Below, piece by piece: positions 1-64,000 of a stretch of DNA of 64,000 bases. Source of the DNA: a virus (Duplodnaviria > Caudoviricetes); IMG/VR virus record IMGVR_UViG_2687453341_000008; one strand, written 5' to 3'. Under the pieces are notes generated by a model. It was not told where the DNA came from, ran no database searches, and saw only the letters and a list, made by a program, of their open reading frames with translations. Position numbers and translations under genes: made by a program. How positions within the stretch are numbered: the stretch's first letter is position 1; each line of letters starts with the position of its first letter.

Positions 1-300
1 ATGCCGGTGAATCGAGACGTTGGGAGCATCCGCTGGTTCGTACGTCTTGTCGTACTCCATCGATCCCGTTCTGGTCCGTTGGATCAATTGAGTCAACAAC
101 AACACGATCCGTTTCAAGATGTTCTTGCCAACTCGACTCAATTCAGGATAGATTGCCTCGAACGACAAAAGTATATCGGGAATCGCAACGCATTCCAAAG
201 GGGATGTCCCATTTATTGTTGAAACTTTTGATGGTCTCGCTGGTGAGAACTTACGATTACTTGACTTCACTATCAACTACTCGCCGCCATATTCAGTTGC

Positions 301-867
301 CTAGGGTTTAGAGAACCGCAAGGTCATTCTAGCCGACCTTGATCCCGTCCATTCGATCAGTGTTTCAGGTTCCGACCATTGATCGTAGTAGCCGCCCGAA
401 CCGTATCCATTGCCCGTCGGTTCGGTAAGGGCAGTGTTCCCAGGTCGATCATCGTCAAAAGCAAGGCGCGTCGTTTTGTTCAGCAGGATGGCAACGGCGG
501 ACCCGCTAGCGTTCGGTGTTACGGCCAAGGAAAGTTCAGTGGTGTGGGAATACGTTTGTGGCGACCAAAACGATTGGTATTCGGATTCTTGGCCATCGAA
601 TTTCCAAACCAACGTGTGAGGCTCACCCGTTCTGATTGTGAATGTATACACGCTCGCATCGGCTGGGTCGGATCGCAAAACACACTCGATGTCGAAACAT
701 CCGCTCGCGAATGATGCATCAAATCGAGGGCGAATCATCCGGTCGTCGCGTAACTGCCGCTCAAGTTGCGACGTTCGCCCCAGCACAAAGCACAGGCAAC
801 ACAAACACGCGACAAGCGAGGTGAGAACGAACAGCGTAAGCAAATTAATTTGAAAGGTTTTTATCAA
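301..867 (-). CDS. Hypothetical protein with N-terminal membrane anchor
   Basis: 188-aa ORF; N-terminus FQINLLTLFVLTSLVACL resembles planctomycete accessory-protein leaders. Confidence 0.6.
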   Translation of the reverse strand: MIKTFQINLLTLFVLTSLVACLCCLCFVLGRTSQLERQLRDDRMIRPRFDASFASGCFDIECVLRSDPADASVYTFTIRTGEPHTLVWKFDGQESEYQSFWSPQTYSHTTELSLAVTPNASGSAVAILLNKTTRLAFDDDRPGNTALTEPTGNGYGSGGYYDQWSEPETLIEWTGSRSARMTLRFSKP

Positions 868-1290
868 TAGATGCGTAACCTTTTCAGTCGGACAGTCTCA
901 TCGTGAGAACAAGTCATTCTCCGGCGTTAGCGTCGGAGAATGAAACTAGATTCTAAACGTTTTTGCAGGCCAAATGTGTCCTGAGATCCACGGATCTTCG
1001 CCTCCGCTCGCTCCAGCGGACTACCACAACGATATGGCTACGCCATGACCAACTACCTAACCAAACTTTTCATAACCCCTGGTACAGAAAACTGACGCAT
1101 TCCAGGTCGTGATGAGCTTCTGTTGCTCGGGAAAATTGCAGATATGGACCTCACCTGGATCTATCGGAAATAAGGTTTCACGCATCGTTAAACCTCTCGC
1201 ACTTTTCTCTTTTGGCACGTGCAGATGTTTCAGCAACCGAACTGCATCGACTGGCATCCGTTCTGGATGCGAAATCCTTTATGGAACGAA

Positions 1291-1320
1291 CCGGCGGTGT
1301 CGCTCGCGCACAACCGCCGG
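1291..1320. repeat. REP-like palindrome
   Basis: CCGGCGGT (1291-1298) and ACCGCCGG (1313-1320) are inverted arms. Confidence 0.55.
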
Positions 1321-1385
1321 CTATAGGCTGCTATGCCTTCGGCATTCTTTGTGCGATCAACGATAGAGGAAAGACTGGAACCCGT

Positions 1386-1497
1386 TGGCAAGAACCCGTT
1401 GGCAAGAAGATGGTGGCAAGAAGATGGTGGCAAGAAGATGGTGGCAAGAAGATGGTGGCAAGAAGATGGTGGCAAGAAGATGGTGGCAAGAAGATGC
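1386..1497. repeat. 14-bp tandem repeat TGGCAAGAAGATGG
   Basis: Six perfect copies 1400-1483, one near-perfect copy 1484-1497, variant unit 1386-1399. Confidence 0.95.
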
Positions 1498-1592
1498 AAA
1501 TGCTGCCGCTTAAACCCATTTTTCTGCCCAGTATTCTCTTGCCACTCGATCATGGCGAGGCGACGTGGTGTTTTGTGGCTCCCCAGAACGGA

Positions 1593-1988
1593 TAGCCGCA
1601 TACACTTGTTCACATACTGCCGAGATCGGTTAGTCCCCTCGCTGAGGATCTTTTCGCGGAGGGTTTTGAACTGAATCGGCCCAAAGTCATCCGCTTTGGT
1701 GTCGCCGTAGAGAGCTAGCAGCGCCTTCATCACCAGCCGGATGTTGTTGAACTCGGCAGCGGTGTAGGTCTCTTTAGCGTACTCGGAAAACGACAGAATC
1801 AGCTCGTCGACGGTGCGTCCAGAAGAAGCCGCAACGTACGAATGTTTGTTCGCAAGAAACTCAGAAATGAGCAGCTCATATCGCCGTTTACATTCGGGCG
1901 ACTCATAGAGACCGCAGTAGTAATCCTTGCCTGCGATTCGCACCACACCTTGCCCGGTGCGGTGCCTAGAAAGGGCCGGAACACGCAT
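1593..1988 (-). pseudogene. Truncated tyrosine integrase (N-terminal and core-binding part only)
   Basis: MRVPALSRHRTGQGVVRIAGKDYYCG...FGPIQFKTLRE...RSRQYVNKCM is an integrase-type N-terminus; reading frame then runs into repeat DNA with no catalytic domain. Confidence 0.75.
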
Positions 1989-2095
1989 TCAAACCTCGGT
2001 TTCTCAGTAACTACTGAAAACTACTGGGGATGAAAGCACGCTCTCGGGAGCCGAAAGGTTTCGTTTTAACAACGAATTGCTTGATATTTCATTAG

Positions 2096-2145
2096 TAGCG
2101 ATGAGTGGACTCGAACCACCGACACACGGCTTATGAAGCCGTGTG
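2096..2145 (-). tRNA. 3' half of a tRNA with CAT anticodon (Met/Ile2); probable prophage att site
   Basis: Minus strand ACGGC-TTCATAA-GCCGT anticodon arm, GGTGG-TTCGAGT-CCACT T arm, CATCGCTA acceptor 3' strand; no D arm or 5' acceptor strand upstream. Confidence 0.85.
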
Positions 2146-2259
2146 TCCAGAAAGCCACCTCATTTCCCACTGACTTGCGGCAAACCGCACCGGAACAGGA
2201 ACGCATCCGGAATTCTACGGCGTATATCGTTTCATCACTTTCCCCCGAGAGGAGAACGA

Positions 2260-3180
2260 ATGGCCATGCTTTTGAAGACAGCCCTCGAACAAATCGCTAT
2301 GGAGCACGATCTCTGCTACAAGACCCAGAACATGTACTCGCGGTCGGTTCGGAGATTTTCTGACTGGCTTGGCAAGCAGGCGCAGTCTGACGACCTAGAG
2401 CGAGACAACCTCAACAAGTTCATCCAGTACATCCAGCAATCTCGATCCAACACTACCGCAGGCAACTACCGTCGCGCCTTGTGCCGAGTCTGGAACCACT
2501 TGACTCAGGTGGAGCATAAGCCTGCGTACGAGATCAAGCGGCTGCGACGCCCCAAAGCCGAAGAGACCCCCGTCACGGCATGGAGCCTTCAGGACTTTCA
2601 CGCATTGCTGCAAAGCGCAAGCGAACTTACGGGCTCTTTCCGAAACATACCGGTCCACCCAGGGGACTTGTTCACTGCCATGATTTGGGTCGCCTACAAT
2701 ACTGGTTTGCGACCAACCGACTTGTTTTTGATGCAATGGGCGGATATCGATTTTGCGACCAAGAGCATTTGCCTTATCCAGAACAAAACCAAGAAGCCCC
2801 ATGTAACGTTCCTAGACGACCCGGCGATCGAAGCCTTGCAGAAGATCCGAAATTCCGATCCGGAGTTTGTTTTCCCGGTGACCTGGACCGTCGTCCGGAA
2901 GTGGATGGAGAAGATCTTTCGCGGGGCTGCGAAGTACGGATTTCGTCGCGTACGGGGCAAGAATCTTGGTACACTCAGAAAGACGAATGCAACCCAAGTT
3001 TACATCAGCAGTGGCGAGTCAGCCGCCGCTGAGTCGCTCGGTCATACGAGCGGAACTCGGATCGTTCGCAAATTTTACATAGACCATAGAGCACGCCGAC
3101 AATACTCTGTTCCGAGGCGACCAGATGGATACGGACCAAGCGAAGATCAGGGAAATGATCGAGAAGGCAGTCGAAGCTGA
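2260..3180 (+). CDS. int: Tyrosine recombinase/prophage integrase
   Basis: YNTGLRPTDL, KTKK, GTLRKT, LGHTS, late FY motifs; GGAG before ATG 2260; adjacent to tRNA fragment. Confidence 0.85.
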   Translation: MAMLLKTALEQIAMEHDLCYKTQNMYSRSVRRFSDWLGKQAQSDDLERDNLNKFIQYIQQSRSNTTAGNYRRALCRVWNHLTQVEHKPAYEIKRLRRPKAEETPVTAWSLQDFHALLQSASELTGSFRNIPVHPGDLFTAMIWVAYNTGLRPTDLFLMQWADIDFATKSICLIQNKTKKPHVTFLDDPAIEALQKIRNSDPEFVFPVTWTVVRKWMEKIFRGAAKYGFRRVRGKNLGTLRKTNATQVYISSGESAAAESLGHTSGTRIVRKFYIDHRARRQYSVPRRPDGYGPSEDQGNDREGSRS

Positions 3181-3355
3181 AAGAGCCCGTTGCACTTCAC
3201 TCATGGACATCTATCGAAGCGAGTTCAGCGGGAGCCCTCTACAAGCCGTCTGGACTCGCGTCCGAAACCTAATTGCGACAGGAGCTCCTGCCAGCCAAAC
3301 AAGCCTACACGAGCAGCTTGGCGAGTTGGAGGAAGATCGCAGCGACTTTCGCTGA
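3125..3355 (+). CDS. Small hypothetical protein
   Basis: 76-aa helical-looking ORF overlapping the integrase 3' end. Confidence 0.5.
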   Translation: MDTDQAKIREMIEKAVEAERARCTSLMDIYRSEFSGSPLQAVWTRVRNLIATGAPASQTSLHEQLGELEEDRSDFR

Positions 3356-3366
3356 ATCAACCTAGG

Positions 3367-3663
3367 CTACCACGTCGACAACGCCGTCCGTTTCCATGTG
3401 CTGTCCGCTACGCAAAAGTATGCATAGTTTGCGTCGTACATGCACATCCCTCGCGTGCCTGGAGCTGAGGCGGATGCAGGCGTTCCCCAAATGACATTTC
3501 CGAGATAATCGAGGTCCGGCCAAGGGGTCGACCCGTCCCCGATTTTGAGTAGCCTCGAATCAGTCTCGAACCCTAGCTCACCATCTCCAAGCACCGCATC
3601 AGCCGCCAACCAATTAGCAGCCTCGTCGCGCCGCAAGATGATCCTTGTGACAATCGCGGACAT
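3367..3663 (-). CDS. Miniature tail-fibre-like protein (Mtd_N-like N-terminal domain)
   Basis: RIILRRDEAANW...LGDGELGFETDSRLLKIGDGSTPWPDLDY plus fibre-type C-terminus GTRGMCMYDANYAYFCVADSTWKRTALSTW. Confidence 0.75.
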   Translation of the reverse strand: MSAIVTRIILRRDEAANWLAADAVLGDGELGFETDSRLLKIGDGSTPWPDLDYLGNVIWGTPASASAPGTRGMCMYDANYAYFCVADSTWKRTALSTW

Positions 3664-4120
3664 CGCTTCCGCAACGAGCTGTTTTACCTGCAAACTACTT
3701 AGTGCTTCTGATTCCATTTGGCATTTCCTTCCATGAGGAAGAATCGCAAGGGGAGTCGCCCACTTCAACTTGTGGAACGTACTTCTACAGAAGTGCGATG
3801 CCTTCGTCCCGAGAAAAGATGCGTGGAGCATCTCGAGTCCAGCACCGCATGGGGAAACAAAAAAGCCCCGGGGAGAGAGCATCACGCCCGAAATACTGCT
3901 GCCCCCCGAGGCTTCAATAAAACTATTCGATCAAGGATTTTGTTTCAAGCGTTTGTCTTGTGTGCGAAAGAGAAATTTCAAGCTATCGGCTTTTTGGTGA
4001 TGGACTGACCGGTGCCGATCGCCGTGAAGATTGGGTGAAAATGCAAGTCTGGTCAGATGGTTTTGCTATTCTGAGGTGAGTTTTCTTGGTCGATCAGCAT
4101 TCACAGAATTTTCTAAACCG

Positions 4121-5080
4121 ATGAAACGATTCTTTACATTTCTCGTGACCGCCATGGTCGCACTCAGTTCCGCTCCAGCTTTTGCTTGGTCAGAATGCGG
4201 TCACGCGATCATCATGCAACTGGCCTACCTGAACTCCTCAGCTGCCGAACGTGCCGAAATCGAACGTCTCATGAAGGCGCACCCACGGTTCGTCGACGAC
4301 TTTGCACCACCGAGCGGGATCCAAGCCGACGGCGGCAAGCTCGCATGGAGAATCGGGCGCATCGGTTACTGGCCCGACGTCGCCCGGCGCCAGCCCGAAT
4401 ACCATCGCTCGACTTGGCACTACCAGCTTGGAGCATCGCTGGTGATCGGGGACGAGACTAAGCTGCAGGTCCCTGAGGCCCCCGGACCGGTTCCTGCGGA
4501 CGCCACACTGGCCACCCAGGAACTTCACCTCATCCAGGCCGTCGAGCTGTGTAAGTCGGTTCTGAGGGACAAGAACCGCCCCGACGCCGATCGAGCTGTC
4601 GCGCTCTGTTGGATCGCTCACCTCGTAGCCGATGCCCACCAGCCCTGCCACGCGGGCTCATTGTACGTCGAGGGCGTCTTTACGGAGAAGGATGGGGACC
4701 GAGGAGCAAACCGCATCCTGACGGCGCAGCGAGGCAACATGCACGCTTTGTGGGACCAACTACTTGGTGATCGATACGACGAGGGAGACGTCAAGCGTCG
4801 CGCTGACGAAATCGCCAAGTTGGATGTCGATGCGGGATCCAAGGAGCAGCAGATCGACCCCACCGTCTGGATCGACGAAAGCCGCAAGTTCGCCATCGAG
4901 TCCGTTTACACCGATGAGGTTCTGAGCCAAGTGGCACTCGTCAGTCGAGGCTTGGCCACCGAAGTTCCAAAGGTAGACCTCTCCGAGGCCTACCTGAAGA
5001 ATGCGGGGCGAGTCGCTCAGGAGCGGGCTAAGTTGGCATCGGTGAGATTGGCGGCCGTGATTGCGGAGTGCTCGCAATGA
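4121..5080 (+). CDS. Secreted S1/P1 family nuclease
   Basis: Signal peptide ending AFA, mature N-terminus WSECGH, WPDVAR, HLVADAHQPCH and NMHALWD zinc-binding motifs. Confidence 0.9.
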   Translation: MKRFFTFLVTAMVALSSAPAFAWSECGHAIIMQLAYLNSSAAERAEIERLMKAHPRFVDDFAPPSGIQADGGKLAWRIGRIGYWPDVARRQPEYHRSTWHYQLGASLVIGDETKLQVPEAPGPVPADATLATQELHLIQAVELCKSVLRDKNRPDADRAVALCWIAHLVADAHQPCHAGSLYVEGVFTEKDGDRGANRILTAQRGNMHALWDQLLGDRYDEGDVKRRADEIAKLDVDAGSKEQQIDPTVWIDESRKFAIESVYTDEVLSQVALVSRGLATEVPKVDLSEAYLKNAGRVAQERAKLASVRLAAVIAECSQ

Positions 5081-5106
5081 CTAAGGACTGCCTCGTATAT
5101 TGCCAC

Positions 5107-5147
5107 ATTCATGCGGTTCCTAGATTTTATCGCGGAACCGCATGAAT
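5107..5147. terminator. Hairpin between convergent genes, probable terminator
   Basis: Perfect 14-bp inverted repeat ATTCATGCGGTTCC / GGAACCGCATGAAT. Confidence 0.6.
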
Positions 5148-5186
5148 TGTTGCCGCGGAGGAATCAGTGCCTCTACTGCCGATGAT

Positions 5187-5945
5187 TTACGCTAATCGGA
5201 TTTGAATTCGAAGCGATCCGCGGTTATCCCGGAATCCGTTTCTCCCGTCTCCAAGTTCGTCACCTAATTCATCATTAGCGGACAGGTATAACATCCCATC
5301 GTGTTCAGCCAAAATTTCTCCTCTGGCTCCGATTTCAGCTTTGGTTGATTTTTCAGATGATTCAATGGAAGCGATCAATGCCCCTTCTTTCGCGCTATTA
5401 AGCAGATACTTATTTGAGCCTTGAACAGGGCCAAATCCATTTGCATTGCTCGGGCCTTTGTCTGGGTGCGTTATCCATTTTTCGGAGATATCGCTTTGGT
5501 TGATTGTTACCAGAGTCTTTGCCGGAACGAAAACACCAGTCCTCTGCCATGTCTTCGCTGCGGAAACCCGCACCTCTAATGTATACGAGGAAATAGATTC
5601 GATGGTAGAGTCTGCCGTATCCAGGTCTGCTTGTACTTTAAATGACTCGCCCGGGGCCTTCGAAGCATTTCTTCCATTTTCCAAATTGGCGATGCATTCT
5701 TTAAAAGTAGTTGAAGCGGGCGTGACTACGTCGCCAACCGGTAAGGCCTTTGAGAAGTTGCATGTCAAACTACCTGTAGGTCTTTCCGTGTAGTAAGCAA
5801 ATAACGTGAAAGACTTGATGTTGTCGTCCAACGCAAATCCAGCTTGATAGCTTTGAATTTCCGATTGCTGAATCGGCCCAAACCAAGCACCTCTTTGTGC
5901 ATCTATAAAGCAAACCCAGCTATAGTAACCATAGGCATTTGACAC
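5187..5945 (-). CDS. Protein with C-terminal PA-IL/LecA-like lectin domain
   Basis: VSAAKTWQRTGV...GALIASI...GMLYLSAND...FRDNRGSLRIQI pattern; AT-richer than neighbours. Confidence 0.6.
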   Translation of the reverse strand: MSNAYGYYSWVCFIDAQRGAWFGPIQQSEIQSYQAGFALDDNIKSFTLFAYYTERPTGSLTCNFSKALPVGDVVTPASTTFKECIANLENGRNASKAPGESFKVQADLDTADSTIESISSYTLEVRVSAAKTWQRTGVFVPAKTLVTINQSDISEKWITHPDKGPSNANGFGPVQGSNKYLLNSAKEGALIASIESSEKSTKAEIGARGEILAEHDGMLYLSANDELGDELGDGRNGFRDNRGSLRIQIRLA

Positions 5946-6229
5946 GAGTCACCTCAAATCCAGAAACGAGTTTTGTCACGGAGCTAGGGAATCTCGTGGA
6001 TTCAAGACTAACATTGCCCGCAACGAATCAAACTCGAGACGGCAATTTACGTCCATTTGCTTCCAAGCGGACTCCGACTAGAGCCCTACCTAAACTCCAC
6101 CTATATACAAATGCGGAATTGAGATCTAAAATCGATCAAAATACTATAAAGAATAAAAACATTTCTCATGACCTACGAAGACCGTAGGTGAGTAACGGTT
6201 GTCTCGGTTTGTAGGAAAGTGTCGTGTTC

Positions 6230-7153
6230 TTAGGCGATCGCCAACTCGCCAAGTGTCTCCGCGAGCTTCGTCTGCACCATCTGCATGTCGAGGTCGGGCC
6301 AGTAGACGGCTTTCAAAGATCCGAGGATCGCGAGCAACAATGCGGGGAGCGATTGCTGCACGGATGTGTTGGATAGAAGATCGCTCACGAGCCCGTTCTC
6401 GACGGCGTCGCGTTGGGCCTTTTCCGATCGGTAGCCTGCGAGCTCTTGCTCCTTCTGCGTTCGCTCGGGGCTCGGGCCTTCAGGAAGAGCGGCGATCGCG
6501 GCCGTTAGCTGCGTGATGCGCTGCACGAGCTGCGTGTTGTAGGCTTCGCGTTGAGCTCGCGTCGCGGCGTCCTCGAAACTGAGCGTGTACAGCGATGGAG
6601 CACCTTCCTCCTGCTCGTCACCGAACAGCCCCACTTTGAGCGTGATCGACTTGGCGGACTCGTAGGGAATGCGAGCGTCCCATTGCATTTCGCGCACGTA
6701 GAGAGGGATTCCCCCGACCGACGTCTCCGGATCGCTCCACTCGGTGAATTCGTCGAGCGCGTCAGAGAACACGTCCTGCCACAATGCAGTGAGCGTGGGC
6801 AGGCCTCCGGCGAGCAGAATTGATTCGGCCCAAATCGTCTCCGGATTGGCGATCGTAGCCTGAAGGTTCGCGATTGCTGCGTTGTCTTGCTCGGTCTTCG
6901 TTGGCAGTGCTTGCAACTTTGCCAAAGCGGATTCGAAGAATGCTTTCAGCGGGAATCGATAGGTTGCAGCTGGTCCCTTCACCGATCCCATGTAGGGGGT
7001 TACTTCGCATTCGATACCAGGAAGATCGACTCCTTGGCGATAGAGGTCCTCGCCGTTCTGAGTCTGGTAGCCAGTTGGCTCCCACTTGATCGTGGGGCGC
7101 TTGGTGACTCTGAGATGCGAAATGTATGGCAATGCGGATCGTACTTCTGACAT
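6230..7153 (-). CDS. Phage hypothetical protein
   Basis: Long ORF co-oriented with the tail module; short coiled-coil near C-terminus; start taken at MSEVRS. Confidence 0.65.
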   Translation of the reverse strand: MSEVRSALPYISHLRVTKRPTIKWEPTGYQTQNGEDLYRQGVDLPGIECEVTPYMGSVKGPAATYRFPLKAFFESALAKLQALPTKTEQDNAAIANLQATIANPETIWAESILLAGGLPTLTALWQDVFSDALDEFTEWSDPETSVGGIPLYVREMQWDARIPYESAKSITLKVGLFGDEQEEGAPSLYTLSFEDAATRAQREAYNTQLVQRITQLTAAIAALPEGPSPERTQKEQELAGYRSEKAQRDAVENGLVSDLLSNTSVQQSLPALLLAILGSLKAVYWPDLDMQMVQTKLAETLGELAIA

Positions 7154-7167
7154 GGTTTCCCCGATTA

Positions 7168-7746
7168 TTAAGGTTGGAATTGCTTTTGTGGCCAAGTCGA
7201 ATCAGCGTTCGCGAGATCAAGAATCTGCGAATTGCTGATCGTGCCGATTTGGGCGACTAAGGATCTTTCAGTGGCGAAGCACGCATTCACGTACCACGCA
7301 AAGCATTCATAGATGCGTGTTATCTGCTGAGGTGAGAGCAAGACATTTTGGCCCCCTCTCGGTTTGTATTCGAACGCGGCTGTTGCTCCTGGGCGCAACG
7401 TGATGTCTAGTAGCATCCCTTGCCAAACAGGCATCTCTTCGCGTAGCGTTGTCACCTGTTGGTCACCGATGCGAATGCCGCTCGACTCACGCATCCAGCG
7501 AATCTCTGCCAGTCGGATGAGCAGGGACTCATCGGAGAGCTCTTCCGTTTCAATCGGCTCTACAGCCCATTGTTGAAACCAAACACCGTTTGAAAGGACA
7601 GGAGATTGTGTGTCCACACAAACGTGAGCGTTGTCTACCGCAGGCGGAAGCGTGGGGATTACGGGGATCAAGCCAAGTGACTCAAGTTGCTCAATCGTGA
7701 TGCCATCAGGCAGCGAGCCATCAGGCTTGGTTAAGAATTGTCTCAT
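7168..7746 (-). CDS. Tail fibre assembly-like protein (DUF4376-like)
   Basis: Coupled to fibre gene by TGATG overlap; LAEIRWMRESSGI...YVNACFATERSL pattern. Confidence 0.65.
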   Translation of the reverse strand: MRQFLTKPDGSLPDGITIEQLESLGLIPVIPTLPPAVDNAHVCVDTQSPVLSNGVWFQQWAVEPIETEELSDESLLIRLAEIRWMRESSGIRIGDQQVTTLREEMPVWQGMLLDITLRPGATAAFEYKPRGGQNVLLSPQQITRIYECFAWYVNACFATERSLVAQIGTISNSQILDLANADSTWPQKQFQP

Positions 7747-10700
7747 CAGAACTCCGTGATGATGAAGATCGCGGCCTTGCCACCATTGCCACCTGCGCCA
7801 GAAGTAAATCCGTTTCGCGACGCGCCACCCCCTCCGCCACCACAACCATATCCCAGGGCATTGCCTCCATTTCCACCAGGACCACTTGTGTTTCCACCAC
7901 CGCCACCGGCACCGAATCCGAGCATTGCACCGATTTCGCTGATTGTTTCGATGATGGTTGCCGGTCCATCACTACCGTTACCACCTCCTGCGGCTCCTCC
8001 ACCGGTACCAGCTGTGATGCCAAGCCAGCCAGCTTGAACTCCTTGATCGGTATGATGACCTCCCCTACCAGCTACGTTTGAAGTAGTAATACCTCCACCG
8101 GCTGCACCTCCGGTTAGCAAATAACCCAGTGCTTGTGGGGTGTTTAGAGGTGCTCTATTTGCTGCTCCTCCTGTAGTTGAAGCAGCCTCTCCGCTTTGAT
8201 TTTGAATCACGTTAGCAGTTGTGCCACCAGAACTACCACCGCCTGTTCCGGCTCCTCCTCCAGTTCCACCTGCACCTCCTCCCGCAGCTAGTCTGATAGG
8301 GCTGCCGACATCACCGAAAATTGCAGATCCGCCATGCCCTCCGTTGGCTCCGCTTGTATCGTCAGTTGTTCTTGCTGCTCCACCTATCGCTTGTGTACCA
8401 ATCGTTAAATTGACAGTCCCCGGTAAATGTGAGGCGACGTATGAGCGTACACCCACACTACCGGCAACTCCGCCACCACCGCCAACACTAGCTTCTCCTG
8501 ATGGTCCTCGTCTTCCCGAACCGCCACCGCCTCCTCCACTTACGCAAATTACGGTTACCCTGGTTGCTCCTGCAGGTTTGACCCATACTGTGGTCCCTGG
8601 GGTATCGTAAATCTGCGTCGTTGACGTCGGAGTGTGATTTGCGAATTCTGTTCCGTTATGCCGAATCACTTGGCCTTCGGTAGGGCCCGTCACAGTTACA
8701 TCGCTGAGTCCATCCAGATTGGTGACGCCGGGGACTGTAGATCCTGCCTTCTTGATCACGCCACCATCGTTGACGAACTTGGCTATTTCCCCAGACGAAG
8801 TGTTCTTGACTAGACGGGATAACCCGGATGCTATGTCAAGCGAGCTGGGGTCCGAGGAGAGGGATTGGAAAGCGGAAGTGATGTGACTTTCGACATTCAA
8901 TCGCGATGAAATGGTGGTGATTGCTGCCACAGCATCAACACCGCCTGCCAGCGTGAGTTGCATCCGACCATTCACGACGTCTCGAACATAGAACGCATTG
9001 CTATTCGCAGTGTACGCTAGCCAAGGGTGCGATCCCCCGACCACGGCAGGTGTAGAGTTCGCAAAGACAATGCCGCCACCGCCCGAGACGAACAACCCGC
9101 TTTCGACATACGCATTCGCATGAACCTGCAGGTTTGAACTAGGTGAATTGGCCCCACCAGTCATGGTCATAAACATTCGACCATTGATAGTATCACGGGT
9201 GAACAAAGCATTGCTGTTAGCGGTATACACGATCCACGGAATTGAACCGCTAGTAGCTACAGGAGTAACGCTTGAATACTGAATTCCTGCGGTTCCAGAA
9301 ACCTTGATGCCGTTGCTCGCTGATACAACATTGCTGAAGTTAGCAGCACCTGCGAAAAAACCTCCAAAGTCGGTATCGGCAGTATTGCGAACTTGTAAGT
9401 CGCCAGCGTTGTTCTTAAGGCGAATAGCGGTTCCGAGTTGGATCTGGCCGATAGGGAAGTCGACGAGTCCAGTGTTACCAAACATGGTTTGGACTGGGAT
9501 AGTTAATCCGGTAGCAGTCGACGTCACCATCATCGAAGTGTTGACTTCACTTAATGATGAACCAATAACTGAGCCGATCGTGCTACGGATCGCAAACGAA
9601 GGAACGTTGGAGAGCACGCCGGTCGCCCCACCCGTTCGGAAGCTCAACAGGTTTCGGTAGTGCCCCGATACAGTTGTCGAAGGCGCAGCGAAAGTCCCGC
9701 CCAGGTAAGTAACCTCAAAGCTCGACTGAGTCGATGCGCTTGCGAATCCCCCGTAGTCATATACTCGCACGCCAGTGCGATCGCCAGTGTTCACTGGGAG
9801 GATGGAGAGCGATCGAGCCGATTGCCCAGGCATGCCGATGCTCAGCAACCCGCGATTGATCTCCACATTGCCCGTGTTGCCTCGCAGGACGATGTCATCG
9901 GTCTGGGTCGAATAATCATTCTGCCCCGTGGTCATGTTAACACTGGCCGAGATGACAATGTCCCCATGCGCCGCGTTGGCAGAGTAGGTTCGAGCACTAA
10001 TCGCCCCAGCGATGTACCCGCCCACCTGCGTAAGGAATCCTAGCCTTGCGTTCGCCGGAGTGGCCGTACTGCCCCCAAGATCAGCAACAACTTGCAGCTC
10101 GCCTACCCGCGTCTTGCGATAGAACGCGTTGGTCGAATCGCGAACCTCAAGCGACGATGCACCCGCGTTCCAACGGAGTATGTGGCCTGCTGTACCGCCA
10201 ATTTGCAGCGTACCTGTGGAATAGATATTCCCGGCAGGTGAAACGGAAAACGCCTCTACGGCACCGCTATCTGTAATGCGAAACGGCGCGCCAGTTTGGC
10301 CAGCTAGATTGCGAATCCAAATACCATGATTTGCTGTATTAGTCGGAGAGAGATAAAGCCTAACATCGCTCCGCATAGCGAGCCCCATAGCTGCTATTCC
10401 GCTCACTGTCAGATTGGCGGAACTGAGGTTCCCTGATGCGGTCAAATCGCCAGAAAACGCATTAACAGCCGCATTTAATAACGGAACATTCGAAGACAGC
10501 CTCGAATCGGCAATTGTCCCTGTGAGCTTGCTTGCGGCAATCGCGGTGATCCAGGCCGGATCGGGGTAAGAGAAGTCACTGCGGACGACCTGCGGCGATA
10601 GACGTGCGTTGGCGAGCGTACCGGTGACGAGATCGGAGGCGGATCCCGAGGTTGCGACGGCGGCGAGGGATGATGTCGGGGTGTACGATGCGAGGGCGGC

Positions 10701-10997
10701 TGTGATTGCTGACGAAACATCGCTCGGTTTAACGCTCAAGAAGGGAAGGTCGTTCCATGCTGACGATCCATCTCCCAGCTTAAGATTCTTGCTGGTGGTG
10801 TCGACGCCCAGTTCGCCTTCGAACAGGACTGGGTTCTCACCGCCCCAGTTTGTCGCTGCATCTCGTCGTAATTGAATACGAAGTTCGGTACCGCTCAGCG
10901 CAGCAGGATCGCTTAGGACTTCGACGATTGCCTTTGAGACAACCGGCGCCCTTCTAACCATCGATGCGCATCCGCCGCTGATCACAATTGACTTCAC
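7746..10997 (-). CDS. Tail fibre / receptor-binding protein
   Basis: 1083 aa; Mtd_N-like IQLRRDAATNW...GELGVDTTSKNLKLGDG, LDGLSDV linker, glycine-rich C-terminal domain. Confidence 0.85.
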   Translation of the reverse strand: MKSIVISGGCASMVRRAPVVSKAIVEVLSDPAALSGTELRIQLRRDAATNWGGENPVLFEGELGVDTTSKNLKLGDGSSAWNDLPFLSVKPSDVSSAITAALASYTPTSSLAAVATSGSASDLVTGTLANARLSPQVVRSDFSYPDPAWITAIAASKLTGTIADSRLSSNVPLLNAAVNAFSGDLTASGNLSSANLTVSGIAAMGLAMRSDVRLYLSPTNTANHGIWIRNLAGQTGAPFRITDSGAVEAFSVSPAGNIYSTGTLQIGGTAGHILRWNAGASSLEVRDSTNAFYRKTRVGELQVVADLGGSTATPANARLGFLTQVGGYIAGAISARTYSANAAHGDIVISASVNMTTGQNDYSTQTDDIVLRGNTGNVEINRGLLSIGMPGQSARSLSILPVNTGDRTGVRVYDYGGFASASTQSSFEVTYLGGTFAAPSTTVSGHYRNLLSFRTGGATGVLSNVPSFAIRSTIGSVIGSSLSEVNTSMMVTSTATGLTIPVQTMFGNTGLVDFPIGQIQLGTAIRLKNNAGDLQVRNTADTDFGGFFAGAANFSNVVSASNGIKVSGTAGIQYSSVTPVATSGSIPWIVYTANSNALFTRDTINGRMFMTMTGGANSPSSNLQVHANAYVESGLFVSGGGGIVFANSTPAVVGGSHPWLAYTANSNAFYVRDVVNGRMQLTLAGGVDAVAAITTISSRLNVESHITSAFQSLSSDPSSLDIASGLSRLVKNTSSGEIAKFVNDGGVIKKAGSTVPGVTNLDGLSDVTVTGPTEGQVIRHNGTEFANHTPTSTTQIYDTPGTTVWVKPAGATRVTVICVSGGGGGGSGRRGPSGEASVGGGGGVAGSVGVRSYVASHLPGTVNLTIGTQAIGGAARTTDDTSGANGGHGGSAIFGDVGSPIRLAAGGGAGGTGGGAGTGGGSSGGTTANVIQNQSGEAASTTGGAANRAPLNTPQALGYLLTGGAAGGGITTSNVAGRGGHHTDQGVQAGWLGITAGTGGGAAGGGNGSDGPATIIETISEIGAMLGFGAGGGGGNTSGPGGNGGNALGYGCGGGGGGASRNGFTSGAGGNGGKAAIFIITEF

Positions 10998-11042
10998 AAT
11001 GACTCCTATTCGGAATCAGTCTTGCAATAAAGACACGACGCT

Positions 11043-12842
11043 TCAAACCGTGGAGCGACTTCTCAAAAAGCTCTTCGCCATGAGCTTGATCGCGTTGGCA
11101 TCATCGATCGATCTCTGAGGACCAGTCATCTTCTCTCCAAGGAACCCATTGAGCTGATCTTTCTTGATTCCAAGCACCTGCGAGACGATCGGATCGGACC
11201 CAAACTCCGTCACCGCAAAGTACGCATTGCACGGCCGAGTCTGTCCACTTCTCGCGATCCGCCCGACATTCTGCTTCACAACAGCCCACGTCCAGTCCAG
11301 CTCAGCAACCACAGCGGTGCACGAAACGAACTGAAGACCGTCCAACCCCTCACCCGCCCGAAGCGACATGAGGAACACCTTGGAGCCGCCCGTCACAAAC
11401 TTGTTGACCGACGCAGCCTTTTGCTCTTTCGTTTCACTGCCCGTGTACCGAACCGGCAGCAGGTCGCTCAGCTTTTCCATTAACAAGTCATGCACCCTTT
11501 GGTGCCAAGCGAACAGAACGACCTTTTCGCCCTGGTCCGTGAACTCCCGAACCATGCTTGCAACGGCATCGACCTTCGCGAGCCCCGTTGCCTGCCGAAG
11601 CATGCTATCGAACTCCATCGTCGCTGCCCCTCGATTGCTGGACACATCTTGAAGCAGCGCCCGAGCGAGCTCCTCCGCCTTAGTGGTCGCATCGTTGAAC
11701 AGCTTGGCATCCGCTTCGACCGTGCGGTAGTGAATCGAACAATCATGGACTGGCAGCCCAAGCTCAACAGCCGTCCTCCGCAGCATCGCTTTCTGCTCTT
11801 TAAGGTAGTTCCCAAATGCGTCAGGATCTCGAAGAGGCGGAGCCTTCGTAAGCGATACGCTCGTGCACCAATTCGTCTGAAACTGCTCTTCCGTTCCGAG
11901 GAAGCCGGGCATCAAACACTCGAGTACGTTGAACGCTTCGCCCCCAAGGTTGGCAAACGGAGTAGCCGACATCCCCATGCGATAGTCCATCTTCTGACTT
12001 AATCGCCTCGCCGCTTTCCATCGCTCCGTCCTTGAACCGCCACGGAGCCCGTGCACTTCGTCATAAACGACCGATCGGCAAACCTTCGCTAGATTGTCCG
12101 GCCATTGCTGGAGCTTGCTGTAGCTCAGGAGGTACACGTCCGCAGGTCTAGGACAAACCGCGAGCGGAATCTCGGTTTGGCAAACCGGACAACGCTTCTT
12201 CCTTCCGCCGAGCTGGTACACGCGGTCGATCGTCGCCCCGCAGTGCCGACAGTCGACAAGCACGTAGGGACTGTAAGGCATCGTATCGCGAATGATGTGA
12301 CTCGTTAGCTCCGGTGTGAATTGAGCGATCACGTCTCGCCACTGAATAACCAAGTGAGACGGACACACGACCACGGCGGGCCGAAGATTTTCGTCGGTTA
12401 ACGCGGTGATTGCGGAGATCGTTTTCCCAAGACCAAGATCGTCACCGAGCAACAAACTCCCCACCGATCGCCAGAGGTCCGCGGCCACGATTTGATAAGG
12501 ACGAGGAGACTTCCCCCGAGCGAACTGAACGCTTCGCCCCTGGTAACCTTCTGAGAGGATGCGATCCGCCTTAGAGTGCCGAAGCACGTACAGCGCCGCT
12601 TGCTTGCGAAGATGGTTTTCGTGCTCGACTCGCAACGGATATCGCTGAGCAAACCAAAGCAAGTCCCTCGATTGTTCTGGCGTGGCTGGCAAGTAGACCG
12701 ACTCGTCTTGCTTACTTCGGCTCGCCAACGGGAAGATCGAAAGCAGACGAGTCAGAACATAAGGATCACCCGACACAACCCATTCTTTTCCCACCAAGCG
12801 GCACAGCGGCTTGTTACTGCCAGACGTTAAGCCAGTAGACAC
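11043..12842 (-). CDS. SNF2-family helicase/ATPase with zinc-ribbon insertion
   Basis: DDLGLGKT, DEVH, MSATP, AGEGLDGLQ, GRIARSGQ motifs; CRHC...CPVC insert. Confidence 0.85.
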   Translation of the reverse strand: MSTGLTSGSNKPLCRLVGKEWVVSGDPYVLTRLLSIFPLASRSKQDESVYLPATPEQSRDLLWFAQRYPLRVEHENHLRKQAALYVLRHSKADRILSEGYQGRSVQFARGKSPRPYQIVAADLWRSVGSLLLGDDLGLGKTISAITALTDENLRPAVVVCPSHLVIQWRDVIAQFTPELTSHIIRDTMPYSPYVLVDCRHCGATIDRVYQLGGRKKRCPVCQTEIPLAVCPRPADVYLLSYSKLQQWPDNLAKVCRSVVYDEVHGLRGGSRTERWKAARRLSQKMDYRMGMSATPFANLGGEAFNVLECLMPGFLGTEEQFQTNWCTSVSLTKAPPLRDPDAFGNYLKEQKAMLRRTAVELGLPVHDCSIHYRTVEADAKLFNDATTKAEELARALLQDVSSNRGAATMEFDSMLRQATGLAKVDAVASMVREFTDQGEKVVLFAWHQRVHDLLMEKLSDLLPVRYTGSETKEQKAASVNKFVTGGSKVFLMSLRAGEGLDGLQFVSCTAVVAELDWTWAVVKQNVGRIARSGQTRPCNAYFAVTEFGSDPIVSQVLGIKKDQLNGFLGEKMTGPQRSIDDANAIKLMAKSFLRSRSTV

Positions 12843-13164
12843 GTACGACCTTTCCTTGGAATTGCATCCCGTCGAGTTTGCGATGCGCGGCGACGGTCGT
12901 CACTACAAGGATGCCGTCTATGTCCTGCGAGCAGCAGTATCTTGCGACCTGCTCCATCACGCTCGGGTACGAACCTTTCACTTTGCACTCGACTCCCAGC
13001 CGATCCACGCAGAAGTCGATGATGCCTGTTTCGAGTCTCTTTTCGCGCTCAAACGGCAGCTCAAGCTCAACAAGCACTTGTTCTAAAGCTGCTTGCAGCC
13101 GGTTCTCGTTTGACGTCGGTAGCTTCCAATGTTTCAGGAGCGAAATCAAATCGATCGGATTCAT
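12814..13164 (-). CDS. Small PD-(D/E)xK nuclease-like protein
   Basis: E...REKRL..GIIDF....GVECK....QVARY pattern; overlaps helicase start. Confidence 0.6.
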   Translation of the reverse strand: MNPIDLISLLKHWKLPTSNENRLQAALEQVLVELELPFEREKRLETGIIDFCVDRLGVECKVKGSYPSVMEQVARYCCSQDIDGILVVTTVAAHRKLDGMQFQGKVVRVYWLNVWQ

Positions 13165-13231
13165 GAACAGCTCCAACCATAGACGGACGGATCTCGCCCT
13201 TTCGAGACCAACTCGGATGAATTGGCCGGAT

Positions 13232-14107
13232 CTACGAAATCGTTGTAACTCTGCTCGGCGGAAATGGCTGACGACGTCTCCACATCTCCCAGTTAATCGA
13301 TACGTCATACGTCTCTTCAAACCAAGTTCGCCCAAGCTCCCAATCTGCATTGCTCCATGCTTGGGGATGCCGCTCATGAAAGAACACTTCATCACCAAAC
13401 CAATGCAGGTTTACCCGGTCACGCTGCAGCAACCACGGAAGCCAGTAGTCCCAGAACGGCCTTCCAATCGCATAGATCGACTCAGGCACTGACTGCGCAA
13501 TGGATCGTGGAAGATGGAACACGTCCAAGCCCCATCGCTCCCGTTGCACGTTCTGGAATGATCCTGAGTAGTTCGTCCGAATCCCGATCATTGCCTCGTT
13601 ATCATCGAGCCTCCGAAAAATATCCTGTAAACCGAGGATCTCGATATCGGAGTTGATCATCAGTACCGATTCGCAGACTTTGCTCGCCAGCCGCAACATT
13701 GCGTGAACATATTGTGTCGGGATCTTGAACGCGGTCGGTAGCTCGTCGCACGCGATGAACTCATCGACTGCTATGCGACCTCGAAGTTGTCTCACTTCGG
13801 AGGTGCTGTTGATCGATACGACGTTCAAGCCGGCCTGCTTCCATGACTGAACAGCACGAATATGCCTCGGCTTGAGTGATGGTGGCAGTGATGTTACCGC
13901 GATCACATGCGAGAGGCTCGGCTGTTGAACGGACCTCCAGTCATCTGGACGCATCACCACGTGCGCAAACACGCGACCAAACGTCCGTTCGATCTTTCTC
14001 CTGTCCGGGTCACCCGGATTCCTGCACCACTTCAGGTACGCTGCTCGACTGAACGGCACGCCGACGCTTCGGGCGCATGCCTCCACATGTTGATAAGCTC
14101 GATCCAT
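13232..14107 (-). CDS. Glycosyltransferase-like phage protein
   Basis: VIAVTSL, MINSDIEI (DxD-like), GLDVF, IGRPFWDYW, FHERH motifs suggest a GT-A fold. Confidence 0.45.
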   Translation of the reverse strand: MDRAYQHVEACARSVGVPFSRAAYLKWCRNPGDPDRRKIERTFGRVFAHVVMRPDDWRSVQQPSLSHVIAVTSLPPSLKPRHIRAVQSWKQAGLNVVSINSTSEVRQLRGRIAVDEFIACDELPTAFKIPTQYVHAMLRLASKVCESVLMINSDIEILGLQDIFRRLDDNEAMIGIRTNYSGSFQNVQRERWGLDVFHLPRSIAQSVPESIYAIGRPFWDYWLPWLLQRDRVNLHWFGDEVFFHERHPQAWSNADWELGRTWFEETYDVSINWEMWRRRQPFPPSRVTTIS

Positions 14108-15330
14108 CAGAACTGAGGTAATTCATTGACGATAGCTACTCGGCCGAGCGAAAATGGCGTATTCCACACGCGACCGTAAAAGTCCGAAGACGAGAAGCCG
14201 CTTTGGTAAGGAGCCCATCCGAACCTTCGGACGGCATTGAACACAACCTCACCGTAAACGATAGGATCGAATCTCCTGACAAGTAACCGCAGATCCTCCA
14301 TTATCAGATACGGTGAGCCAAGCTGCGTAAGAAACATTTCAGCACCTCCAGACTTTATGTTGACGTTGTCCTCGTAGATGAAGGAAGTTTTTGCCCATGA
14401 GTAGGCATTACCCGGTTCCTCCACTTCATCTACGCTCATCGGTCTGACCATTCCGTCTGGCGTTCGGATGTACTTCCATATGAAGAACGATGCACGGGTG
14501 CCACCACCCGACTTGTCGATGAACTCAGCCATGCTTGAGTAATTCCAACTCAATCCGAGGTCAACTGAGATCGCGTTAATCTCACTTGGGGCGTCATAGG
14601 ATCGCACTGTTCCAAAGATCTGGATTTCATAACTTCCAGGAACCTCGAATCGAATCGATTCCCCTTGAGTATAGAACAGCGAATCGACCGCGTTGTATTC
14701 CTCCCCTATTGTGCCGAACTCGCTGTAGAAACCTACGTTTATCCGTGGCGAGTAGGTCCCGACGAACGGGAACTCTCCGACCCCATCTACGCGTGAAAAT
14801 GCCGCACCCAATGGGGTAAGGGTCTTCTGCTGTGCTTGGTTCGGCACCACAAGCATGACGGGGAACTGACTCGACCCGTTGTAATTCACTTTGGTATTCG
14901 TCGTCGAAAACGAACGAAACGGGCCATACGTCATGCCACCGCGAAACAGGCCCCAAGAGCCAGCTTTGAGCGAAAAGCCTACCGCACCCGAACCACCGGT
15001 CCCTAACGTCTTATTCATGAACGCGCCGACGGAGCATACTCCCGTTCCGCTCACTGGGACCTCGGTTGGTCCATTGAATGCGACCAAGGAACCATCTTGC
15101 AAGAGTTGGCTTGCCCGGTTTGGTTTCGTGCAATAGACCACTGGCATATTGCCGACCTCGAGATCGGTCTTGAGGTCGAGCAGCTTATCGAGCTCCTTCT
15201 GCAGATCCGATTTACGCGGAGCTTCGTCAATCTCTTTCCACTTCTTCGGATGGCAGATCAATTGCATCGCCGCAAACGGCGGGACTTTCTCCCCGGACAC
15301 GTTCACAAAGTATCGTTGGTTCATCATCAT
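14107..15330 (-). CDS. Phage tail-region hypothetical protein
   Basis: 407-aa ORF translationally coupled to both neighbours. Confidence 0.65.
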   Translation of the reverse strand: MMMNQRYFVNVSGEKVPPFAAMQLICHPKKWKEIDEAPRKSDLQKELDKLLDLKTDLEVGNMPVVYCTKPNRASQLLQDGSLVAFNGPTEVPVSGTGVCSVGAFMNKTLGTGGSGAVGFSLKAGSWGLFRGGMTYGPFRSFSTTNTKVNYNGSSQFPVMLVVPNQAQQKTLTPLGAAFSRVDGVGEFPFVGTYSPRINVGFYSEFGTIGEEYNAVDSLFYTQGESIRFEVPGSYEIQIFGTVRSYDAPSEINAISVDLGLSWNYSSMAEFIDKSGGGTRASFFIWKYIRTPDGMVRPMSVDEVEEPGNAYSWAKTSFIYEDNVNIKSGGAEMFLTQLGSPYLIMEDLRLLVRRFDPIVYGEVVFNAVRRFGWAPYQSGFSSSDFYGRVWNTPFSLGRVAIVNELPQF

Positions 15331-17084
15331 CTAGGACCTGCCGGAACGTTGTTTTGAAGCATACCCGCACTGCGTTTGATGAACGCTTCTGTTCTCGCAA
15401 TCCGCATCCGCTCTTCATGCGATGAGACCACGAGCGAATGCTCCATCCCGTAACTTGCCGTCGTCGTTGCAAACCCCGAGGAGTCGATCTGATAACTAAC
15501 CTGCTCGATCGTTCCATCCAGCTCTATCGGAATGAATCCCGAGTAGCTTCCGCTTTCCGGAATCTCCGGCATGATCTTCTTAACTTCTATATCGAGCTGT
15601 TTTCGCAGCTCCTTTTCCAGATCCTTTTTATTATCCGTCGTCTTTCGCGTATCGGCCTGTTCGGCTACCTCCAGCCCGAGGTCACTGCGTAGTGTCATCG
15701 GCTTGGAGTCATTGCGATATCCGGTCTTGATCTTCAACACCTCTCGCCAGAGAGCCCGACTATTTGGCTCGCGCACCGATATGGCAGTTCGAAGGAACAA
15801 CCGAGAAGGCGAATAGACCAACTCTCCCGCCTTGGTCTCAAACAGATAGACCGGATTGCTGAATGAGATCAAGCCTCGCTGCTTATCGACGCTGAAACCG
15901 CCCTGGTAAATCAATCTCGCGTCTTGCGCGTAATCGTGTGAGAAGGCCTCAACATTGTTCTTCCCGAACCCGTTCTGATCGTAGAAAAGGCCATACACAA
16001 ACGGCTTTTGCCTCCGGACCTCCGCCGCCTTCTTTTGCAGCGGGGTTTCGTACTCCACCACGGTCTCGGAAATCAGATCGTCTAGGAACTCGATCTGATT
16101 GATGTCTTTGATCTCGAATTTGAGTTGCGGCAGCTTGATCGGAAACTTGAAGGTGTACAGCTTCCAGATACTTTCCTGGGCCAGCCCGCGGATGCGATCC
16201 GCCTCGCGCCGCAATTCCAGGCTTTCGAAGTCGCTCAGCTCTTTCAAAGCATCCTTATCCGGAAGGACCTTAATCCCGACGTTCGGAAACATCAGCGGAT
16301 TCTCCTTCTCCCAGGACGTGACCGGAGTGTAGCTCAATTTATCTATTGGGACCACGCTCTCGACAGACGGATCCGATACCGTCGGTTTGCTGCGTTCGAC
16401 CCCCACAGCGTCCCCAATCTCGATTGATACTTCCCAGATCGTCGGCTTCGCGTGGACATGGATCTCATCGGGAGCCGTTTGCACTTTAAGCGTGCCCGTG
16501 AACTCCGCTCCGATCATGCGAGGCAGCTTCTTTCCTACGCCACGCTTCGCGATCAACACCGAGCCATTGAGTTGAGGACAAATCACGCATCCAAACTGAT
16601 TCATCAGAGCCTCGAGCGCCTGAGCCGGATTGTCCAAGTCCCAGCTCACGCTCGGAAGCGAATCGATCTTTCTAAGTACCGCCACGTCGATACTCGTCAC
16701 CCCCATTTCCTTTAGGCAGATGCGAGCCAGCTCTTCGACGCTCTTTTTTGAGCTTGGAACTACAAGCCCCCCACGAATGACGTTGTACTCCCCCGAGACT
16801 TGTCCGTACTGCCATCGCCACCGGTAGTCTAGCAACGTCACCAAGCACTCGAGTCCATCGGACAACTGAACGTCCATCGACTGGAATGCACAGTCTGGAA
16901 ACATGAACGAGTTGTTACCGTCATACAGAAAAACCGGCGACGGCCCCGACGGAAACTCCGGCTGATTCGGGAGCATGAGCTGGATCGTAGCCGGCTGAAT
17001 CCCTCGAGACCGAGTAATGGACATCTGCCCAACACCTTCGATCGTCCCGTACTTGATACGACCCGCTACGTCAAAAACTGTCAT
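15327..17084 (-). CDS. Probable tail tip/hub protein
   Basis: 585 aa; position after tape measure and distal tail; C-terminal IEQVSYQIDSSGFATT hub-like motif. Confidence 0.55.
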   Translation of the reverse strand: MTVFDVAGRIKYGTIEGVGQMSITRSRGIQPATIQLMLPNQPEFPSGPSPVFLYDGNNSFMFPDCAFQSMDVQLSDGLECLVTLLDYRWRWQYGQVSGEYNVIRGGLVVPSSKKSVEELARICLKEMGVTSIDVAVLRKIDSLPSVSWDLDNPAQALEALMNQFGCVICPQLNGSVLIAKRGVGKKLPRMIGAEFTGTLKVQTAPDEIHVHAKPTIWEVSIEIGDAVGVERSKPTVSDPSVESVVPIDKLSYTPVTSWEKENPLMFPNVGIKVLPDKDALKELSDFESLELRREADRIRGLAQESIWKLYTFKFPIKLPQLKFEIKDINQIEFLDDLISETVVEYETPLQKKAAEVRRQKPFVYGLFYDQNGFGKNNVEAFSHDYAQDARLIYQGGFSVDKQRGLISFSNPVYLFETKAGELVYSPSRLFLRTAISVREPNSRALWREVLKIKTGYRNDSKPMTLRSDLGLEVAEQADTRKTTDNKKDLEKELRKQLDIEVKKIMPEIPESGSYSGFIPIELDGTIEQVSYQIDSSGFATTTASYGMEHSLVVSSHEERMRIARTEAFIKRSAGMLQNNVPAGPR

Positions 17085-20000
17085 CGACTTACCCTTCGCA
17101 ACTCAACCTGCGTTCCGAGGTAGAGCAACGACTCGACCTGCTCGGGCCACATCCGCAAGTCCACGATCGTACCCTTGAGGTCGCTCAGCACTCCGGTCCC
17201 CTGGACAATAACAGGAGCCACGATATCTCGGCTCCGCCCATCTGAATCGAAGTCAAGGATTGCATTACCACGCACGCGAACCGTGTTTGCGACTCCCCAG
17301 TGCATTTGCCCCTCGTACCCAACGAGAGTCCCGAACGCGGCCGAAGCAATCAAGTCGAACGTGTCTTCGTCGACCACACGGACCGAATAAGTTTTGCCGT
17401 CTACGCCAACAACGCCCGAATAGGCTCGAACATACACTCGATCTCCGGACGTCAATCCATGAGCCTCGCTGGTGATGCGAATACCGGTCGGAACCGAAGA
17501 ACTATCGAGGAGCCCTCCACCGCCTGAGAACGATGAAAACGCATCCCCACCGTCGATGTCACCAAGAAATCCTGACTCCGTATCGCCAAACAGGACCGCC
17601 TCCGCGATTCCTGACTTGCCTAGTACGCCACTGGCAAGCCAGCGAACGTTCGTGTCATACAAGTCCAGAAGCTCGCATGCTCCATACCCATTGACGACCA
17701 TCGACCCTCCCGTCGACACCACCACCGTCGGAGGCTTGTTCAGAATCGCGGATCCGCCCATTTGGTTCACGCGGACGATTGAAGCACCTTCCGAAGCGTA
17801 GAAGGTAAGGTCCTCTCCGGAAGAGCCAGGAACGAGCTGCAGCAACTCTAACGAGCAAGTGTCTTCGGGGCGCACGCCGAAAGCCACGTCGCCCTGAACG
17901 CACACGAGCTTATTGCTTGCGTGCGTACCCTTCAGCGCGACAGCCTTCACACGGGCGCCGGCCTGGGTGTACAAAACATTGCCATCGATTGGACGATTGC
18001 CAACGCTGATTCGGCAGACAGCAGGCCCTTCCCCTGATTCGCCAAGCCCAATGCGAATGGGCAAGCTAGACGTCGATACCGCCGAGAAGTGAAGCCAGTT
18101 CGGTAGCGTTTCCACGCTTCCATCGTCCCGGGCTTCAGAAAGCCCGATGTTTCCTGTCCAACTTCGATACACGTCTATGCCCGACGGCAGGGTCGAGCAC
18201 TCCAGTCCGTAGAGACAGCTCACCGAGCCGTCCGCAAACACGATGCGATCGCCATCAGCCGGTGTTCGCCCTAGCGACCAGTTATCAGCGTTATCGAAAT
18301 GATTGGGACCAGTGCCTGGCTGAACTACCACCATGTCGAATTCAGGCGTCGAGGTAGAAGCCAAGGTCAGGTCGATCCCTGTAAGCAAAAACCGCTCTCC
18401 TGGATTCGTCCAGATCACCCGATAAGGCCCGCCACTAGCCCCCACCACTGTCACGGTTTGCCCGAGAGCAATCAACGCGGATTGCACGTTGGCAGCGCTA
18501 GCGTTGAACGACAAGTCCGTTGTGTTCGCGCCGTTGTAAGTGAGTCTCCAGAGACCCGACGTCGGTGCGTGCTCGATCGAGATGCTTTGGATTTCAACCG
18601 TCAGAGGCTGCCCGACCGAGGTGACCGACAAAGCAGGTTCCGCCGTCAGAAGATCGCTCACGTCGATGTCGATCCAGAAAGGGATATCGTCCTCCCCTAC
18701 CCGGTCTGCGTAGGGTTGAGCTTGGAACGTGATCGTAAACTCACGCACCAAGAACTTTCTTCCAACCGCTTCGGTGACAACTTCTACATCGGTCGGTTCC
18801 AAGACCGATCCGTAGTTTTGTTCGATCTCTGTCAAAGCGTTCAGGATGTCTTCACCCGTAACTTCCTCATCGGTAAGCCAACTGAAGTCCGGCCCGGCAG
18901 GAGTCCCTAACGCGTCGCGGAACCGCCACTTCCCAGAACACACACCGCCGAGGAACTGGTACCGAAGCACCCATTCCTTTATTGGCGTCTGCGGTTCAAC
19001 GACGACCGCGGACTCCGCCGAACTACCCGGAAGAATGACGGTAAAGTCGACGTCTAACTCCGATTGTTCGCCGCAGAACTCGACTTGGTACTGGCCAGAA
19101 CTGGTGAGGGAAACTGCAACATTGCCTGCACCGAAAACCGACTCAGCCGCAGCGACAATATCAGAGCGATTCGAAGCACCCGTGAAGCGATGCGATCGCA
19201 GCCCGTTCCATTCGAACTGATAAAGCGATTGATGATTAAGGTCGAGAGCTGGGAGCAAAACCACTTTGTTGGTAATGCCCGTCCCAGAAACCGTTGTGAT
19301 TTTGTAGCCAGCATTGTTATCGACCCCGAGCGTGTTCCGTTCTGCACCGGAAATAACATCGACAGTGAGAGGGACTTCCGCATCCGGCACCCCAATCGCG
19401 ACCACGATCTGCCCCGAGGTCAGGTTCACGACCGTCGCGTTATCCATCGTAAACCGGAACACGACATCCACGCCATCATTCGAAATGTCGCCCGTGTAAA
19501 GCCGGGTGGTGCGAGCGATCGTTACTTTCGAGTCGTAGCCAACAACGGGCGAGTTGATCACGTATTCCAGATCCCATGTCGTCGGAACGCCAGGGACCTC
19601 ATATTCCGGAAGCGCCTTCGTGTGCCAGTATCGGTTGAACGGATTAAGGGTCGAACCACCAACGGTTATCTGAGGTTGGTACAGGCGAACCTTGTACCCT
19701 CCTACCGTCGTGATCCTCAAGAAGTCGAAGTCGTAGAGATAACTGTTCGCAAGAGTCCCAGCGCTCGTATATGCCTTGTCAGTGAATGTGTACCCGATCC
19801 GGAACTTTGGCAATGCCATGAACGCGTCAAACGCGGCATCGCTGTTGAACGAAACATCGTACACCGCCCCAGCGTCGTACCCGTTGGAGGGAGGAATCTC
19901 CGTGCGGACAACTGCAATATTCGCCAAATGGATCGAACTCAACCCGGCGACGAGCAGGTAGGATTTGAACTCGGCCGCTGACGCATCGGCTTCGATGTAG

Positions 20001-20740
20001 ATCGGCTCGTAGCTGGTCTCACCAAAGCGGTACTTCGAATGCTCGTAAAGAGTCACCTCGACGACTTGTTCGGTCCGAGGGGGTGGCACGATCGGAAAGA
20101 GCAACGGAGGATTCGGCATCTCAGCCGTCAAACCGCTAAGCGTCACGACATACCCTGCCGAATGAGACCCAGTCACAGCGACCGTTGTGCAAGGTAAATC
20201 GAAATCTTCAATCGCGTTTTTCAGTTCCGTCGCGCTCGCGTTGTACGCCAGAATCACAGGGCACTTGCCGTGGGATGCCACCGCCCACTTACCAAGCGTT
20301 GGGACAGCGGGCCACTTGAGTTCAAACACGAAATCTTTTCCGCTGCTTCCCTCTTGGAGTTGGGAAATCCGGATCGCGTTCTGCGAGGCTGGAACTGCCG
20401 TTGCTATCAAGCTGACTGGACGACCGGAAGAGAGGCCAGCAACTCGGATTGACGGCTGCCCTCCGTAGTTCGAGACTTCGATCTCCACTTCGTCGTTGAG
20501 ACCGCCGCCCAGGTTCCCAGTGTTGTTTTGGTTGGCTGCAGCCGCGATCGCCTCAACCACCCGGTTTGCTCGATCTTTGGCCGTCGTGTCCGCTTCTGGC
20601 TGAACTGCCGGATAGGTGAAGCCGTACCTTTGCACCCCGTCGGAAAGCTGGAAGCGATCCCCCGGTCCGATATTGCGAGGAACATATTGAACCGTCTCGC
20701 GCGACGCGACAGCCTGGCCAATCCATCGATTACTTGGCAT
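17081..20740 (-). CDS. Large tail-associated structural protein
   Basis: Repeated fibre-type motif (G.W.L.Y.G..T..L..NASA..VQ.AL) and C-terminal HGL.SGD.V (FCCH-like) module. Confidence 0.7.
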   Translation of the reverse strand: MPSNRWIGQAVASRETVQYVPRNIGPGDRFQLSDGVQRYGFTYPAVQPEADTTAKDRANRVVEAIAAAANQNNTGNLGGGLNDEVEIEVSNYGGQPSIRVAGLSSGRPVSLIATAVPASQNAIRISQLQEGSSGKDFVFELKWPAVPTLGKWAVASHGKCPVILAYNASATELKNAIEDFDLPCTTVAVTGSHSAGYVVTLSGLTAEMPNPPLLFPIVPPPRTEQVVEVTLYEHSKYRFGETSYEPIYIEADASAAEFKSYLLVAGLSSIHLANIAVVRTEIPPSNGYDAGAVYDVSFNSDAAFDAFMALPKFRIGYTFTDKAYTSAGTLANSYLYDFDFLRITTVGGYKVRLYQPQITVGGSTLNPFNRYWHTKALPEYEVPGVPTTWDLEYVINSPVVGYDSKVTIARTTRLYTGDISNDGVDVVFRFTMDNATVVNLTSGQIVVAIGVPDAEVPLTVDVISGAERNTLGVDNNAGYKITTVSGTGITNKVVLLPALDLNHQSLYQFEWNGLRSHRFTGASNRSDIVAAAESVFGAGNVAVSLTSSGQYQVEFCGEQSELDVDFTVILPGSSAESAVVVEPQTPIKEWVLRYQFLGGVCSGKWRFRDALGTPAGPDFSWLTDEEVTGEDILNALTEIEQNYGSVLEPTDVEVVTEAVGRKFLVREFTITFQAQPYADRVGEDDIPFWIDIDVSDLLTAEPALSVTSVGQPLTVEIQSISIEHAPTSGLWRLTYNGANTTDLSFNASAANVQSALIALGQTVTVVGASGGPYRVIWTNPGERFLLTGIDLTLASTSTPEFDMVVVQPGTGPNHFDNADNWSLGRTPADGDRIVFADGSVSCLYGLECSTLPSGIDVYRSWTGNIGLSEARDDGSVETLPNWLHFSAVSTSSLPIRIGLGESGEGPAVCRISVGNRPIDGNVLYTQAGARVKAVALKGTHASNKLVCVQGDVAFGVRPEDTCSLELLQLVPGSSGEDLTFYASEGASIVRVNQMGGSAILNKPPTVVVSTGGSMVVNGYGACELLDLYDTNVRWLASGVLGKSGIAEAVLFGDTESGFLGDIDGGDAFSSFSGGGGLLDSSSVPTGIRITSEAHGLTSGDRVYVRAYSGVVGVDGKTYSVRVVDEDTFDLIASAAFGTLVGYEGQMHWGVANTVRVRGNAILDFDSDGRSRDIVAPVIVQGTGVLSDLKGTIVDLRMWPEQVESLLYLGTQVELRRVSR

Positions 20741-20746
20741 AGTCAA

Positions 20747-21505
20747 TTATCCAATTGCGTAGTGAGGAATGCCGTCGAGCCTTACGGGCCAAACGTATTC
20801 GTATGTCCATGAGATTTCGCACTCTTCGAGCCGAATATTGCCAGTGCGGGAGCCACCACGAGGCCGAACTTCCCTGCCGATCTTTGGCTCCTCTGTTCGA
20901 AGCGCGAAAGGCCATATAGGTGGAGGGACCCTTGGGAAATCGCCACGCCCAACGGCACTGCCAGACTGGACGGCCGTGCACTTCTTGTGCGTTCGGGTTC
21001 GATGTCGCACGCCGCGACCAAAATTTACCTCTTTGACGTCCCATTCACCCCCGCCACCGTCGATTGAGAGGGACTCTGAGAAACGGATGTACTCTGGGGC
21101 CCCGACAACCGGTTGCATTACCGTGAGCTGAATCTGGAACTGCCGATAATTGACGTATTCGCCCCCGCGATAATTTGGATAGGCCAGCATGCGAGGCCGG
21201 ATCCCGCCGATCGTGTCCGCATTGCGAAACCAAACGGTCGATCGCGTGCCATCGTCATGGAGCATCCCAAAGTCCATCCCGGGCTGGGAGTACGCCAGCT
21301 CCATCTCTTGGATGATGGGATCAAGATATCGAGGCGATTCCAATCGCTTATTCCGCAGCCTACCTTCGATGTTGACATCGGTAACGGCGCGGTAAGGCAC
21401 TCCCGTCTCGTTTTCCTCAATCGAGGTCGATACGGTGATACCAGTGCTGTCCTGCCTATGACGGTAGTTGCCGTAAACGACTATCAACTTGGTCCCCTCC
21501 GGCAA
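20747..21505 (-). CDS. Probable distal tail protein
   Basis: 252-aa beta-rich ORF, first structural-looking gene after the tape measure and moron insert. Confidence 0.5.
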   Translation of the reverse strand: MPEGTKLIVVYGNYRHRQDSTGITVSTSIEENETGVPYRAVTDVNIEGRLRNKRLESPRYLDPIIQEMELAYSQPGMDFGMLHDDGTRSTVWFRNADTIGGIRPRMLAYPNYRGGEYVNYRQFQIQLTVMQPVVGAPEYIRFSESLSIDGGGGEWDVKEVNFGRGVRHRTRTHKKCTAVQSGSAVGRGDFPRVPPPIWPFALRTEEPKIGREVRPRGGSRTGNIRLEECEISWTYEYVWPVRLDGIPHYAIG

Positions 21506-21547
21506 CCAAGCTAGTCGTCCTTCTTGTTAAGCTTCAAACATAGGACT

Positions 21548-22213
21548 CTATGGGACCCTATGAAGCCTACCTACTTCGTAATTGATCACTCCCCGCACGG
21601 GAGATCGTACGGATTCAATGTCATTGTAGGATTCAGTTCGAATCAGGGCGAAGGCGTAGATTGACACATTCGGGAACTGGGTCCTCACCCTTGCGCACAT
21701 TCCGATAAAAGTGGAGCCTCTCGTGATTACATCGTCAACGAGAACGATTGACTTTGGGACCTGAAAAAGTTCGATCGCATTAGGGTCCAAAACTGTGGTT
21801 TCAAAGTGGACTTCAGGATCAGGTCGGCCACCCGGACCAGCGGTAGAGGATTTCGGAGCAGGTTTGTGACGACGCAGCAATCGAACCTTAGCGCCTAGAT
21901 TGTTCTTCGACAACTCGTCACAAATCACGTCAGACGGCCAAAGTGTACCTGGTTGCATCAAGCTGCTGCGAGGGACAGGAACCAAGATGCACTTCCTATC
22001 CAGAATCTCTCCGAGGAACGGAAACTCCTCGCGACTTTCGGCTACTCGGGTTGCCAGACGTTCTATGGAACGTATTCCCTGAATAGTCCCGTTGTTCTTT
22101 ACGCTGTAGCAGACGTTTCGCGATTGACCCGAAACATCAGACAGCCCTTTTGGCGAGTAAACCAAGTAAGAAGCAAATACCAATTTAGAGGGAAAAGGCG
22201 GCTGAGTGCTCAT
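21548..22213 (-). CDS. ComF-like phosphoribosyltransferase (ShosT-like toxin candidate)
   Basis: ILVPVPRSS and PRPP-binding IVLVDDVITRGST motif. Confidence 0.8.
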   Translation of the reverse strand: MSTQPPFPSKLVFASYLVYSPKGLSDVSGQSRNVCYSVKNNGTIQGIRSIERLATRVAESREEFPFLGEILDRKCILVPVPRSSLMQPGTLWPSDVICDELSKNNLGAKVRLLRRHKPAPKSSTAGPGGRPDPEVHFETTVLDPNAIELFQVPKSIVLVDDVITRGSTFIGMCARVRTQFPNVSIYAFALIRTESYNDIESVRSPVRGVINYEVGRLHRVP

Positions 22214-22943
22214 CTACGTCAATTTGCTTGGGAAGGCTGAGCATCAGGTCCACAACCGATTCTTCGTCTAGTACGATCGCCCCATAGTCGAGAAATTTTG
22301 CGGGCCATTCCAGTGATTGGTTTTCTACCTGCCATCGAGCCAAATAGAGCGGTCTCCCTAGCCTGAGCGCCTCCCAACCTTGGTGAAGAGAGCCGCTGCC
22401 GTCTGCCGCTTCGATGATCACAGTGGCGTGAGAGAGCAATGCCATCGTCCTGTTCCGCATGGGGAAGCAACTTGGAAAAGTCTTGCTTCCAATGGGGAAC
22501 TGCGAGACCAGAAGATGGTTAGTCGCAATCTCCTCCTGCAATGCTTTGTGCTTCGCCGGATAAGCCTTGTCGATGGGTGTTCCAATGACGGCGATGGTCT
22601 TCCCGCCATGGCTGATTGCCGATTTGTGGGCTGCCGCATCAATTCCTTCGGCCAGCCCGCTCACCACAACGAATCCTTGTTCGACTAGCATTTTCGCAAG
22701 TCGGGCCGCTCGCCCAATGCCGCCTTGGGACGCTTTTCGCGAACCAACAATGGAAACGCGACCATTCCCGTGAAGAAGTTGCGCGTCCCCCCTAACGAAT
22801 AATCGTTCCGGGGCATTTTTGATTTCGACGTCGTTCAACACACCCATCAGCTCGATGGGCGAGTACTCAGTGATCAAGTCACTTTCTCCACTTTGGCGAT
22901 GTTTTGAGCCACTTTCGCAGGAAGTTCGCCTGCTGCCATCCAA
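22185..22943 (-). CDS. dprA: DprA/Smf-family protein (ShosA-like)
   Basis: VSIVGSRKAS, VVSGLAEGIDAAAH, FPMRNRTMALLS, SGSLHQ motifs; true start may be downstream. Confidence 0.9.
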   Translation of the reverse strand: MDGSRRTSCESGSKHRQSGESDLITEYSPIELMGVLNDVEIKNAPERLFVRGDAQLLHGNGRVSIVGSRKASQGGIGRAARLAKMLVEQGFVVVSGLAEGIDAAAHKSAISHGGKTIAVIGTPIDKAYPAKHKALQEEIATNHLLVSQFPIGSKTFPSCFPMRNRTMALLSHATVIIEAADGSGSLHQGWEALRLGRPLYLARWQVENQSLEWPAKFLDYGAIVLDEESVVDLMLSLPKQIDVDEHSAAFSL

Positions 22944-23103
22944 ACCGTCAAGTTATTGTCCAGAACTCGCAATCCTTCCAGTCCTGACGGCAAATCCTGG
23001 CCAATCCCGCCGAGTTTTGGCCGCGTGGGACCAGATTTGTCTCTATTTTAGCTGAAATCGGACGTCGAATCCTTAAGTGCGGAAGGAACTTCCAGGCACC
23101 CTC

Positions 23104-23559
23104 CTATCCTGCACGACCAGCCGACTCGCGAACTCGGATGTCATTTAGAATGGCTTGTTCGTCGTAAACTGTCGGAGCACCTTCAGGCCGGCCGACTGAG
23201 TAAGACGCTCGACCGACATTCAAGGCAAACGTCTTTGCTGCTACGCTTCCACCGCTTGCCGCCACAGCTTTCAGTGCTAAGTCGTAAACGGGTCTTGCAA
23301 ATTGTGGAAATGCCTGGCAGATCTGAATAAGCTCCTTCTGTGACAACTCACAATCTGGAGACTGCTCCAATTTCGCGGCCAAAACCGGCAGCCTCTCTCG
23401 CGCCATCTTTAATCGGCGTGCCTCGTCCGCGCTGGCTTCGCTACTTTTTTTGCTATCACGAATAACGATGGCAACTAGAACACCTACGATTACGAAAGCA
23501 CCTAGAACAACAAACAGCATGGCAACAGCAATCGGTACTGGAGTAATGGCGACTTGCAA
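23104..23559 (-). CDS. Single-pass membrane hypothetical protein (moron)
   Basis: N-terminal hydrophobic helix followed by a soluble helical domain. Confidence 0.6.
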   Translation of the reverse strand: MQVAITPVPIAVAMLFVVLGAFVIVGVLVAIVIRDSKKSSEASADEARRLKMARERLPVLAAKLEQSPDCELSQKELIQICQAFPQFARPVYDLALKAVAASGGSVAAKTFALNVGRASYSVGRPEGAPTVYDEQAILNDIRVRESAGRAG

Positions 23560-23661
23560 TGCAAATCACAAGGAAAGGGGCGGTTCACGGCCCAACTAGC
23601 TAAGAGGTCATTGTATTTACCACGCTTCGCGACCGCGATAGGGGTCATTTGAAAAGCTTGC

Positions 23662-26388
23662 CTATTGCTTTTTCAGCCTTGACTCCATCACCTTTGACTG
23701 GAATGCAGCTGCTTTGTCCTGCTGCATCTTTTGAGTGATCTGTTGTGTGATGGTTTCGACTTTCTTATCCATGATCTTGCTTGCCTCGTTCACAACGGAA
23801 TCCACGATCGCTCCTTCATCCATCTTCACCGACACGCTGACGTCGTAGCTCGCTTGCAACTGCGCTTCGAGGACCGATTTCGTTGTCGCGATCTGTTGCT
23901 TCTCGGCTTCGATATCTCCTCCGAACTTCTGGGAGAAGCCAAGCTCTTCCTGCTTGTTCATGTAGTACTGGTCCACAAATCTTGCCGTTTCCTCAGTGCC
24001 AACGCGAGACAACAAATCTTTCTCTTCGCGTCCTAGCGATTTACCTCCCTGTGCTCGCGCCTTCTCGATAGCTGCATCTGCTTGGGCACGCTCCAGATCG
24101 GTCATATCTACATAGGCTCGGCCTGCATTTCGGCTCATTTCTTCAAGCCGCTGCATACGAGTCGTCTGTATATCGAGCTGCGATCGAATCTCCTGCTGCA
24201 ATCCCTGCTCGGCAGCTAACCGTTCCGCCGCTGTTTGCGACTGGATCTGCCTTTGCTTGTCGAGACTGCCTATTAGCATGTCATTGAGGTAGTTCGCATG
24301 CTCGTAAGCGTCATTTAGCTCATCGGCCGACGCGACTCCGTTCGTTTCCAACTCGGCAATCTTACTTTCCTGCTTGGCAATCGATGCGCGTATTGTCGCC
24401 TGAATCTCCAATTCGCTGGTAAGCTGCTTGACGCCCTTGGATGCCGCAAGCTCCGACTGGTCTTTCAGGTTGTCAACAATCCCCGCTTGCAAGGCTACAA
24501 TTTGCGACTTTGCATCCCCCACCGCTTGCATATCCAACGCATACCCAGCATTGAACTGCTCGATGATCTTTTGCTGCTTTGCAAGGTCAGCGGAATCGAT
24601 CGACAAACTAACCCCTAGCTCAAGACCATTGAGGTTATTTGCCGTTTGAGCCTCGTAAGCCTGTCGGCCCATGTCGGTTTTAGCCGACAACTGAATTCTT
24701 GATGTCTCATATCCTGCATCCCTCTCGATTCCCGCCATTTCATCGCTGAGCTTATCTTGCAGAATCCTCCGGTTTTGAGCATCAGTGATACGCTTCGTAG
24801 CGATATTGCTGTCAGTCAATGACGAGATATCACCGATGACCGGTGCTAAGCCGGAAGTTCCAGGAAGGGCCTGCAGACCATTGTTGACACCGCGGCCTGC
24901 GATTCCCTCCATCGCCCAAGCGCCCGTTGAGGCCAGCCAAGTGCCAGCCCGACCCGACATGGACTTCGGATTACCAGTTTCACCTTGAAACATCTCCTTG
25001 TACCCGATTACGGCGCCTGTTGCTGCCGCTACAGCACCCGCCAGCAACAGGAACTTGGTAGCCAATCCCGCTGTCGCTACCGTCCCCAGCATGCCGGCCC
25101 CACCAGTTGCTGCTCCTCCTGCAGCACCAACAACTCGTCCACCAACGTTTCGAGCTACACCCCCTGAAACACCCATCGCAGGCATCGTGTTTCTTGCCGC
25201 TCCCAGATTCGCATTTGCAACCGCAGCAGCATTTGCCAATACAGCTTCCTGAACCAACGCCGCGTGGTAGGCTCGCATTTGTGCAAACCGAGTCGTCTGC
25301 AGCGCCTGCTCCACCATTTGGAGTTTTGTAGCAGTTTCAGTCGCTTTCGAAATGGACTTCCATCCCTTGGATACCGCTTCAAGCATATCGACACCACCTT
25401 CGAAGATGTCGAATAGCCCCTGGATCACAGCCATGCTTTGCATGAACTTTTGAGTGTTCTCCTCGGTCATCAGACCGAGCTCAGCAAACCCCTTTACCAT
25501 TTGAAGCGAAGATCGCAAACCTTTCACGGTTGCTTGATCGACCTGCTCTTGAGCCTCTTTATGGGCATCCCGATAGCCCTTCACCGAGGCTTCGGCTTTT
25601 GCCATATTGGCCTGGATTTTCTCCGCCGCCGTGCCCTCCTTGGCAATGTACCCTTCGACATCGTTCGCCATCGCAGCGTAAGCTTCCGACGCGGCAACCA
25701 TCCTCGCTTCGTACTCTTCGCGAATCTTCTGCGTGACTTGCTGCTCCGCTGTCGGCAACTTGTCGATCGACTCTTCGATGATCTGCGAGACCTTCGCAAG
25801 CTCCTCTTCCGCAATACCCGACAGTTCGTCGAGGACATTCCGCATAGCGGGTGTAAGCTCATCGGTGAACCGAAGAGCAATCGGATCTCCCGCCTTGCCC
25901 CTCGCTTTATCGATATCGTCCCCAGCGTCCATCGCCGCGCTGGATGCATTTTCGAGCCCGCGTTGCAGGTCCTGCAGCGAAGGACCGGTGTCTTTGACAG
26001 CAACTCCCAAGTCCTTTACGGAGCCGGCAGCTACACCCACTCCGGATCCAGCCATTGCCCCAAGCGAACTCATCTCGGACGCAGTAGACGGCGAGGCACC
26101 GACCCCAGCGCTCGGCAATACGCTCGCTTCGGCCCGGATGCGACTCATCGCGGATCGAATCTGCGAGGCCGTTTCGACTGAGCTATCTCGGAAGGAAATC
26201 AACTGAGCGTTGAGCCCCGTCATCATTCCTTTGACAGACTCAGCCGTGACACCAATCGCCGCGAGTCCGCCTTGCATCCTTGCTTGGCTTTCCTCCACGG
26301 ACTGAGCCAGCTTCTCGATACGTTTGCCTGTCTGTGGGTTCTCAATGACGCCCACTTCAAACAATACGGAATCATCATCAGCAGCCAT
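23662..26388 (-). CDS. Tape measure protein
   Basis: 908-aa Ala/Gly/Gln-rich helical protein directly downstream of chaperone pair. Confidence 0.85.
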   Translation of the reverse strand: MAADDDSVLFEVGVIENPQTGKRIEKLAQSVEESQARMQGGLAAIGVTAESVKGMMTGLNAQLISFRDSSVETASQIRSAMSRIRAEASVLPSAGVGASPSTASEMSSLGAMAGSGVGVAAGSVKDLGVAVKDTGPSLQDLQRGLENASSAAMDAGDDIDKARGKAGDPIALRFTDELTPAMRNVLDELSGIAEEELAKVSQIIEESIDKLPTAEQQVTQKIREEYEARMVAASEAYAAMANDVEGYIAKEGTAAEKIQANMAKAEASVKGYRDAHKEAQEQVDQATVKGLRSSLQMVKGFAELGLMTEENTQKFMQSMAVIQGLFDIFEGGVDMLEAVSKGWKSISKATETATKLQMVEQALQTTRFAQMRAYHAALVQEAVLANAAAVANANLGAARNTMPAMGVSGGVARNVGGRVVGAAGGAATGGAGMLGTVATAGLATKFLLLAGAVAAATGAVIGYKEMFQGETGNPKSMSGRAGTWLASTGAWAMEGIAGRGVNNGLQALPGTSGLAPVIGDISSLTDSNIATKRITDAQNRRILQDKLSDEMAGIERDAGYETSRIQLSAKTDMGRQAYEAQTANNLNGLELGVSLSIDSADLAKQQKIIEQFNAGYALDMQAVGDAKSQIVALQAGIVDNLKDQSELAASKGVKQLTSELEIQATIRASIAKQESKIAELETNGVASADELNDAYEHANYLNDMLIGSLDKQRQIQSQTAAERLAAEQGLQQEIRSQLDIQTTRMQRLEEMSRNAGRAYVDMTDLERAQADAAIEKARAQGGKSLGREEKDLLSRVGTEETARFVDQYYMNKQEELGFSQKFGGDIEAEKQQIATTKSVLEAQLQASYDVSVSVKMDEGAIVDSVVNEASKIMDKKVETITQQITQKMQQDKAAAFQSKVMESRLKKQ

Positions 26389-26768
26389 CAGTGCACCTTT
26401 CTCGCCTTCTTCTGAGCTCGTCTCATGAGTTTCGCCTTAGCCAACTCGAACACGTTGTCGATCAAGCGGATATTACGCTGCGTGACAGGACAGTCCAACA
26501 AACGCGAACGCATCGTTGGGCACGACTTGTAGCGATGATAGAAGTCCAGCATGAGCCGATTCTCCAGTCGCAGCCGCAACCGCCGACCGTTTTCCGGGCT
26601 CTTCTTCGGGCAACTGCTACATGGAGGATCTCCCTGTCTAAGAACAGGAAGCATCTTTCCGTCCTCTCCTTCGTACTCGTTGACCTTTCCGGTCTTGAGA
26701 TTGAACGAGTACTTCTTGCAAGCATTGCAATCGATCTGGGCTGTCCTCGGGTAGAGGAGCTCGAACAA
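26388..26768 (-). CDS. Tail assembly chaperone, frameshift extension (gpT-like)
   Basis: In -1 frame relative to upstream ORF, reached through A AAA AAC at 26789-26783; CxxC pairs. Confidence 0.7.
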   Translation of the reverse strand: MFELLYPRTAQIDCNACKKYSFNLKTGKVNEYEGEDGKMLPVLRQGDPPCSSCPKKSPENGRRLRLRLENRLMLDFYHRYKSCPTMRSRLLDCPVTQRNIRLIDNVFELAKAKLMRRAQKKARKVH

Positions 26769-26779
26769 CAGCCCTTTCT

Positions 26780-27277
26780 CTAGTTTTTTCGGAGGTCCCC
26801 GACGATCACATCGCTGATCGGCCGCCCTTCCGCCACGGCACGTGCCATACGATCGAGGTCCTCTGCTGTTTGATCAACAGTGAGCTTAGGATCCTCATCC
26901 CCACCATCGAAGCCCCACACCACGGTATTGATCATTCGCAGAAACAACGGCGGTTTGAGCCGCAAGACCTTCGCCTTGGATATTGGCATTGGGACTTCCG
27001 TATCGCCAACCTTCTCCACCAGCGACCATTCGGTGATCCGTCCTGCAATCACGCCTGCGAACATCTCTTCGACTTCTCGCTCCGCCTTCCGCTCCTTGAA
27101 CTCGACAAGGATCGCCCGTTCGAGAATTTCAATGGGCCTATAACGAAACCGCACCTCGCGATGGATACGAGGTGCGGGCTTGTAAAAGATGGGAATCGTG
27201 TAACCGTCATCCTCAGGGAGATAATCGAGAAGTTCCTGAGGTCCGTTCGTGCTACTCGGAATCGGCTGGCTTGTCAT
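26780..27277 (-). CDS. Tail assembly chaperone (gpG-like)
   Basis: Between tube and tape measure; ITEWSL motif; ends CGA AAA AAC TAG. Confidence 0.75.
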   Translation of the reverse strand: MTSQPIPSSTNGPQELLDYLPEDDGYTIPIFYKPAPRIHREVRFRYRPIEILERAILVEFKERKAEREVEEMFAGVIAGRITEWSLVEKVGDTEVPMPISKAKVLRLKPPLFLRMINTVVWGFDGGDEDPKLTVDQTAEDLDRMARAVAEGRPISDVIVGDLRKN

Positions 27278-27464
27278 CGGCTGGCTTTGCAATCGTTTGA
27301 ATGATGAGAGTCGACGATCCTTCATCCTTTTCATACGACAAGGAAAACTCGACCTTCCCGCAGGCCAGAGCATTGTTCAGGGACGTCACCAACTCCAGTG
27401 CCTCTTTGAGGTCGGAGTGTTTTCTGTTGTCGCCCTTATACTCAATTAACTTTTTCACTTTCAA
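27252..27464 (-). CDS. Small hypothetical protein
   Basis: 70-aa ORF filling the gap between tube and chaperone genes. Confidence 0.5.
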   Translation of the reverse strand: MKVKKLIEYKGDNRKHSDLKEALELVTSLNNALACGKVEFSLSYEKDEGSSTLIIQTIAKPADDKPADSE

Positions 27465-27488
27465 ACCTCGCTGGCTTCGGATGTGGAA

Positions 27489-28418
27489 CTAAACGGTGTC
27501 ATCCAACGTGATGACCAAAGGTGAATCAACCGCTGGATCAGCTCCCGCGGCCAGGACGGCTTCCCACGTGTATTGATTCGTGACTCGAGTGTTTCGACCA
27601 CCAACCTCGGGTACCGCAGGAATGGCTTTAAGCGCTGGAAACGAGAAAGCGATACTCATCGTCGGAGACGAGTAGACTACCTCAGCGGCGATAGGCCCCG
27701 TCAAGTTCGTGAGCGCCACGTCGTTGGTGTCGTCGAAGGGAGTCGTGTGAATCAACTGGATCATTTGCCCATCTGACGGGAAGTCCCCACGGTACCGACT
27801 GTTGTAGAACTCGTCGGCAAGCACCATGTTGTCGATCACAATCTGAGCGTCTTTCATCCGTCGCACTTGACCGTTTACCGTCAACGTCGACGAGGAATGA
27901 ACCAAAGGCTGCGATGTAGCTAGATTCAAGCCAGTTGGCCAGCCGGTCGAAGCCGCCTTGGTCTCTTGCGTCGCTTCGATGTCCATCGCTACTTGAAGCA
28001 GTCCGCCAGCCGCATCGCTGGAGGAGAAAGTCGCCTTTGCCACAATGCAGTCAATGTAGGTGTACATCTGCTGCACAACATAATCGACGTGCCCCACCCG
28101 GAAGAACGGGCAAGCCGCCCCGGCTTTGATCACGTTCCCAGAGAATGCGGTCCCGAGGATGATCGGTAAGAACCAACGCGCGTCCGTTGGACGGACATTG
28201 AAGGAAACCGAGCCGCTAACACGAGTCTTATCGACCACGAAATCTTCGGCCCGATAGTGAAGTAAACCGGAAACACCTTCATCCTTCGCTTCATTGGTTT
28301 GGCCCTTCAAACCAAAGTTGAGCGCGGCGATCCGATTGACCAAGCCCGTCGATCCGCTGTTGGAAAATGCAAAAGCGTGTCGCCTGGAGGTATTGGCTGT
28401 GCAGTTCGTTGCTGGCAT
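27489..28418 (-). CDS. Major tail tube protein
   Basis: 309-aa beta-rich protein in canonical position; ends ITLDDTV. Confidence 0.7.
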   Translation of the reverse strand: MPATNCTANTSRRHAFAFSNSGSTGLVNRIAALNFGLKGQTNEAKDEGVSGLLHYRAEDFVVDKTRVSGSVSFNVRPTDARWFLPIILGTAFSGNVIKAGAACPFFRVGHVDYVVQQMYTYIDCIVAKATFSSSDAAGGLLQVAMDIEATQETKAASTGWPTGLNLATSQPLVHSSSTLTVNGQVRRMKDAQIVIDNMVLADEFYNSRYRGDFPSDGQMIQLIHTTPFDDTNDVALTNLTGPIAAEVVYSSPTMSIAFSFPALKAIPAVPEVGGRNTRVTNQYTWEAVLAAGADPAVDSPLVITLDDTV

Positions 28419-28508
28419 TGTTTCGGTCCCTTTGATCGCATGGATGTTTGGATCAAATTCCGATAAGGCTCCGCACGCTTCAAACTGCCTGCCATCCTCC
28501 CTTGTGGG

Positions 28509-28919
28509 CTATTCGGTCCCCGAACATGTCGGTCCAATTCCGCTCGCCACCGAATCGGGGTCGCTGAGTAATCGATTACAACGCCGGCAACGTCCTTCAA
28601 ACGAGAACTCCACACGGTCAAGGAACTTTTGCGGATCTTGCAGGGCAGCCGCCACCCAGACATAGAACGTCTGCCCCTGGTGCTTCTTCCAAAGATAGAC
28701 ACGACCATCGTCTCCGATCATGCCGAAGCTGCGATAGTCGCTCTCGTTGTCGGGACCTTGCAGCAGCTCTACTACCCTCTTTCCGGGCACGAACTTGGCA
28801 TCTTGCTTCATCGTCCGTATCCGGAACGTTCGATGCTCCCCCGTCTTCATCGACTTCATCGTAATGATGCCGTTGTGGGTCTTGATCTCGAACGGCTTGG
28901 TAACGGTATCGACAGACAT
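28509..28919 (-). CDS. DUF6011-like zinc-finger protein
   Basis: GRCRRCNRLLSDPDSVASGIGPTC signature. Confidence 0.75.
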   Translation of the reverse strand: MSVDTVTKPFEIKTHNGIITMKSMKTGEHRTFRIRTMKQDAKFVPGKRVVELLQGPDNESDYRSFGMIGDDGRVYLWKKHQGQTFYVWVAAALQDPQKFLDRVEFSFEGRCRRCNRLLSDPDSVASGIGPTCSGTE

Positions 28920-28989
28920 GTTGACTCTCCATTGGTAAGCGCTTCACCAATAAAGACCGGAAACGCATCCAATTTGGTTTCCGTCCGAG

Positions 28990-29721
28990 CTAGAGCATCC
29001 CGTCTTTTTGCTCGCCAACGGCAGTGAACGTCATGAACGAAACATCCATTCCCTGCCCCCAGGCGTTGTGATCGGTCACAGCACCAGGCTTCGCTTTGAC
29101 CGTGTGGATCTCTGGAACATCCGGTAGCGGAACCGACTCGATCGAGTTGAACAGATCCTCCCGGGCGACAAGCAGCTCACTGAGCTTACCCCTCAGCGAA
29201 TTACTACCCTTGAGATAGAAGATCACGTTCACGGTATACTCCACCGAGATGAACGAATTATCTTCCCCGCTGATTTCTTCCGCCGTCGGGATGTAGAAAA
29301 CACATTCATCTGACCCACGAAGCATATCCTTGAGCTTCGCGCCCACCTTGGCGATCTGGTGACTCGATGGATCTGCCGGTACGCCTGGCAGCCCGAGCGA
29401 CAACACGAACTCTCGAACCGCCTCCAGCACTCGTTCATAGAGCGACACCGCCCCGTTCGTGATTCGGAATACACTCGGCGTCGTGAACGCGACGTCCGTA
29501 CCATTGATTGTAGCTAGATGTGCGATGTAGCAACCGACGACACCCGCAAACGCAACACTGCCGTTGCCGGCCCGGCTTCCAACTGGTGCGAACGAGCGAT
29601 CGGTATTGCTACCCATGAACCGACTCACAAAAACGGTATGGTTATCACCAACAGCCGATCCTGTGACGACGAACACCCCGCCAGTTCCGTCTTGGTTGTC
29701 CGTAAATGCTAAGCTTGCCAT
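28990..29721 (-). CDS. Probable tail terminator/completion protein
   Basis: Position between virion morphogenesis gene and tube gene. Confidence 0.5.
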   Translation of the reverse strand: MASLAFTDNQDGTGGVFVVTGSAVGDNHTVFVSRFMGSNTDRSFAPVGSRAGNGSVAFAGVVGCYIAHLATINGTDVAFTTPSVFRITNGAVSLYERVLEAVREFVLSLGLPGVPADPSSHQIAKVGAKLKDMLRGSDECVFYIPTAEEISGEDNSFISVEYTVNVIFYLKGSNSLRGKLSELLVAREDLFNSIESVPLPDVPEIHTVKAKPGAVTDHNAWGQGMDVSFMTFTAVGEQKDGML

Positions 29722-30176
29722 CGATTGTCCTTTCTGACTTTCGCCCGAATCTTCCTTTTCACCTCAGCAACAAGTGCGACTCGATCACTCCGATGCAGGT
29801 AGAAGAACTGACGCCGCGGGATCTTCCTCGTTCCGAACTGGTGCTTACCGAAATAGGGAATCGACCGGCTGTTGATACCAATGTGGTAAGTCATTTTCTT
29901 GGGAGCCTGAAATCGCTTCTGATAGGAACCAGCCCCGCCTGCCGCAGCCGCTCGCATTTTTCCGGTCAGTATCAACAATGGGTGTGGCCCATGACGCAAA
30001 ATCGTGAGATCCGAATGAACCGGCCAAGCAGCACCCTTGGAATCCTCTTGTCGATCGAAGTTTTCGTCCACACTTTCCCTGACCAACTCGACCGCCCGCT
30101 TGAGCGGTTCTTCTTGCCTGCTGAAATCGTACTTCGCCAGCTTTCGCAGCTTCTTCGCAAACTCGAGCGCTTTCAT
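29709..30176 (-). CDS. Virion morphogenesis protein (Mu gpG / P2 gpS-like)
   Basis: NFDRQEDSKGAAW, LILTGKMR, PYFGKHQFGT.KIPRRQF motifs. Confidence 0.8.
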   Translation of the reverse strand: MKALEFAKKLRKLAKYDFSRQEEPLKRAVELVRESVDENFDRQEDSKGAAWPVHSDLTILRHGPHPLLILTGKMRAAAAGGAGSYQKRFQAPKKMTYHIGINSRSIPYFGKHQFGTRKIPRRQFFYLHRSDRVALVAEVKRKIRAKVRKDNRWQA

Positions 30177-30556
30177 TGCTGCTCCAACCCCTCAGGCTGA
30201 ATCGTTGGCGTGCACGTGCATACGAACCGAGTACCCATCAAGTTATTGAGCACCGAATCCAATCGCACCCACAGATCGAGCCGATGCGTTTCCGAGACGA
30301 TATGCAGCACATCGTTCTCCTCAACACGCCATTCCTCCAACTCCAGTTCGTAGAGATGAACCTTATAGAGGTAGATCGTCCGGGGCCCCATCTCGCTTCG
30401 CTGCTCGACATAGGACGCATCTTTGAACCGCACGCACGGCACGGCCTTGCTGTCAGAAACGCCACCGTCTGCATTCACCCGGTAGATCGTCGCCGACACG
30501 TCACGCATGCCCGGTATCATGCGATGACGCGATTTGAGCCATTCTCGATCAATCAA
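30173..30556 (-). CDS. Probable head-closure protein
   Basis: 127-aa beta-rich ORF immediately after the adaptor gene. Confidence 0.5.
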   Translation of the reverse strand: MIDREWLKSRHRMIPGMRDVSATIYRVNADGGVSDSKAVPCVRFKDASYVEQRSEMGPRTIYLYKVHLYELELEEWRVEENDVLHIVSETHRLDLWVRLDSVLNNLMGTRFVCTCTPTIQPEGLEQQ

Positions 30557-30558
30557 AG

Positions 30559-31491
30559 CTACCTCCCTGTGCGATACCGCATAATCACCGAGATCGCGGA
30601 GGTCGGCAGTTGACGAATAATCTCCGCCGTCGCAGTTGAATAGCTGTAATCTTCGAAGTTCTCTGATTGCATGCTGCCTGTTGGATCCGCTGCGATCGTT
30701 TTTGCAAACGCTGCCAACGCGACTTGCATGTCATCAGGGACACCACCCGGAAAGCCGGCATAGTAGTTCACTTGCAACTCACTTAGGCGCCGGTCCTTGA
30801 TCGGCCTGATCCGACCAGGGATTCGAAGCAATCGACCGACTCGCTCGTAGACCTCGATGCGCGTCGTAAGGCTCTGGTTCTCAAAGTCGCAGGCGTATGC
30901 AGACTCGTCCAAGATGGACTCATCAGGAAACTGCCCACCCCCACGTTCCCCGCTTCTTTCCCGTATGTCGATAATCTTCGCTACAGGCCCGGGAGCCACC
31001 CGGGCTACGCATCCGACCACGCTTGTCTGTGCGGTTTTTTGGACAAAGAGGAGCCCTTTCGTGACAGGTGTGACCACCGGGAAGGTCCCAAACACTGCGA
31101 TTCGGTTGTCGTCGACTCGAACAAAATCCACTTCGTTGTCGAGGCCTGCAACACCCGATCGCTGGATGAACACAGTCCCTGATTCCGGCAGACCATGCCC
31201 ATATACTTTGATCACCACCCCATCGCCGAGATCCATGTCATAAGTCGAAAACGCGTCACCCCCGTCAATACCCAAAACGAGCTGGGACTGCGCATCCCCC
31301 GACAGCGAGGCCAATGACGTCTCTTCGTCAAAGGTAGTTATGTCTTCAATGACATGCCCGATGTACTTTCCGGTAATCCGATTAACGATTGCCGTCGCGC
31401 TGCGAAGAGCCAGAATCGCCTTATCGTCTGGCAGAACGTCGACGCTCATGCCTGTTATCAACCGAAAAGTATCTAGTCGGACTCCAGCCAT
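30559..31491 (-). CDS. Head-tail adaptor protein with inserted domain
   Basis: VNYYAGF..GVPDDMQVA...SENFEDYSYS...IMRYR adaptor C-terminus. Confidence 0.7.
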   Translation of the reverse strand: MAGVRLDTFRLITGMSVDVLPDDKAILALRSATAIVNRITGKYIGHVIEDITTFDEETSLASLSGDAQSQLVLGIDGGDAFSTYDMDLGDGVVIKVYGHGLPESGTVFIQRSGVAGLDNEVDFVRVDDNRIAVFGTFPVVTPVTKGLLFVQKTAQTSVVGCVARVAPGPVAKIIDIRERSGERGGGQFPDESILDESAYACDFENQSLTTRIEVYERVGRLLRIPGRIRPIKDRRLSELQVNYYAGFPGGVPDDMQVALAAFAKTIAADPTGSMQSENFEDYSYSTATAEIIRQLPTSAISVIMRYRTGR

Positions 31492-31494
31492 TGC

Positions 31495-32124
31495 TTACCC
31501 CAGTTTTCTGATTGATGCGAAGATCAATTCGGCTTTACGTTCACTGATCCTCTCCAGCGACGTCACGCCTTTTTCAGCATGAAATCGTTGGATGTCAGAG
31601 ACAGTATTGAGACCAGCTCCGATAAGCTGCTTTTTGAGTTCGGCTGCCATCTCGAGATCGGCAACGGCAACCGCACCTACCCTTGCCGTCGCTTCTTCCG
31701 ACGTTGGAGTGGGCAATTCCGCAGGAGCACTTTTCACCACCTCTTGCACCGGACTCTTCTCACCTTCCAATTCAATGAGAATCTGGTCGTCCTCAACAGT
31801 CGAATCGGACTCAGCTTGATCGTTCAACTGTTTGCCGGAAATCTCCGTCAGTTCCGCAGCCGTCTGAGCAATTCGAGCCACGGCCGTTCGATCCAATGTT
31901 TCCGAACATCGTCTAACGTGATAGGCAATCCCCTCGTCGCTCATCCGTGGCAACTCGGATGCAACACTGTTAGAAAACTGCAGAAGCACCAAAAGAGGAT
32001 CGTCGTATTTGAGACACTCCCGAGCAACGTCGAGGCACCGCTGAACCAAGTACCTCTCTTCATAGAGCCTCCGAATATCTGCCACGGCTCGACTAAAGAA
32101 GAGCACTGCAAACAACTCACCCAT
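31495..32124 (-). CDS. Phage hypothetical protein, HhH-like C-terminus
   Basis: LIGAGLNTVSDI...LERISERKAELI. Confidence 0.55.
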   Translation of the reverse strand: MGELFAVLFFSRAVADIRRLYEERYLVQRCLDVARECLKYDDPLLVLLQFSNSVASELPRMSDEGIAYHVRRCSETLDRTAVARIAQTAAELTEISGKQLNDQAESDSTVEDDQILIELEGEKSPVQEVVKSAPAELPTPTSEEATARVGAVAVADLEMAAELKKQLIGAGLNTVSDIQRFHAEKGVTSLERISERKAELIFASIRKLG

Positions 32125-32145
32125 AACCAGTCTCCTATTAAAGCA

Positions 32146-32177
32146 AAGAAGCTCCCGTCGTTTGACGAGAGCTTCTT
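32146..32177 (-). terminator. Hairpin after capsid and decoration genes, probable terminator
   Basis: AAGAAGCTC...GAGCTTCTT stem followed by TGCTTT on the minus strand. Confidence 0.55.
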
Positions 32178-32205
32178 ACTATCCGCGGCAGAATTCAAAT
32201 GTTCG

Positions 32206-32730
32206 CTACGAGAGAGGCGACCAATCTGAACCATGATAGGCAACGTGCTCGGGGACCCACAGACCGCACACAAGCTGACTAGCCGCTGGAGAGTTGAACG
32301 AAGCACCCACATATGCGTAATCGGCACCAACATCCAAATCAGCAGGAGAGACGCGGATTAGCGCTATGAACTGATTCGTCGCGGCTCCGCGATCCGTAGC
32401 AGACGCATAAGAGTTCGCTGGAGCCTCACGATTGACCAACGCGGACTTCGTCCAGAAGTCTTTCGCGGCCGCGATCGCCCCAGCAGAACCTGCCTTGAAG
32501 AAGACTTCCTTGATCTGCAGAACCTTCGAGCTACCACCGGCATTGGTCTTTGCTTGGTTCAGCGTGATCGTAATGTCTTGACCCGCCGTACCCACGCCAA
32601 TGAATAGAAGTAAGTTGAGGAAACTGTTGACGTTGGTAACACCAGCCCAGTTAGTGGACTTCGCGCCACCAGTCAGATCTGCGAGAAGAGCTGGCGAACC
32701 ACTGTCGCCAAATGGAAACTGCTTGAACAT
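32206..32730 (-). CDS. Probable capsid decoration/cement protein
   Basis: 174-aa beta-sandwich-like ORF directly after major capsid gene. Confidence 0.55.
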   Translation of the reverse strand: MFKQFPFGDSGSPALLADLTGGAKSTNWAGVTNVNSFLNLLLFIGVGTAGQDITITLNQAKTNAGGSSKVLQIKEVFFKAGSAGAIAAAKDFWTKSALVNREAPANSYASATDRGAATNQFIALIRVSPADLDVGADYAYVGASFNSPAASQLVCGLWVPEHVAYHGSDWSPLS

Positions 32731-32837
32731 GTTTTGAATGACTCCGTTTTCGATTTAATCGCTGGCTTTGTAATAAGCCTCGGGAGCAGCCCCCCGAGGC
32801 AAAAATCAACATAGGCAACCGCCGAAGCGGCTAATTG

Positions 32838-34097
32838 CTACCGAGCTTCCAGGGCAATGAAGTCGCCCTGCGAAACCGTTCCGTACTTCGGAGTCGTCGG
32901 CTTGTCGAACAGTGGTCGCCCGTCAATTCGGAATGTGAACTTGATCGCCGTTTGACCACGGAGGAACTCGACGTGCGGAGAAACGAGCTCCTGAACGCCA
33001 CCCTTCGAGATCGTCAGGTACTGACCAAGATTCGCCAAAACGATGTCACCTTTGTCGCCGAGCTTTTGGTTGAACTCGGTCGGAATCACGGGACGCCCCA
33101 TCAAGGTCGCATACGGGCTCGCGGAAAGGCCTCCGGGAGGAAGGTATACAACCCCGTTTTGCCCGCCGCTTCCCATTGTCATGGAATAAAGCTGAGGTTC
33201 AATTTCCTGGTTGATGTACCAAGCGTAGGCATCCACAGGCTGGCCGGTTCGCCGACGAGCCCACATGTTGAGGATGTTTTGCGAGTTGATCGTGTCCGCG
33301 GCTTGAGCGTTCTCCTTCGCAACATCGACGCATGCTGTGCTCTTCAAGAAGCCAAGCATTCGCTTTCCGCCAGGACCATTGAACACCGCATCACCGGTCA
33401 TGAACGCGATTTCGCGTTGAACGGCTTGGCGAACCCATTGCTCCAAGGCGTAGCTGTTATCCTCGAGCAACTCATCGGTCAGGTAGACCACGACACACAA
33501 CTTCTTGAGCTTGAGCTCGGTCGCATCGATCGAAGGACGACCAGCCGAAGCCAAGTCACCTTCCTCAAGCCAATAGCCGAGCAATCCACCCGATCGCTGA
33601 CCATCCGCGCGGCTGCTTTCTTGCAGCTTGGGGAACGCCATCGTATTGCCCGAGACGGTGAACTGATTGGTTCGGCTCAGAACATCGTTGTCATAGTAGA
33701 TCGCCGCAATGTCAGGAGCGAACTCAGGCAACACTAGCGCACCAGCCGACTCGCTGTCGAGCGTGTTCATGGCGTTCGCCTTGACGAGCATGTCGACCGC
33801 TTTGTGGTGCCGCGATTCGAACTCGTTCTGATTCTTGTACCCTAACCGCAAGAACTCGGAGAACGACTTGAACTGCCGCTTATATCCAGCAGGGGCGCGA
33901 AAACGGCGACCCTTCCGCATTGCGTTGAGCTTACCCTTCACAATTTGGGTTGGCTCATAGTTGTCTTCCTCGAAGAAACTGAGCGCGTTGGTTTCATGAT
34001 TCAAGTGAGAGCCTTCAACACTCCCCTTTACCATGTTGCCAATCTCTTCCATTCGCTTTTCGAGATTGGTCATTCCCGTCAAAATATCTGAACTCAT
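32838..34097 (-). CDS. Major capsid protein (HK97 fold)
   Basis: AGALVLPEF, LKKLCVVVYLTDELLED, TLMGRPVIPTE, FRIDGRP motifs. Confidence 0.93.
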   Translation of the reverse strand: MSSDILTGMTNLEKRMEEIGNMVKGSVEGSHLNHETNALSFFEEDNYEPTQIVKGKLNAMRKGRRFRAPAGYKRQFKSFSEFLRLGYKNQNEFESRHHKAVDMLVKANAMNTLDSESAGALVLPEFAPDIAAIYYDNDVLSRTNQFTVSGNTMAFPKLQESSRADGQRSGGLLGYWLEEGDLASAGRPSIDATELKLKKLCVVVYLTDELLEDNSYALEQWVRQAVQREIAFMTGDAVFNGPGGKRMLGFLKSTACVDVAKENAQAADTINSQNILNMWARRRTGQPVDAYAWYINQEIEPQLYSMTMGSGGQNGVVYLPPGGLSASPYATLMGRPVIPTEFNQKLGDKGDIVLANLGQYLTISKGGVQELVSPHVEFLRGQTAIKFTFRIDGRPLFDKPTTPKYGTVSQGDFIALEAR

Positions 34098-34163
34098 CTT
34101 TCAAACTTCCCCCGCCGCCGCGCGGCCGCTGTATTTACCTAAAAACCCCCAGAACCGCACTCC

Positions 34164-35687
34164 CTACTCGGATCGCATCTGCATCGGCGTAACGTCGAGA
34201 TTTGCAACCAAGTCTTCGAATCGTTTTTGCAGGCTTTCGAATGCCTGCTTGTATTTGGACTCGTCCACGCTTGCCGCTTGAGGCTGCTTGAACGACTTCG
34301 CTTGCTGATTGAGACGATCGATGTCCGAAACCGTCTGATTCAAGATGCGAATATTGGCAACACTGAGCTTGCCGCCATTCTTCGCCGCCGACTTGGCAAT
34401 CATGTTGACGCGTGCTGCAAGCCCTTGAAGCTGATCGAGACTTCGGTTGCTCGAGCAGAGGAAGCTCTTCACAACTTCATCGGTTGGCTCTTCCGTTGGT
34501 GGAACCAACGGTTCGAGAGCCGAGTACTTCGAGCTATAAAGACCCTCGAGGCTCGTCGCCAAGTCTCGAGCTTGCTGAAGGACCTCGGTCGCTTGCGACT
34601 TGACGTCATCTGCTTCGACAGGCCCCAGAGCCTTGGTTGCGGTTTCGATCAATCCCAACAAGTTGCCATGGATCGAGCGAAGCACTTGCGCACCGAGCGG
34701 GAGCTCTTCTCCAACAATCTCCGGCTCGTCGACAACCACTTCTTGGCTAGCCACGGCATCGGATGCAGGCCCGGGTGCTGGTGCTTCATCGTCGGAAAGT
34801 AATTCGGCAGCAGCCCGTAACATCCCTTGGGACATCTCGTCATACTCGCCCATTTCCGCCATCGACTTGGCCAACTGCTTTGGCCCCATCTTTTTGATCT
34901 GCTCGCTAGTGAGCTTTTTCATCTCGACTACCCTCTCGCTTTGCTTCGAATCGATTCCCGGCGTTGAAGCCCGAGTCTCCAACGTTGACAGAAGACTCTT
35001 TCGAATCACCGGATGAATCGACTGACCATCCAAGGTGTTAAGTGAGAGAATCCGATTTGCTGCCTCACACTGCAAATCGGCGATTTCCTTGAGGAACTCA
35101 TTGCTCTTGACGATGCGAGCGCCGGGGTTGACCGGCAAAGTACAGTAACTCCACTCGTTCATAAACGCTGTCTCGATGAACAAGATCTCGTCACCGAAGG
35201 AGTCGAAACCGATCGCGCAATCCTCGACACTGATTCCGATAGAACTCGTGCGAAGAAACTTCTGCACCACGAGATCGAAGAACTGCATACTTAGCTTGTT
35301 CTTGGCTTGGTGATGTGCGACCGCGTAGGTCCCATCTTCTTCTTGCGTGACGGTTACATTCCCATCGCCGTCTTCGGACACTGCAACGGGAAGAGTGATC
35401 CCCTCCAAACCGTGGCCATAGAGCACGACCGGGTTATCGCGATAGATATCGAGCTTGATCCCATCTTGATTGACGACGTGATTAACGCGATCCATCTGCG
35501 ACGTGCTGATGCGCATGCGAACCGTCAAATTGGTTTCGTCTACCGCGGGAGCCGCGACCGAGTCGACGGCTATTTGATCCCCGTAAGGACCGGACTTGCA
35601 GAAGTACAGATGTCCCGTGTTACCCGCTTCCCGCGATGGCAACAGCAATCGACCTACTTCCGCAAACTGAACTTTTCGCTTCTCCAT
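34164..35687 (-). CDS. HK97-type prohead protease with scaffold-like extension
   Basis: DRVNHVV, NPVVLYGH, SSIG, EWSYCTLPVNPGA catalytic motifs; long helical C-terminus. Confidence 0.85.
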   Translation of the reverse strand: MEKRKVQFAEVGRLLLPSREAGNTGHLYFCKSGPYGDQIAVDSVAAPAVDETNLTVRMRISTSQMDRVNHVVNQDGIKLDIYRDNPVVLYGHGLEGITLPVAVSEDGDGNVTVTQEEDGTYAVAHHQAKNKLSMQFFDLVVQKFLRTSSIGISVEDCAIGFDSFGDEILFIETAFMNEWSYCTLPVNPGARIVKSNEFLKEIADLQCEAANRILSLNTLDGQSIHPVIRKSLLSTLETRASTPGIDSKQSERVVEMKKLTSEQIKKMGPKQLAKSMAEMGEYDEMSQGMLRAAAELLSDDEAPAPGPASDAVASQEVVVDEPEIVGEELPLGAQVLRSIHGNLLGLIETATKALGPVEADDVKSQATEVLQQARDLATSLEGLYSSKYSALEPLVPPTEEPTDEVVKSFLCSSNRSLDQLQGLAARVNMIAKSAAKNGGKLSVANIRILNQTVSDIDRLNQQAKSFKQPQAASVDESKYKQAFESLQKRFEDLVANLDVTPMQMRSE

Positions 35688-35735
35688 GTTTCACCTCGTA
35701 AGATGAAACTCGCGAAACTCAAAACACAGAGCAAA

Positions 35736-35942
35736 TCAAGAGGGCTCCCGCGGAGAATGCGGTTTCGAGGACTTTTGTTGAACTCGCACCCAGTTGCGAA
35801 TAACGGACTCCGACAATCCCAAACGACGAGCGACTTGAGGGATCGTGTTACCTTTGTTAACGAGCCTGAACGCGTCTTGCTTGGTCTTCTCGCAAATCTT
35901 CTTCCCCATATGACCGTTCGCCATAATCCTCCTGCCTCCCAA
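35736..35942 (-). CDS. Small helix-turn-helix protein
   Basis: GNTIPQVARRLGLSESVIRNW. Confidence 0.6.
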   Translation of the reverse strand: MGGRRIMANGHMGKKICEKTKQDAFRLVNKGNTIPQVARRLGLSESVIRNWVRVQQKSSKPHSPREPS

Positions 35943-36005
35943 AGAACAGCATCAACCCAGCCGATCGCATTAGGATCGCTAAAGTTGATACCAGACTGCA
36001 AGCGA

Positions 36006-36722
36006 TTAAATCGCGACGTGTTCAATCCAACATCGGCATCGTTTATGCGCCGGAGTCCCTCGCGGAAACTTAGCACCCCAAACTTCTCGCGTCGTGCCTT
36101 CGAGCGGTTCGCAGATATCGCACGCACCTGGCTCCGTCCGCCAGACTTCTACGATCGTCTTGCCCTTGGCACGCAACACATTGGTCCCGGCGATTTCCGC
36201 ATCGGACTGCGTTTCAGTCACAGCAGTGACTGCCGTCATCTCTGCGTCAGACTGCGTGAACGCATCGCCTCTTGCATCTCGCCACTCCCTGGGAGCGTAC
36301 GGATCCACTGCAGTATGAAGAGGGGCTTGGTTTCTCGACACAACAGCCGGATCACCCAGAACGGTGAAGATAGTGCGAGGTGCAGATTCAAACTGCCTAC
36401 GCCTTTCGGCCTCCTCCTGCCTAAACTTGATCACTCGAGCCTTCCACCGCGAGGCGATATCTCGGGTCCATCTCCCGAAAAAGAGCATGAACGCCGCGGC
36501 TGCCGCTTTCGCATTTTGCTCTTCCTCGAACTCTTCCAGCAAGTTTTGGTTTGCCAGAATCCATACAGCCCAAACCGCGTCGAGACATCGCTCCCTGAGC
36601 GATCGGACAAGCGTCTCTTCGCTCAAGAAAGACGGATCCTCAATATCCGTCCACTCCATCCAAACCGAAGCGAGTACCGCTTCCAGTTCTTTTTCTCTTA
36701 GCTCCCGGTTTGGGACTTCCAT
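36006..36722 (-). CDS. Minor head protein (Mu gpF-like)
   Basis: WRTEPGACDICEPLEG...PAHKRCRCW. Confidence 0.8.
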   Translation of the reverse strand: MEVPNRELREKELEAVLASVWMEWTDIEDPSFLSEETLVRSLRERCLDAVWAVWILANQNLLEEFEEEQNAKAAAAAFMLFFGRWTRDIASRWKARVIKFRQEEAERRRQFESAPRTIFTVLGDPAVVSRNQAPLHTAVDPYAPREWRDARGDAFTQSDAEMTAVTAVTETQSDAEIAGTNVLRAKGKTIVEVWRTEPGACDICEPLEGTTREVWGAKFPRGTPAHKRCRCWIEHVAI

Positions 36723-36752
36723 ATCTCAGAACCTACCATGCAGAGCCAGTGG

Positions 36753-37322
36753 TTATCGACAAAGCCGCGTCTTCAAGAATCGCAGGGGACGCACAGCCCG
36801 TCTGACAGCCCCCGTCGCAACACTCGCCGCGCTCGCTACCGCAGCCCTCGCAAGCGGAGCACCACGACCGACACACGCTCTACCCGAGCACTGAATCGAT
36901 GTAATGGCACCACTTTGAATCAACTCTCGATGTCCCTTGATTGACCTGAGCCACGCAGCGATCGCCATTTCTCGCGTAGCAACCCCGGAACTTTTGAATA
37001 CGACCTCCGGACCATTGAAATAGCGGTCGTGGTACAGGAAACGACTTCGATCCAGTTTCCTCGCAAACACGAGTGCACCGAAATCCCCCGATGTATTCGT
37101 CACCGCACTGGTCACGCAGGTCGAACAACCCTCGCTTGCGACTCCAATGGTTCGAATCTCTCGCACGGCCTGAACAGGAATCGCAACTGCGTTGACTGCT
37201 CCCGCCACAACCCGGGAACCCGCAGTCGGGCAAACTCCGTTTCTGCATTGTGCAAACAAGTCACTTCCAACGAGCAAGGCAACACACATCGCCAAGACTC
37301 CAACGAAACTCCATCGCTTCAC
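36753..37322 (-). CDS. Exported protein with CAP/SCP-like motif
   Basis: GTG start after GAGGAGG; signal peptide; AIAAWLRSIKGHRELI. Confidence 0.5.
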   Translation of the reverse strand: MKRWSFVGVLAMCVALLVGSDLFAQCRNGVCPTAGSRVVAGAVNAVAIPVQAVREIRTIGVASEGCSTCVTSAVTNTSGDFGALVFARKLDRSRFLYHDRYFNGPEVVFKSSGVATREMAIAAWLRSIKGHRELIQSGAITSIQCSGRACVGRGAPLARAAVASAASVATGAVRRAVRPLRFLKTRLCR

Positions 37323-37513
37323 TTCGCCATCCTCCTCGTAAATCTTGGCTCTCTGAGCCATAAACTTCTCAGCTCCGCCCTGTGCCGAGCTGAACATATA
37401 AAGGTGCCTAGGCTGATATGTTTTTCTGTAGCACACTCGCTACTTGTCGCCCCAACGGCACCACCCGGGAACATTTGGTGTCAAAGGAAAGGCCTCTTTC
37501 GAGGCCACGCAAC

Positions 37514-38944
37514 CTACTCAAAGTCTTCTACTCGAAGCTCCCCGCCGTCTTCAACCGATGCGGAGATGAGGTAGACGCCGGACTCGCGACAGATTTCGGC
37601 GATCTCCTGCTTCAACTCCGGCCCGAGCGACTGCCACGCCTCTTGGCACAACGGGATCACCCCACCTTTGCCAACCGACCGAACGGCGTACTGCAACGCG
37701 ACTCGCCACTTCTGACCCGTGGACAACTCCTCAAATGGAACTTCCTTCTTGCGACCCTCGTGCCGCACGACAAGCAAGCCATCTTTGATCTGGATCGGAC
37801 CCTCAGGCAAAGCCTTCTGAGCGCGACCGATCACTTCTTGAGCAAACTTGCGAATGTCGATCGCCCTGTTGGCGACATCGACCGACTCGTTTTGCAGCGA
37901 CATGGACTCCTTGAGAGCCCCCTTCCGTTGTCCCACGGTGGCCGCCACGTTGAGCAGCTCGATCGCCTTGAGCTCGTTGGCTCGCAGTTCAGCCAATCGT
38001 TCCTCTGATGGACTTTCACCCGGATCGGCGATCTGCGATCGCAACCGGTCCAACATCTGTTGCTTTTCGATCGCGTGCTTTTGCTGCTGTAGCAAAGACT
38101 GAAGTTGACGTTCTGCAGCTTCTAGCCTCCTACGCAAGCCTTCGACTGTAGTTCTCGCATTCGCGATGTTGGATTCCAAGTCTTCCTGATAAACTACTCC
38201 GCTTGCTTCGGCTTCTTGTATCTGTTCTTCGATTCTCGCGTTAGCTTCCGATACTGATCTAAACCGAGTCGCTTGCAGCTCAGCCGCTTGCAACTCGCTC
38301 GAAGCCTTTCGGCTGTTTTCGAGGGCCTTTTGATAGCCCAACGCACCTTGCAGTTGATCGACATCTCCTGCTTCTTGCCGCTTCGCTGTTGCCATTCCAG
38401 CAAGCCTCTCGGCCGCCCGTTCTTGTTCCAATGCAAACGAATCCAGCGCCCGCTTGAGTTTATCGGCCATCGTCACTGGATCATCGGCCGACGCAATATC
38501 ATCGATATCGATCTCGGTCTTGAACTCATCGAACCGATCACCCAGCAAGTCGGCTGGAGTGAGTTTGTTCCCACCGATGGAGATCAAGCAGCGAACGCGA
38601 GCCTTCTGCCGCGCAGCCGAATCTGCAACCTTGGGCTCAACCAACGTCGCGATGTCGAGACGACCGCCTAGCGTTGGGACCGCGACGGATCCAGACGTAG
38701 TGGACCTCTTTCCGATCTTCACGCTTCGGCCGAGACCCGTCACTTCTCCGGCCGACTCGCCATCGTGCGGTGTAAGCCCAGCTAGAGAATCTTTATCCCC
38801 TAGCAAACCGGACAACGCGCGGATCGCTGTCGTCTTTCCAGTTCCCGAGGTCCCTTTGAGAATCTTGACCCCTCCGCCACCCTCTGGGAGATCGAACACG
38901 ATGTTCGTGATCGGGCCAACGGACTTCATCTCGACTGTACTCAT
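37514..38944 (-). CDS. SMC/Rad50-like coiled-coil ATPase
   Basis: Walker A GTSGTGKT, long coiled coil, ABC signature LSTGQK. Confidence 0.8.
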   Translation of the reverse strand: MSTVEMKSVGPITNIVFDLPEGGGGVKILKGTSGTGKTTAIRALSGLLGDKDSLAGLTPHDGESAGEVTGLGRSVKIGKRSTTSGSVAVPTLGGRLDIATLVEPKVADSAARQKARVRCLISIGGNKLTPADLLGDRFDEFKTEIDIDDIASADDPVTMADKLKRALDSFALEQERAAERLAGMATAKRQEAGDVDQLQGALGYQKALENSRKASSELQAAELQATRFRSVSEANARIEEQIQEAEASGVVYQEDLESNIANARTTVEGLRRRLEAAERQLQSLLQQQKHAIEKQQMLDRLRSQIADPGESPSEERLAELRANELKAIELLNVAATVGQRKGALKESMSLQNESVDVANRAIDIRKFAQEVIGRAQKALPEGPIQIKDGLLVVRHEGRKKEVPFEELSTGQKWRVALQYAVRSVGKGGVIPLCQEAWQSLGPELKQEIAEICRESGVYLISASVEDGGELRVEDFE

Positions 38945-39100
38945 GAATCGCTCCTGCGAATGAACTTGATGGACACAACTGCCTGACACCAAGAAAGGCC
39001 GGAAACGCAGGATTTTCATCGCGTTTTTCTACGTGATATTGCTAATCACTCGAAGAAAGTTTCCTCCCGCGGCGTCTATTGAAAGCCATTCGCCTACTTT

Positions 39101-39275
39101 TCAGTTCTCGGGGTACTGATTCTTGGTGTTGCCGTAGTAGTGGACGAACTTGGTATCGCCCATGCCGAGAATGTGCGTCACGCTGGTATCGATTTGCCCG
39201 AACTCGATCTGTTCGGAGTTGAGCCACTCTTCGATGATCATCTCCTCGGATCCAAACGAATAGTCCGCTACGCCG
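39101..39275 (-). pseudogene. 3' remnant of a gene cut by IS66 (possibly glycosyltransferase)
   Basis: Frame GVADYSFGSEEMIIEEWL...KFVHYYGNTKNQYPEN* starts at the IS66 boundary. Confidence 0.45.
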
Positions 39276-39321
39276 GTAAGCGTACACGACAGGGAGGTAG
39301 CTTTGGCAGGGCGGCTTGGCT

Positions 39322-41049
39322 CTAGGTTTTCTGTCGCTTGAGCTTGGCGGCGACGATTCGGCGCGCACGCGTTAGCTGCTTGCGATCGGATTTGTAGCGA
39401 CTTTCTTCCTCACGATACGTGCGAATTGCCTCGGGATGCTCGCGCTTCCAGACATCAGGCAGCAGCTTCGTGTAATCGGTCTCGCCCGCCAACAAGCGAT
39501 CCAAGACGTCCTTCAAGTACTTCCACACATCGAGGCTATGGCGCTTCGCGCTGCTCACAATGGTCATCAGCCTGGCCGCCCGCTCACCCGATGGGACGTT
39601 CGCGACGAACAGCCAATTCTTCCTGCCCAGGGCGACCTGCCTCATGAGCTGCTCCACTCGGTTATTGTCGATCGGTAGAACCCCATGGCTTGCGTAAGTC
39701 GTTAGCGCATCCCAGTTGTTGCGCAGATAGCCCAAGGCTCCCGCTAAGTCCGACTTCGGGAGGACTTCCGCATCGGTCAAGCTATCGACGTACTTCTTGA
39801 TCACCTCCAAGATCGGTAGCGCATGCTTCTGACGATGCTCCAAGCGCGCTTCAACGTCCATGCCCTGTTCACGCGCATTCACATCGTAAAGTCCTTGAAT
39901 CATCTCAAGCAGCTTCTCGCGGTGGGGATTCTCCTTTGCGACATCGTAGATGGTGCGACGCGCATGCGCCCAACAGGCAGCGAACGTTAATCGATCGCTG
40001 TTATGAAGCACTACCGACGTGTTACCAGAGAAACAGTCCCCTTGAACGATGCATCTACTCTCGCGGAAGAATTCATCAGGGCCATCGCGATGCCGAGAGA
40101 TCCTGAAGTCAAAGATGTTGTAGGGCGATTGATCCAATCCTCGGTAAGCCCACATCTTGCCGATGATGCTGTCTTCCCCTTTGGCTTTCGCTTCGCGGAT
40201 CTTTTCAATCAACCGCTTGAGCTTCAAGTCTCCGGGTTTCTCCTCGGGCATCTCGCGTGGCATCAGCATGCGGCAGCTGCTTTCATCGAGTCCAACTGCC
40301 GAATCCTTCTGAACTCGCTTGGCCATAAAGGCAACCAAGCCTAGCAGAGCGAAGTCGACTTGCTCGACGAGATTCTGCAAGGTGGAGCGATTGGGAGTCC
40401 AGCCACTGCTACCGAAGACATCGGTTTGGCGATACAGCGGTAGATGCATATCGAACTTATGAACGACAACCGCGGCTGCGACACTGGTGTCATACTTGTT
40501 CCCTTCCACCAGCCCTGTGGGGCGCTCGGCGGAAACGACGCCCTGTTCTTTGCAGCAAGTGCACGCGTACTTGGGATATTCCGTCACGCGACGATAGAGC
40601 TTGGCTGGTTCGTAGACAAGCGTCTCGGTCTTGTCGACGTCGATCATGGCCATAGGGCCATGCTTAGGGCAGACACGGTCCTTTTCGGGGACGTCACAAA
40701 GTTGCTTCACTTCGGGGAGGTGAGCGGGGAGCGCCTCGCTCCGTTTTTTCTTGGGTTTCGAAGTGGATTTCGGGGCTGCTTCCTCGAGCAGCTTCTCCGC
40801 TTCTGCTTCGGCTTCCGATCTGGCTTGTTCGAGTTCTTCTTGCGATTCAAATGGGAGCCATGGGCTGCCGCCAGGCGAGATATGCTTCTCCCGCTTCTTG
40901 TGCATAGAAGCGATCATCTTCGCGAGCTTGTGGTACTCGGTCTCGAACCACTCGAGCTTGGTCTTGAGCTGCGCGTTCTCTTTCTGCAGCAGTTCGATCG
41001 CAGATGGAGCGACGGGAGAATCGGTGTTGTTCGAGGTTGCGTCTTGCAT
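39322..41049 (-). CDS. tnpC: IS66 transposase TnpC
   Basis: CPKHG..CTCC zinc finger, [41 protein letters not shown]. Confidence 0.95.
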
Positions 41050-41134
41050 GATGGATAGTACGAAAGAACCACCGATATGGCTCATGAAAATATTGAAAAA
41101 CAGAGGAATAAGTGTAACGATTTTTGGATAAAAA

Positions 41135-41512
41135 TCAGCTCTCAGAACTCTTCGAGACCTTGGGTGCAACGTCGAAGCGTTTGCGCCGTTTGATGTTCGA
41201 TACATCGATCCCTGTGAGCAGCATCGAGAGCTGCGCATGATCGATGATGAGGCTCTTGGAATTACCATCTACGAGCGGCTTCTGGATGCTTCCGGACTCC
41301 AGACGTTTCATGTAAATCGCGAGCCCATCGCGATCCCACCAAATGATCTTCAATCGATCGCGACGACGATTGATGAACATGAAGTAATCACCAAGGCGAA
41401 TATCGCGAGCGAACTCCGATTGGACGATCGCATGCAAGCCGTCGTAGGAACGTCTCATATCGACAGCCTGCATATAGAGATAAACTCGCGCGGTGGAAGC
41501 AACAGCAAGCAT
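41135..41512 (-). CDS. tnpB: IS66 accessory protein TnpB
   Basis: [34 protein letters not shown]. Confidence 0.95.
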
Positions 41513-41519
41513 CGCAATC

Positions 41520-41861
41520 TCACTCACAAACGATGAGTTGTTTAAAGCCGGACTCTTGATGTTGTGTGGCCCAAGCCAGCACGGTGTTGATCGCTTCGAG
41601 CGACTTGGCCTGGACTTCGATCTTGATTCCCCGCGCTTCAATGAGGAAGCGAACGACGCCAGCGTCGACATCAGGCAATGGAGTCGAAGGGACGTTTGGT
41701 GTGGTGGCGGCAAGGCTCTGATCAAGCTTCTTTCGCCAATAGCTGAAGACTTGTAGGTTGATCTTCTCGTTGCGGCAGAACTGAGAGATGCTGAGACCTG
41801 ATCGTCGAAAGCGATCGAGGCGAGAAGCCCATAGCTGGGCTTTAGAAGTATCACGCGGCAT
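41520..41861 (-). CDS. tnpA: IS66 accessory protein TnpA
   Basis: SGLSISQFCRNEKI....FSYWRKKL HTH. Confidence 0.9.
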   Translation of the reverse strand: MPRDTSKAQLWASRLDRFRRSGLSISQFCRNEKINLQVFSYWRKKLDQSLAATTPNVPSTPLPDVDAGVVRFLIEARGIKIEVQAKSLEAINTVLAWATQHQESGFKQLIVCE

Positions 41862-41970
41862 GTTCGGTGCTCCATCGGTTGAACGCGGCAGCCACCATGG
41901 CCGCCGCTACCGAACACTACAACCGAAATCAAGACCGCGCCGGGACCGAAACGACTGGTGCTGGCGTACG

Positions 41971-41994
41971 ACTATGTAGTCTTGTGTCGGGCAA
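41971..41994 (-). promoter_or_regulatory. Half of circle-junction promoter (-35 TTGCCC; -10 TAGAAT forms on circularisation)
   Basis: Minus strand TTGCCC (41994-41989), 17 nt, T(41971) joined to AGAAT (43728-43724). Confidence 0.75.
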
Positions 41995-42249
41995 GGGGGT
42001 TTAGGATATTTTTTTCGATCGGTTGTATGTTTGGGCGCAGCAGCCATCGGTTTCGCGTTGCGAAATGAGTTCCTAAGTGTGGGCCTTCGTCGGAGCCGAT
42101 TTTCGGTCGCTCACCCCGGCGAAGTGAGTCTTCGAACGGAGCGAATGGCGACTGAAAATCGAGCGTAGGCGATGGACCACACAGGGCCTTTGTTGGTGAG
42201 ATTTGAGGTAGTAACAGTTCTCTTCTTAGGTTCTTGCTAAGCCTTCGAT

Positions 42250-42480
42250 CATGCTGAAACCACGATAGGATTTAAACGACTATTCGAGTTGTTCGTAGGG
42301 TCGCAGGGCATTATGCGTGCGATGCGACAGCGTTTCACTACGATCTCATGAGTCCATGCAATACCTCACGTTGGCTTATTCGCTTACACGATGTGTTCGC
42401 CGGAGGCGACATCAGTACGCCAGCAAGCTCTACGCGAGGTTTTTGGCCTTTCGGGTCCTTATGGTTTCTGCGTCTGGGCT
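42250..42480 (-). ncRNA. Predicted bridge/seek RNA of the IS1111-type element (ends approximate)
   Basis: Two stem-flanked loops carrying TGCTGGCGTAC and GTAAGCG (match target) and CATGGACTC and ATAGTCG (match element ends). Confidence 0.8.
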
Positions 42481-42538
42481 TTGCAAAAGGGTTGTTAAAC
42501 TGTTTTTCTCAACTCTGGGAAAATGTTCTTGAGTGGGC

Positions 42539-43630
42539 TCACGCGGTGTTGGTTGCGGTTGACTGCGGGGCAGCTTGGCCCATTGTCTTGGTTTGCGGTG
42601 GTGACCAGATCGCTCCATCGCGAAGCATGGCCCAGGCTGTCACCAATATCTTGCGCGCGACAGCAATGATTGCTTGCTTCTTACGCGATTTGGAACCGCC
42701 TCGTACACGGTCATACAAGGCTTTGAAGTGTGGGTTGAAGCGGATAGCACACCAAGCAACTTCGGTGAGTACCGAACGAAGCAATCGCGGTCCGCGACGA
42801 CTGATACGATTCTGGCGATCCATCTTGCCGCTTTGCCATTTTTTGGGAGCCAGCCCAGCGTAAGAGCTAACTTTACGTGCACTCTCAAAACGTTTAGCAT
42901 CGTCGATATGCGCAACAATCACTTGAGAACCGACAACGCCAACACCTGGTATCGATTGGACAATCTCGATACGTGGATCGGGCTTGGAGATTATTGCCAA
43001 TTGCTTCTCAATACGCCGCATGAGTTTCAGCGTTGCTACCAAATGCGTCAGCTGCACATCGAGAGTACCTCGCCAATACTCCGATGCGGTGCATTTCTCG
43101 AAGGGTTTTCGGAGTTTGCCAAGATCGTTTTCAATATAGCTCTTGGACCATGCGGTTTTGCCAGCAGCACACTCTTCACCTTGGGCCATTAGATTCGATC
43201 GAATGGCGTTCTGAGTTGCTGTAGCCTGCGCTTGAAGCTTCTTACGATAACGGACTAATTGCTGAAATTGGCGATGCTCAGGTGAAGGTATATGGACGGA
43301 GTTGATTTCGTTATTTCTGGCCATTTTAGCGAGCTTGAGTGCATCGTCTTTGTCGGTCTTGCGTTTGACCTTTCCCCATTGCCAAGCTTCGCCACCGGGG
43401 TGAGCGACCAGTACTTCAATGCCAAGTTTACGAGCCAGATCCACAACCCAACCGGAGAGCCCGCAAGATTCGAATACGAGTAGCGACGGTTTCACGTCAA
43501 CAAGAAATTGTTCAAACGTTTTTGGATGAGTCATGATGGTTTTGAAAACCGGTACCGAACTGTGATCCTCGGTCAGCAGGCAGGATGCTGTCTTGAATTT
43601 TCCGAGATCGAGAGCGAGAATTGTTTGCAT
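42539..43630 (-). CDS. IS110-family DEDD recombinase
   Basis: LALDLGK, VFES, KTDKDDA, SIPGVG, SSYAGLAP...QSG motifs. Confidence 0.95.
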   Translation of the reverse strand: MQTILALDLGKFKTASCLLTEDHSSVPVFKTIMTHPKTFEQFLVDVKPSLLVFESCGLSGWVVDLARKLGIEVLVAHPGGEAWQWGKVKRKTDKDDALKLAKMARNNEINSVHIPSPEHRQFQQLVRYRKKLQAQATATQNAIRSNLMAQGEECAAGKTAWSKSYIENDLGKLRKPFEKCTASEYWRGTLDVQLTHLVATLKLMRRIEKQLAIISKPDPRIEIVQSIPGVGVVGSQVIVAHIDDAKRFESARKVSSYAGLAPKKWQSGKMDRQNRISRRGPRLLRSVLTEVAWCAIRFNPHFKALYDRVRGGSKSRKKQAIIAVARKILVTAWAMLRDGAIWSPPQTKTMGQAAPQSTATNTA

Positions 43631-44014
43631 GGTCGTGAGTCTCTGGGCAGAAGGGAATTGAAACGGTTATATCAATAGCCTACCGAACTCAGCGTTCGGC
43701 TGCCCGACTCATGACTTACATGGATTCTCTTACTATGCACCTACGTCTTGCACCAAGAAACGAGGATCACCAAGCGAGCGACAAGCTCGATGGATGTCTG
43801 ATAGACCGTCGCAAGCCAGAAAATCGAGGTAGAACCAACTCACAATACTACAGAAACGCCCAAAGAGATCGCCAGTTTGCACCGAAGTGAGTCCAAGCAC
43901 ATCGATTGCATGAGCTGTGCCTCAGAGAAACTCGCGCCGCACCATCAACTCGCCTAATAGCGCCGAGTTCTCGAACGCTTTTCTCCAGAATGTTCTGCAG
44001 CGCCGAAGAGCTAC

Positions 44015-46057
44015 TCACTCACGAACACCCGTGTCGTAAAGTACATAGTTTCCAGAACTAAAGTCTTCGTTTCTGCGGAACGATGGATGAGCATCAAGCT
44101 CTTCGTAAGCATTACGATATCGGGCTATCTCCTGTTTCGTTTCCATTTGCGCCACAACGATGTCTATTTTATCTCTCGTGACAATATTCATCGCATGGTC
44201 TATATTGTAGAACAACATGGGCTGTGTCACAAAATATTGACGTCGCGACCCGAAAAACGGGTACGACCTCTCATCAAACACTAATACTCGATGCGGATTC
44301 TTATCGAACCTCGTAAAAACTGCAGAACGACTATAGCGATAAAAATGTTCAGCAAGCCCCTCATGCCAACGACGCTCTAAATAAGCGATCCCTATCGCAG
44401 CCGACACAGCCAATGCAACAGCGACAGTAGCCCGCTTCAATAATGCATAACGATACGGGGGGCGACAAACAATACCCATGTAGCTGAGTTGCACAACAGG
44501 AATAATCAAGAATATTGCGATACTAACCCCAAGCCATTGTGCGATGCGGAATTGAGAAATACTTGTAATCAGGTACACGGTAGGAGCTCCGCCTATCAAG
44601 AGCAAGGTGCCGTTTTCCAGCACGGGGTATCTGGCAATTACTATCGACAATCCTTTTGCTATACCAAAAAACCCCAATAACAATGAAAAAACCCAAAACG
44701 TTAAACCGTATCTCGCTGTAGTATAACCCCAACGAAGATGATTTAATGTTCCTGGCTGATCCTCGACAAGCATTGGCGTAATTAACAATACCACTCCGCA
44801 GGAAAAATATGGTAATGTCCATTCAGCGACAATATTCCAAGAACGAGTGCGCCGGGACGACAAGGCAAAAAGCACGGTACTCGGTGCCACACCAAACGCG
44901 AACAGCATTGCCAGACCAAAGTGCTTCGCAATTGCAGCGAGCACAAGATCCATTGTTTGCCAGTTTAGGTGATACAAGAGAGTTGTTCGATGAATACCGG
45001 GGTATGGCACTCGGTCTGTAAAATCACTTGATCCAATTGGGTAGAACGGATTGCCTGTCATCACGAAATTGCGTCCAAACCAAAAAGCTCCGATTGAGAT
45101 AAATGGGACAACAAACCCGATCCAATTGCTTGCCGAGACGGCATTGCGGTCCACTCCTCGCAATGAACGAACGACGAGCAATGAAGGAAGAATGATCGCA
45201 TAAGGAATCGCATAGTATTTAATGCCGACAAGAACTCCCGTCGTAATGCCAAATAGAAGAAAAGCCATCTGACCACGAAAGCGAGTGAGTTCGTAATACG
45301 CAAGGGAAGCGAAGAAAAAGGACGCCACTGGCAAATCATTGGAAGCATCAATCGTCTGACGCATTGTGACCAAGCTTGCGACGGAAAGAAAAGCAGCTAG
45401 GTATTGCCATTTGCACCTGAGCCCCAATCGTTTAGATAAAACTACGATTGAACAAAAGAGAATCAGAACCGCAGGCAGGTTGTTCAATGCAATCAAATAA
45501 TCCCCCGAGAAGGGAACTGCAAACCACGCACCCAATAATTCACTCGTTGCTGGCATTGACCACCGTGCAGAATGCGTCGAATACAAACTCTCTGCTTGTA
45601 TCCAGTGATCGATAAACGGCAGGTGATACATCAGATTGTCCCAATCCGATGGCCAACGCAGGAACCCATTCAAAAGAATGTTTCCAGCAAGTAATGAAAT
45701 CGCCACCCATGAAATGAAGTATACGAATCGACATCTTTTCCGTGTCTTCGATCTCGTTTTGGTCGTATGTAACCCATTGTATCGATACAAGAGAATGCGG
45801 AGCACGATCGCGGTAAGGCCCACGGACGCAAGAACTCCGAATCGATGAAAGATTACGAATCCACCGGCTATGAACTCGGCAACTAACAATATACCGACGT
45901 AGAGCACGCACATGTGCAAAAGTCGTTCAGCTCCATAACAACGAGGACACAAAGCGAGCATAGCGCCACGAACCACTTGGAACACTAGATAGTTAATAGC
46001 TATCCAGACAATCGCAACACCTGCGTCCCCTGTGGTCAGAGATTCAATTATATCCAT
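44015..46057 (-). CDS. Polytopic membrane protein, GT-C/ArnT-like glycosyltransferase candidate
   Basis: Many TM helices; WDNLMYHLP, SNDL, GIKY, WFGRNFVMTGNPFYP motifs. Confidence 0.65.
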   Translation of the reverse strand: MDIIESLTTGDAGVAIVWIAINYLVFQVVRGAMLALCPRCYGAERLLHMCVLYVGILLVAEFIAGGFVIFHRFGVLASVGLTAIVLRILLYRYNGLHTTKTRSKTRKRCRFVYFISWVAISLLAGNILLNGFLRWPSDWDNLMYHLPFIDHWIQAESLYSTHSARWSMPATSELLGAWFAVPFSGDYLIALNNLPAVLILFCSIVVLSKRLGLRCKWQYLAAFLSVASLVTMRQTIDASNDLPVASFFFASLAYYELTRFRGQMAFLLFGITTGVLVGIKYYAIPYAIILPSLLVVRSLRGVDRNAVSASNWIGFVVPFISIGAFWFGRNFVMTGNPFYPIGSSDFTDRVPYPGIHRTTLLYHLNWQTMDLVLAAIAKHFGLAMLFAFGVAPSTVLFALSSRRTRSWNIVAEWTLPYFSCGVVLLITPMLVEDQPGTLNHLRWGYTTARYGLTFWVFSLLLGFFGIAKGLSIVIARYPVLENGTLLLIGGAPTVYLITSISQFRIAQWLGVSIAIFLIIPVVQLSYMGIVCRPPYRYALLKRATVAVALAVSAAIGIAYLERRWHEGLAEHFYRYSRSAVFTRFDKNPHRVLVFDERSYPFFGSRRQYFVTQPMLFYNIDHAMNIVTRDKIDIVVAQMETKQEIARYRNAYEELDAHPSFRRNEDFSSGNYVLYDTGVRE

Positions 46058-46964
46058 AGGCTCGTTGCATTCTTCCTGCTAACAATCTGACAAGAATACG
46101 ATCACTCAACGCGAGACGGTCTTTCCAACCCAAGTCACTGCGAATATTTGCAAAATCAAAGTCTAATTTATCGGGGTTTCCACCGATTGGATGGCAACGT
46201 TCTCGAAAACCGTTTACACAGCTCGACTGAATCCCGCCTTCAACTTGAGCAGTCTGTAACACCGTCTCCAAAACTCCACTAGGATCTGTCGCAAAATCTT
46301 CATATCGGACGACAAGCGCTGGGACCTGATATCGCTCGATAAGACGACGGATATGGGAATTAAACATACGCCAACTTATTGCGCTGACCACGGTCGGATA
46401 ACGTGGCATCAAACGGTGCTCCCAGTATATCTCTAATCGCTGCTTCTTCCTTTTCCACGCGCTGACGATGGCGCGACAATCACGGACCAAATGAACTACA
46501 AATACTGGTGGTAGTTTGCGTTGCTGTTCCAATAAGACGCCGAGATCAGTTGGATACTTGGAGGAATCGACCACAACAGGGCAATGCGTTGCATTTACGA
46601 TCGCACTTAGTAACGCACTGTAATGGGTAACGTATGCGACATCGTTCATCCCTCCGAGTCGTTGGTTTAATTGGAGATTCACCATTCGGCGAAAACTACT
46701 TGACTGATTTCGGTGTAGAAGGACCTTCGAAATGTCGAAACGTTTGTACTCGCCACGAAAATTGGATTGGACGCGTGACCAATGCTTGCATTCTGAAAAC
46801 CGACTGCCGCACCCGCACAATTCATCGTCGACAAACCCTCGTTTCCAAACATGCGTTAATTCTCCTGGAAAAGATATGTTGGAATTTAACGCAAGACATT
46901 GTCCTAGGAGTGTTGAGCCATTACGCCCTGTACCTGCAATGTAAATAAGCCTTCTAGTTTCCAT
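46044..46964 (-). CDS. Sulfotransferase
   Basis: YIAGTGRNGSTLL PAPS loop, VVDSSK, HLVRD, VRYEDF. Confidence 0.9.
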   Translation of the reverse strand: METRRLIYIAGTGRNGSTLLGQCLALNSNISFPGELTHVWKRGFVDDELCGCGSRFSECKHWSRVQSNFRGEYKRFDISKVLLHRNQSSSFRRMVNLQLNQRLGGMNDVAYVTHYSALLSAIVNATHCPVVVDSSKYPTDLGVLLEQQRKLPPVFVVHLVRDCRAIVSAWKRKKQRLEIYWEHRLMPRYPTVVSAISWRMFNSHIRRLIERYQVPALVVRYEDFATDPSGVLETVLQTAQVEGGIQSSCVNGFRERCHPIGGNPDKLDFDFANIRSDLGWKDRLALSDRILVRLLAGRMQRAYGYN

Positions 46965-46977
46965 CTTAAAACAATTA

Positions 46978-48036
46978 TTAGCGGTTTATAGACCCATACC
47001 TATATCGTGAGAGAAAACCACGCCAAAGCTTTGTACTCGGGCCATAACCCCCTGTAAGCATGCGATCGGTCAGGAAATCGCAGTCGAGCGCCATTACTTG
47101 ACTTGGGTGATGTCTGTGTTGCGCCGATAGAGAACCGGCTGCCAAATCCCAAATCCCCACAGAAAAGTCAGACGATGCCGATATCAAGGTTGTACCATCC
47201 GGGGAAAAATGCAATCGATTTATCTCGCCCCAATGACCGTACAACTCTTTAACCTTCGCCTTCGTTACTAGGTCGATAATCTTAATTACCCGTTGCTTTC
47301 CCCCAATTGCGAGTTCGGAACGGCCGGGGCGAAATGCCGTTGCAAATATTGGCCCTTTCCTAGCTTCGCCCCCGACTATAATCTGTGGGCCTTCCTCGTA
47401 CTTCCAATTCCAACAATAGACATCTCCAGTGGCACTGCCAAACGCAAGTTGATTACCTGTAGCGTCAAAGGAAACGCGGTGCAATTGGTTGTTACCGACC
47501 TTAGATCGCCTGAGGTTTTTACGCGTTTCAAGGTCCCAAACGGTAACATACCATACATTTTTTAGACTACTGAGAGTTGCCATAAGTTTGCCACTCGAGT
47601 CTAAGACCGTATTTAGAACTTCTCCTCCCTTTTCAATCTCCAGTTTGGATGATTCCGTTCCGTTGTCGATATCCCAAAACTTAATCGTTCCGTCTAGAGA
47701 TGATGATATCAGCGTTTTGCCGTCCGGCGTTCGATCGATAGCTGTGATCGGTGCTCGATGGCCAGCTAAAAAGAGGGGGTTCTTTCCATTTGAATCACAA
47801 ATGCAGATGTGCGTATAGCTCATTGTAGCGACACGATTTGTGCCAGGTAGTAAACGACAATCCATGATTGGACTGCTGTGATTCCCAAGTTCTCGAGGAT
47901 TCAGCGTCTGCAAATAGCGGACAAACAACACCGATCCCCATCCGAGCAGTGAAAAACTCGAAATTACGATAACTGTTGCTAACAATCGCTTCACCGGCAT
48001 TTGTCGGGTTACTTTTTGCAGCTTCATCGTCGTCAA
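46978..48036 (-). CDS. Membrane-anchored WD40-repeat protein
   Basis: GH...SSSLDGTIKFWD and GH...SASSDFSVGIWD repeats. Confidence 0.9.
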   Translation of the reverse strand: MTTMKLQKVTRQMPVKRLLATVIVISSFSLLGWGSVLFVRYLQTLNPRELGNHSSPIMDCRLLPGTNRVATMSYTHICICDSNGKNPLFLAGHRAPITAIDRTPDGKTLISSSLDGTIKFWDIDNGTESSKLEIEKGGEVLNTVLDSSGKLMATLSSLKNVWYVTVWDLETRKNLRRSKVGNNQLHRVSFDATGNQLAFGSATGDVYCWNWKYEEGPQIIVGGEARKGPIFATAFRPGRSELAIGGKQRVIKIIDLVTKAKVKELYGHWGEINRLHFSPDGTTLISASSDFSVGIWDLAAGSLSAQHRHHPSQVMALDCDFLTDRMLTGGYGPSTKLWRGFLSRYRYGSINR

Positions 48037-48042
48037 CCTATC

Positions 48043-49005
48043 CTAATCGGGGATCGCAACGGTTTCAGCAGCACTGCTGGTGAAAATAGCGACAAGCGTA
48101 TTAGTGTCGATTCTTTGACTCCAGAAACGGACAGATCCGTCACAAGATACCATCTGCGCTCCACCACCGGCGTGAAGGCTTCGAGGCCCTGCATTGGAGA
48201 ATGCGTTGTTCTGAAAGTTGCATGGCAATATAGAGTCGCCAAACGCACAAAAAGGAATCCATTCTCGCACCGGATCCCCGTTAATGCCTTGGCACTGCAT
48301 ATCGCAATCCAGTCCAAGCATCGAGGAACCTGGCGCATGGAATGCCCACACGCCCCTGTTGTCAGCTCGATTTGGATGAGCGAGTAATTCAGAGACAGCA
48401 ATTGTCGTGGAAAGACCATCGATGATACTGCCCAATCGAAGGAATGAGTTCTGTCCCATGACTCCTCGAAACTCGTGTTGTTTCCAGAAGGTCGCACCCC
48501 AAGAAGCGGCTCCGTAGTTTGCCGCGTAGTTGGCACGTGCAAAACGAACACCAGTCATGGACTCGAACTCCGAGGCACTATTGAACGCGTCGGATGGGCA
48601 AAGTAATGTGGGGATACGCGTCGTTCTAAACCTTGCAAATGGCTCGCTGTCGATGGACTGTCTATTGTCGAACTGCTCAGCAATGCTAGTCCCCTCGATC
48701 ATAGGAAGTATTGCGATCGACCATGTTGTAAACGGAAACTGACGGCCTTCGTCGAGATACCCCGCAGGTCGGATTGCAGCAGCAGGCAAATTTTTATACA
48801 CCGATTCATAACTTACAATCGCAAGACCAATTTGTTTCAAGTTGTTTTGGCAATGCGATTTCCTTGCCGACTCACGAGCGACCTGCACAGCCGGTACGAG
48901 TATTCCAGCCAAAGTTCCAATTATAGCAATAACGACCAGCATCTCTACGAGCGTTATCGCTCGCCGTTTCGAACAGGCAATCTTAATTCGCGAATACACG
49001 AGCAC
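48043..49005 (-). CDS. DUF1559 prepilin-type protein
   Basis: AITLVEMLVVIAIIG..VQVARESARKSHCQNNLKQIGLA; IIDGLSTT; SLHAGG....CDGSVRF. Confidence 0.92.
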   Translation of the reverse strand: MLVYSRIKIACSKRRAITLVEMLVVIAIIGTLAGILVPAVQVARESARKSHCQNNLKQIGLAIVSYESVYKNLPAAAIRPAGYLDEGRQFPFTTWSIAILPMIEGTSIAEQFDNRQSIDSEPFARFRTTRIPTLLCPSDAFNSASEFESMTGVRFARANYAANYGAASWGATFWKQHEFRGVMGQNSFLRLGSIIDGLSTTIAVSELLAHPNRADNRGVWAFHAPGSSMLGLDCDMQCQGINGDPVREWIPFCAFGDSILPCNFQNNAFSNAGPRSLHAGGGAQMVSCDGSVRFWSQRIDTNTLVAIFTSSAAETVAIPD

Positions 49006-49044
49006 CCTCTTACTTTCAACTGTTATGTTTTAAATGGATCCAAC

Positions 49045-50016
49045 TCACTTGGCTCGCTTTCTTAATAACTTGTACCCAAGAGCAATCAGACAGGCGCCAG
49101 TTGCCAGAAAAATCCAGGCAATTCTTGTCATGCCCCTCTTCTTGGGATTGACTCCGTAGTATTCCATTGTGAACGACTTCGCCGGAGGTGGATCGAATGA
49201 AATGTCGCGATACCTCAAGTGCGTTGTTTCACCGAACCGATTCGCTCCACTTATGTCACTCAACTTGTCATTTACTTCATCAAGAGCTAATGGAGAAAGT
49301 GTCGTGTACTTGAATTCCCCAACGTGCTGGGATTTGTTTGAAAACTTTAATTCATAATTACGAATAGCCCAGTTAATGTCTCTGTCAACCACGAGGCTTC
49401 CCGATTCAAGTGTCATCTCAGACGTCGATAAAGTGGTGCTAGACCTATGTCGAAAACGCAAATTGAACAAGTTATTCGTCCTATCAACTCGTGAAGGTTC
49501 TGAAATTTCATAATCGTCTCTAGCTAAAATATGAATAAGGTTCATTGACGCAGGTCGGAGGAAAGCGCTTCTCATCTCTAAAAGCCCATCAGAATTTGGC
49601 GGGTACGATCCATCATACTCTTCAAAATCGATCTGAAAGCCATTTGCTTGCCCTAGCCTGCTCAATACGAATGAACTTTTTGGTGACTTGCACACGACCG
49701 ATCTGAATCCGTCTTTTTTATTTTCTCGATCTTTAACTAGTTCAGTATCTAGCAAGCTAAACACGCCGTCCGACCTGACGAAATATCTTGTGACTGAATT
49801 CAACTCAATCCTTTTGCCAGTGTTATTCATAAAAAGAGATTGGGTTTTTTCAATTTCCGCAGAATATGCACCGGAACATTGAGACTCAAGAGAACGCCAC
49901 CCCTGGATAACAATTTGAGCCGTCGGCGTAGTTTCATCAACTTGTGTCGATTGCCAGCCTCCGAGTCCAGTAGCGAACACAGAATGAAGCAACAACAGCA
50001 TGGAAATGCACATCAC
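49045..50016 (-). CDS. Exported protein with C-terminal membrane anchor
   Basis: Signal-like N-terminus; C-terminal TM helix followed by RKRAK. Confidence 0.7.
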   Translation of the reverse strand: MMCISMLLLLHSVFATGLGGWQSTQVDETTPTAQIVIQGWRSLESQCSGAYSAEIEKTQSLFMNNTGKRIELNSVTRYFVRSDGVFSLLDTELVKDRENKKDGFRSVVCKSPKSSFVLSRLGQANGFQIDFEEYDGSYPPNSDGLLEMRSAFLRPASMNLIHILARDDYEISEPSRVDRTNNLFNLRFRHRSSTTLSTSEMTLESGSLVVDRDINWAIRNYELKFSNKSQHVGEFKYTTLSPLALDEVNDKLSDISGANRFGETTHLRYRDISFDPPPAKSFTMEYYGVNPKKRGMTRIAWIFLATGACLIALGYKLLRKRAK

Positions 50017-50046
50017 ATGAGTCCTAACGGTCCAAGAATCTTGAAG

Positions 50047-50079
50047 TGGCGGCCTAGGCCTAACAAGGCTAGGCCGCCA
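50047..50079. promoter_or_regulatory. GC-rich hairpin downstream of peptide gene
   Basis: TGGCGGCCTAG / CTAGGCCGCCA 11-bp stem, no U tract after it on the minus strand. Confidence 0.5.
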
Positions 50080-50097
50080 AGAAAAAACAATTATCGC

Positions 50098-50334
50098 CTA
50101 ATAGCAGATTGAGCATGGCGGCAATCCACCACATCCATTACACCAGCACGAATATCCAGTCGCTTGACAACGACATAACTTGCTGTTTGTTGACGGGTTT
50201 TGCACCTCTTGGCAACCGCAGGCATTATTACAGAAAAAGGACTCGTCCGATCCGACGGATATTTCCGACATCGATACAAATGCCATGAAGATACCGAACG
50301 AGATGGATGCGTACCCCACCATTTGCCTCATCAT
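50098..50334 (-). CDS. Small secreted cysteine-rich peptide (10 Cys)
   Basis: Hydrophobic leader then CNNACGC...CRC...CWCNGC...CSICY; co-oriented in operon with upstream purine-rich RBS-like tract. Confidence 0.7.
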   Translation of the reverse strand: MMRQMVGYASISFGIFMAFVSMSEISVGSDESFFCNNACGCQEVQNPSTNSKLCRCQATGYSCWCNGCGGLPPCSICY

Positions 50335-50417
50335 GAAACTACCCCACTTCTATCTTACCAAACGAAATTTAGCGTTCAACCGACATGAACGCTACGTAAA
50401 ACCGCTTTGCTTGCGAA

Positions 50418-50846
50418 TCACTCTTGAAGCTTCACAGTAATTGGATGATCTGCGTTTTTTGTGTCAACAAGTACAAAACGGTAATTCAATTGCGATGTCG
50501 ATCGTCGTTCGCGTAGTGTTAGATCTTTTGAATCAAAAGCTTTCAATTGGAACGACTCAGGAGCTAATTGAGCGCACTCACAAGCGGAAATCGTGCGTTC
50601 TATATTAATCGTGCTGCCAGAGAGATTGCGAATAGAAACGGTCCAATCAACAAAATCGCTCGATGAGTTATTCGGGTCTGCCGAGCGAACCTTTTCCGCA
50701 ACAAGAACTACTCCACGAAGATTGAGACGCATTGAATGAATGGATCCCCACCGCCATAGAGCGAATAGAAAAATGCACAACGTAAGAAACAGGACGGTAA
50801 CTACATGCTTTAACCAGTGCTCCCATATATTCTTACCCCAGGTCAT
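50418..50846 (-). CDS. DUF1573-like Ig-fold protein with membrane anchor
   Basis: IRNLSGSTINIERTISACEC motif. Confidence 0.65.
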   Translation of the reverse strand: MTWGKNIWEHWLKHVVTVLFLTLCIFLFALWRWGSIHSMRLNLRGVVLVAEKVRSADPNNSSSDFVDWTVSIRNLSGSTINIERTISACECAQLAPESFQLKAFDSKDLTLRERRSTSQLNYRFVLVDTKNADHPITVKLQE

Positions 50847-50965
50847 AACGATTCAGTCCTTTATTCCTAGTTTCTGGATTTCGCATTGATGCGGTGCGGA
50901 GTGTTCTCTGCAGTCAAAATCTTTAGTGCAGCAAAAGAACAGAAGTCAACTACCTTCGTAAACGT

Positions 50966-51772
50966 TTAAGCTTTGTTTGTTATCGAACTGCGGAACAGCA
51001 GACGTAAATGTCTGCAGCCATCGCGAAAGCTTCTTAAATGCGGCCTCCTGTCTCGCCCATCACGATGCAGCTTCACTGGAATCTCGTCCATACGAAGCTT
51101 CATTTGCCCCGCTCGCAAAACCATCTCGCTCGCAAATTCCATACCCGAGCTACGCAGCCCCAGCTGCAAAATCGCCTCGCGATTGAATCCGCGAAGCCCA
51201 CAGTGCCAATCGCGGCAAGGTGTACGATACAGAAGCCGACCAATACCACTCAATACGGGATTGCCAATGTATCGATGATGCCACGGCATTGCGCCATGCT
51301 CAATCCCGCCGAGGAATCGATTGCCAAGAACAAGCTCATAACCGCATTCAAGCTTGTCGATAAAACGAGGCACTTCACCGAAGTCGTAACTACAATCACT
51401 ATCACCCATGACAATATACTTTCCACGAGCGGTGGCGATCCCTCCCATTAGTGCCGCACCATACCCCTTCAAATCGACATGCACAACGCATGCACCGTTG
51501 GAGCTTGCAATGTCCTGCGACCCATCCGTACTGCCGTTGTCAGCAATGATTATCTCATAACCGACCGAAGCATTGACTGCCAATTCGTCGGGTCCGATTG
51601 CGTGTTTGGCCAAAGCGAACCTGCAGCCTACGTGCGCTTGATTAATGCATCCACCTATCGTTCTCGACTCGTTTAAACAGGGCATAACGACCGATATCAG
51701 AATGTCATTATCGAATTTTTCCGATCTTGAACTAGCATCTACAGCGACGACATGAGGTAATATGGTATTCAT
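50966..51772 (-). CDS. GT2 glycosyltransferase (polyprenol-phosphate sugar synthase-like)
   Basis: ISVVMPCLNE, ADNGSTDGS, GYGAAL, MGDSDCSY, GMEFASEM. Confidence 0.92.
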   Translation of the reverse strand: MNTILPHVVAVDASSRSEKFDNDILISVVMPCLNESRTIGGCINQAHVGCRFALAKHAIGPDELAVNASVGYEIIIADNGSTDGSQDIASSNGACVVHVDLKGYGAALMGGIATARGKYIVMGDSDCSYDFGEVPRFIDKLECGYELVLGNRFLGGIEHGAMPWHHRYIGNPVLSGIGRLLYRTPCRDWHCGLRGFNREAILQLGLRSSGMEFASEMVLRAGQMKLRMDEIPVKLHRDGRDRRPHLRSFRDGCRHLRLLFRSSITNKA

Positions 51773-52311
51773 GCCTTCAACTCCGGACGAAACGAGAGCA
51801 AGAACTGAATCTCGACAATGCGAATAGTTGAGTCAGATAATCTGATGGACAACTCGACAGCCAATGATGATATTCGACGCTCACCTGCAGAAGCCGGCTT
51901 TGTCACGAAATCGATACGAATCGCTTCTTTTTGTAGATTTGCCGATGCTTGGTACTTGACAACGCTAGGAACAGCACATTCACATGATGACCACACGGAG
52001 GCAATTGCCGAGTCAGCTATTTTCAGCTTTTCAGTCGGAATGGCGACATAACTGGTCTCGCCTGCGAATACAACTCCAAGGTCATAGAGTATTTTGCTAT
52101 CGAATGTGTTGGCTGATTGAATCGTACCCGCATACGCACAATCAGCACGAGATGAAGTTTCGACCGCAGACCGATTGCACCCAATCGTCATCGTCGCAAT
52201 CGCTGGCAATAGAGATAACGTAAAACTCCGCAAAATCGGAAGGGCATGATGGGATGATGACATAATGGGCATGAAGGATTCCGAAAAAAAGGATCGGGTT
52301 GCTGGAATCAA
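51769..52311 (-). CDS. Probable lipoprotein, DUF1573-like
   Basis: TIGC lipobox-like site; YDLGVV and SSCEC motifs; start uncertain. Confidence 0.55.
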   Translation of the reverse strand: MIPATRSFFSESFMPIMSSSHHALPILRSFTLSLLPAIATMTIGCNRSAVETSSRADCAYAGTIQSANTFDSKILYDLGVVFAGETSYVAIPTEKLKIADSAIASVWSSCECAVPSVVKYQASANLQKEAIRIDFVTKPASAGERRISSLAVELSIRLSDSTIRIVEIQFLLSFRPELKA

Positions 52312-52660
52312 TCTATAGGAGTATTGGAACGATTCCGATAGTCCGTGTCAAGTTTTTTCTCGAAAGATTTTTCTCCGCCCTATGCAAAAGCTAGATTGCA
52401 TCGAGCAAGGTGATTTTCCGAACGAAATAGCTGAGGGATCGAGAGCAGTTGGAATCAGGTTTGAGATAGCACATTGATCATTTTTGGGTGCAGATGGCTG
52501 CGGTGCAGATGGATGTTCGCTTTGCGCGCAGCAGTAAGCTCAAAACTGAAGTGAATGTATCGAAGAAAGTGGAACGATGATTTGAGCTACGCCGCTCTGC
52601 GGCTATAGCTCTTGAGCAGTCCACCGAGCCAATTCTGTAAAGCCATCATTTTCGACGCTC

Positions 52661-53232
52661 TAAATAGGTCCACACGATTCCAGGTGCGCTATGCAGCAAG
52701 CGCAAATGTGTTTCGCATGTCTGCATAATGATTGTTGTTGCATGTCAGCCAGTCACATGCAAGTGCGGCGAGTTCTTCCATCGTTTTGCATCGATGGTTT
52801 CTTGTGATCGTTTCGTGCAGATGCCACCATACTCTTTCAATCGGATTCGTTTCCGGTGAGTAGGCTGGCAGGAAGTGGATTCGGATTCGATGTCCCCACT
52901 CCGCCAAATATGTCTGTACATTCTTCGATTTATGGAACGAAGCGTTGTCTCAAATCGCATGGATGCGCGAGTAACTTCGCAGTCGACGACGTAGGTCGTC
53001 CAAGTGTGTTAAGAACAAGGTCGAATTTCGTCCGGCTTGTGGTTCGCCTACCAGTAGCGTTCCCGTTCTCCAAACCAACGAGCCCGAAAGGTAAAGTTTG
53101 CGATTGTTCCCAGGTGTCTCAACTTCTGCCTGTAAACCACGAACCATCCATTGACTGCCAATCTTTGGGTTGAGATTGATGTCCACTTCATCCTGGAAAA
53201 CAGCAACTTCGTTCGCTGGCATAGAATGCAAG
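52661..53232 (-). pseudogene. IS630-family transposase remnant
   Basis: FQDE...IHAI*DNASFH...LPAYSPETNPIERVW; in-frame TGA at 52952-52950; 5' part removed at the IS21 boundary. Confidence 0.85.
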
Positions 53233-53303
53233 TGTCAGTGAGCGCCTAAAAGGGGCCAGTTAGGGGCGCTTCAAAAGGGGCAAGTTCGACAAGAAAGGCA
53301 TGG

Positions 53304-54944
53304 TTGACTCAGATAGCGGGTTTCTTTTGGAACCCGACTATGGAGTGTGCCGTGGTACGTCGGCTGGATATGGATAAAAGACAGGGAATTGAGCAGCTTT
53401 TTGCTTCAGGAATGAGCATGCGGCAGATCGCCCGCACCCTCGGAATCAACCGAAAGTCCGTTGCTCGCCACTTGGCTGCTCTTAGCTCAAAAGGGGCCAG
53501 TGCAGCCGAAGCGCCCATCGACGAAGCGCTCACCGGGCCCGATGATTCAAAAGGGGCCAAAGCGCCCACCGGGTCCAAATTCCTGGAATCGGGTCATTCG
53601 GCCTCTAAAATAGAAAGCACTTCCGCGTCGCTATCCCGCAGCGAGTGCCGTTTATTTCGAGACCTCATCGTAGCCAAAATTGAGCGTGGGCTCTCTGCTC
53701 AGCGGATCTACCAAGACCTAGTGACCGACCATGGTTTCAACGCCAAGTACCACTCGGTTCGCCGGTATGTAGCATCTTTGACCCAATCCAAGGTACTTCC
53801 TGTCCGTCGCATCGAAGTCGATGCCGGGCATGAGATGCAGATCGACTACGGCCAGGGCGCACGCTGCCTGGACCACACCGGTAAGCTTCGCAAGACGTAC
53901 GTCTTTCGTTTGGTTTTGAGCCATTCTCGCAAAGGTTACACCGAAGCCGTTACAAGGCTAACAACCGAATCGCTAATTCGTTCTTTGGAGAACGCATTTC
54001 GTGCCTTGGGCGGCGTTCCCAAGATTGTAGTGTTTGACAATGCGCCTTCGGCGGTAAAGCAGGCTGATTGGTACGACCCGGAACTCAACCCCAAAATCAT
54101 CGCCTTCTGCAAGCACTATAACATTGCATTTCTACCGACTCGACCGGGTACTCCAGAGCATAAGGGCAAGGTCGAGCGTGGAGTTGATTATGTTCAAGAG
54201 AACGCGATCAAAGGGATGACCTTCGAGAGTCTAGCTCTCCAGAATCAGCATCTACTTCAATGGGAGAAGAACGTGGCGGATACTCGTATTCACGGCACGA
54301 CCAAGAAGCATGTTGGTAAGCAATTCATCGAAGTCGAGAAGGCAACTTTAGGACCATTACCATCGGAACCATTTCCCATCTATGACGAGGGAATTCGTAA
54401 AGTCAGCCGCGATGGACACGTTGAAGTCAAAGGCTCGTTCTATTCTGCTCCACCGGAGTACTTAGGATGTGAAGTTTGGATGCGATGGAATGATCGAGTC
54501 GTTCGCATGCTTAATCATCGGCAAGAGCAAATCGCCTTACACCCGCGGATGGAGAAGGGGAAATTCAGCACTTTGTCGGAACATATTGCCCCGTCGAAGA
54601 TCAATGGAATTGAACGCGGAGCCCGGCATTTAATGCAAAAAGTCAGGCTTATTGGCCCCAACACGACGCGTTGGGCCGAAGAGGCCATCAATGAGCGTGG
54701 AGTCCACTCCATGCGAACCATTCAAGGCGTCTTGGGTCTGACTCGCAAGTACAAAAGCGCTGCCATCGAAGACGCATCCGACACAGCTTGGCGCAGCGGT
54801 AGTTTCACCTACCGCACGATTAGACGGCTTTTAGAGCACCGCGGAGCCAAGCAAGAGACCATGGAGTTCATGGACGAGCATCCGGTCATTCGATCGATTC
54901 TCGAGTATGACGAGTTCTTTAAACGGGCACTAGCACGAGGCTAA
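53304..54944 (+). CDS. istA: IS21 transposase IstA (start probably further downstream)
   Basis: N-terminal HTH, MQIDYG, VFDN, KGKVERGV, TRIHGTT. Confidence 0.93.
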   Translation: MTQIAGFFWNPTMECAVVRRLDMDKRQGIEQLFASGMSMRQIARTLGINRKSVARHLAALSSKGASAAEAPIDEALTGPDDSKGAKAPTGSKFLESGHSASKIESTSASLSRSECRLFRDLIVAKIERGLSAQRIYQDLVTDHGFNAKYHSVRRYVASLTQSKVLPVRRIEVDAGHEMQIDYGQGARCLDHTGKLRKTYVFRLVLSHSRKGYTEAVTRLTTESLIRSLENAFRALGGVPKIVVFDNAPSAVKQADWYDPELNPKIIAFCKHYNIAFLPTRPGTPEHKGKVERGVDYVQENAIKGMTFESLALQNQHLLQWEKNVADTRIHGTTKKHVGKQFIEVEKATLGPLPSEPFPIYDEGIRKVSRDGHVEVKGSFYSAPPEYLGCEVWMRWNDRVVRMLNHRQEQIALHPRMEKGKFSTLSEHIAPSKINGIERGARHLMQKVRLIGPNTTRWAEEAINERGVHSMRTIQGVLGLTRKYKSAAIEDASDTAWRSGSFTYRTIRRLLEHRGAKQETMEFMDEHPVIRSILEYDEFFKRALARG

Positions 54945-54949
54945 TCACA

Positions 54950-55762
54950 ATGGACAACAATCTACTTTCAACGCTAAAGAAACTACGCATGTCAGGCTTG
55001 GCCAATACGCTTGAGATCCGCCTTCACGAAGCGGCGACCACAGGCCTGAGTCATCGCGAGTTCCTGGAGTTGCTTCTCCAAGACGAGCTGCTCCTACGCA
55101 ACGATCGGTTGATCAATCGTCGCATCGCAATGGCGGGCTTTCGCGACACGAAAAGGCTTGAGGATTTCGACTTCAGCTACAACCCATCGATCAAAAAAAG
55201 CCAAGTCTTTGATCTGGCCACGTGTCGCTTCATTCGAGAGCGGCGTGACGTTCTATGGGTTGGACCTCCTGGGACCGGTAAAAGTCACTTATGCCAAGCG
55301 TTGGGACTCTGCGCCATTCGTTGCGGACTGACGGTGTACTACCGGTCAATCTTTGATACGGTTCGGGACTTCCTTCACGATGAAGCTATGGAGGGCCATG
55401 ATCGGATCCTGCAACGCTACCTGAAGCCTGACTTGCTGATCATCGACGACATGGGAATGAAGCAACTGCCCAAGCGTTCAGGCGAGTACTTGTTCGAGAT
55501 CATCATGCGTCGACACGAGGTAAAATCGACGATGATGACAAGTAATCGTCCGCTTGAAGATTGGGGTAAATTGATCGGCGACGTACCCAGTGCTGGCGCG
55601 ATCTTGGACCGGTTCTTGCACCGCTCTGAACTGTTCCAGATGACGGGTCGAAGTTACCGGCTGGGATCGAGCGAAAATAATTCAAAAGGGGCCAAAGCGC
55701 CCACCGGGTCGGACGCCGATAAACAAGTATCAAGCAAGGCCTCAAAAGGGGCCAATTCGTAA
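54950..55762 (+). CDS. istB: IS21 helper ATPase IstB
   Basis: GPPGTGKSHL, LLIIDDMG, TSN, AILDRFLH, GRSYR. Confidence 0.95.
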   Translation: MDNNLLSTLKKLRMSGLANTLEIRLHEAATTGLSHREFLELLLQDELLLRNDRLINRRIAMAGFRDTKRLEDFDFSYNPSIKKSQVFDLATCRFIRERRDVLWVGPPGTGKSHLCQALGLCAIRCGLTVYYRSIFDTVRDFLHDEAMEGHDRILQRYLKPDLLIIDDMGMKQLPKRSGEYLFEIIMRRHEVKSTMMTSNRPLEDWGKLIGDVPSAGAILDRFLHRSELFQMTGRSYRLGSSENNSKGAKAPTGSDADKQVSSKASKGANS

Positions 55763-55837
55763 TCGACCACATCAATAACCCAAAGTGGCCCCTTTAGAAG
55801 CGCCCAACAGTGGCCCCCTTTGAAGCGCTCAATGACA

Positions 55838-56286
55838 TTCCATTTCGCCTGACTCTGTAGTAATGCATCTCGCAGTATCCGGCGAGCTTCCTCGTAGCTT
55901 CTCTCTTGCACCCGTCGACGCTGCAAATTTTCAATCCACTCATCTACTTCCTCTTGAGTAACTCTTCGCGGAGCCATTAGGGATTTATCTCGCAACCGCA
56001 ACCAAGCATTGAGGTCGTAGTTCCAGGGGTCCGAGATTTTTTTAATCGCCAATTGCATAGCGTGGGGGGCTGCTGCGAGTATCTGCTCGTGACAGTAGCT
56101 ATCAACCAGCATGTAGTTACACCGGTGCCCCCAGCATTTGACCGCGTGAGACCGCCTCTCAATTTCATGGACTGCGAGTGGAGGCCAAGAGGACGAACCG
56201 CCGCAACTCATGCAACGCTGTGGATGTTCCAATCGCCAGCTTTCACGATCCTCCAACACACTTTTGAGGTACGCATCTGCCTGCAT
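55838..56286 (-). pseudogene. HNH-like phage protein, C-terminus cut by IS21
   Basis: CMSCG...VHEI...NYMLVDSYCHE; frame runs into the IS21 right end. Confidence 0.55.
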
Positions 56287-56292
56287 GTAAAT

Positions 56293-56895
56293 TTACGTTG
56301 CCACACGAATAGACGAAAAAACCTTCTTGCGGAATCGACTGACCTCCCTATAAACGGCCTGGACACTGACGCCAAGGCTTTCCGCGATTTGCGGCTTCCG
56401 AACGCCGTTCATCATCATGTCTACGACTGCTCGAGTTCTACGTCCTTCCGCGGAAGCCAAATCTAGATAGTTCTCTAATTTTTCGGCCATCATCGCTGAC
56501 TCTTCCGCGCTTGGGGAATACCGCGTGAGGCACGGCAGAAGTACCCCGCGAAACGAACTGCTGTTATCGCCCGGGAGAAATGTTTTCGCGGCTAGGTCGC
56601 CAGATCGCTTTTGCGTCGTCAATTTCTCAATTTCCCTGTAAGTTGCACTTCGAGCGATGCAAGAAACCCATCGTAAATAGGCGTGGTAGGTCTCAGCCTT
56701 GCACCTGCTCGATAGCGTCATCGAGACTTCGGCAAGCGTTATCTGCACAACATCATCAATATCTAGTTTCGACTGAAATCGACTGCCAAGAAAGCTCTTC
56801 ACGATTACGAAAGCATACCACTGTGAGCTTGCGATTAAGTCATTCAAGGCTGCAGCCGATCCGGCTTTTGCCTCGCGAAGCAATTCGTCGTTCAT
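56293..56895 (-). CDS. ECF-like sigma-70 factor
   Basis: AKAGSAAALNDL, DIDDVVQ, region-4 HTH QIAESLGVSVQAVYREVSR. Confidence 0.8.
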   Translation of the reverse strand: MNDELLREAKAGSAAALNDLIASSQWYAFVIVKSFLGSRFQSKLDIDDVVQITLAEVSMTLSSRCKAETYHAYLRWVSCIARSATYREIEKLTTQKRSGDLAAKTFLPGDNSSSFRGVLLPCLTRYSPSAEESAMMAEKLENYLDLASAEGRRTRAVVDMMMNGVRKPQIAESLGVSVQAVYREVSRFRKKVFSSIRVAT

Positions 56896-57030
56896 CTTGA
56901 AATCCTGGTGTGGGTGGAACAGGTCCTACTGTGATACCTAGAAAGGACGGAAATCTCCACAGCTGTTTACACACGAATTCAAGATTTTTCCTCCTCACGC
57001 GCCGTGCCGTTCCCGGCCAAATGCCGTCGC

Positions 57031-58116
57031 TCAGCTCCGCGCCATCGGCATGACGACGTACCGGTAGAGCGAGCTAAACGCGAGCATCACCGGGACATTT
57101 CCGTCTTTCACGTACATGGTCGACTGGGACTTAGCAGGCAACGCCTTGAAAAAGTCAGCCAAGTAGACGTGATTCACATTTACCGCTACGGGCTCGTAGT
57201 CGTACTGGATCGGAACTTCGACGTTCGACTCCCCCGATTCGGTTTTCGAACTTACTGACACCTTTCCTGCATCAAACGCGAACTCAACCGACCGGCTTTC
57301 CTTATCGGCGGCGATCGCGGCTTGCCGAATCCCCGAGAACATCTCCTCGACATCCAGAATGACTTCCTTTGCGTCTGTCACACTTGGAAGAACCTGCCGC
57401 CAGTTGGGAAACTTGCCTTCAATGAGATGCGTCGAGAAGGCGCAATCTCCCATGTCGGCCCGCAGCTCGGTTTCCGAGAACCTTAAAGTCACGTCATCCG
57501 ACTCTCCCGCAAGCCCGAGCATAGAAACAAGAACCCGCAGTGCCCTCGCAGGGACAATGTAAACGCCAATTTGAGCATTTCCTTCGCACGCTAACTCGAA
57601 GGCCGACAATCTATGGCCATCCGTTGCCACACACTCCAGGGACCCACGCCCAAGATCGAACGCCACGCCTCCTAGTTGGTAACGAGCACTCGACTCGTCG
57701 CAAGCGAACTCGGTTGCGCGGATCGCGAACAGCAGCGCCCCCGCTTTGACTTGGACCGCCGCATCGGGACATGGCATGGTCACTGGGAATTCATCCGGAC
57801 TGGAGGCCCCAAACTGAAACCGAGCCCTGCCGCACTGTACCTTCACGTGCTTGCCGTCATCGATATTGAACTCGATTTCGTCACCTTTACACTCGTTGAG
57901 AACCGAGTGCACTTTACTTACCGGGAGAAGAGTTCGAAGATCGCCTTCAACGTCCACCTTGGCTTGCAAGTAGACCTCCCCGTCGGACGCGGTAAGAGTC
58001 GCTTTCCCGCCAGCGGCTGAGAGATGGACATTGGTAAGGATCTCTTTGTGTCGATTGTTGGCGACACGCGCAACGACCCCAAATACCCTTTTGAACTCGG
58101 CTGTACTAGCTCGCAT
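57031..58116 (-). CDS. dnaN: DNA polymerase III beta sliding clamp (phage copy)
   Basis: VATDGHRL, LIEGKFPNW, C-terminal YVVMPM. Confidence 0.93.
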   Translation of the reverse strand: MRASTAEFKRVFGVVARVANNRHKEILTNVHLSAAGGKATLTASDGEVYLQAKVDVEGDLRTLLPVSKVHSVLNECKGDEIEFNIDDGKHVKVQCGRARFQFGASSPDEFPVTMPCPDAAVQVKAGALLFAIRATEFACDESSARYQLGGVAFDLGRGSLECVATDGHRLSAFELACEGNAQIGVYIVPARALRVLVSMLGLAGESDDVTLRFSETELRADMGDCAFSTHLIEGKFPNWRQVLPSVTDAKEVILDVEEMFSGIRQAAIAADKESRSVEFAFDAGKVSVSSKTESGESNVEVPIQYDYEPVAVNVNHVYLADFFKALPAKSQSTMYVKDGNVPVMLAFSSLYRYVVMPMARS

Positions 58117-58312
58117 TTCGCATCACCTTTTCACGCAGAACAGGAACTTCCTTGCGGGCACGTACCACCACGGTCACTTTTCGCCCGCCACACCTTGAAA
58201 TCTCAATTTCGCTGTCTCCAACGAAAAAACGCTCACCCTTTTCGATCTGCAGAACCAACGTTCCCCTATCGGATGCTTTGGTAATACCGTTCGTTTTCGC
58301 TTCGTTCTTCAT
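58106..58312 (-). CDS. CsrA-like RNA-binding protein
   Basis: LVLQIEKGERFFVGDSEIEI...VRARKEVPVLRE. Confidence 0.65.
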   Translation of the reverse strand: MKNEAKTNGITKASDRGTLVLQIEKGERFFVGDSEIEISRCGGRKVTVVVRARKEVPVLREKVMRNAS

Positions 58313-58607
58313 GCCAGAAATCCTTTTGCTGTTCTTCAAATAGCCGAGCTTGCCGTTGAAGCTCTTTGCGCCATTCACCATCGACTCCATTCAGCAGCCC
58401 CTCTTGGATCTCATCATCTCGAGCGAGGTCCGCCCAATAGCCGAGATCGCAAACCCAATGAGACTGCCCATATTCGCGAACAAGTCTATGCGCCAAAGAC
58501 TCGAGGCACGCACCCCTCAGGAGCCGAACCACAAACGCAAGTGCCACATTCGGGATGCCACTCAGTTCGTCTTCGGTTAAGCCTGAAAGCCAGTTTTGGT
58601 CGTACAT
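58266..58607 (-). CDS. Phage hypothetical protein
   Basis: Co-oriented acidic ORF starting MYDQNW. Confidence 0.5.
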   Translation of the reverse strand: MYDQNWLSGLTEDELSGIPNVALAFVVRLLRGACLESLAHRLVREYGQSHWVCDLGYWADLARDDEIQEGLLNGVDGEWRKELQRQARLFEEQQKDFWHEERSENERYYQSIR

Positions 58608-58786
58608 GTTTCTTGCTCGTCGGTAAATGAATTGACTCAACCAACTAGGCCGGAAATGGGCACGATTTGTTTCAACTTGCTCGAAAAGAATTGCGGAGCG
58701 ACGAGCAAACCCACCGCTCCGCAATCTGCCGCTGACACCCACTGCCAACGGCAGGCTGTAAAGAAAACAGGATCGAGCCTACCAAA

Positions 58787-60973
58787 TCAAATGGTCGAAC
58801 TCGGAGAGTTACCTGAGATCACCGATCGCAACTCATCTGTGACCGCTGGAGCACCCTCTTGCATGCTTGGCCGACGTAATGGAACGACAGCCTTGGTCCC
58901 ATCCTCCATGCTGATAATTGCTTTGGTCAGGTAGCAGGAACGTCCTGTGATGGACGAACACGCTCCGTCCATCGCACTCGAGTCGTTGACGTAAGCGATC
59001 GTCACGTGCGGGTTGTACTTCGGGTGCGTCAAAACATGCGGCAGGCTATCACGCAACTTACGATTGATCGCATGCAGGGCGGGCGACTCTACAGCAACGA
59101 TCAGAGGTACCCCGCGATCGCCACCAGGAAAGCTCGTGACGCCCCTGAAACTGACTAGAGGCGATTCGAGCCTCGACACAACACGTGCGATTTCGTCTAC
59201 GCTTGCGCCCGTGATTCCGTACAACGCAGTGACATGGGGTTCATCTTCCCGCCCGCCCACGGAGAGGTCCGCGTCATTCAGGCATGCAGCCTCTCTCAAC
59301 ACCGCATCCTCGATCGCCTCGGGCAACTTAAGCATCACGCACGCGTACTTATGGGCTCTGCCGACTTCGAGCAACTTGGACTCCAGTTCATCGCGCCCAC
59401 TTAGCGACGGTATCGACTTCACGAACGCAACGGCGTCGGTACCGTAACTCCAATCCCAAAGCCCGCTCGAGCCGCTTTCTTCGTTATCGTCATCCAGAGG
59501 ACGAAGCCGAAACCCGGACGACTCGAAGATGTCTGTCACCTGAGGAGAGATCTCTTCTAGCAAGGTAGGGTCCACGTCGATCACGTGCTTTAGTTTGCGA
59601 TGACCAATTCGGATCGCTTTGTCGACCGGTGGTATAAATCCACTCGCCGCGCCAGACGCCTTGATGAGTGTTCTTGGATCGACAGGGCCATTTGCGGTCA
59701 GGATGAATCCGTCGAGTTCATTTCCGAACGTCGGTTCCCCTCGTTTCGTGCGATACTCTCCGACCGTCATCACCCCGATCTTTGAATCCGCTTCGAGCCT
59801 CCGATCTTCGAGCTCCGGATCGTTTACCGCGGGGACCTCGAGTTCGATACTGACATGCTCGCCATATTCACGACCGAGGGTTATTGTGTCCTCGTCAGCG
59901 ATAAGGTCCATGTCGGGTTGGATACTGAGCATGGACGTTCCCAGCAACGACGCTGCAAGGCTCGAATAGGTCATACCGTCTTGAATGCCCAGCGAAGATC
60001 GTGACACGCCATGCGCCGCAAGCACGCAGTCCCGCAACTGGTCATGCCCTTCCACAAACTGCATTTCGTCCGCAGTTCGCTTGTGCACCACCGATGTGGC
60101 TTTTCCGACAAATGTTACTGCCGCCCCGTCGTCACTAAGACGGCGAGAAAGATTGTCCTCCACTTCGCTCAGCTTCTCGGGATCGTCCTCGTCGGAAGTC
60201 AGCAACAACTTGCCGTTTGGTCCTTCTCTGTAAAACTTGTCGCGACAATCGTCGAGGGCGTTGGACGCATCGATCCAAGGAGCGGCTGCATTGGTAGGAG
60301 ATGCTCCATCCCCTTTCAGGAACGGATGCGGGTACTTGATCACCGTAAGCATTTCCGCTGGCAACTCGACACCCACAAACTGGCGGATCGCTGAAAACGA
60401 CTCTTCGTCGTAGCTCGCTGAATAGGTTGTCCATGACTGAGGCCGAATGATGACTCCACCTCGCGGCATACTCTGGTACCGACCTGGCCGGATCGGTGTC
60501 ACCATCGCCATCGGAATCACGTATCTTTCAACCGTTCTCGTTTTCAGCACATTAGGACGGTTAAACACCAAGCAGCACCCGTGAAGGCGCAATTGAACCA
60601 TTTGCTCCCACCGGAATGCGCCCCCGCTTTGGCGAGGGTGAGGACGATTCAATAGTCGCATGAGCGGATGTGTTGAATCCGCGACCGTTCCCTGATGTTC
60701 ACGTACAAGACCCTTGCGTACGCTTTCTTCTCGCCACCGAGCCCCAAACTCCATCCGCAGCGCCTTTCGCTGCGTCCGCGCTAAGGGATCCTTCGAGTCA
60801 TCGTAGACGTAGACCAGCGCACGAGTTGCCTGTCTCGCAACGGAAGTGATCGCGACGTAGTTCCACCCACGAAAACCCTCGAGCTCCGCTCTATGGTCGC
60901 TTGCGACATCGCCGAGGCGATACATCGACAGAACTTCGTCAAGGATTTCGTATAGATTTGCTGGCCCGTGCAT
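58787..60973 (-). CDS. Portal protein fused to C-terminal 2H phosphoesterase (Acb1-like)
   Basis: HPLMRLLNRPH, YPHP...GASP, MTVGEYR portal motifs; then EPHVTALYG and YNPHVTIAY HxT pair. Confidence 0.82.
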   Translation of the reverse strand: MHGPANLYEILDEVLSMYRLGDVASDHRAELEGFRGWNYVAITSVARQATRALVYVYDDSKDPLARTQRKALRMEFGARWREESVRKGLVREHQGTVADSTHPLMRLLNRPHPRQSGGAFRWEQMVQLRLHGCCLVFNRPNVLKTRTVERYVIPMAMVTPIRPGRYQSMPRGGVIIRPQSWTTYSASYDEESFSAIRQFVGVELPAEMLTVIKYPHPFLKGDGASPTNAAAPWIDASNALDDCRDKFYREGPNGKLLLTSDEDDPEKLSEVEDNLSRRLSDDGAAVTFVGKATSVVHKRTADEMQFVEGHDQLRDCVLAAHGVSRSSLGIQDGMTYSSLAASLLGTSMLSIQPDMDLIADEDTITLGREYGEHVSIELEVPAVNDPELEDRRLEADSKIGVMTVGEYRTKRGEPTFGNELDGFILTANGPVDPRTLIKASGAASGFIPPVDKAIRIGHRKLKHVIDVDPTLLEEISPQVTDIFESSGFRLRPLDDDNEESGSSGLWDWSYGTDAVAFVKSIPSLSGRDELESKLLEVGRAHKYACVMLKLPEAIEDAVLREAACLNDADLSVGGREDEPHVTALYGITGASVDEIARVVSRLESPLVSFRGVTSFPGGDRGVPLIVAVESPALHAINRKLRDSLPHVLTHPKYNPHVTIAYVNDSSAMDGACSSITGRSCYLTKAIISMEDGTKAVVPLRRPSMQEGAPAVTDELRSVISGNSPSSTI

Positions 60974-61015
60974 TCCTGTTCTCCTGCGGGGAACTTAGCC
61001 GAATGCCAATCGCAG

Positions 61016-61519
61016 TTAAACCGTCGGATACCCATAGACTTGCCGCTCCACGTCGCCGCGAATGTAAAGCGGGTGTTTTGGGCTTCCGTTCTCGTTTACT
61101 CCCAAGCAGTGGACTTTACCGAGAATCTTCAAAACAGCTTTCGCTCTCTCAGGATCGCAATGCACGCCCCATCCGACGATGATTTCCTGAACTCGCGCGG
61201 CGACACTTCCCAATACGGCATCGTTTTCTTCACCGACCGGATTGTCGATTGTTTTGAGCCCGCGTGGGTCGGTCGACCTAAACGCGTAAGCATTCAGCAT
61301 AGTGAAACTGCCAAAGCCCCAATTCCTGGAGAACTGAATACATCGGCGGATTGTTGGATCGTCGATGAGCTCGTCTGCGGTACTCGGGTTCAAGCAACAA
61401 AACGCGATAGCCGGTTTCGATGGATCCCATATCCTCCAAAGCGAGTATCTCCAGACTCGGCAGGGGGAAAAGTGAGCCCCCTTCTCCATGTGAACCTCGA
61501 ACAATGTGAGTTGCTTCAC
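61016..61519 (-). CDS. DUF1643 family protein
   Basis: RYSLWRIWD, LNPSTAD...DDPTIRRC, GSPKHPLY. Confidence 0.88.
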   Translation of the reverse strand: MKQLTLFEVHMEKGAHFSPCRVWRYSLWRIWDPSKPAIAFCCLNPSTADELIDDPTIRRCIQFSRNWGFGSFTMLNAYAFRSTDPRGLKTIDNPVGEENDAVLGSVAARVQEIIVGWGVHCDPERAKAVLKILGKVHCLGVNENGSPKHPLYIRGDVERQVYGYPTV

Positions 61520-61568
61520 GCCGTAACCGCCATTTCGTGAAAAGAGAGTTGCAAATCGGACTGCGTTT

Positions 61569-62114
61569 TCAACATTGCAGGCCCTCATACATGATTTCAA
61601 TGGAATCAAAATCCCGCCTTCTCGAGGTGGGATACACCGCCAGATGGCAGTCGTTTTTTTCGAACCGACAAGCGATGATGCGATGCCAACCACTTCGATG
61701 CTCGACGGCAAAAAGATGCCCTACGCGCCGCATTTTCCTCTCGATATAGTTTCCCAGATAACGAACGGCAACTCCCTGCCGGCTAGCCAGCATTTGCTGG
61801 ATCTTCAGTAAGTCGCTTAACGGGTGTCGGTAATCCGGACGGACAGCAGCAATGCAGTAGAGAGTCTCCACCGCGATCTTCCTCCAAGCGGTCAGAATCT
61901 CCCAGTCATCGACCAATGCACCCTTCGGGAGAGCGACCGCGGCAGACGTAAACTCTGTCTCGGCAGAGATCACAACCAGATCTGGTCGCCCGCTAGCTGC
62001 TATGCACGACCACCAAACGCGTGGAACCCCCATGATTGCCCAGCTTGTGCCGGAAACACCTCTGCTTATTCGAGAATCGAGACTACCCAATAAATAGGCC
62101 GGATTCGTAAGCAC
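61569..62114 (-). CDS. Hypothetical protein
   Basis: 181-aa co-oriented ORF. Confidence 0.5.
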   Translation of the reverse strand: MLTNPAYLLGSLDSRISRGVSGTSWAIMGVPRVWWSCIAASGRPDLVVISAETEFTSAAVALPKGALVDDWEILTAWRKIAVETLYCIAAVRPDYRHPLSDLLKIQQMLASRQGVAVRYLGNYIERKMRRVGHLFAVEHRSGWHRIIACRFEKNDCHLAVYPTSRRRDFDSIEIMYEGLQC

Positions 62115-62433
62115 TTATTTCCAAATTCCCTGAAAAACACGAGCAAACATTAGCGTTTTAGAAATAGATCGTGATCGAAAAGGGATACTGACAACCAGTG
62201 GGTCAAGTATTTCGACGCTTCGTTCGCGAACCTTCTAGCTGTGAAAAGCATCACACGGCGGCTCCCAAACCCTGCCAACGAACAATTGTGGAGACTGCAC
62301 GTTGCCAGCGATCAAGCCCATAAGATGTCTTTCAACTACTTAGCATCGAAGCCGAGGATGTAACCGTTCGAAACCTCGACTCAACAACCACTCGCTTGAG
62401 CACGGATAGGGTGAAGCAATTGAAGATTGATCC

Positions 62434-63114
62434 TCATTCGTCGCTAGGATTCTCTGCAGGCATTTCCCCAGACGGTTTTGGGGGTTTGGAGGATGCGTTG
62501 TATAGATTACACCCTAAATGCCAAACTTCTAAACATTCGCCCGATGAATGCTCATGCTTGCTAATAAAAGACCATTTTGCCGAATGATCACAACAATCAG
62601 TCACTTGGTCGCAAGGCCTTTTCTCGTCCATCTGTGATCGCAACCGTTCCATTTTGTGCTTGATCTTATCTTCCGTGAAATAGACCAGCAGCAAACCTCG
62701 CCCCTCGCGTCCTGTAGAATAACGCGAAACCAATTGCGAAACTCCACCACTATGCCAAGAAAATGATTTGTATTTCTTAGCTTCGCCGAGCACACGCCTC
62801 TCTGATTGAAAAAGGCATGCTCTAAACGTCAAATCAACATGTCCGTTTGTGAACTCTTCGCGAGTAACAATTAGTGCACTGGATTTATTAATTGACTTCA
62901 CAAAAATTGCACTTAACTGATCCTCGCTCAACGAAGAGAATAGCTTTGCATCGCGTTCCAAATCGTCAACTGCTTCAAGTACTAAAGCAGCAAAAGCATC
63001 ATTAAACTCTAGATCGCTACTTGCAGCTACGAGACGTTTATGCTTACCTGGAAGCTTTTCCGCGAAAACCAGGAAGCAGTCTTCGTATCGAATTTCGGAA
63101 GGAATTTCACTCAT
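62434..63114 (-). CDS. PD-(D/E)xK nuclease-like protein
   Basis: SEDQLS...EEFTNGHVDL...GEAK...QLVSRY; ATGA overlap with upstream gene. Confidence 0.6.
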   Translation of the reverse strand: MSEIPSEIRYEDCFLVFAEKLPGKHKRLVAASSDLEFNDAFAALVLEAVDDLERDAKLFSSLSEDQLSAIFVKSINKSSALIVTREEFTNGHVDLTFRACLFQSERRVLGEAKKYKSFSWHSGGVSQLVSRYSTGREGRGLLLVYFTEDKIKHKMERLRSQMDEKRPCDQVTDCCDHSAKWSFISKHEHSSGECLEVWHLGCNLYNASSKPPKPSGEMPAENPSDE

Positions 63115-64000
63115 TCTGTTACTCCCGAATCATCACACCCGATAAGCCAGCTCACCTCGATTTCTCGAGCAAACTCAATCCAAGTTGACTCTTTTAGTTC
63201 GTTTCTGGCCCACATAGCCAGCATTCTCCTGATCTCGTTGTCAGGGACCGACTCAAAACGGCCTCTCACTAAGCGCCGAAACTCGAGGCGAGAAGAATCT
63301 GCAGCATTTCCAGTTAGAATCCCGAGAACAGTACGCACTTCCTCGTTGGAGACATTCGCTTGTCGAGCAACCTCATCAATCTGCGATAAACGTAAGCGGC
63401 CATCAGTTAGGTTATTGCATATAGATCGATAGATTTGAATGTGTTTCGGGCTGTCTCCGATTTGGCTTACCAAAAAATCTAAACGCGAATCGATCGCTTT
63501 TGGAGAAACAGTTCCCACGTCCAAACGTGGAAGTCCCGCCACAATGCGGTTCGTCTCGAGGCTGACTGCAATGACGCGAAGGAGAAGCTCGAGAGGGTAG
63601 GCAGCGTTGTTCATTGTCTCGATCGCCCAAAGGTTGGCGTCATTCACAATGCCGCTGTCTTTGTCACTGGCCACGGCTTGACGTTCAATTACCCACTCAA
63701 TCGCACTCTTGCCGTTGACAGTGTAATCGTAAGCTTCCAGAGGAATATTGGTAATGGTAATGTATTCGTTGTATATGACAGTGCTGCGATCCGTGATAAC
63801 CTTGCCTGTCACAGGGTCTTTAACCTTGGCGAATTTCATTTTGCGAACATAAAATTGCTCGTCTTTAAGTTTTCTAAGAAGCTTGTCGTGCTTTGCCCCT
63901 CGGTGGTCGATCGTTCCGCAAGTGCTATCAGCGAGTTGAACTGTCGCTGGATAGCAGTCAACGCTTTCGTATTCTAGATGCCAACGTGCCAAATAGCGAC
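63111..64000 (-). CDS. Type ISP restriction-modification enzyme, C-terminal part with extra domain (5' end outside window)
   Basis: KMKF...IYNEYITITNIPLEAYDYTVNGKSAIEWVIERQ...DKDSGIVNDAN...YPLELLLRVIAVSLET matches LlaBIII-type specificity domain; frame open to window edge. Confidence 0.85.
   Translation of the reverse strand, partial: RYLARWHLEYESVDCYPATVQLADSTCGTIDHRGAKHDKLLRKLKDEQFYVRKMKFAKVKDPVTGKVITDRSTVIYNEYITITNIPLEAYDYTVNGKSAIEWVIERQAVASDKDSGIVNDANLWAIETMNNAAYPLELLLRVIAVSLETNRIVAGLPRLDVGTVSPKAIDSRLDFLVSQIGDSPKHIQIYRSICNNLTDGRLRLSQIDEVARQANVSNEEVRTVLGILTGNAADSSRLEFRRLVRGRFESVPDNEIRRMLAMWARNELKESTWIEFAREIEVSWLIGCDDSGVTE

Follow-up and report, generated by a model that had tools for sequence, protein, structure and literature searches.

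The question raised by this locus is how an IS1111-type insertion sequence comes to stand at an exact position within the end of an IS66-family element, and whether its address is carried by an RNA that it encodes. The window (the whole stretch of DNA analysed, 64,000 nucleotides of virus record IMGVR_UViG_2687453341_000008) contained both elements, and their features are collected in Table 1. A first-pass annotation of the window had described the insertion and its putative guides; all of its coordinates and letter strings were verified.

Table 1. Positions of the two elements and of their parts in the window.
Feature	Position	Strand	Basis
IS1111-type insertion sequence, 1758 bp	41971..43728	-	Bounds set by 8 IS66 copies with the target intact and by copies whose flanks differ
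Left 7-bp terminal extension (minus strand, AGAATCC)	43722..43728	-	
Left subterminal inverted repeat	43701..43721	-	Inverted-repeat pair and adjoining ATGTA/TACAT
Transposase gene, 363 aa	42539..43630	-	Pfam DEDD_Tnp_IS110 (PF01548), E 9e-15; Transposase_20 (PF02371), E 2.4e-26
3' non-coding region, 568 bp, with putative guide RNA gene	41971..42538	-	Strongly conserved in relatives except in the guide letters
Putative target-binding stem-loop domain (an internal loop between the outer stem and an inner hairpin)	42363..42440	-	Predicted folds
Putative 5' target guide	42415..42425	-	First three letters, UGC, invariant in relatives
Putative 3' target guide, GUAAGCG	42381..42387	-	Equals left flank GTAAG plus CG
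Candidate donor-binding domain, CAUGGACUC (42358-42350) and AUAGUCG (42283-42277)	42277..42358	-	Conservation
Distal conserved structured block of the non-coding region	42078..42205	-	Conserved across different IS lineages and genomes
Right subterminal inverted repeat	41974..41993	-	Same inverted-repeat pair
Right 3-bp terminal extension (minus strand, AGT)	41971..41973	-	
Rest of the IS66-family element	39276..41970	-	Pfam TnpB_IS66, DDE_Tnp_IS66, zf-IS66
orf113, probable tnpA	41520-41861	-	Without Pfam match; common to other IS66 relics
TnpB_IS66 domain	41189-41488	-	Pfam
tnpC	39322-41268	-	Part of the IS66 element
GTAAG, the 5 bp at the tip of the tnpA-side IS66 inverted repeat, cut off by the insertion	43729..43733	-	Identity with the second copy's flank stops exactly here

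The anatomy of the inserted sequence is that of an intact IS1111-group element of the IS110 family, as had been proposed. The transposase domains, subterminal repeats, 7-bp and 3-bp terminal extensions, long downstream region and duplication-free insertion were all found. The 7-bp left and 3-bp right extensions are the IS1111-group criterion restated in passages of Siddiquee et al. (2024; PMC11187229), and the wider family criteria (subterminal repeats, extensions, downstream region) are restated in parts of that paper and of Durrant et al. (2024; PMC11208160). The subterminal repeats pair 41978-41993 with 43701-43716 (16 nt, 88% complementary), and ATGTA/TACAT extends the pair. Non-coding sequence amounts to 568 bp downstream of the transposase gene against 98 bp upstream. 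The first two bases of the left extension, AG, stand where the target has CG, and in some relatives the extension reads CGAATCC. The position and orientation of insertion are fixed and no target duplication is formed, the junctions being identical in the window copy, in a second copy and in the related locus L054. Homologues of the transposase numbered 1765 at E <= 1e-20; the nearest protein cluster, P0001 (165 member sequences), was 91% identical and was followed by P0002 and P0003.

The interrupted element has the IS66 gene order tnpA-tnpB-tnpC, with TnpB_IS66 and DDE_Tnp_IS66 proteins. Terminal inverted repeats of the IS66 family start GTAA(GCG). Both ends of this element read GTAAGCGTAC, and the inverted repeat opposite the insertion starts at 39276. 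On the interrupted side, 41959-41970 reads TGCTGGCGTACG and 43729-43733 reads CTTAC; the reverse complement of the rejoined flanks, beginning GTAAGCGTAC, equals 39276-39285. The insertion thus stands 5 bp inside the tnpA-side inverted repeat. The first-pass annotation had held that deletion of 41971-43728 restores an IS66 end, and this was borne out by a related genome, G101. Removal of the element restores exactly the 17-mer GTAAGCGTACGCCAGCA, and all 8 of its exact uninterrupted matches in G101 are the first bases of an IS66 copy, with the rejoined end reading GTAAG^CGTACGCCAGCA. These 8 copies are 98.5-98.6% identical to the window IS66 over the 1512 bp compared, and each has a different outside flank. 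Members of the IS66 family generate an 8-bp target duplication. None is present at the window IS66 (flanks CTACGCCG, 39268-39275, versus TATGCACC, 43734-43741), which points to a later rearrangement of this copy and not to non-membership. For annotation, the insertion explains the broken-looking IS66 ends in these genomes and supplies exact bounds for both elements.

An identical second copy was located at G000:C1:2034744-2036501, where it occupies the corresponding position of a diverged IS66 relic with about 70 codons of tnpA left. These two copies within one genome share 100% identity over 1758 bp, and the IS66 sequences beside them 88% over 259 bp; since identical elements sit beside flanks that are only 88% identical, the insertions are taken to be independent. 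A third insertion, with a different outside flank, was found in G101, and the IS66/element junction (41970/41971) was spanned by contigs in 3 of 4 public runs. That the same junction recurs, twice in this genome and again in another genome and in metagenome contigs, would also be expected if IS66 and the IS1111-type element travelled as a composite, or if IS66 had inserted beside an existing IS1111-type element, so that the junction was inherited. That explanation is considered extremely improbable. It is at odds with the IS66 flanks, which agree at 88% over only 259 bp, one IS66 being a short relic, and with the far-side GTAAG, which completes the IS66 repeat exactly as in the 8 uninterrupted copies. 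Relatives, moreover, stand in other IS66 members and at the opposite type of end. An inherited junction is therefore largely refuted by flank divergence and by the uninterrupted copies, and homing to IS66 ends is supported by independent insertions.

The first-pass annotation had expected the flanks of all copies to be IS66 ends, and had the element select the tnpA-side end. The right flank was visible in 9 copies, of which five stand in IS66 ends (three tnpA-side, two tnpC-side) and two elsewhere, the remaining two having flanks too short to assess. The tnpC-side cases, L085 and L089, adjoin the C-terminal end of an IS66 TnpC reading toward the junction, in other IS66 members than that of the window. 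The first expectation therefore held for 5 of 7 assessable copies and failed for L055 and L086, where no IS66 coding sequence was found in 2.4 kb and 0.85 kb of flank, respectively. A partial third copy (G000:106991-107308) likewise had no IS66 protein match nearby, and its flank shares only GCGTACG with the IS66 end. Selection of the tnpA side stood for this element (three of three insertions; the tnpC-side end of its IS66 matches only 6 of 8 guide letters) and fell as a rule for the clade on account of L085 and L089.

These exceptions bear on a simpler account, namely that the element homes to a short string (about GTAAG^CGTAC and a few further letters) and strikes IS66 through its multi-copy tips, with no special relation to it and no effect of consequence for either element. 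L055, L086 and the partial copy, all outside detectable IS66, agree with such an account, as do the redirection of one relative, L087, to GAGAG^CGTACAATCG and the fact that, of 9 matching IS66 ends in G101, a single one is occupied, from which it follows that targeting is not saturating. Against it, the IS66 ends that hold five of the seven assessable copies include both end types and at least three different IS66 members, and GTAAG occurs in 7 of 14 distinct left flanks. In G000, no site within 2 mismatches of the 17-mer was found beyond the two occupied ones, so that IS66 tips are in practice the only good sites there. Homing to a short string alone is regarded as rather unlikely.

A source for this specificity was sought in the 3' non-coding region. 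Read on the minus strand, its putative target-binding domain has stems that were predicted both by folding of the single sequence (z = -2.78) and by a consensus fold of 8 relatives. Positions 42425-42415 read TGCTGGCGTAC, identical to 41959-41969, and 42387-42381 read GTAAGCG. The two candidate guides (42422-42415 and 42387-42381) flank the inner hairpin; the match to the top strand lies 5' of that to the bottom strand, and the two overlap at one target letter. The identity of the 11-mer to the flank was as first described; its full length as a guide was not upheld. Its first three letters, TGC, are invariant in all 8 relatives whatever the flank and are probably scaffold; as they never vary, a working 5' guide of 8 nt (42422-42415) is more likely. 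Of 2000 dinucleotide shuffles, 13 (0.65%) gave an exact match of at least 11 nt between the non-coding region (568 nt) and the rejoined target (40 bp), and 76% gave a 7-nt match, so that the latter alone is not significant. Because short matches are common by chance, the case for guides rests on position and covariation.

Across homologues, the variable columns of the target domain concentrate in the guides: 9 of 15 fall in its 15 guide columns and 6 in the remaining 64. The 5' guide matches its own flank at 8, 7, 7, 7 and 7 of 8 letters in the window element, L055, L056, L085 and L087, against 0-6 of 8 for non-cognate pairs of guide and flank. In L087, the 3' guide reads GAGAGCG and the flank GAGAG+CG, a match of 7/7. 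Guide letters and flanks thus change together in five of the seven members with full guides; L086 (1/8) and L089 (5/8) do not fit. It could be argued that the transposase protein alone recognises the site, the flank matches being coincidental or left over from past recombination. The frequency of chance matches lends this some room, as does the fact that the guide RNA is so far inferred from sequence; the joint change of guides and flanks in five relatives within an otherwise invariant scaffold makes it very unlikely, and the arrangement is the same as that of the experimentally proven seekRNAs and bridge RNAs described in sections of PMC11187229 and PMC11208160. RNA-guided target choice by this element, as the first-pass annotation had put forward, is therefore supported by the comparison of relatives.

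A second loop may read the element's own ends. In it, 42358-42350 reads CATGGACTC, which matches CATGGATTC at 43719-43727 in 8 of 9 letters, and 42283-42277 reads ATAGTCG. The latter fits the integrated right junction, ATAGT+CG, at 7/7, the CG belonging to the flank, and a simple end-to-end circle junction, ATAGT+AG, at only 6/7. Its assignment as a candidate donor-binding loop is based on conservation: the guide columns are invariant in 8 relatives, as are the element ends, and CGAATAGTCGTTTAA is also retained in an otherwise diverged second IS family. Two more distant relatives, L113 and L114, were considered as material for donor-loop covariation and were set aside, both being fragments. 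The second family, present in the window's genome, is 2169 bp long with a 445-aa transposase, and a 6-nt match to its own left flank was noted by eye.

Beyond the two loops, compensatory changes were seen at 5 pairs in the consensus fold of the distal block. This block and the transposase gene also contain a perfect 15-nt complement (42105-42119 and 43395-43409), which was examined as a possible antisense control and rejected as a conserved feature; it is not retained in relatives, which had changed one side only.

The expression of such an RNA was addressed with the data available. No Rfam match was obtained at E <= 1 in 41800-43900, and a promoter scan upstream of the loops returned 1 site against 1.2 expected, the one site falling inside the second loop. 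Parts of the element, amounting to 25 and 28 of 30 bins, are present in two RNA libraries (counted from contigs only, in which uncovered parts are uninformative). Since such libraries can hold DNA, and contigs show neither ends nor strand, these contigs are no evidence of transcription. We infer that a guide RNA is made and bound.

Taken together, the element is very likely an intact IS1111 member with a bridge/seek-type guide RNA in its 3' region, which specifies the IS66 tip at which the recombinase inserts. In the proposed mechanism, the 3' non-coding region would encode this RNA, and one internal loop would carry two short guides. The first, UGGCGUAC, may pair with the top strand immediately to the right of the crossover, and the second, GUAAGCG, with the bottom strand across the crossover. 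The address given by the two together would be GTAAG^CGTACGCCA, the tip of the resident IS66's tnpA-side inverted repeat. The recombinase would then insert the circular element in one orientation and without target duplication, splitting the outer 5 bp of IS66 from the rest. The core dinucleotide would presumably be CG for the target and AG for the donor. Insertion may block transposition of IS66 until precise excision occurs, and would in that case disable it reversibly.

IS66 tips would make a safe landing site because they are multi-copy, dispensable and themselves mobile. It is tentatively suggested that an IS1111 clade has specialised as an RNA-guided hyperparasite of IS66, its loops following the diverged tips (tnpA-side and tnpC-side variants) and its insertions acting as a reversible brake on IS66; this is possible, and at present somewhat doubtful. 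Named relatives of the clade are Pirellulaceae, and metagenome contigs carry near-identical copies. The one full-length IS66 of the window's genome is occupied, against only one of 9 copies in a relative; this is in line with hyperparasitism and far from proof of it.

Insertion into the ends of another mobile element has a precedent. IS4321/IS5075, of the IS1111 group, reportedly insert in Tn21 ends, as Partridge and Hall are said to have described in 2003. The sequence they enter is the 38-bp repeat carried by Tn21-family transposons of Proteobacteria. They too are IS1111-type elements with subterminal repeats, which take a fixed position and orientation in the terminal inverted repeat of another element, and the logic of a safe landing proposed here for IS66 tips is the same. 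The likeness is drawn from anatomy and target; the target here is instead the GTAAGCGTAC tip of IS66-family elements, in genomes with Pirellulaceae relatives.

For the guide itself, the closest models are the seekRNA elements ISEc11, ISKpn4, ISPa11 and ISPst6 (Siddiquee et al., 2024; PMC11187229). As described in parts of that paper, their guide RNA lies downstream of the transposase gene, the top-strand match of IS1111 seekRNAs is 5' of the bottom-strand match with the two overlapping in the target, and the close relatives ISEc11 and ISXne4 are naturally redirected by guide letters only; all three features recur here. The present element differs in its targets, in a longer non-coding region (568 bp) with an extra conserved structured block, and in being known from sequence alone. 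The bridge RNA of IS621 (Durrant et al., 2024; PMC11208160) follows the same logic, with target and donor loops that each carry two opposite-strand guides overlapping at the core. According to sections of that paper, IS621 is an element of the IS110 group with a CT core, and its RNA lies in the left end. Here the RNA would lie in the right end; the core appears to be CG on the target side and AG on the donor side, and the two target guides have only one core letter in common.

A distant relative, ISSso6 (the RefSeq name; Shigella and E. coli), was compared in four copies, of which a Shigella sonnei plasmid carries two and E. coli chromosomes the other two. Three of them have GTAAG as their left flank and one has ATAAG. 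The neighbouring annotation of the four copies contained no IS66 gene, and their right flanks bore no IS66 label. A search for the uninterrupted end, with a guessed query, gave no match with fewer than 3 mismatches, and two papers that mention ISSso6 are silent on its target. Shigella IS110-family proteins matched the window transposase at about 36% over a third of the protein, and no plasmid record was at least 60% identical to it.

As to novelty, the first-pass annotation had known of no description of this specificity, and the choice of IS66 ends is indeed apparently unpublished. The mechanism, known from the two 2024 papers, and landing in transposon ends were already described, so that only the target choice seems not to be in print. 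No paper was found on an IS110/IS1111 element that targets IS66 ends, and 'IS66' has no occurrence in the main texts of PMC11187229 and PMC11208160; supplementary target tables of these two papers may list such cases.

The element illustrates cleanly, in nature, the programmability that laboratory work demonstrated in 2024: near relatives differ almost only in their guide letters, and their sites differ accordingly. IS1111 elements were known to land in the ends of mobile elements of the Tn21 type in Proteobacteria; this habit is here extended to IS66-family elements and to planctomycete-type genomes. If insertion does block the movement of IS66, one mobile element would here be holding another in check through an RNA address.

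An IS66-family element was found on both sides of the window element (IS1111-type, 41971-43728), on the same strand; its 648-aa ORF matched Pfam DDE_Tnp_IS66, its C-terminal element and zf-IS66. With the near end of IS66 divided as listed in the table, removal of 41971-43728 therefore yields GTAAGCGTACGCCAGCA. This was the rejoined end proposed by the first-pass annotation, and the sequence check reproduced it. The corresponding 17-mer (GTAAG plus the right flank) was present eight times with zero mismatches in the related Pirellulaceae chromosome, G101. All eight matches were the opening bases of IS66 copies 98.5-98.6% identical to that of the window over the 1512 bp compared, and the outside flanks of these copies were all different. 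The rejoined end is real, being uninterrupted in eight G101 copies.

Coordinates of the features described (window positions unless a genome is named)
Feature	Position	Strand	Description
Transposase ORF	43630 to 42539	minus	363 aa, one long ORF within 41971-43728
Predicted guide RNA fold	42480-42250	minus	
Distal 3' non-coding block	42078-42205	minus	~125 nt
15-nt complement, pair I1	42105-42119 with 43395-43409		distal block with transposase coding region
IS66 far end	starts 39276		GTAAGCGTAC
IS66 near end	43733-43729; 41970 downward	minus	GTAAG; CGTACGCCAGCA
IS66 genes		minus	113-aa ORF (probable tnpA); TnpB_IS66 domain (Pfam); 648-aa ORF (Pfam)
Sequence outside IS66 tip	43734-43800		
680-aa ORF	44015-46057	minus	adjacent to the repeated sequence outside the tip
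Partial third copy	G000:C1:106991-107308		last 319 bp of element
Second-family copies	G000:C1 ~1027150-1029320, 2333970-2336140, 5574170-5576340		

IS66-family elements are expected to produce an 8-bp target duplication. The window copy was without one (39268-39275 versus 43734-43741, CTACGCCG versus TATGCACC) and, because it is absent, this IS66 appears also to have been rearranged in some other way; the sequence suggests later recombination between copies. Just outside the IS66 tip, the adjoining sequence recurred ten or more times in the window's own genome, G000, at ~87-94% identity. Several repeats were spaced 8.6-11.6 kb apart at 2.607-2.647 Mb, resembling a large tandem array. The 680-aa ORF alongside had no Pfam match. 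Judged from the split repeat alone, IS66 mobility would have been lost. Precise excision of the window element would be expected from its family (PMC11208160, reference list).

A second copy of the window element in G000 was 100% identical over 1758 bp, whereas its IS66-side flank was only 88% identical to the window IS66, over 259 bp, and belonged to a relic keeping ~70 codons of tnpA. The stretch shared by the two loci ended at precisely 43733, the tip of IS66. Because the element is young and identical in both while the targets are old and diverged, two separate insertions are indicated rather than a moved composite of IS66 and the IS1111-type element. The single IS1111-type copy of G101, 98% identical, occupied the same exact position in a ninth IS66 copy, so that one of nine copies with the window-type end was occupied there. 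G000 held one full-length IS66 of the window type, occupied, plus four short relics, and no further site within two mismatches of the 17-mer. The partial third copy (96% identity) was older and truncated at the equivalent of window 42289. Its flank had just GCGTACG in common with the IS66 end, and no IS66 protein match was found nearby. Contigs crossed the 41970/41971 junction in three of four public runs examined, and several ended at 43733. In metagenome contigs L088 (1-845) and L090 (128-2610), a transposase gene of the clade was cut at about element position 530 and followed directly by IS66-family sequence, a C-terminal piece of TnpC, with tnpA, tnpB and tnpC next in L090. IS66 and IS1111-type elements thus interrupt each other both ways.

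The transposase ORF of the window element matched Pfam DEDD_Tnp_IS110 and Transposase_20, both IS110-family transposase domains. On the minus strand, the element runs from AGAATCC-ATGTAAGTC... to ...GACTACAT-AGT. The inner parts of these ends form an imperfect inverted repeat (pair I3), with extensions outside it of 7 bp on the left and 3 bp on the right, and 568 bp lie downstream of the transposase gene against 98 bp upstream. Subterminal repeats, terminal extensions and a long downstream region discriminate the IS1111 from the IS110 group (PMC11187229; PMC11208160). No Rfam family matched the element's non-coding region.

The putative guide RNA was folded by single-sequence prediction and as a consensus of eight relatives, giving a long closing helix enclosing two stem-loop domains. 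The first domain, the target loop, was predicted to hold two single-stranded segments between outer stem and inner hairpin: UGCUGGCGUAC on the 5' side and, on the 3' side, GUAAGCG, which is GTAAG followed by CG, the two letters that open the flank. The target matches share their order and overlap with IS1111 seekRNAs, in which the top-strand match comes first and the two matches overlap in the target (PMC11187229). The 11-nt match alone was uncommon, not rare (reached by 13 of 2000 shuffles), and the 7-nt match was common by chance (76% of shuffles). The target-loop matches claimed earlier were in place, but the first three letters of the proposed 11-nt guide, UGC, were invariant among relatives and for that reason are probably scaffold. 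A promoter scan gave no promoter-like site for the putative guide RNA above chance.

Relatives of 83-98% DNA identity were taken from genome and metagenome collections, and seven distinct full guide sets were compared against their own flanks. Over the eight variable letters of the 5' guide, the window element matched its cognate flank at 8/8 and loci L055, L056, L085 and L087 at 7/8 each; non-cognate pairs matched at 0-6 of 8. In L087, the 3' guide was altered to GAGAGCG and the flank was GAGAG+CG. L086 matched its own flank at 1/8, its 3' guide also being mismatched, and L089 at 5/8, yet with GTAAG+CG perfect; both have the guides of L055. The expected covariation of guides with targets was therefore seen in five of seven sets, L086 and L089 being misfits. 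Nine of the 15 variable columns in the target-domain alignment fell within the 15 guide columns, and six in the other 64. The pattern is that of the natural reprogramming described for ISEc11 and ISXne4 (PMC11187229).

The right flank was visible in nine copies. It was a tnpA-side IS66 end for the window, the second copy and L054 (the G101 locus). For L085 and L089 it was the C-terminal end of IS66 TnpC reading toward the junction, hence the tnpC-side end in each case, in IS66 members other than the window's. No IS66 coding sequence was present in the 2.4 kb of flank of L055 or the 0.85 kb of L086, and the flanks of L056 and L087 (57 and 70 bp) were too short for judging IS66 context. Five of nine copies thus lay in IS66. 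The 14 distinct left flanks were GTAAG (seven), GAGAG (three), GTGAG (two), GTATG and GGATG (one each). The guides common to L055, L086 and L089 predict GTAAGCGTACACGGGCA, whose first 13 letters are the other end of the window IS66. That end was unoccupied and matched the window element's guide at only 6/8 letters. Choice of the tnpA-side end, as first proposed, accordingly holds for the window element alone and not for L085 and L089.

The second (candidate donor) loop contained CAUGGACUC and AUAGUCG, both where the first-pass annotation had placed them. CAUGGACUC matched the left end at 8/9, and AUAGUCG the right end plus flank CG at 7/7. Both segments were invariant in eight relatives; because the element ends are invariant, this agreement is conservation, not covariation. 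By position, the 3' guides of both loops finish in CG and the 5' guides of both begin at the G of CG. The dinucleotide core would be CG on the target side and AG on the side of the window donor; a mismatch in its first letter would explain the AG of the left junction and the CG of the right. The first element base among relatives was A or C (AGAATCC versus CGAATCC; left ends of L063, L065, L070, L071 and L039), which would fit a CG core whose left copy counts as element.

AUAGUCG with its surroundings, CGAATAGTCGTTTAA, was also present in a second, otherwise diverged IS1111-like family of G000 (2169 bp, 445-aa transposase; three copies in G000, at least eight in G101). Its ends, AGAATCCATGTAAGTC... 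and ...CATAGT, are those of the window element, and its flanks differ, (A/G)AA^CG.... A duplicated solo right end came directly after one of the copies. The distal block was 75-90% identical across IS1111-like lineages of several genomes (also L007, L026, L030, L033, L081, L082, L084 and others), kept while the rest of the elements diverged. Its consensus fold had 30 pairs, five with compensatory changes, for example CGATTGTC/GACAATCG versus CGCTTGTC/GACAAGCG and CCATTC/GAATGG; it matched no Rfam family. The perfect complement I1 is probably not a conserved pairing, because relatives changed just one side.

IS4321 and IS5075 are precedents for insertion into a terminal repeat that belongs to a different transposable element. 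Literature searches, which took in the main texts of the two 2024 papers, gave no account of an element targeting IS66 ends. In ISSso6 (Shigella, E. coli), the left flank was (G/A)TAAG in 4/4 copies examined, and a search of the right flank did not reveal an IS66 end. The RNA-guided mechanism was established in 2024 (PMC11187229; PMC11208160). The mechanism is thus known; the natural target is here well documented, with a small, good set of naturally reprogrammed relatives.
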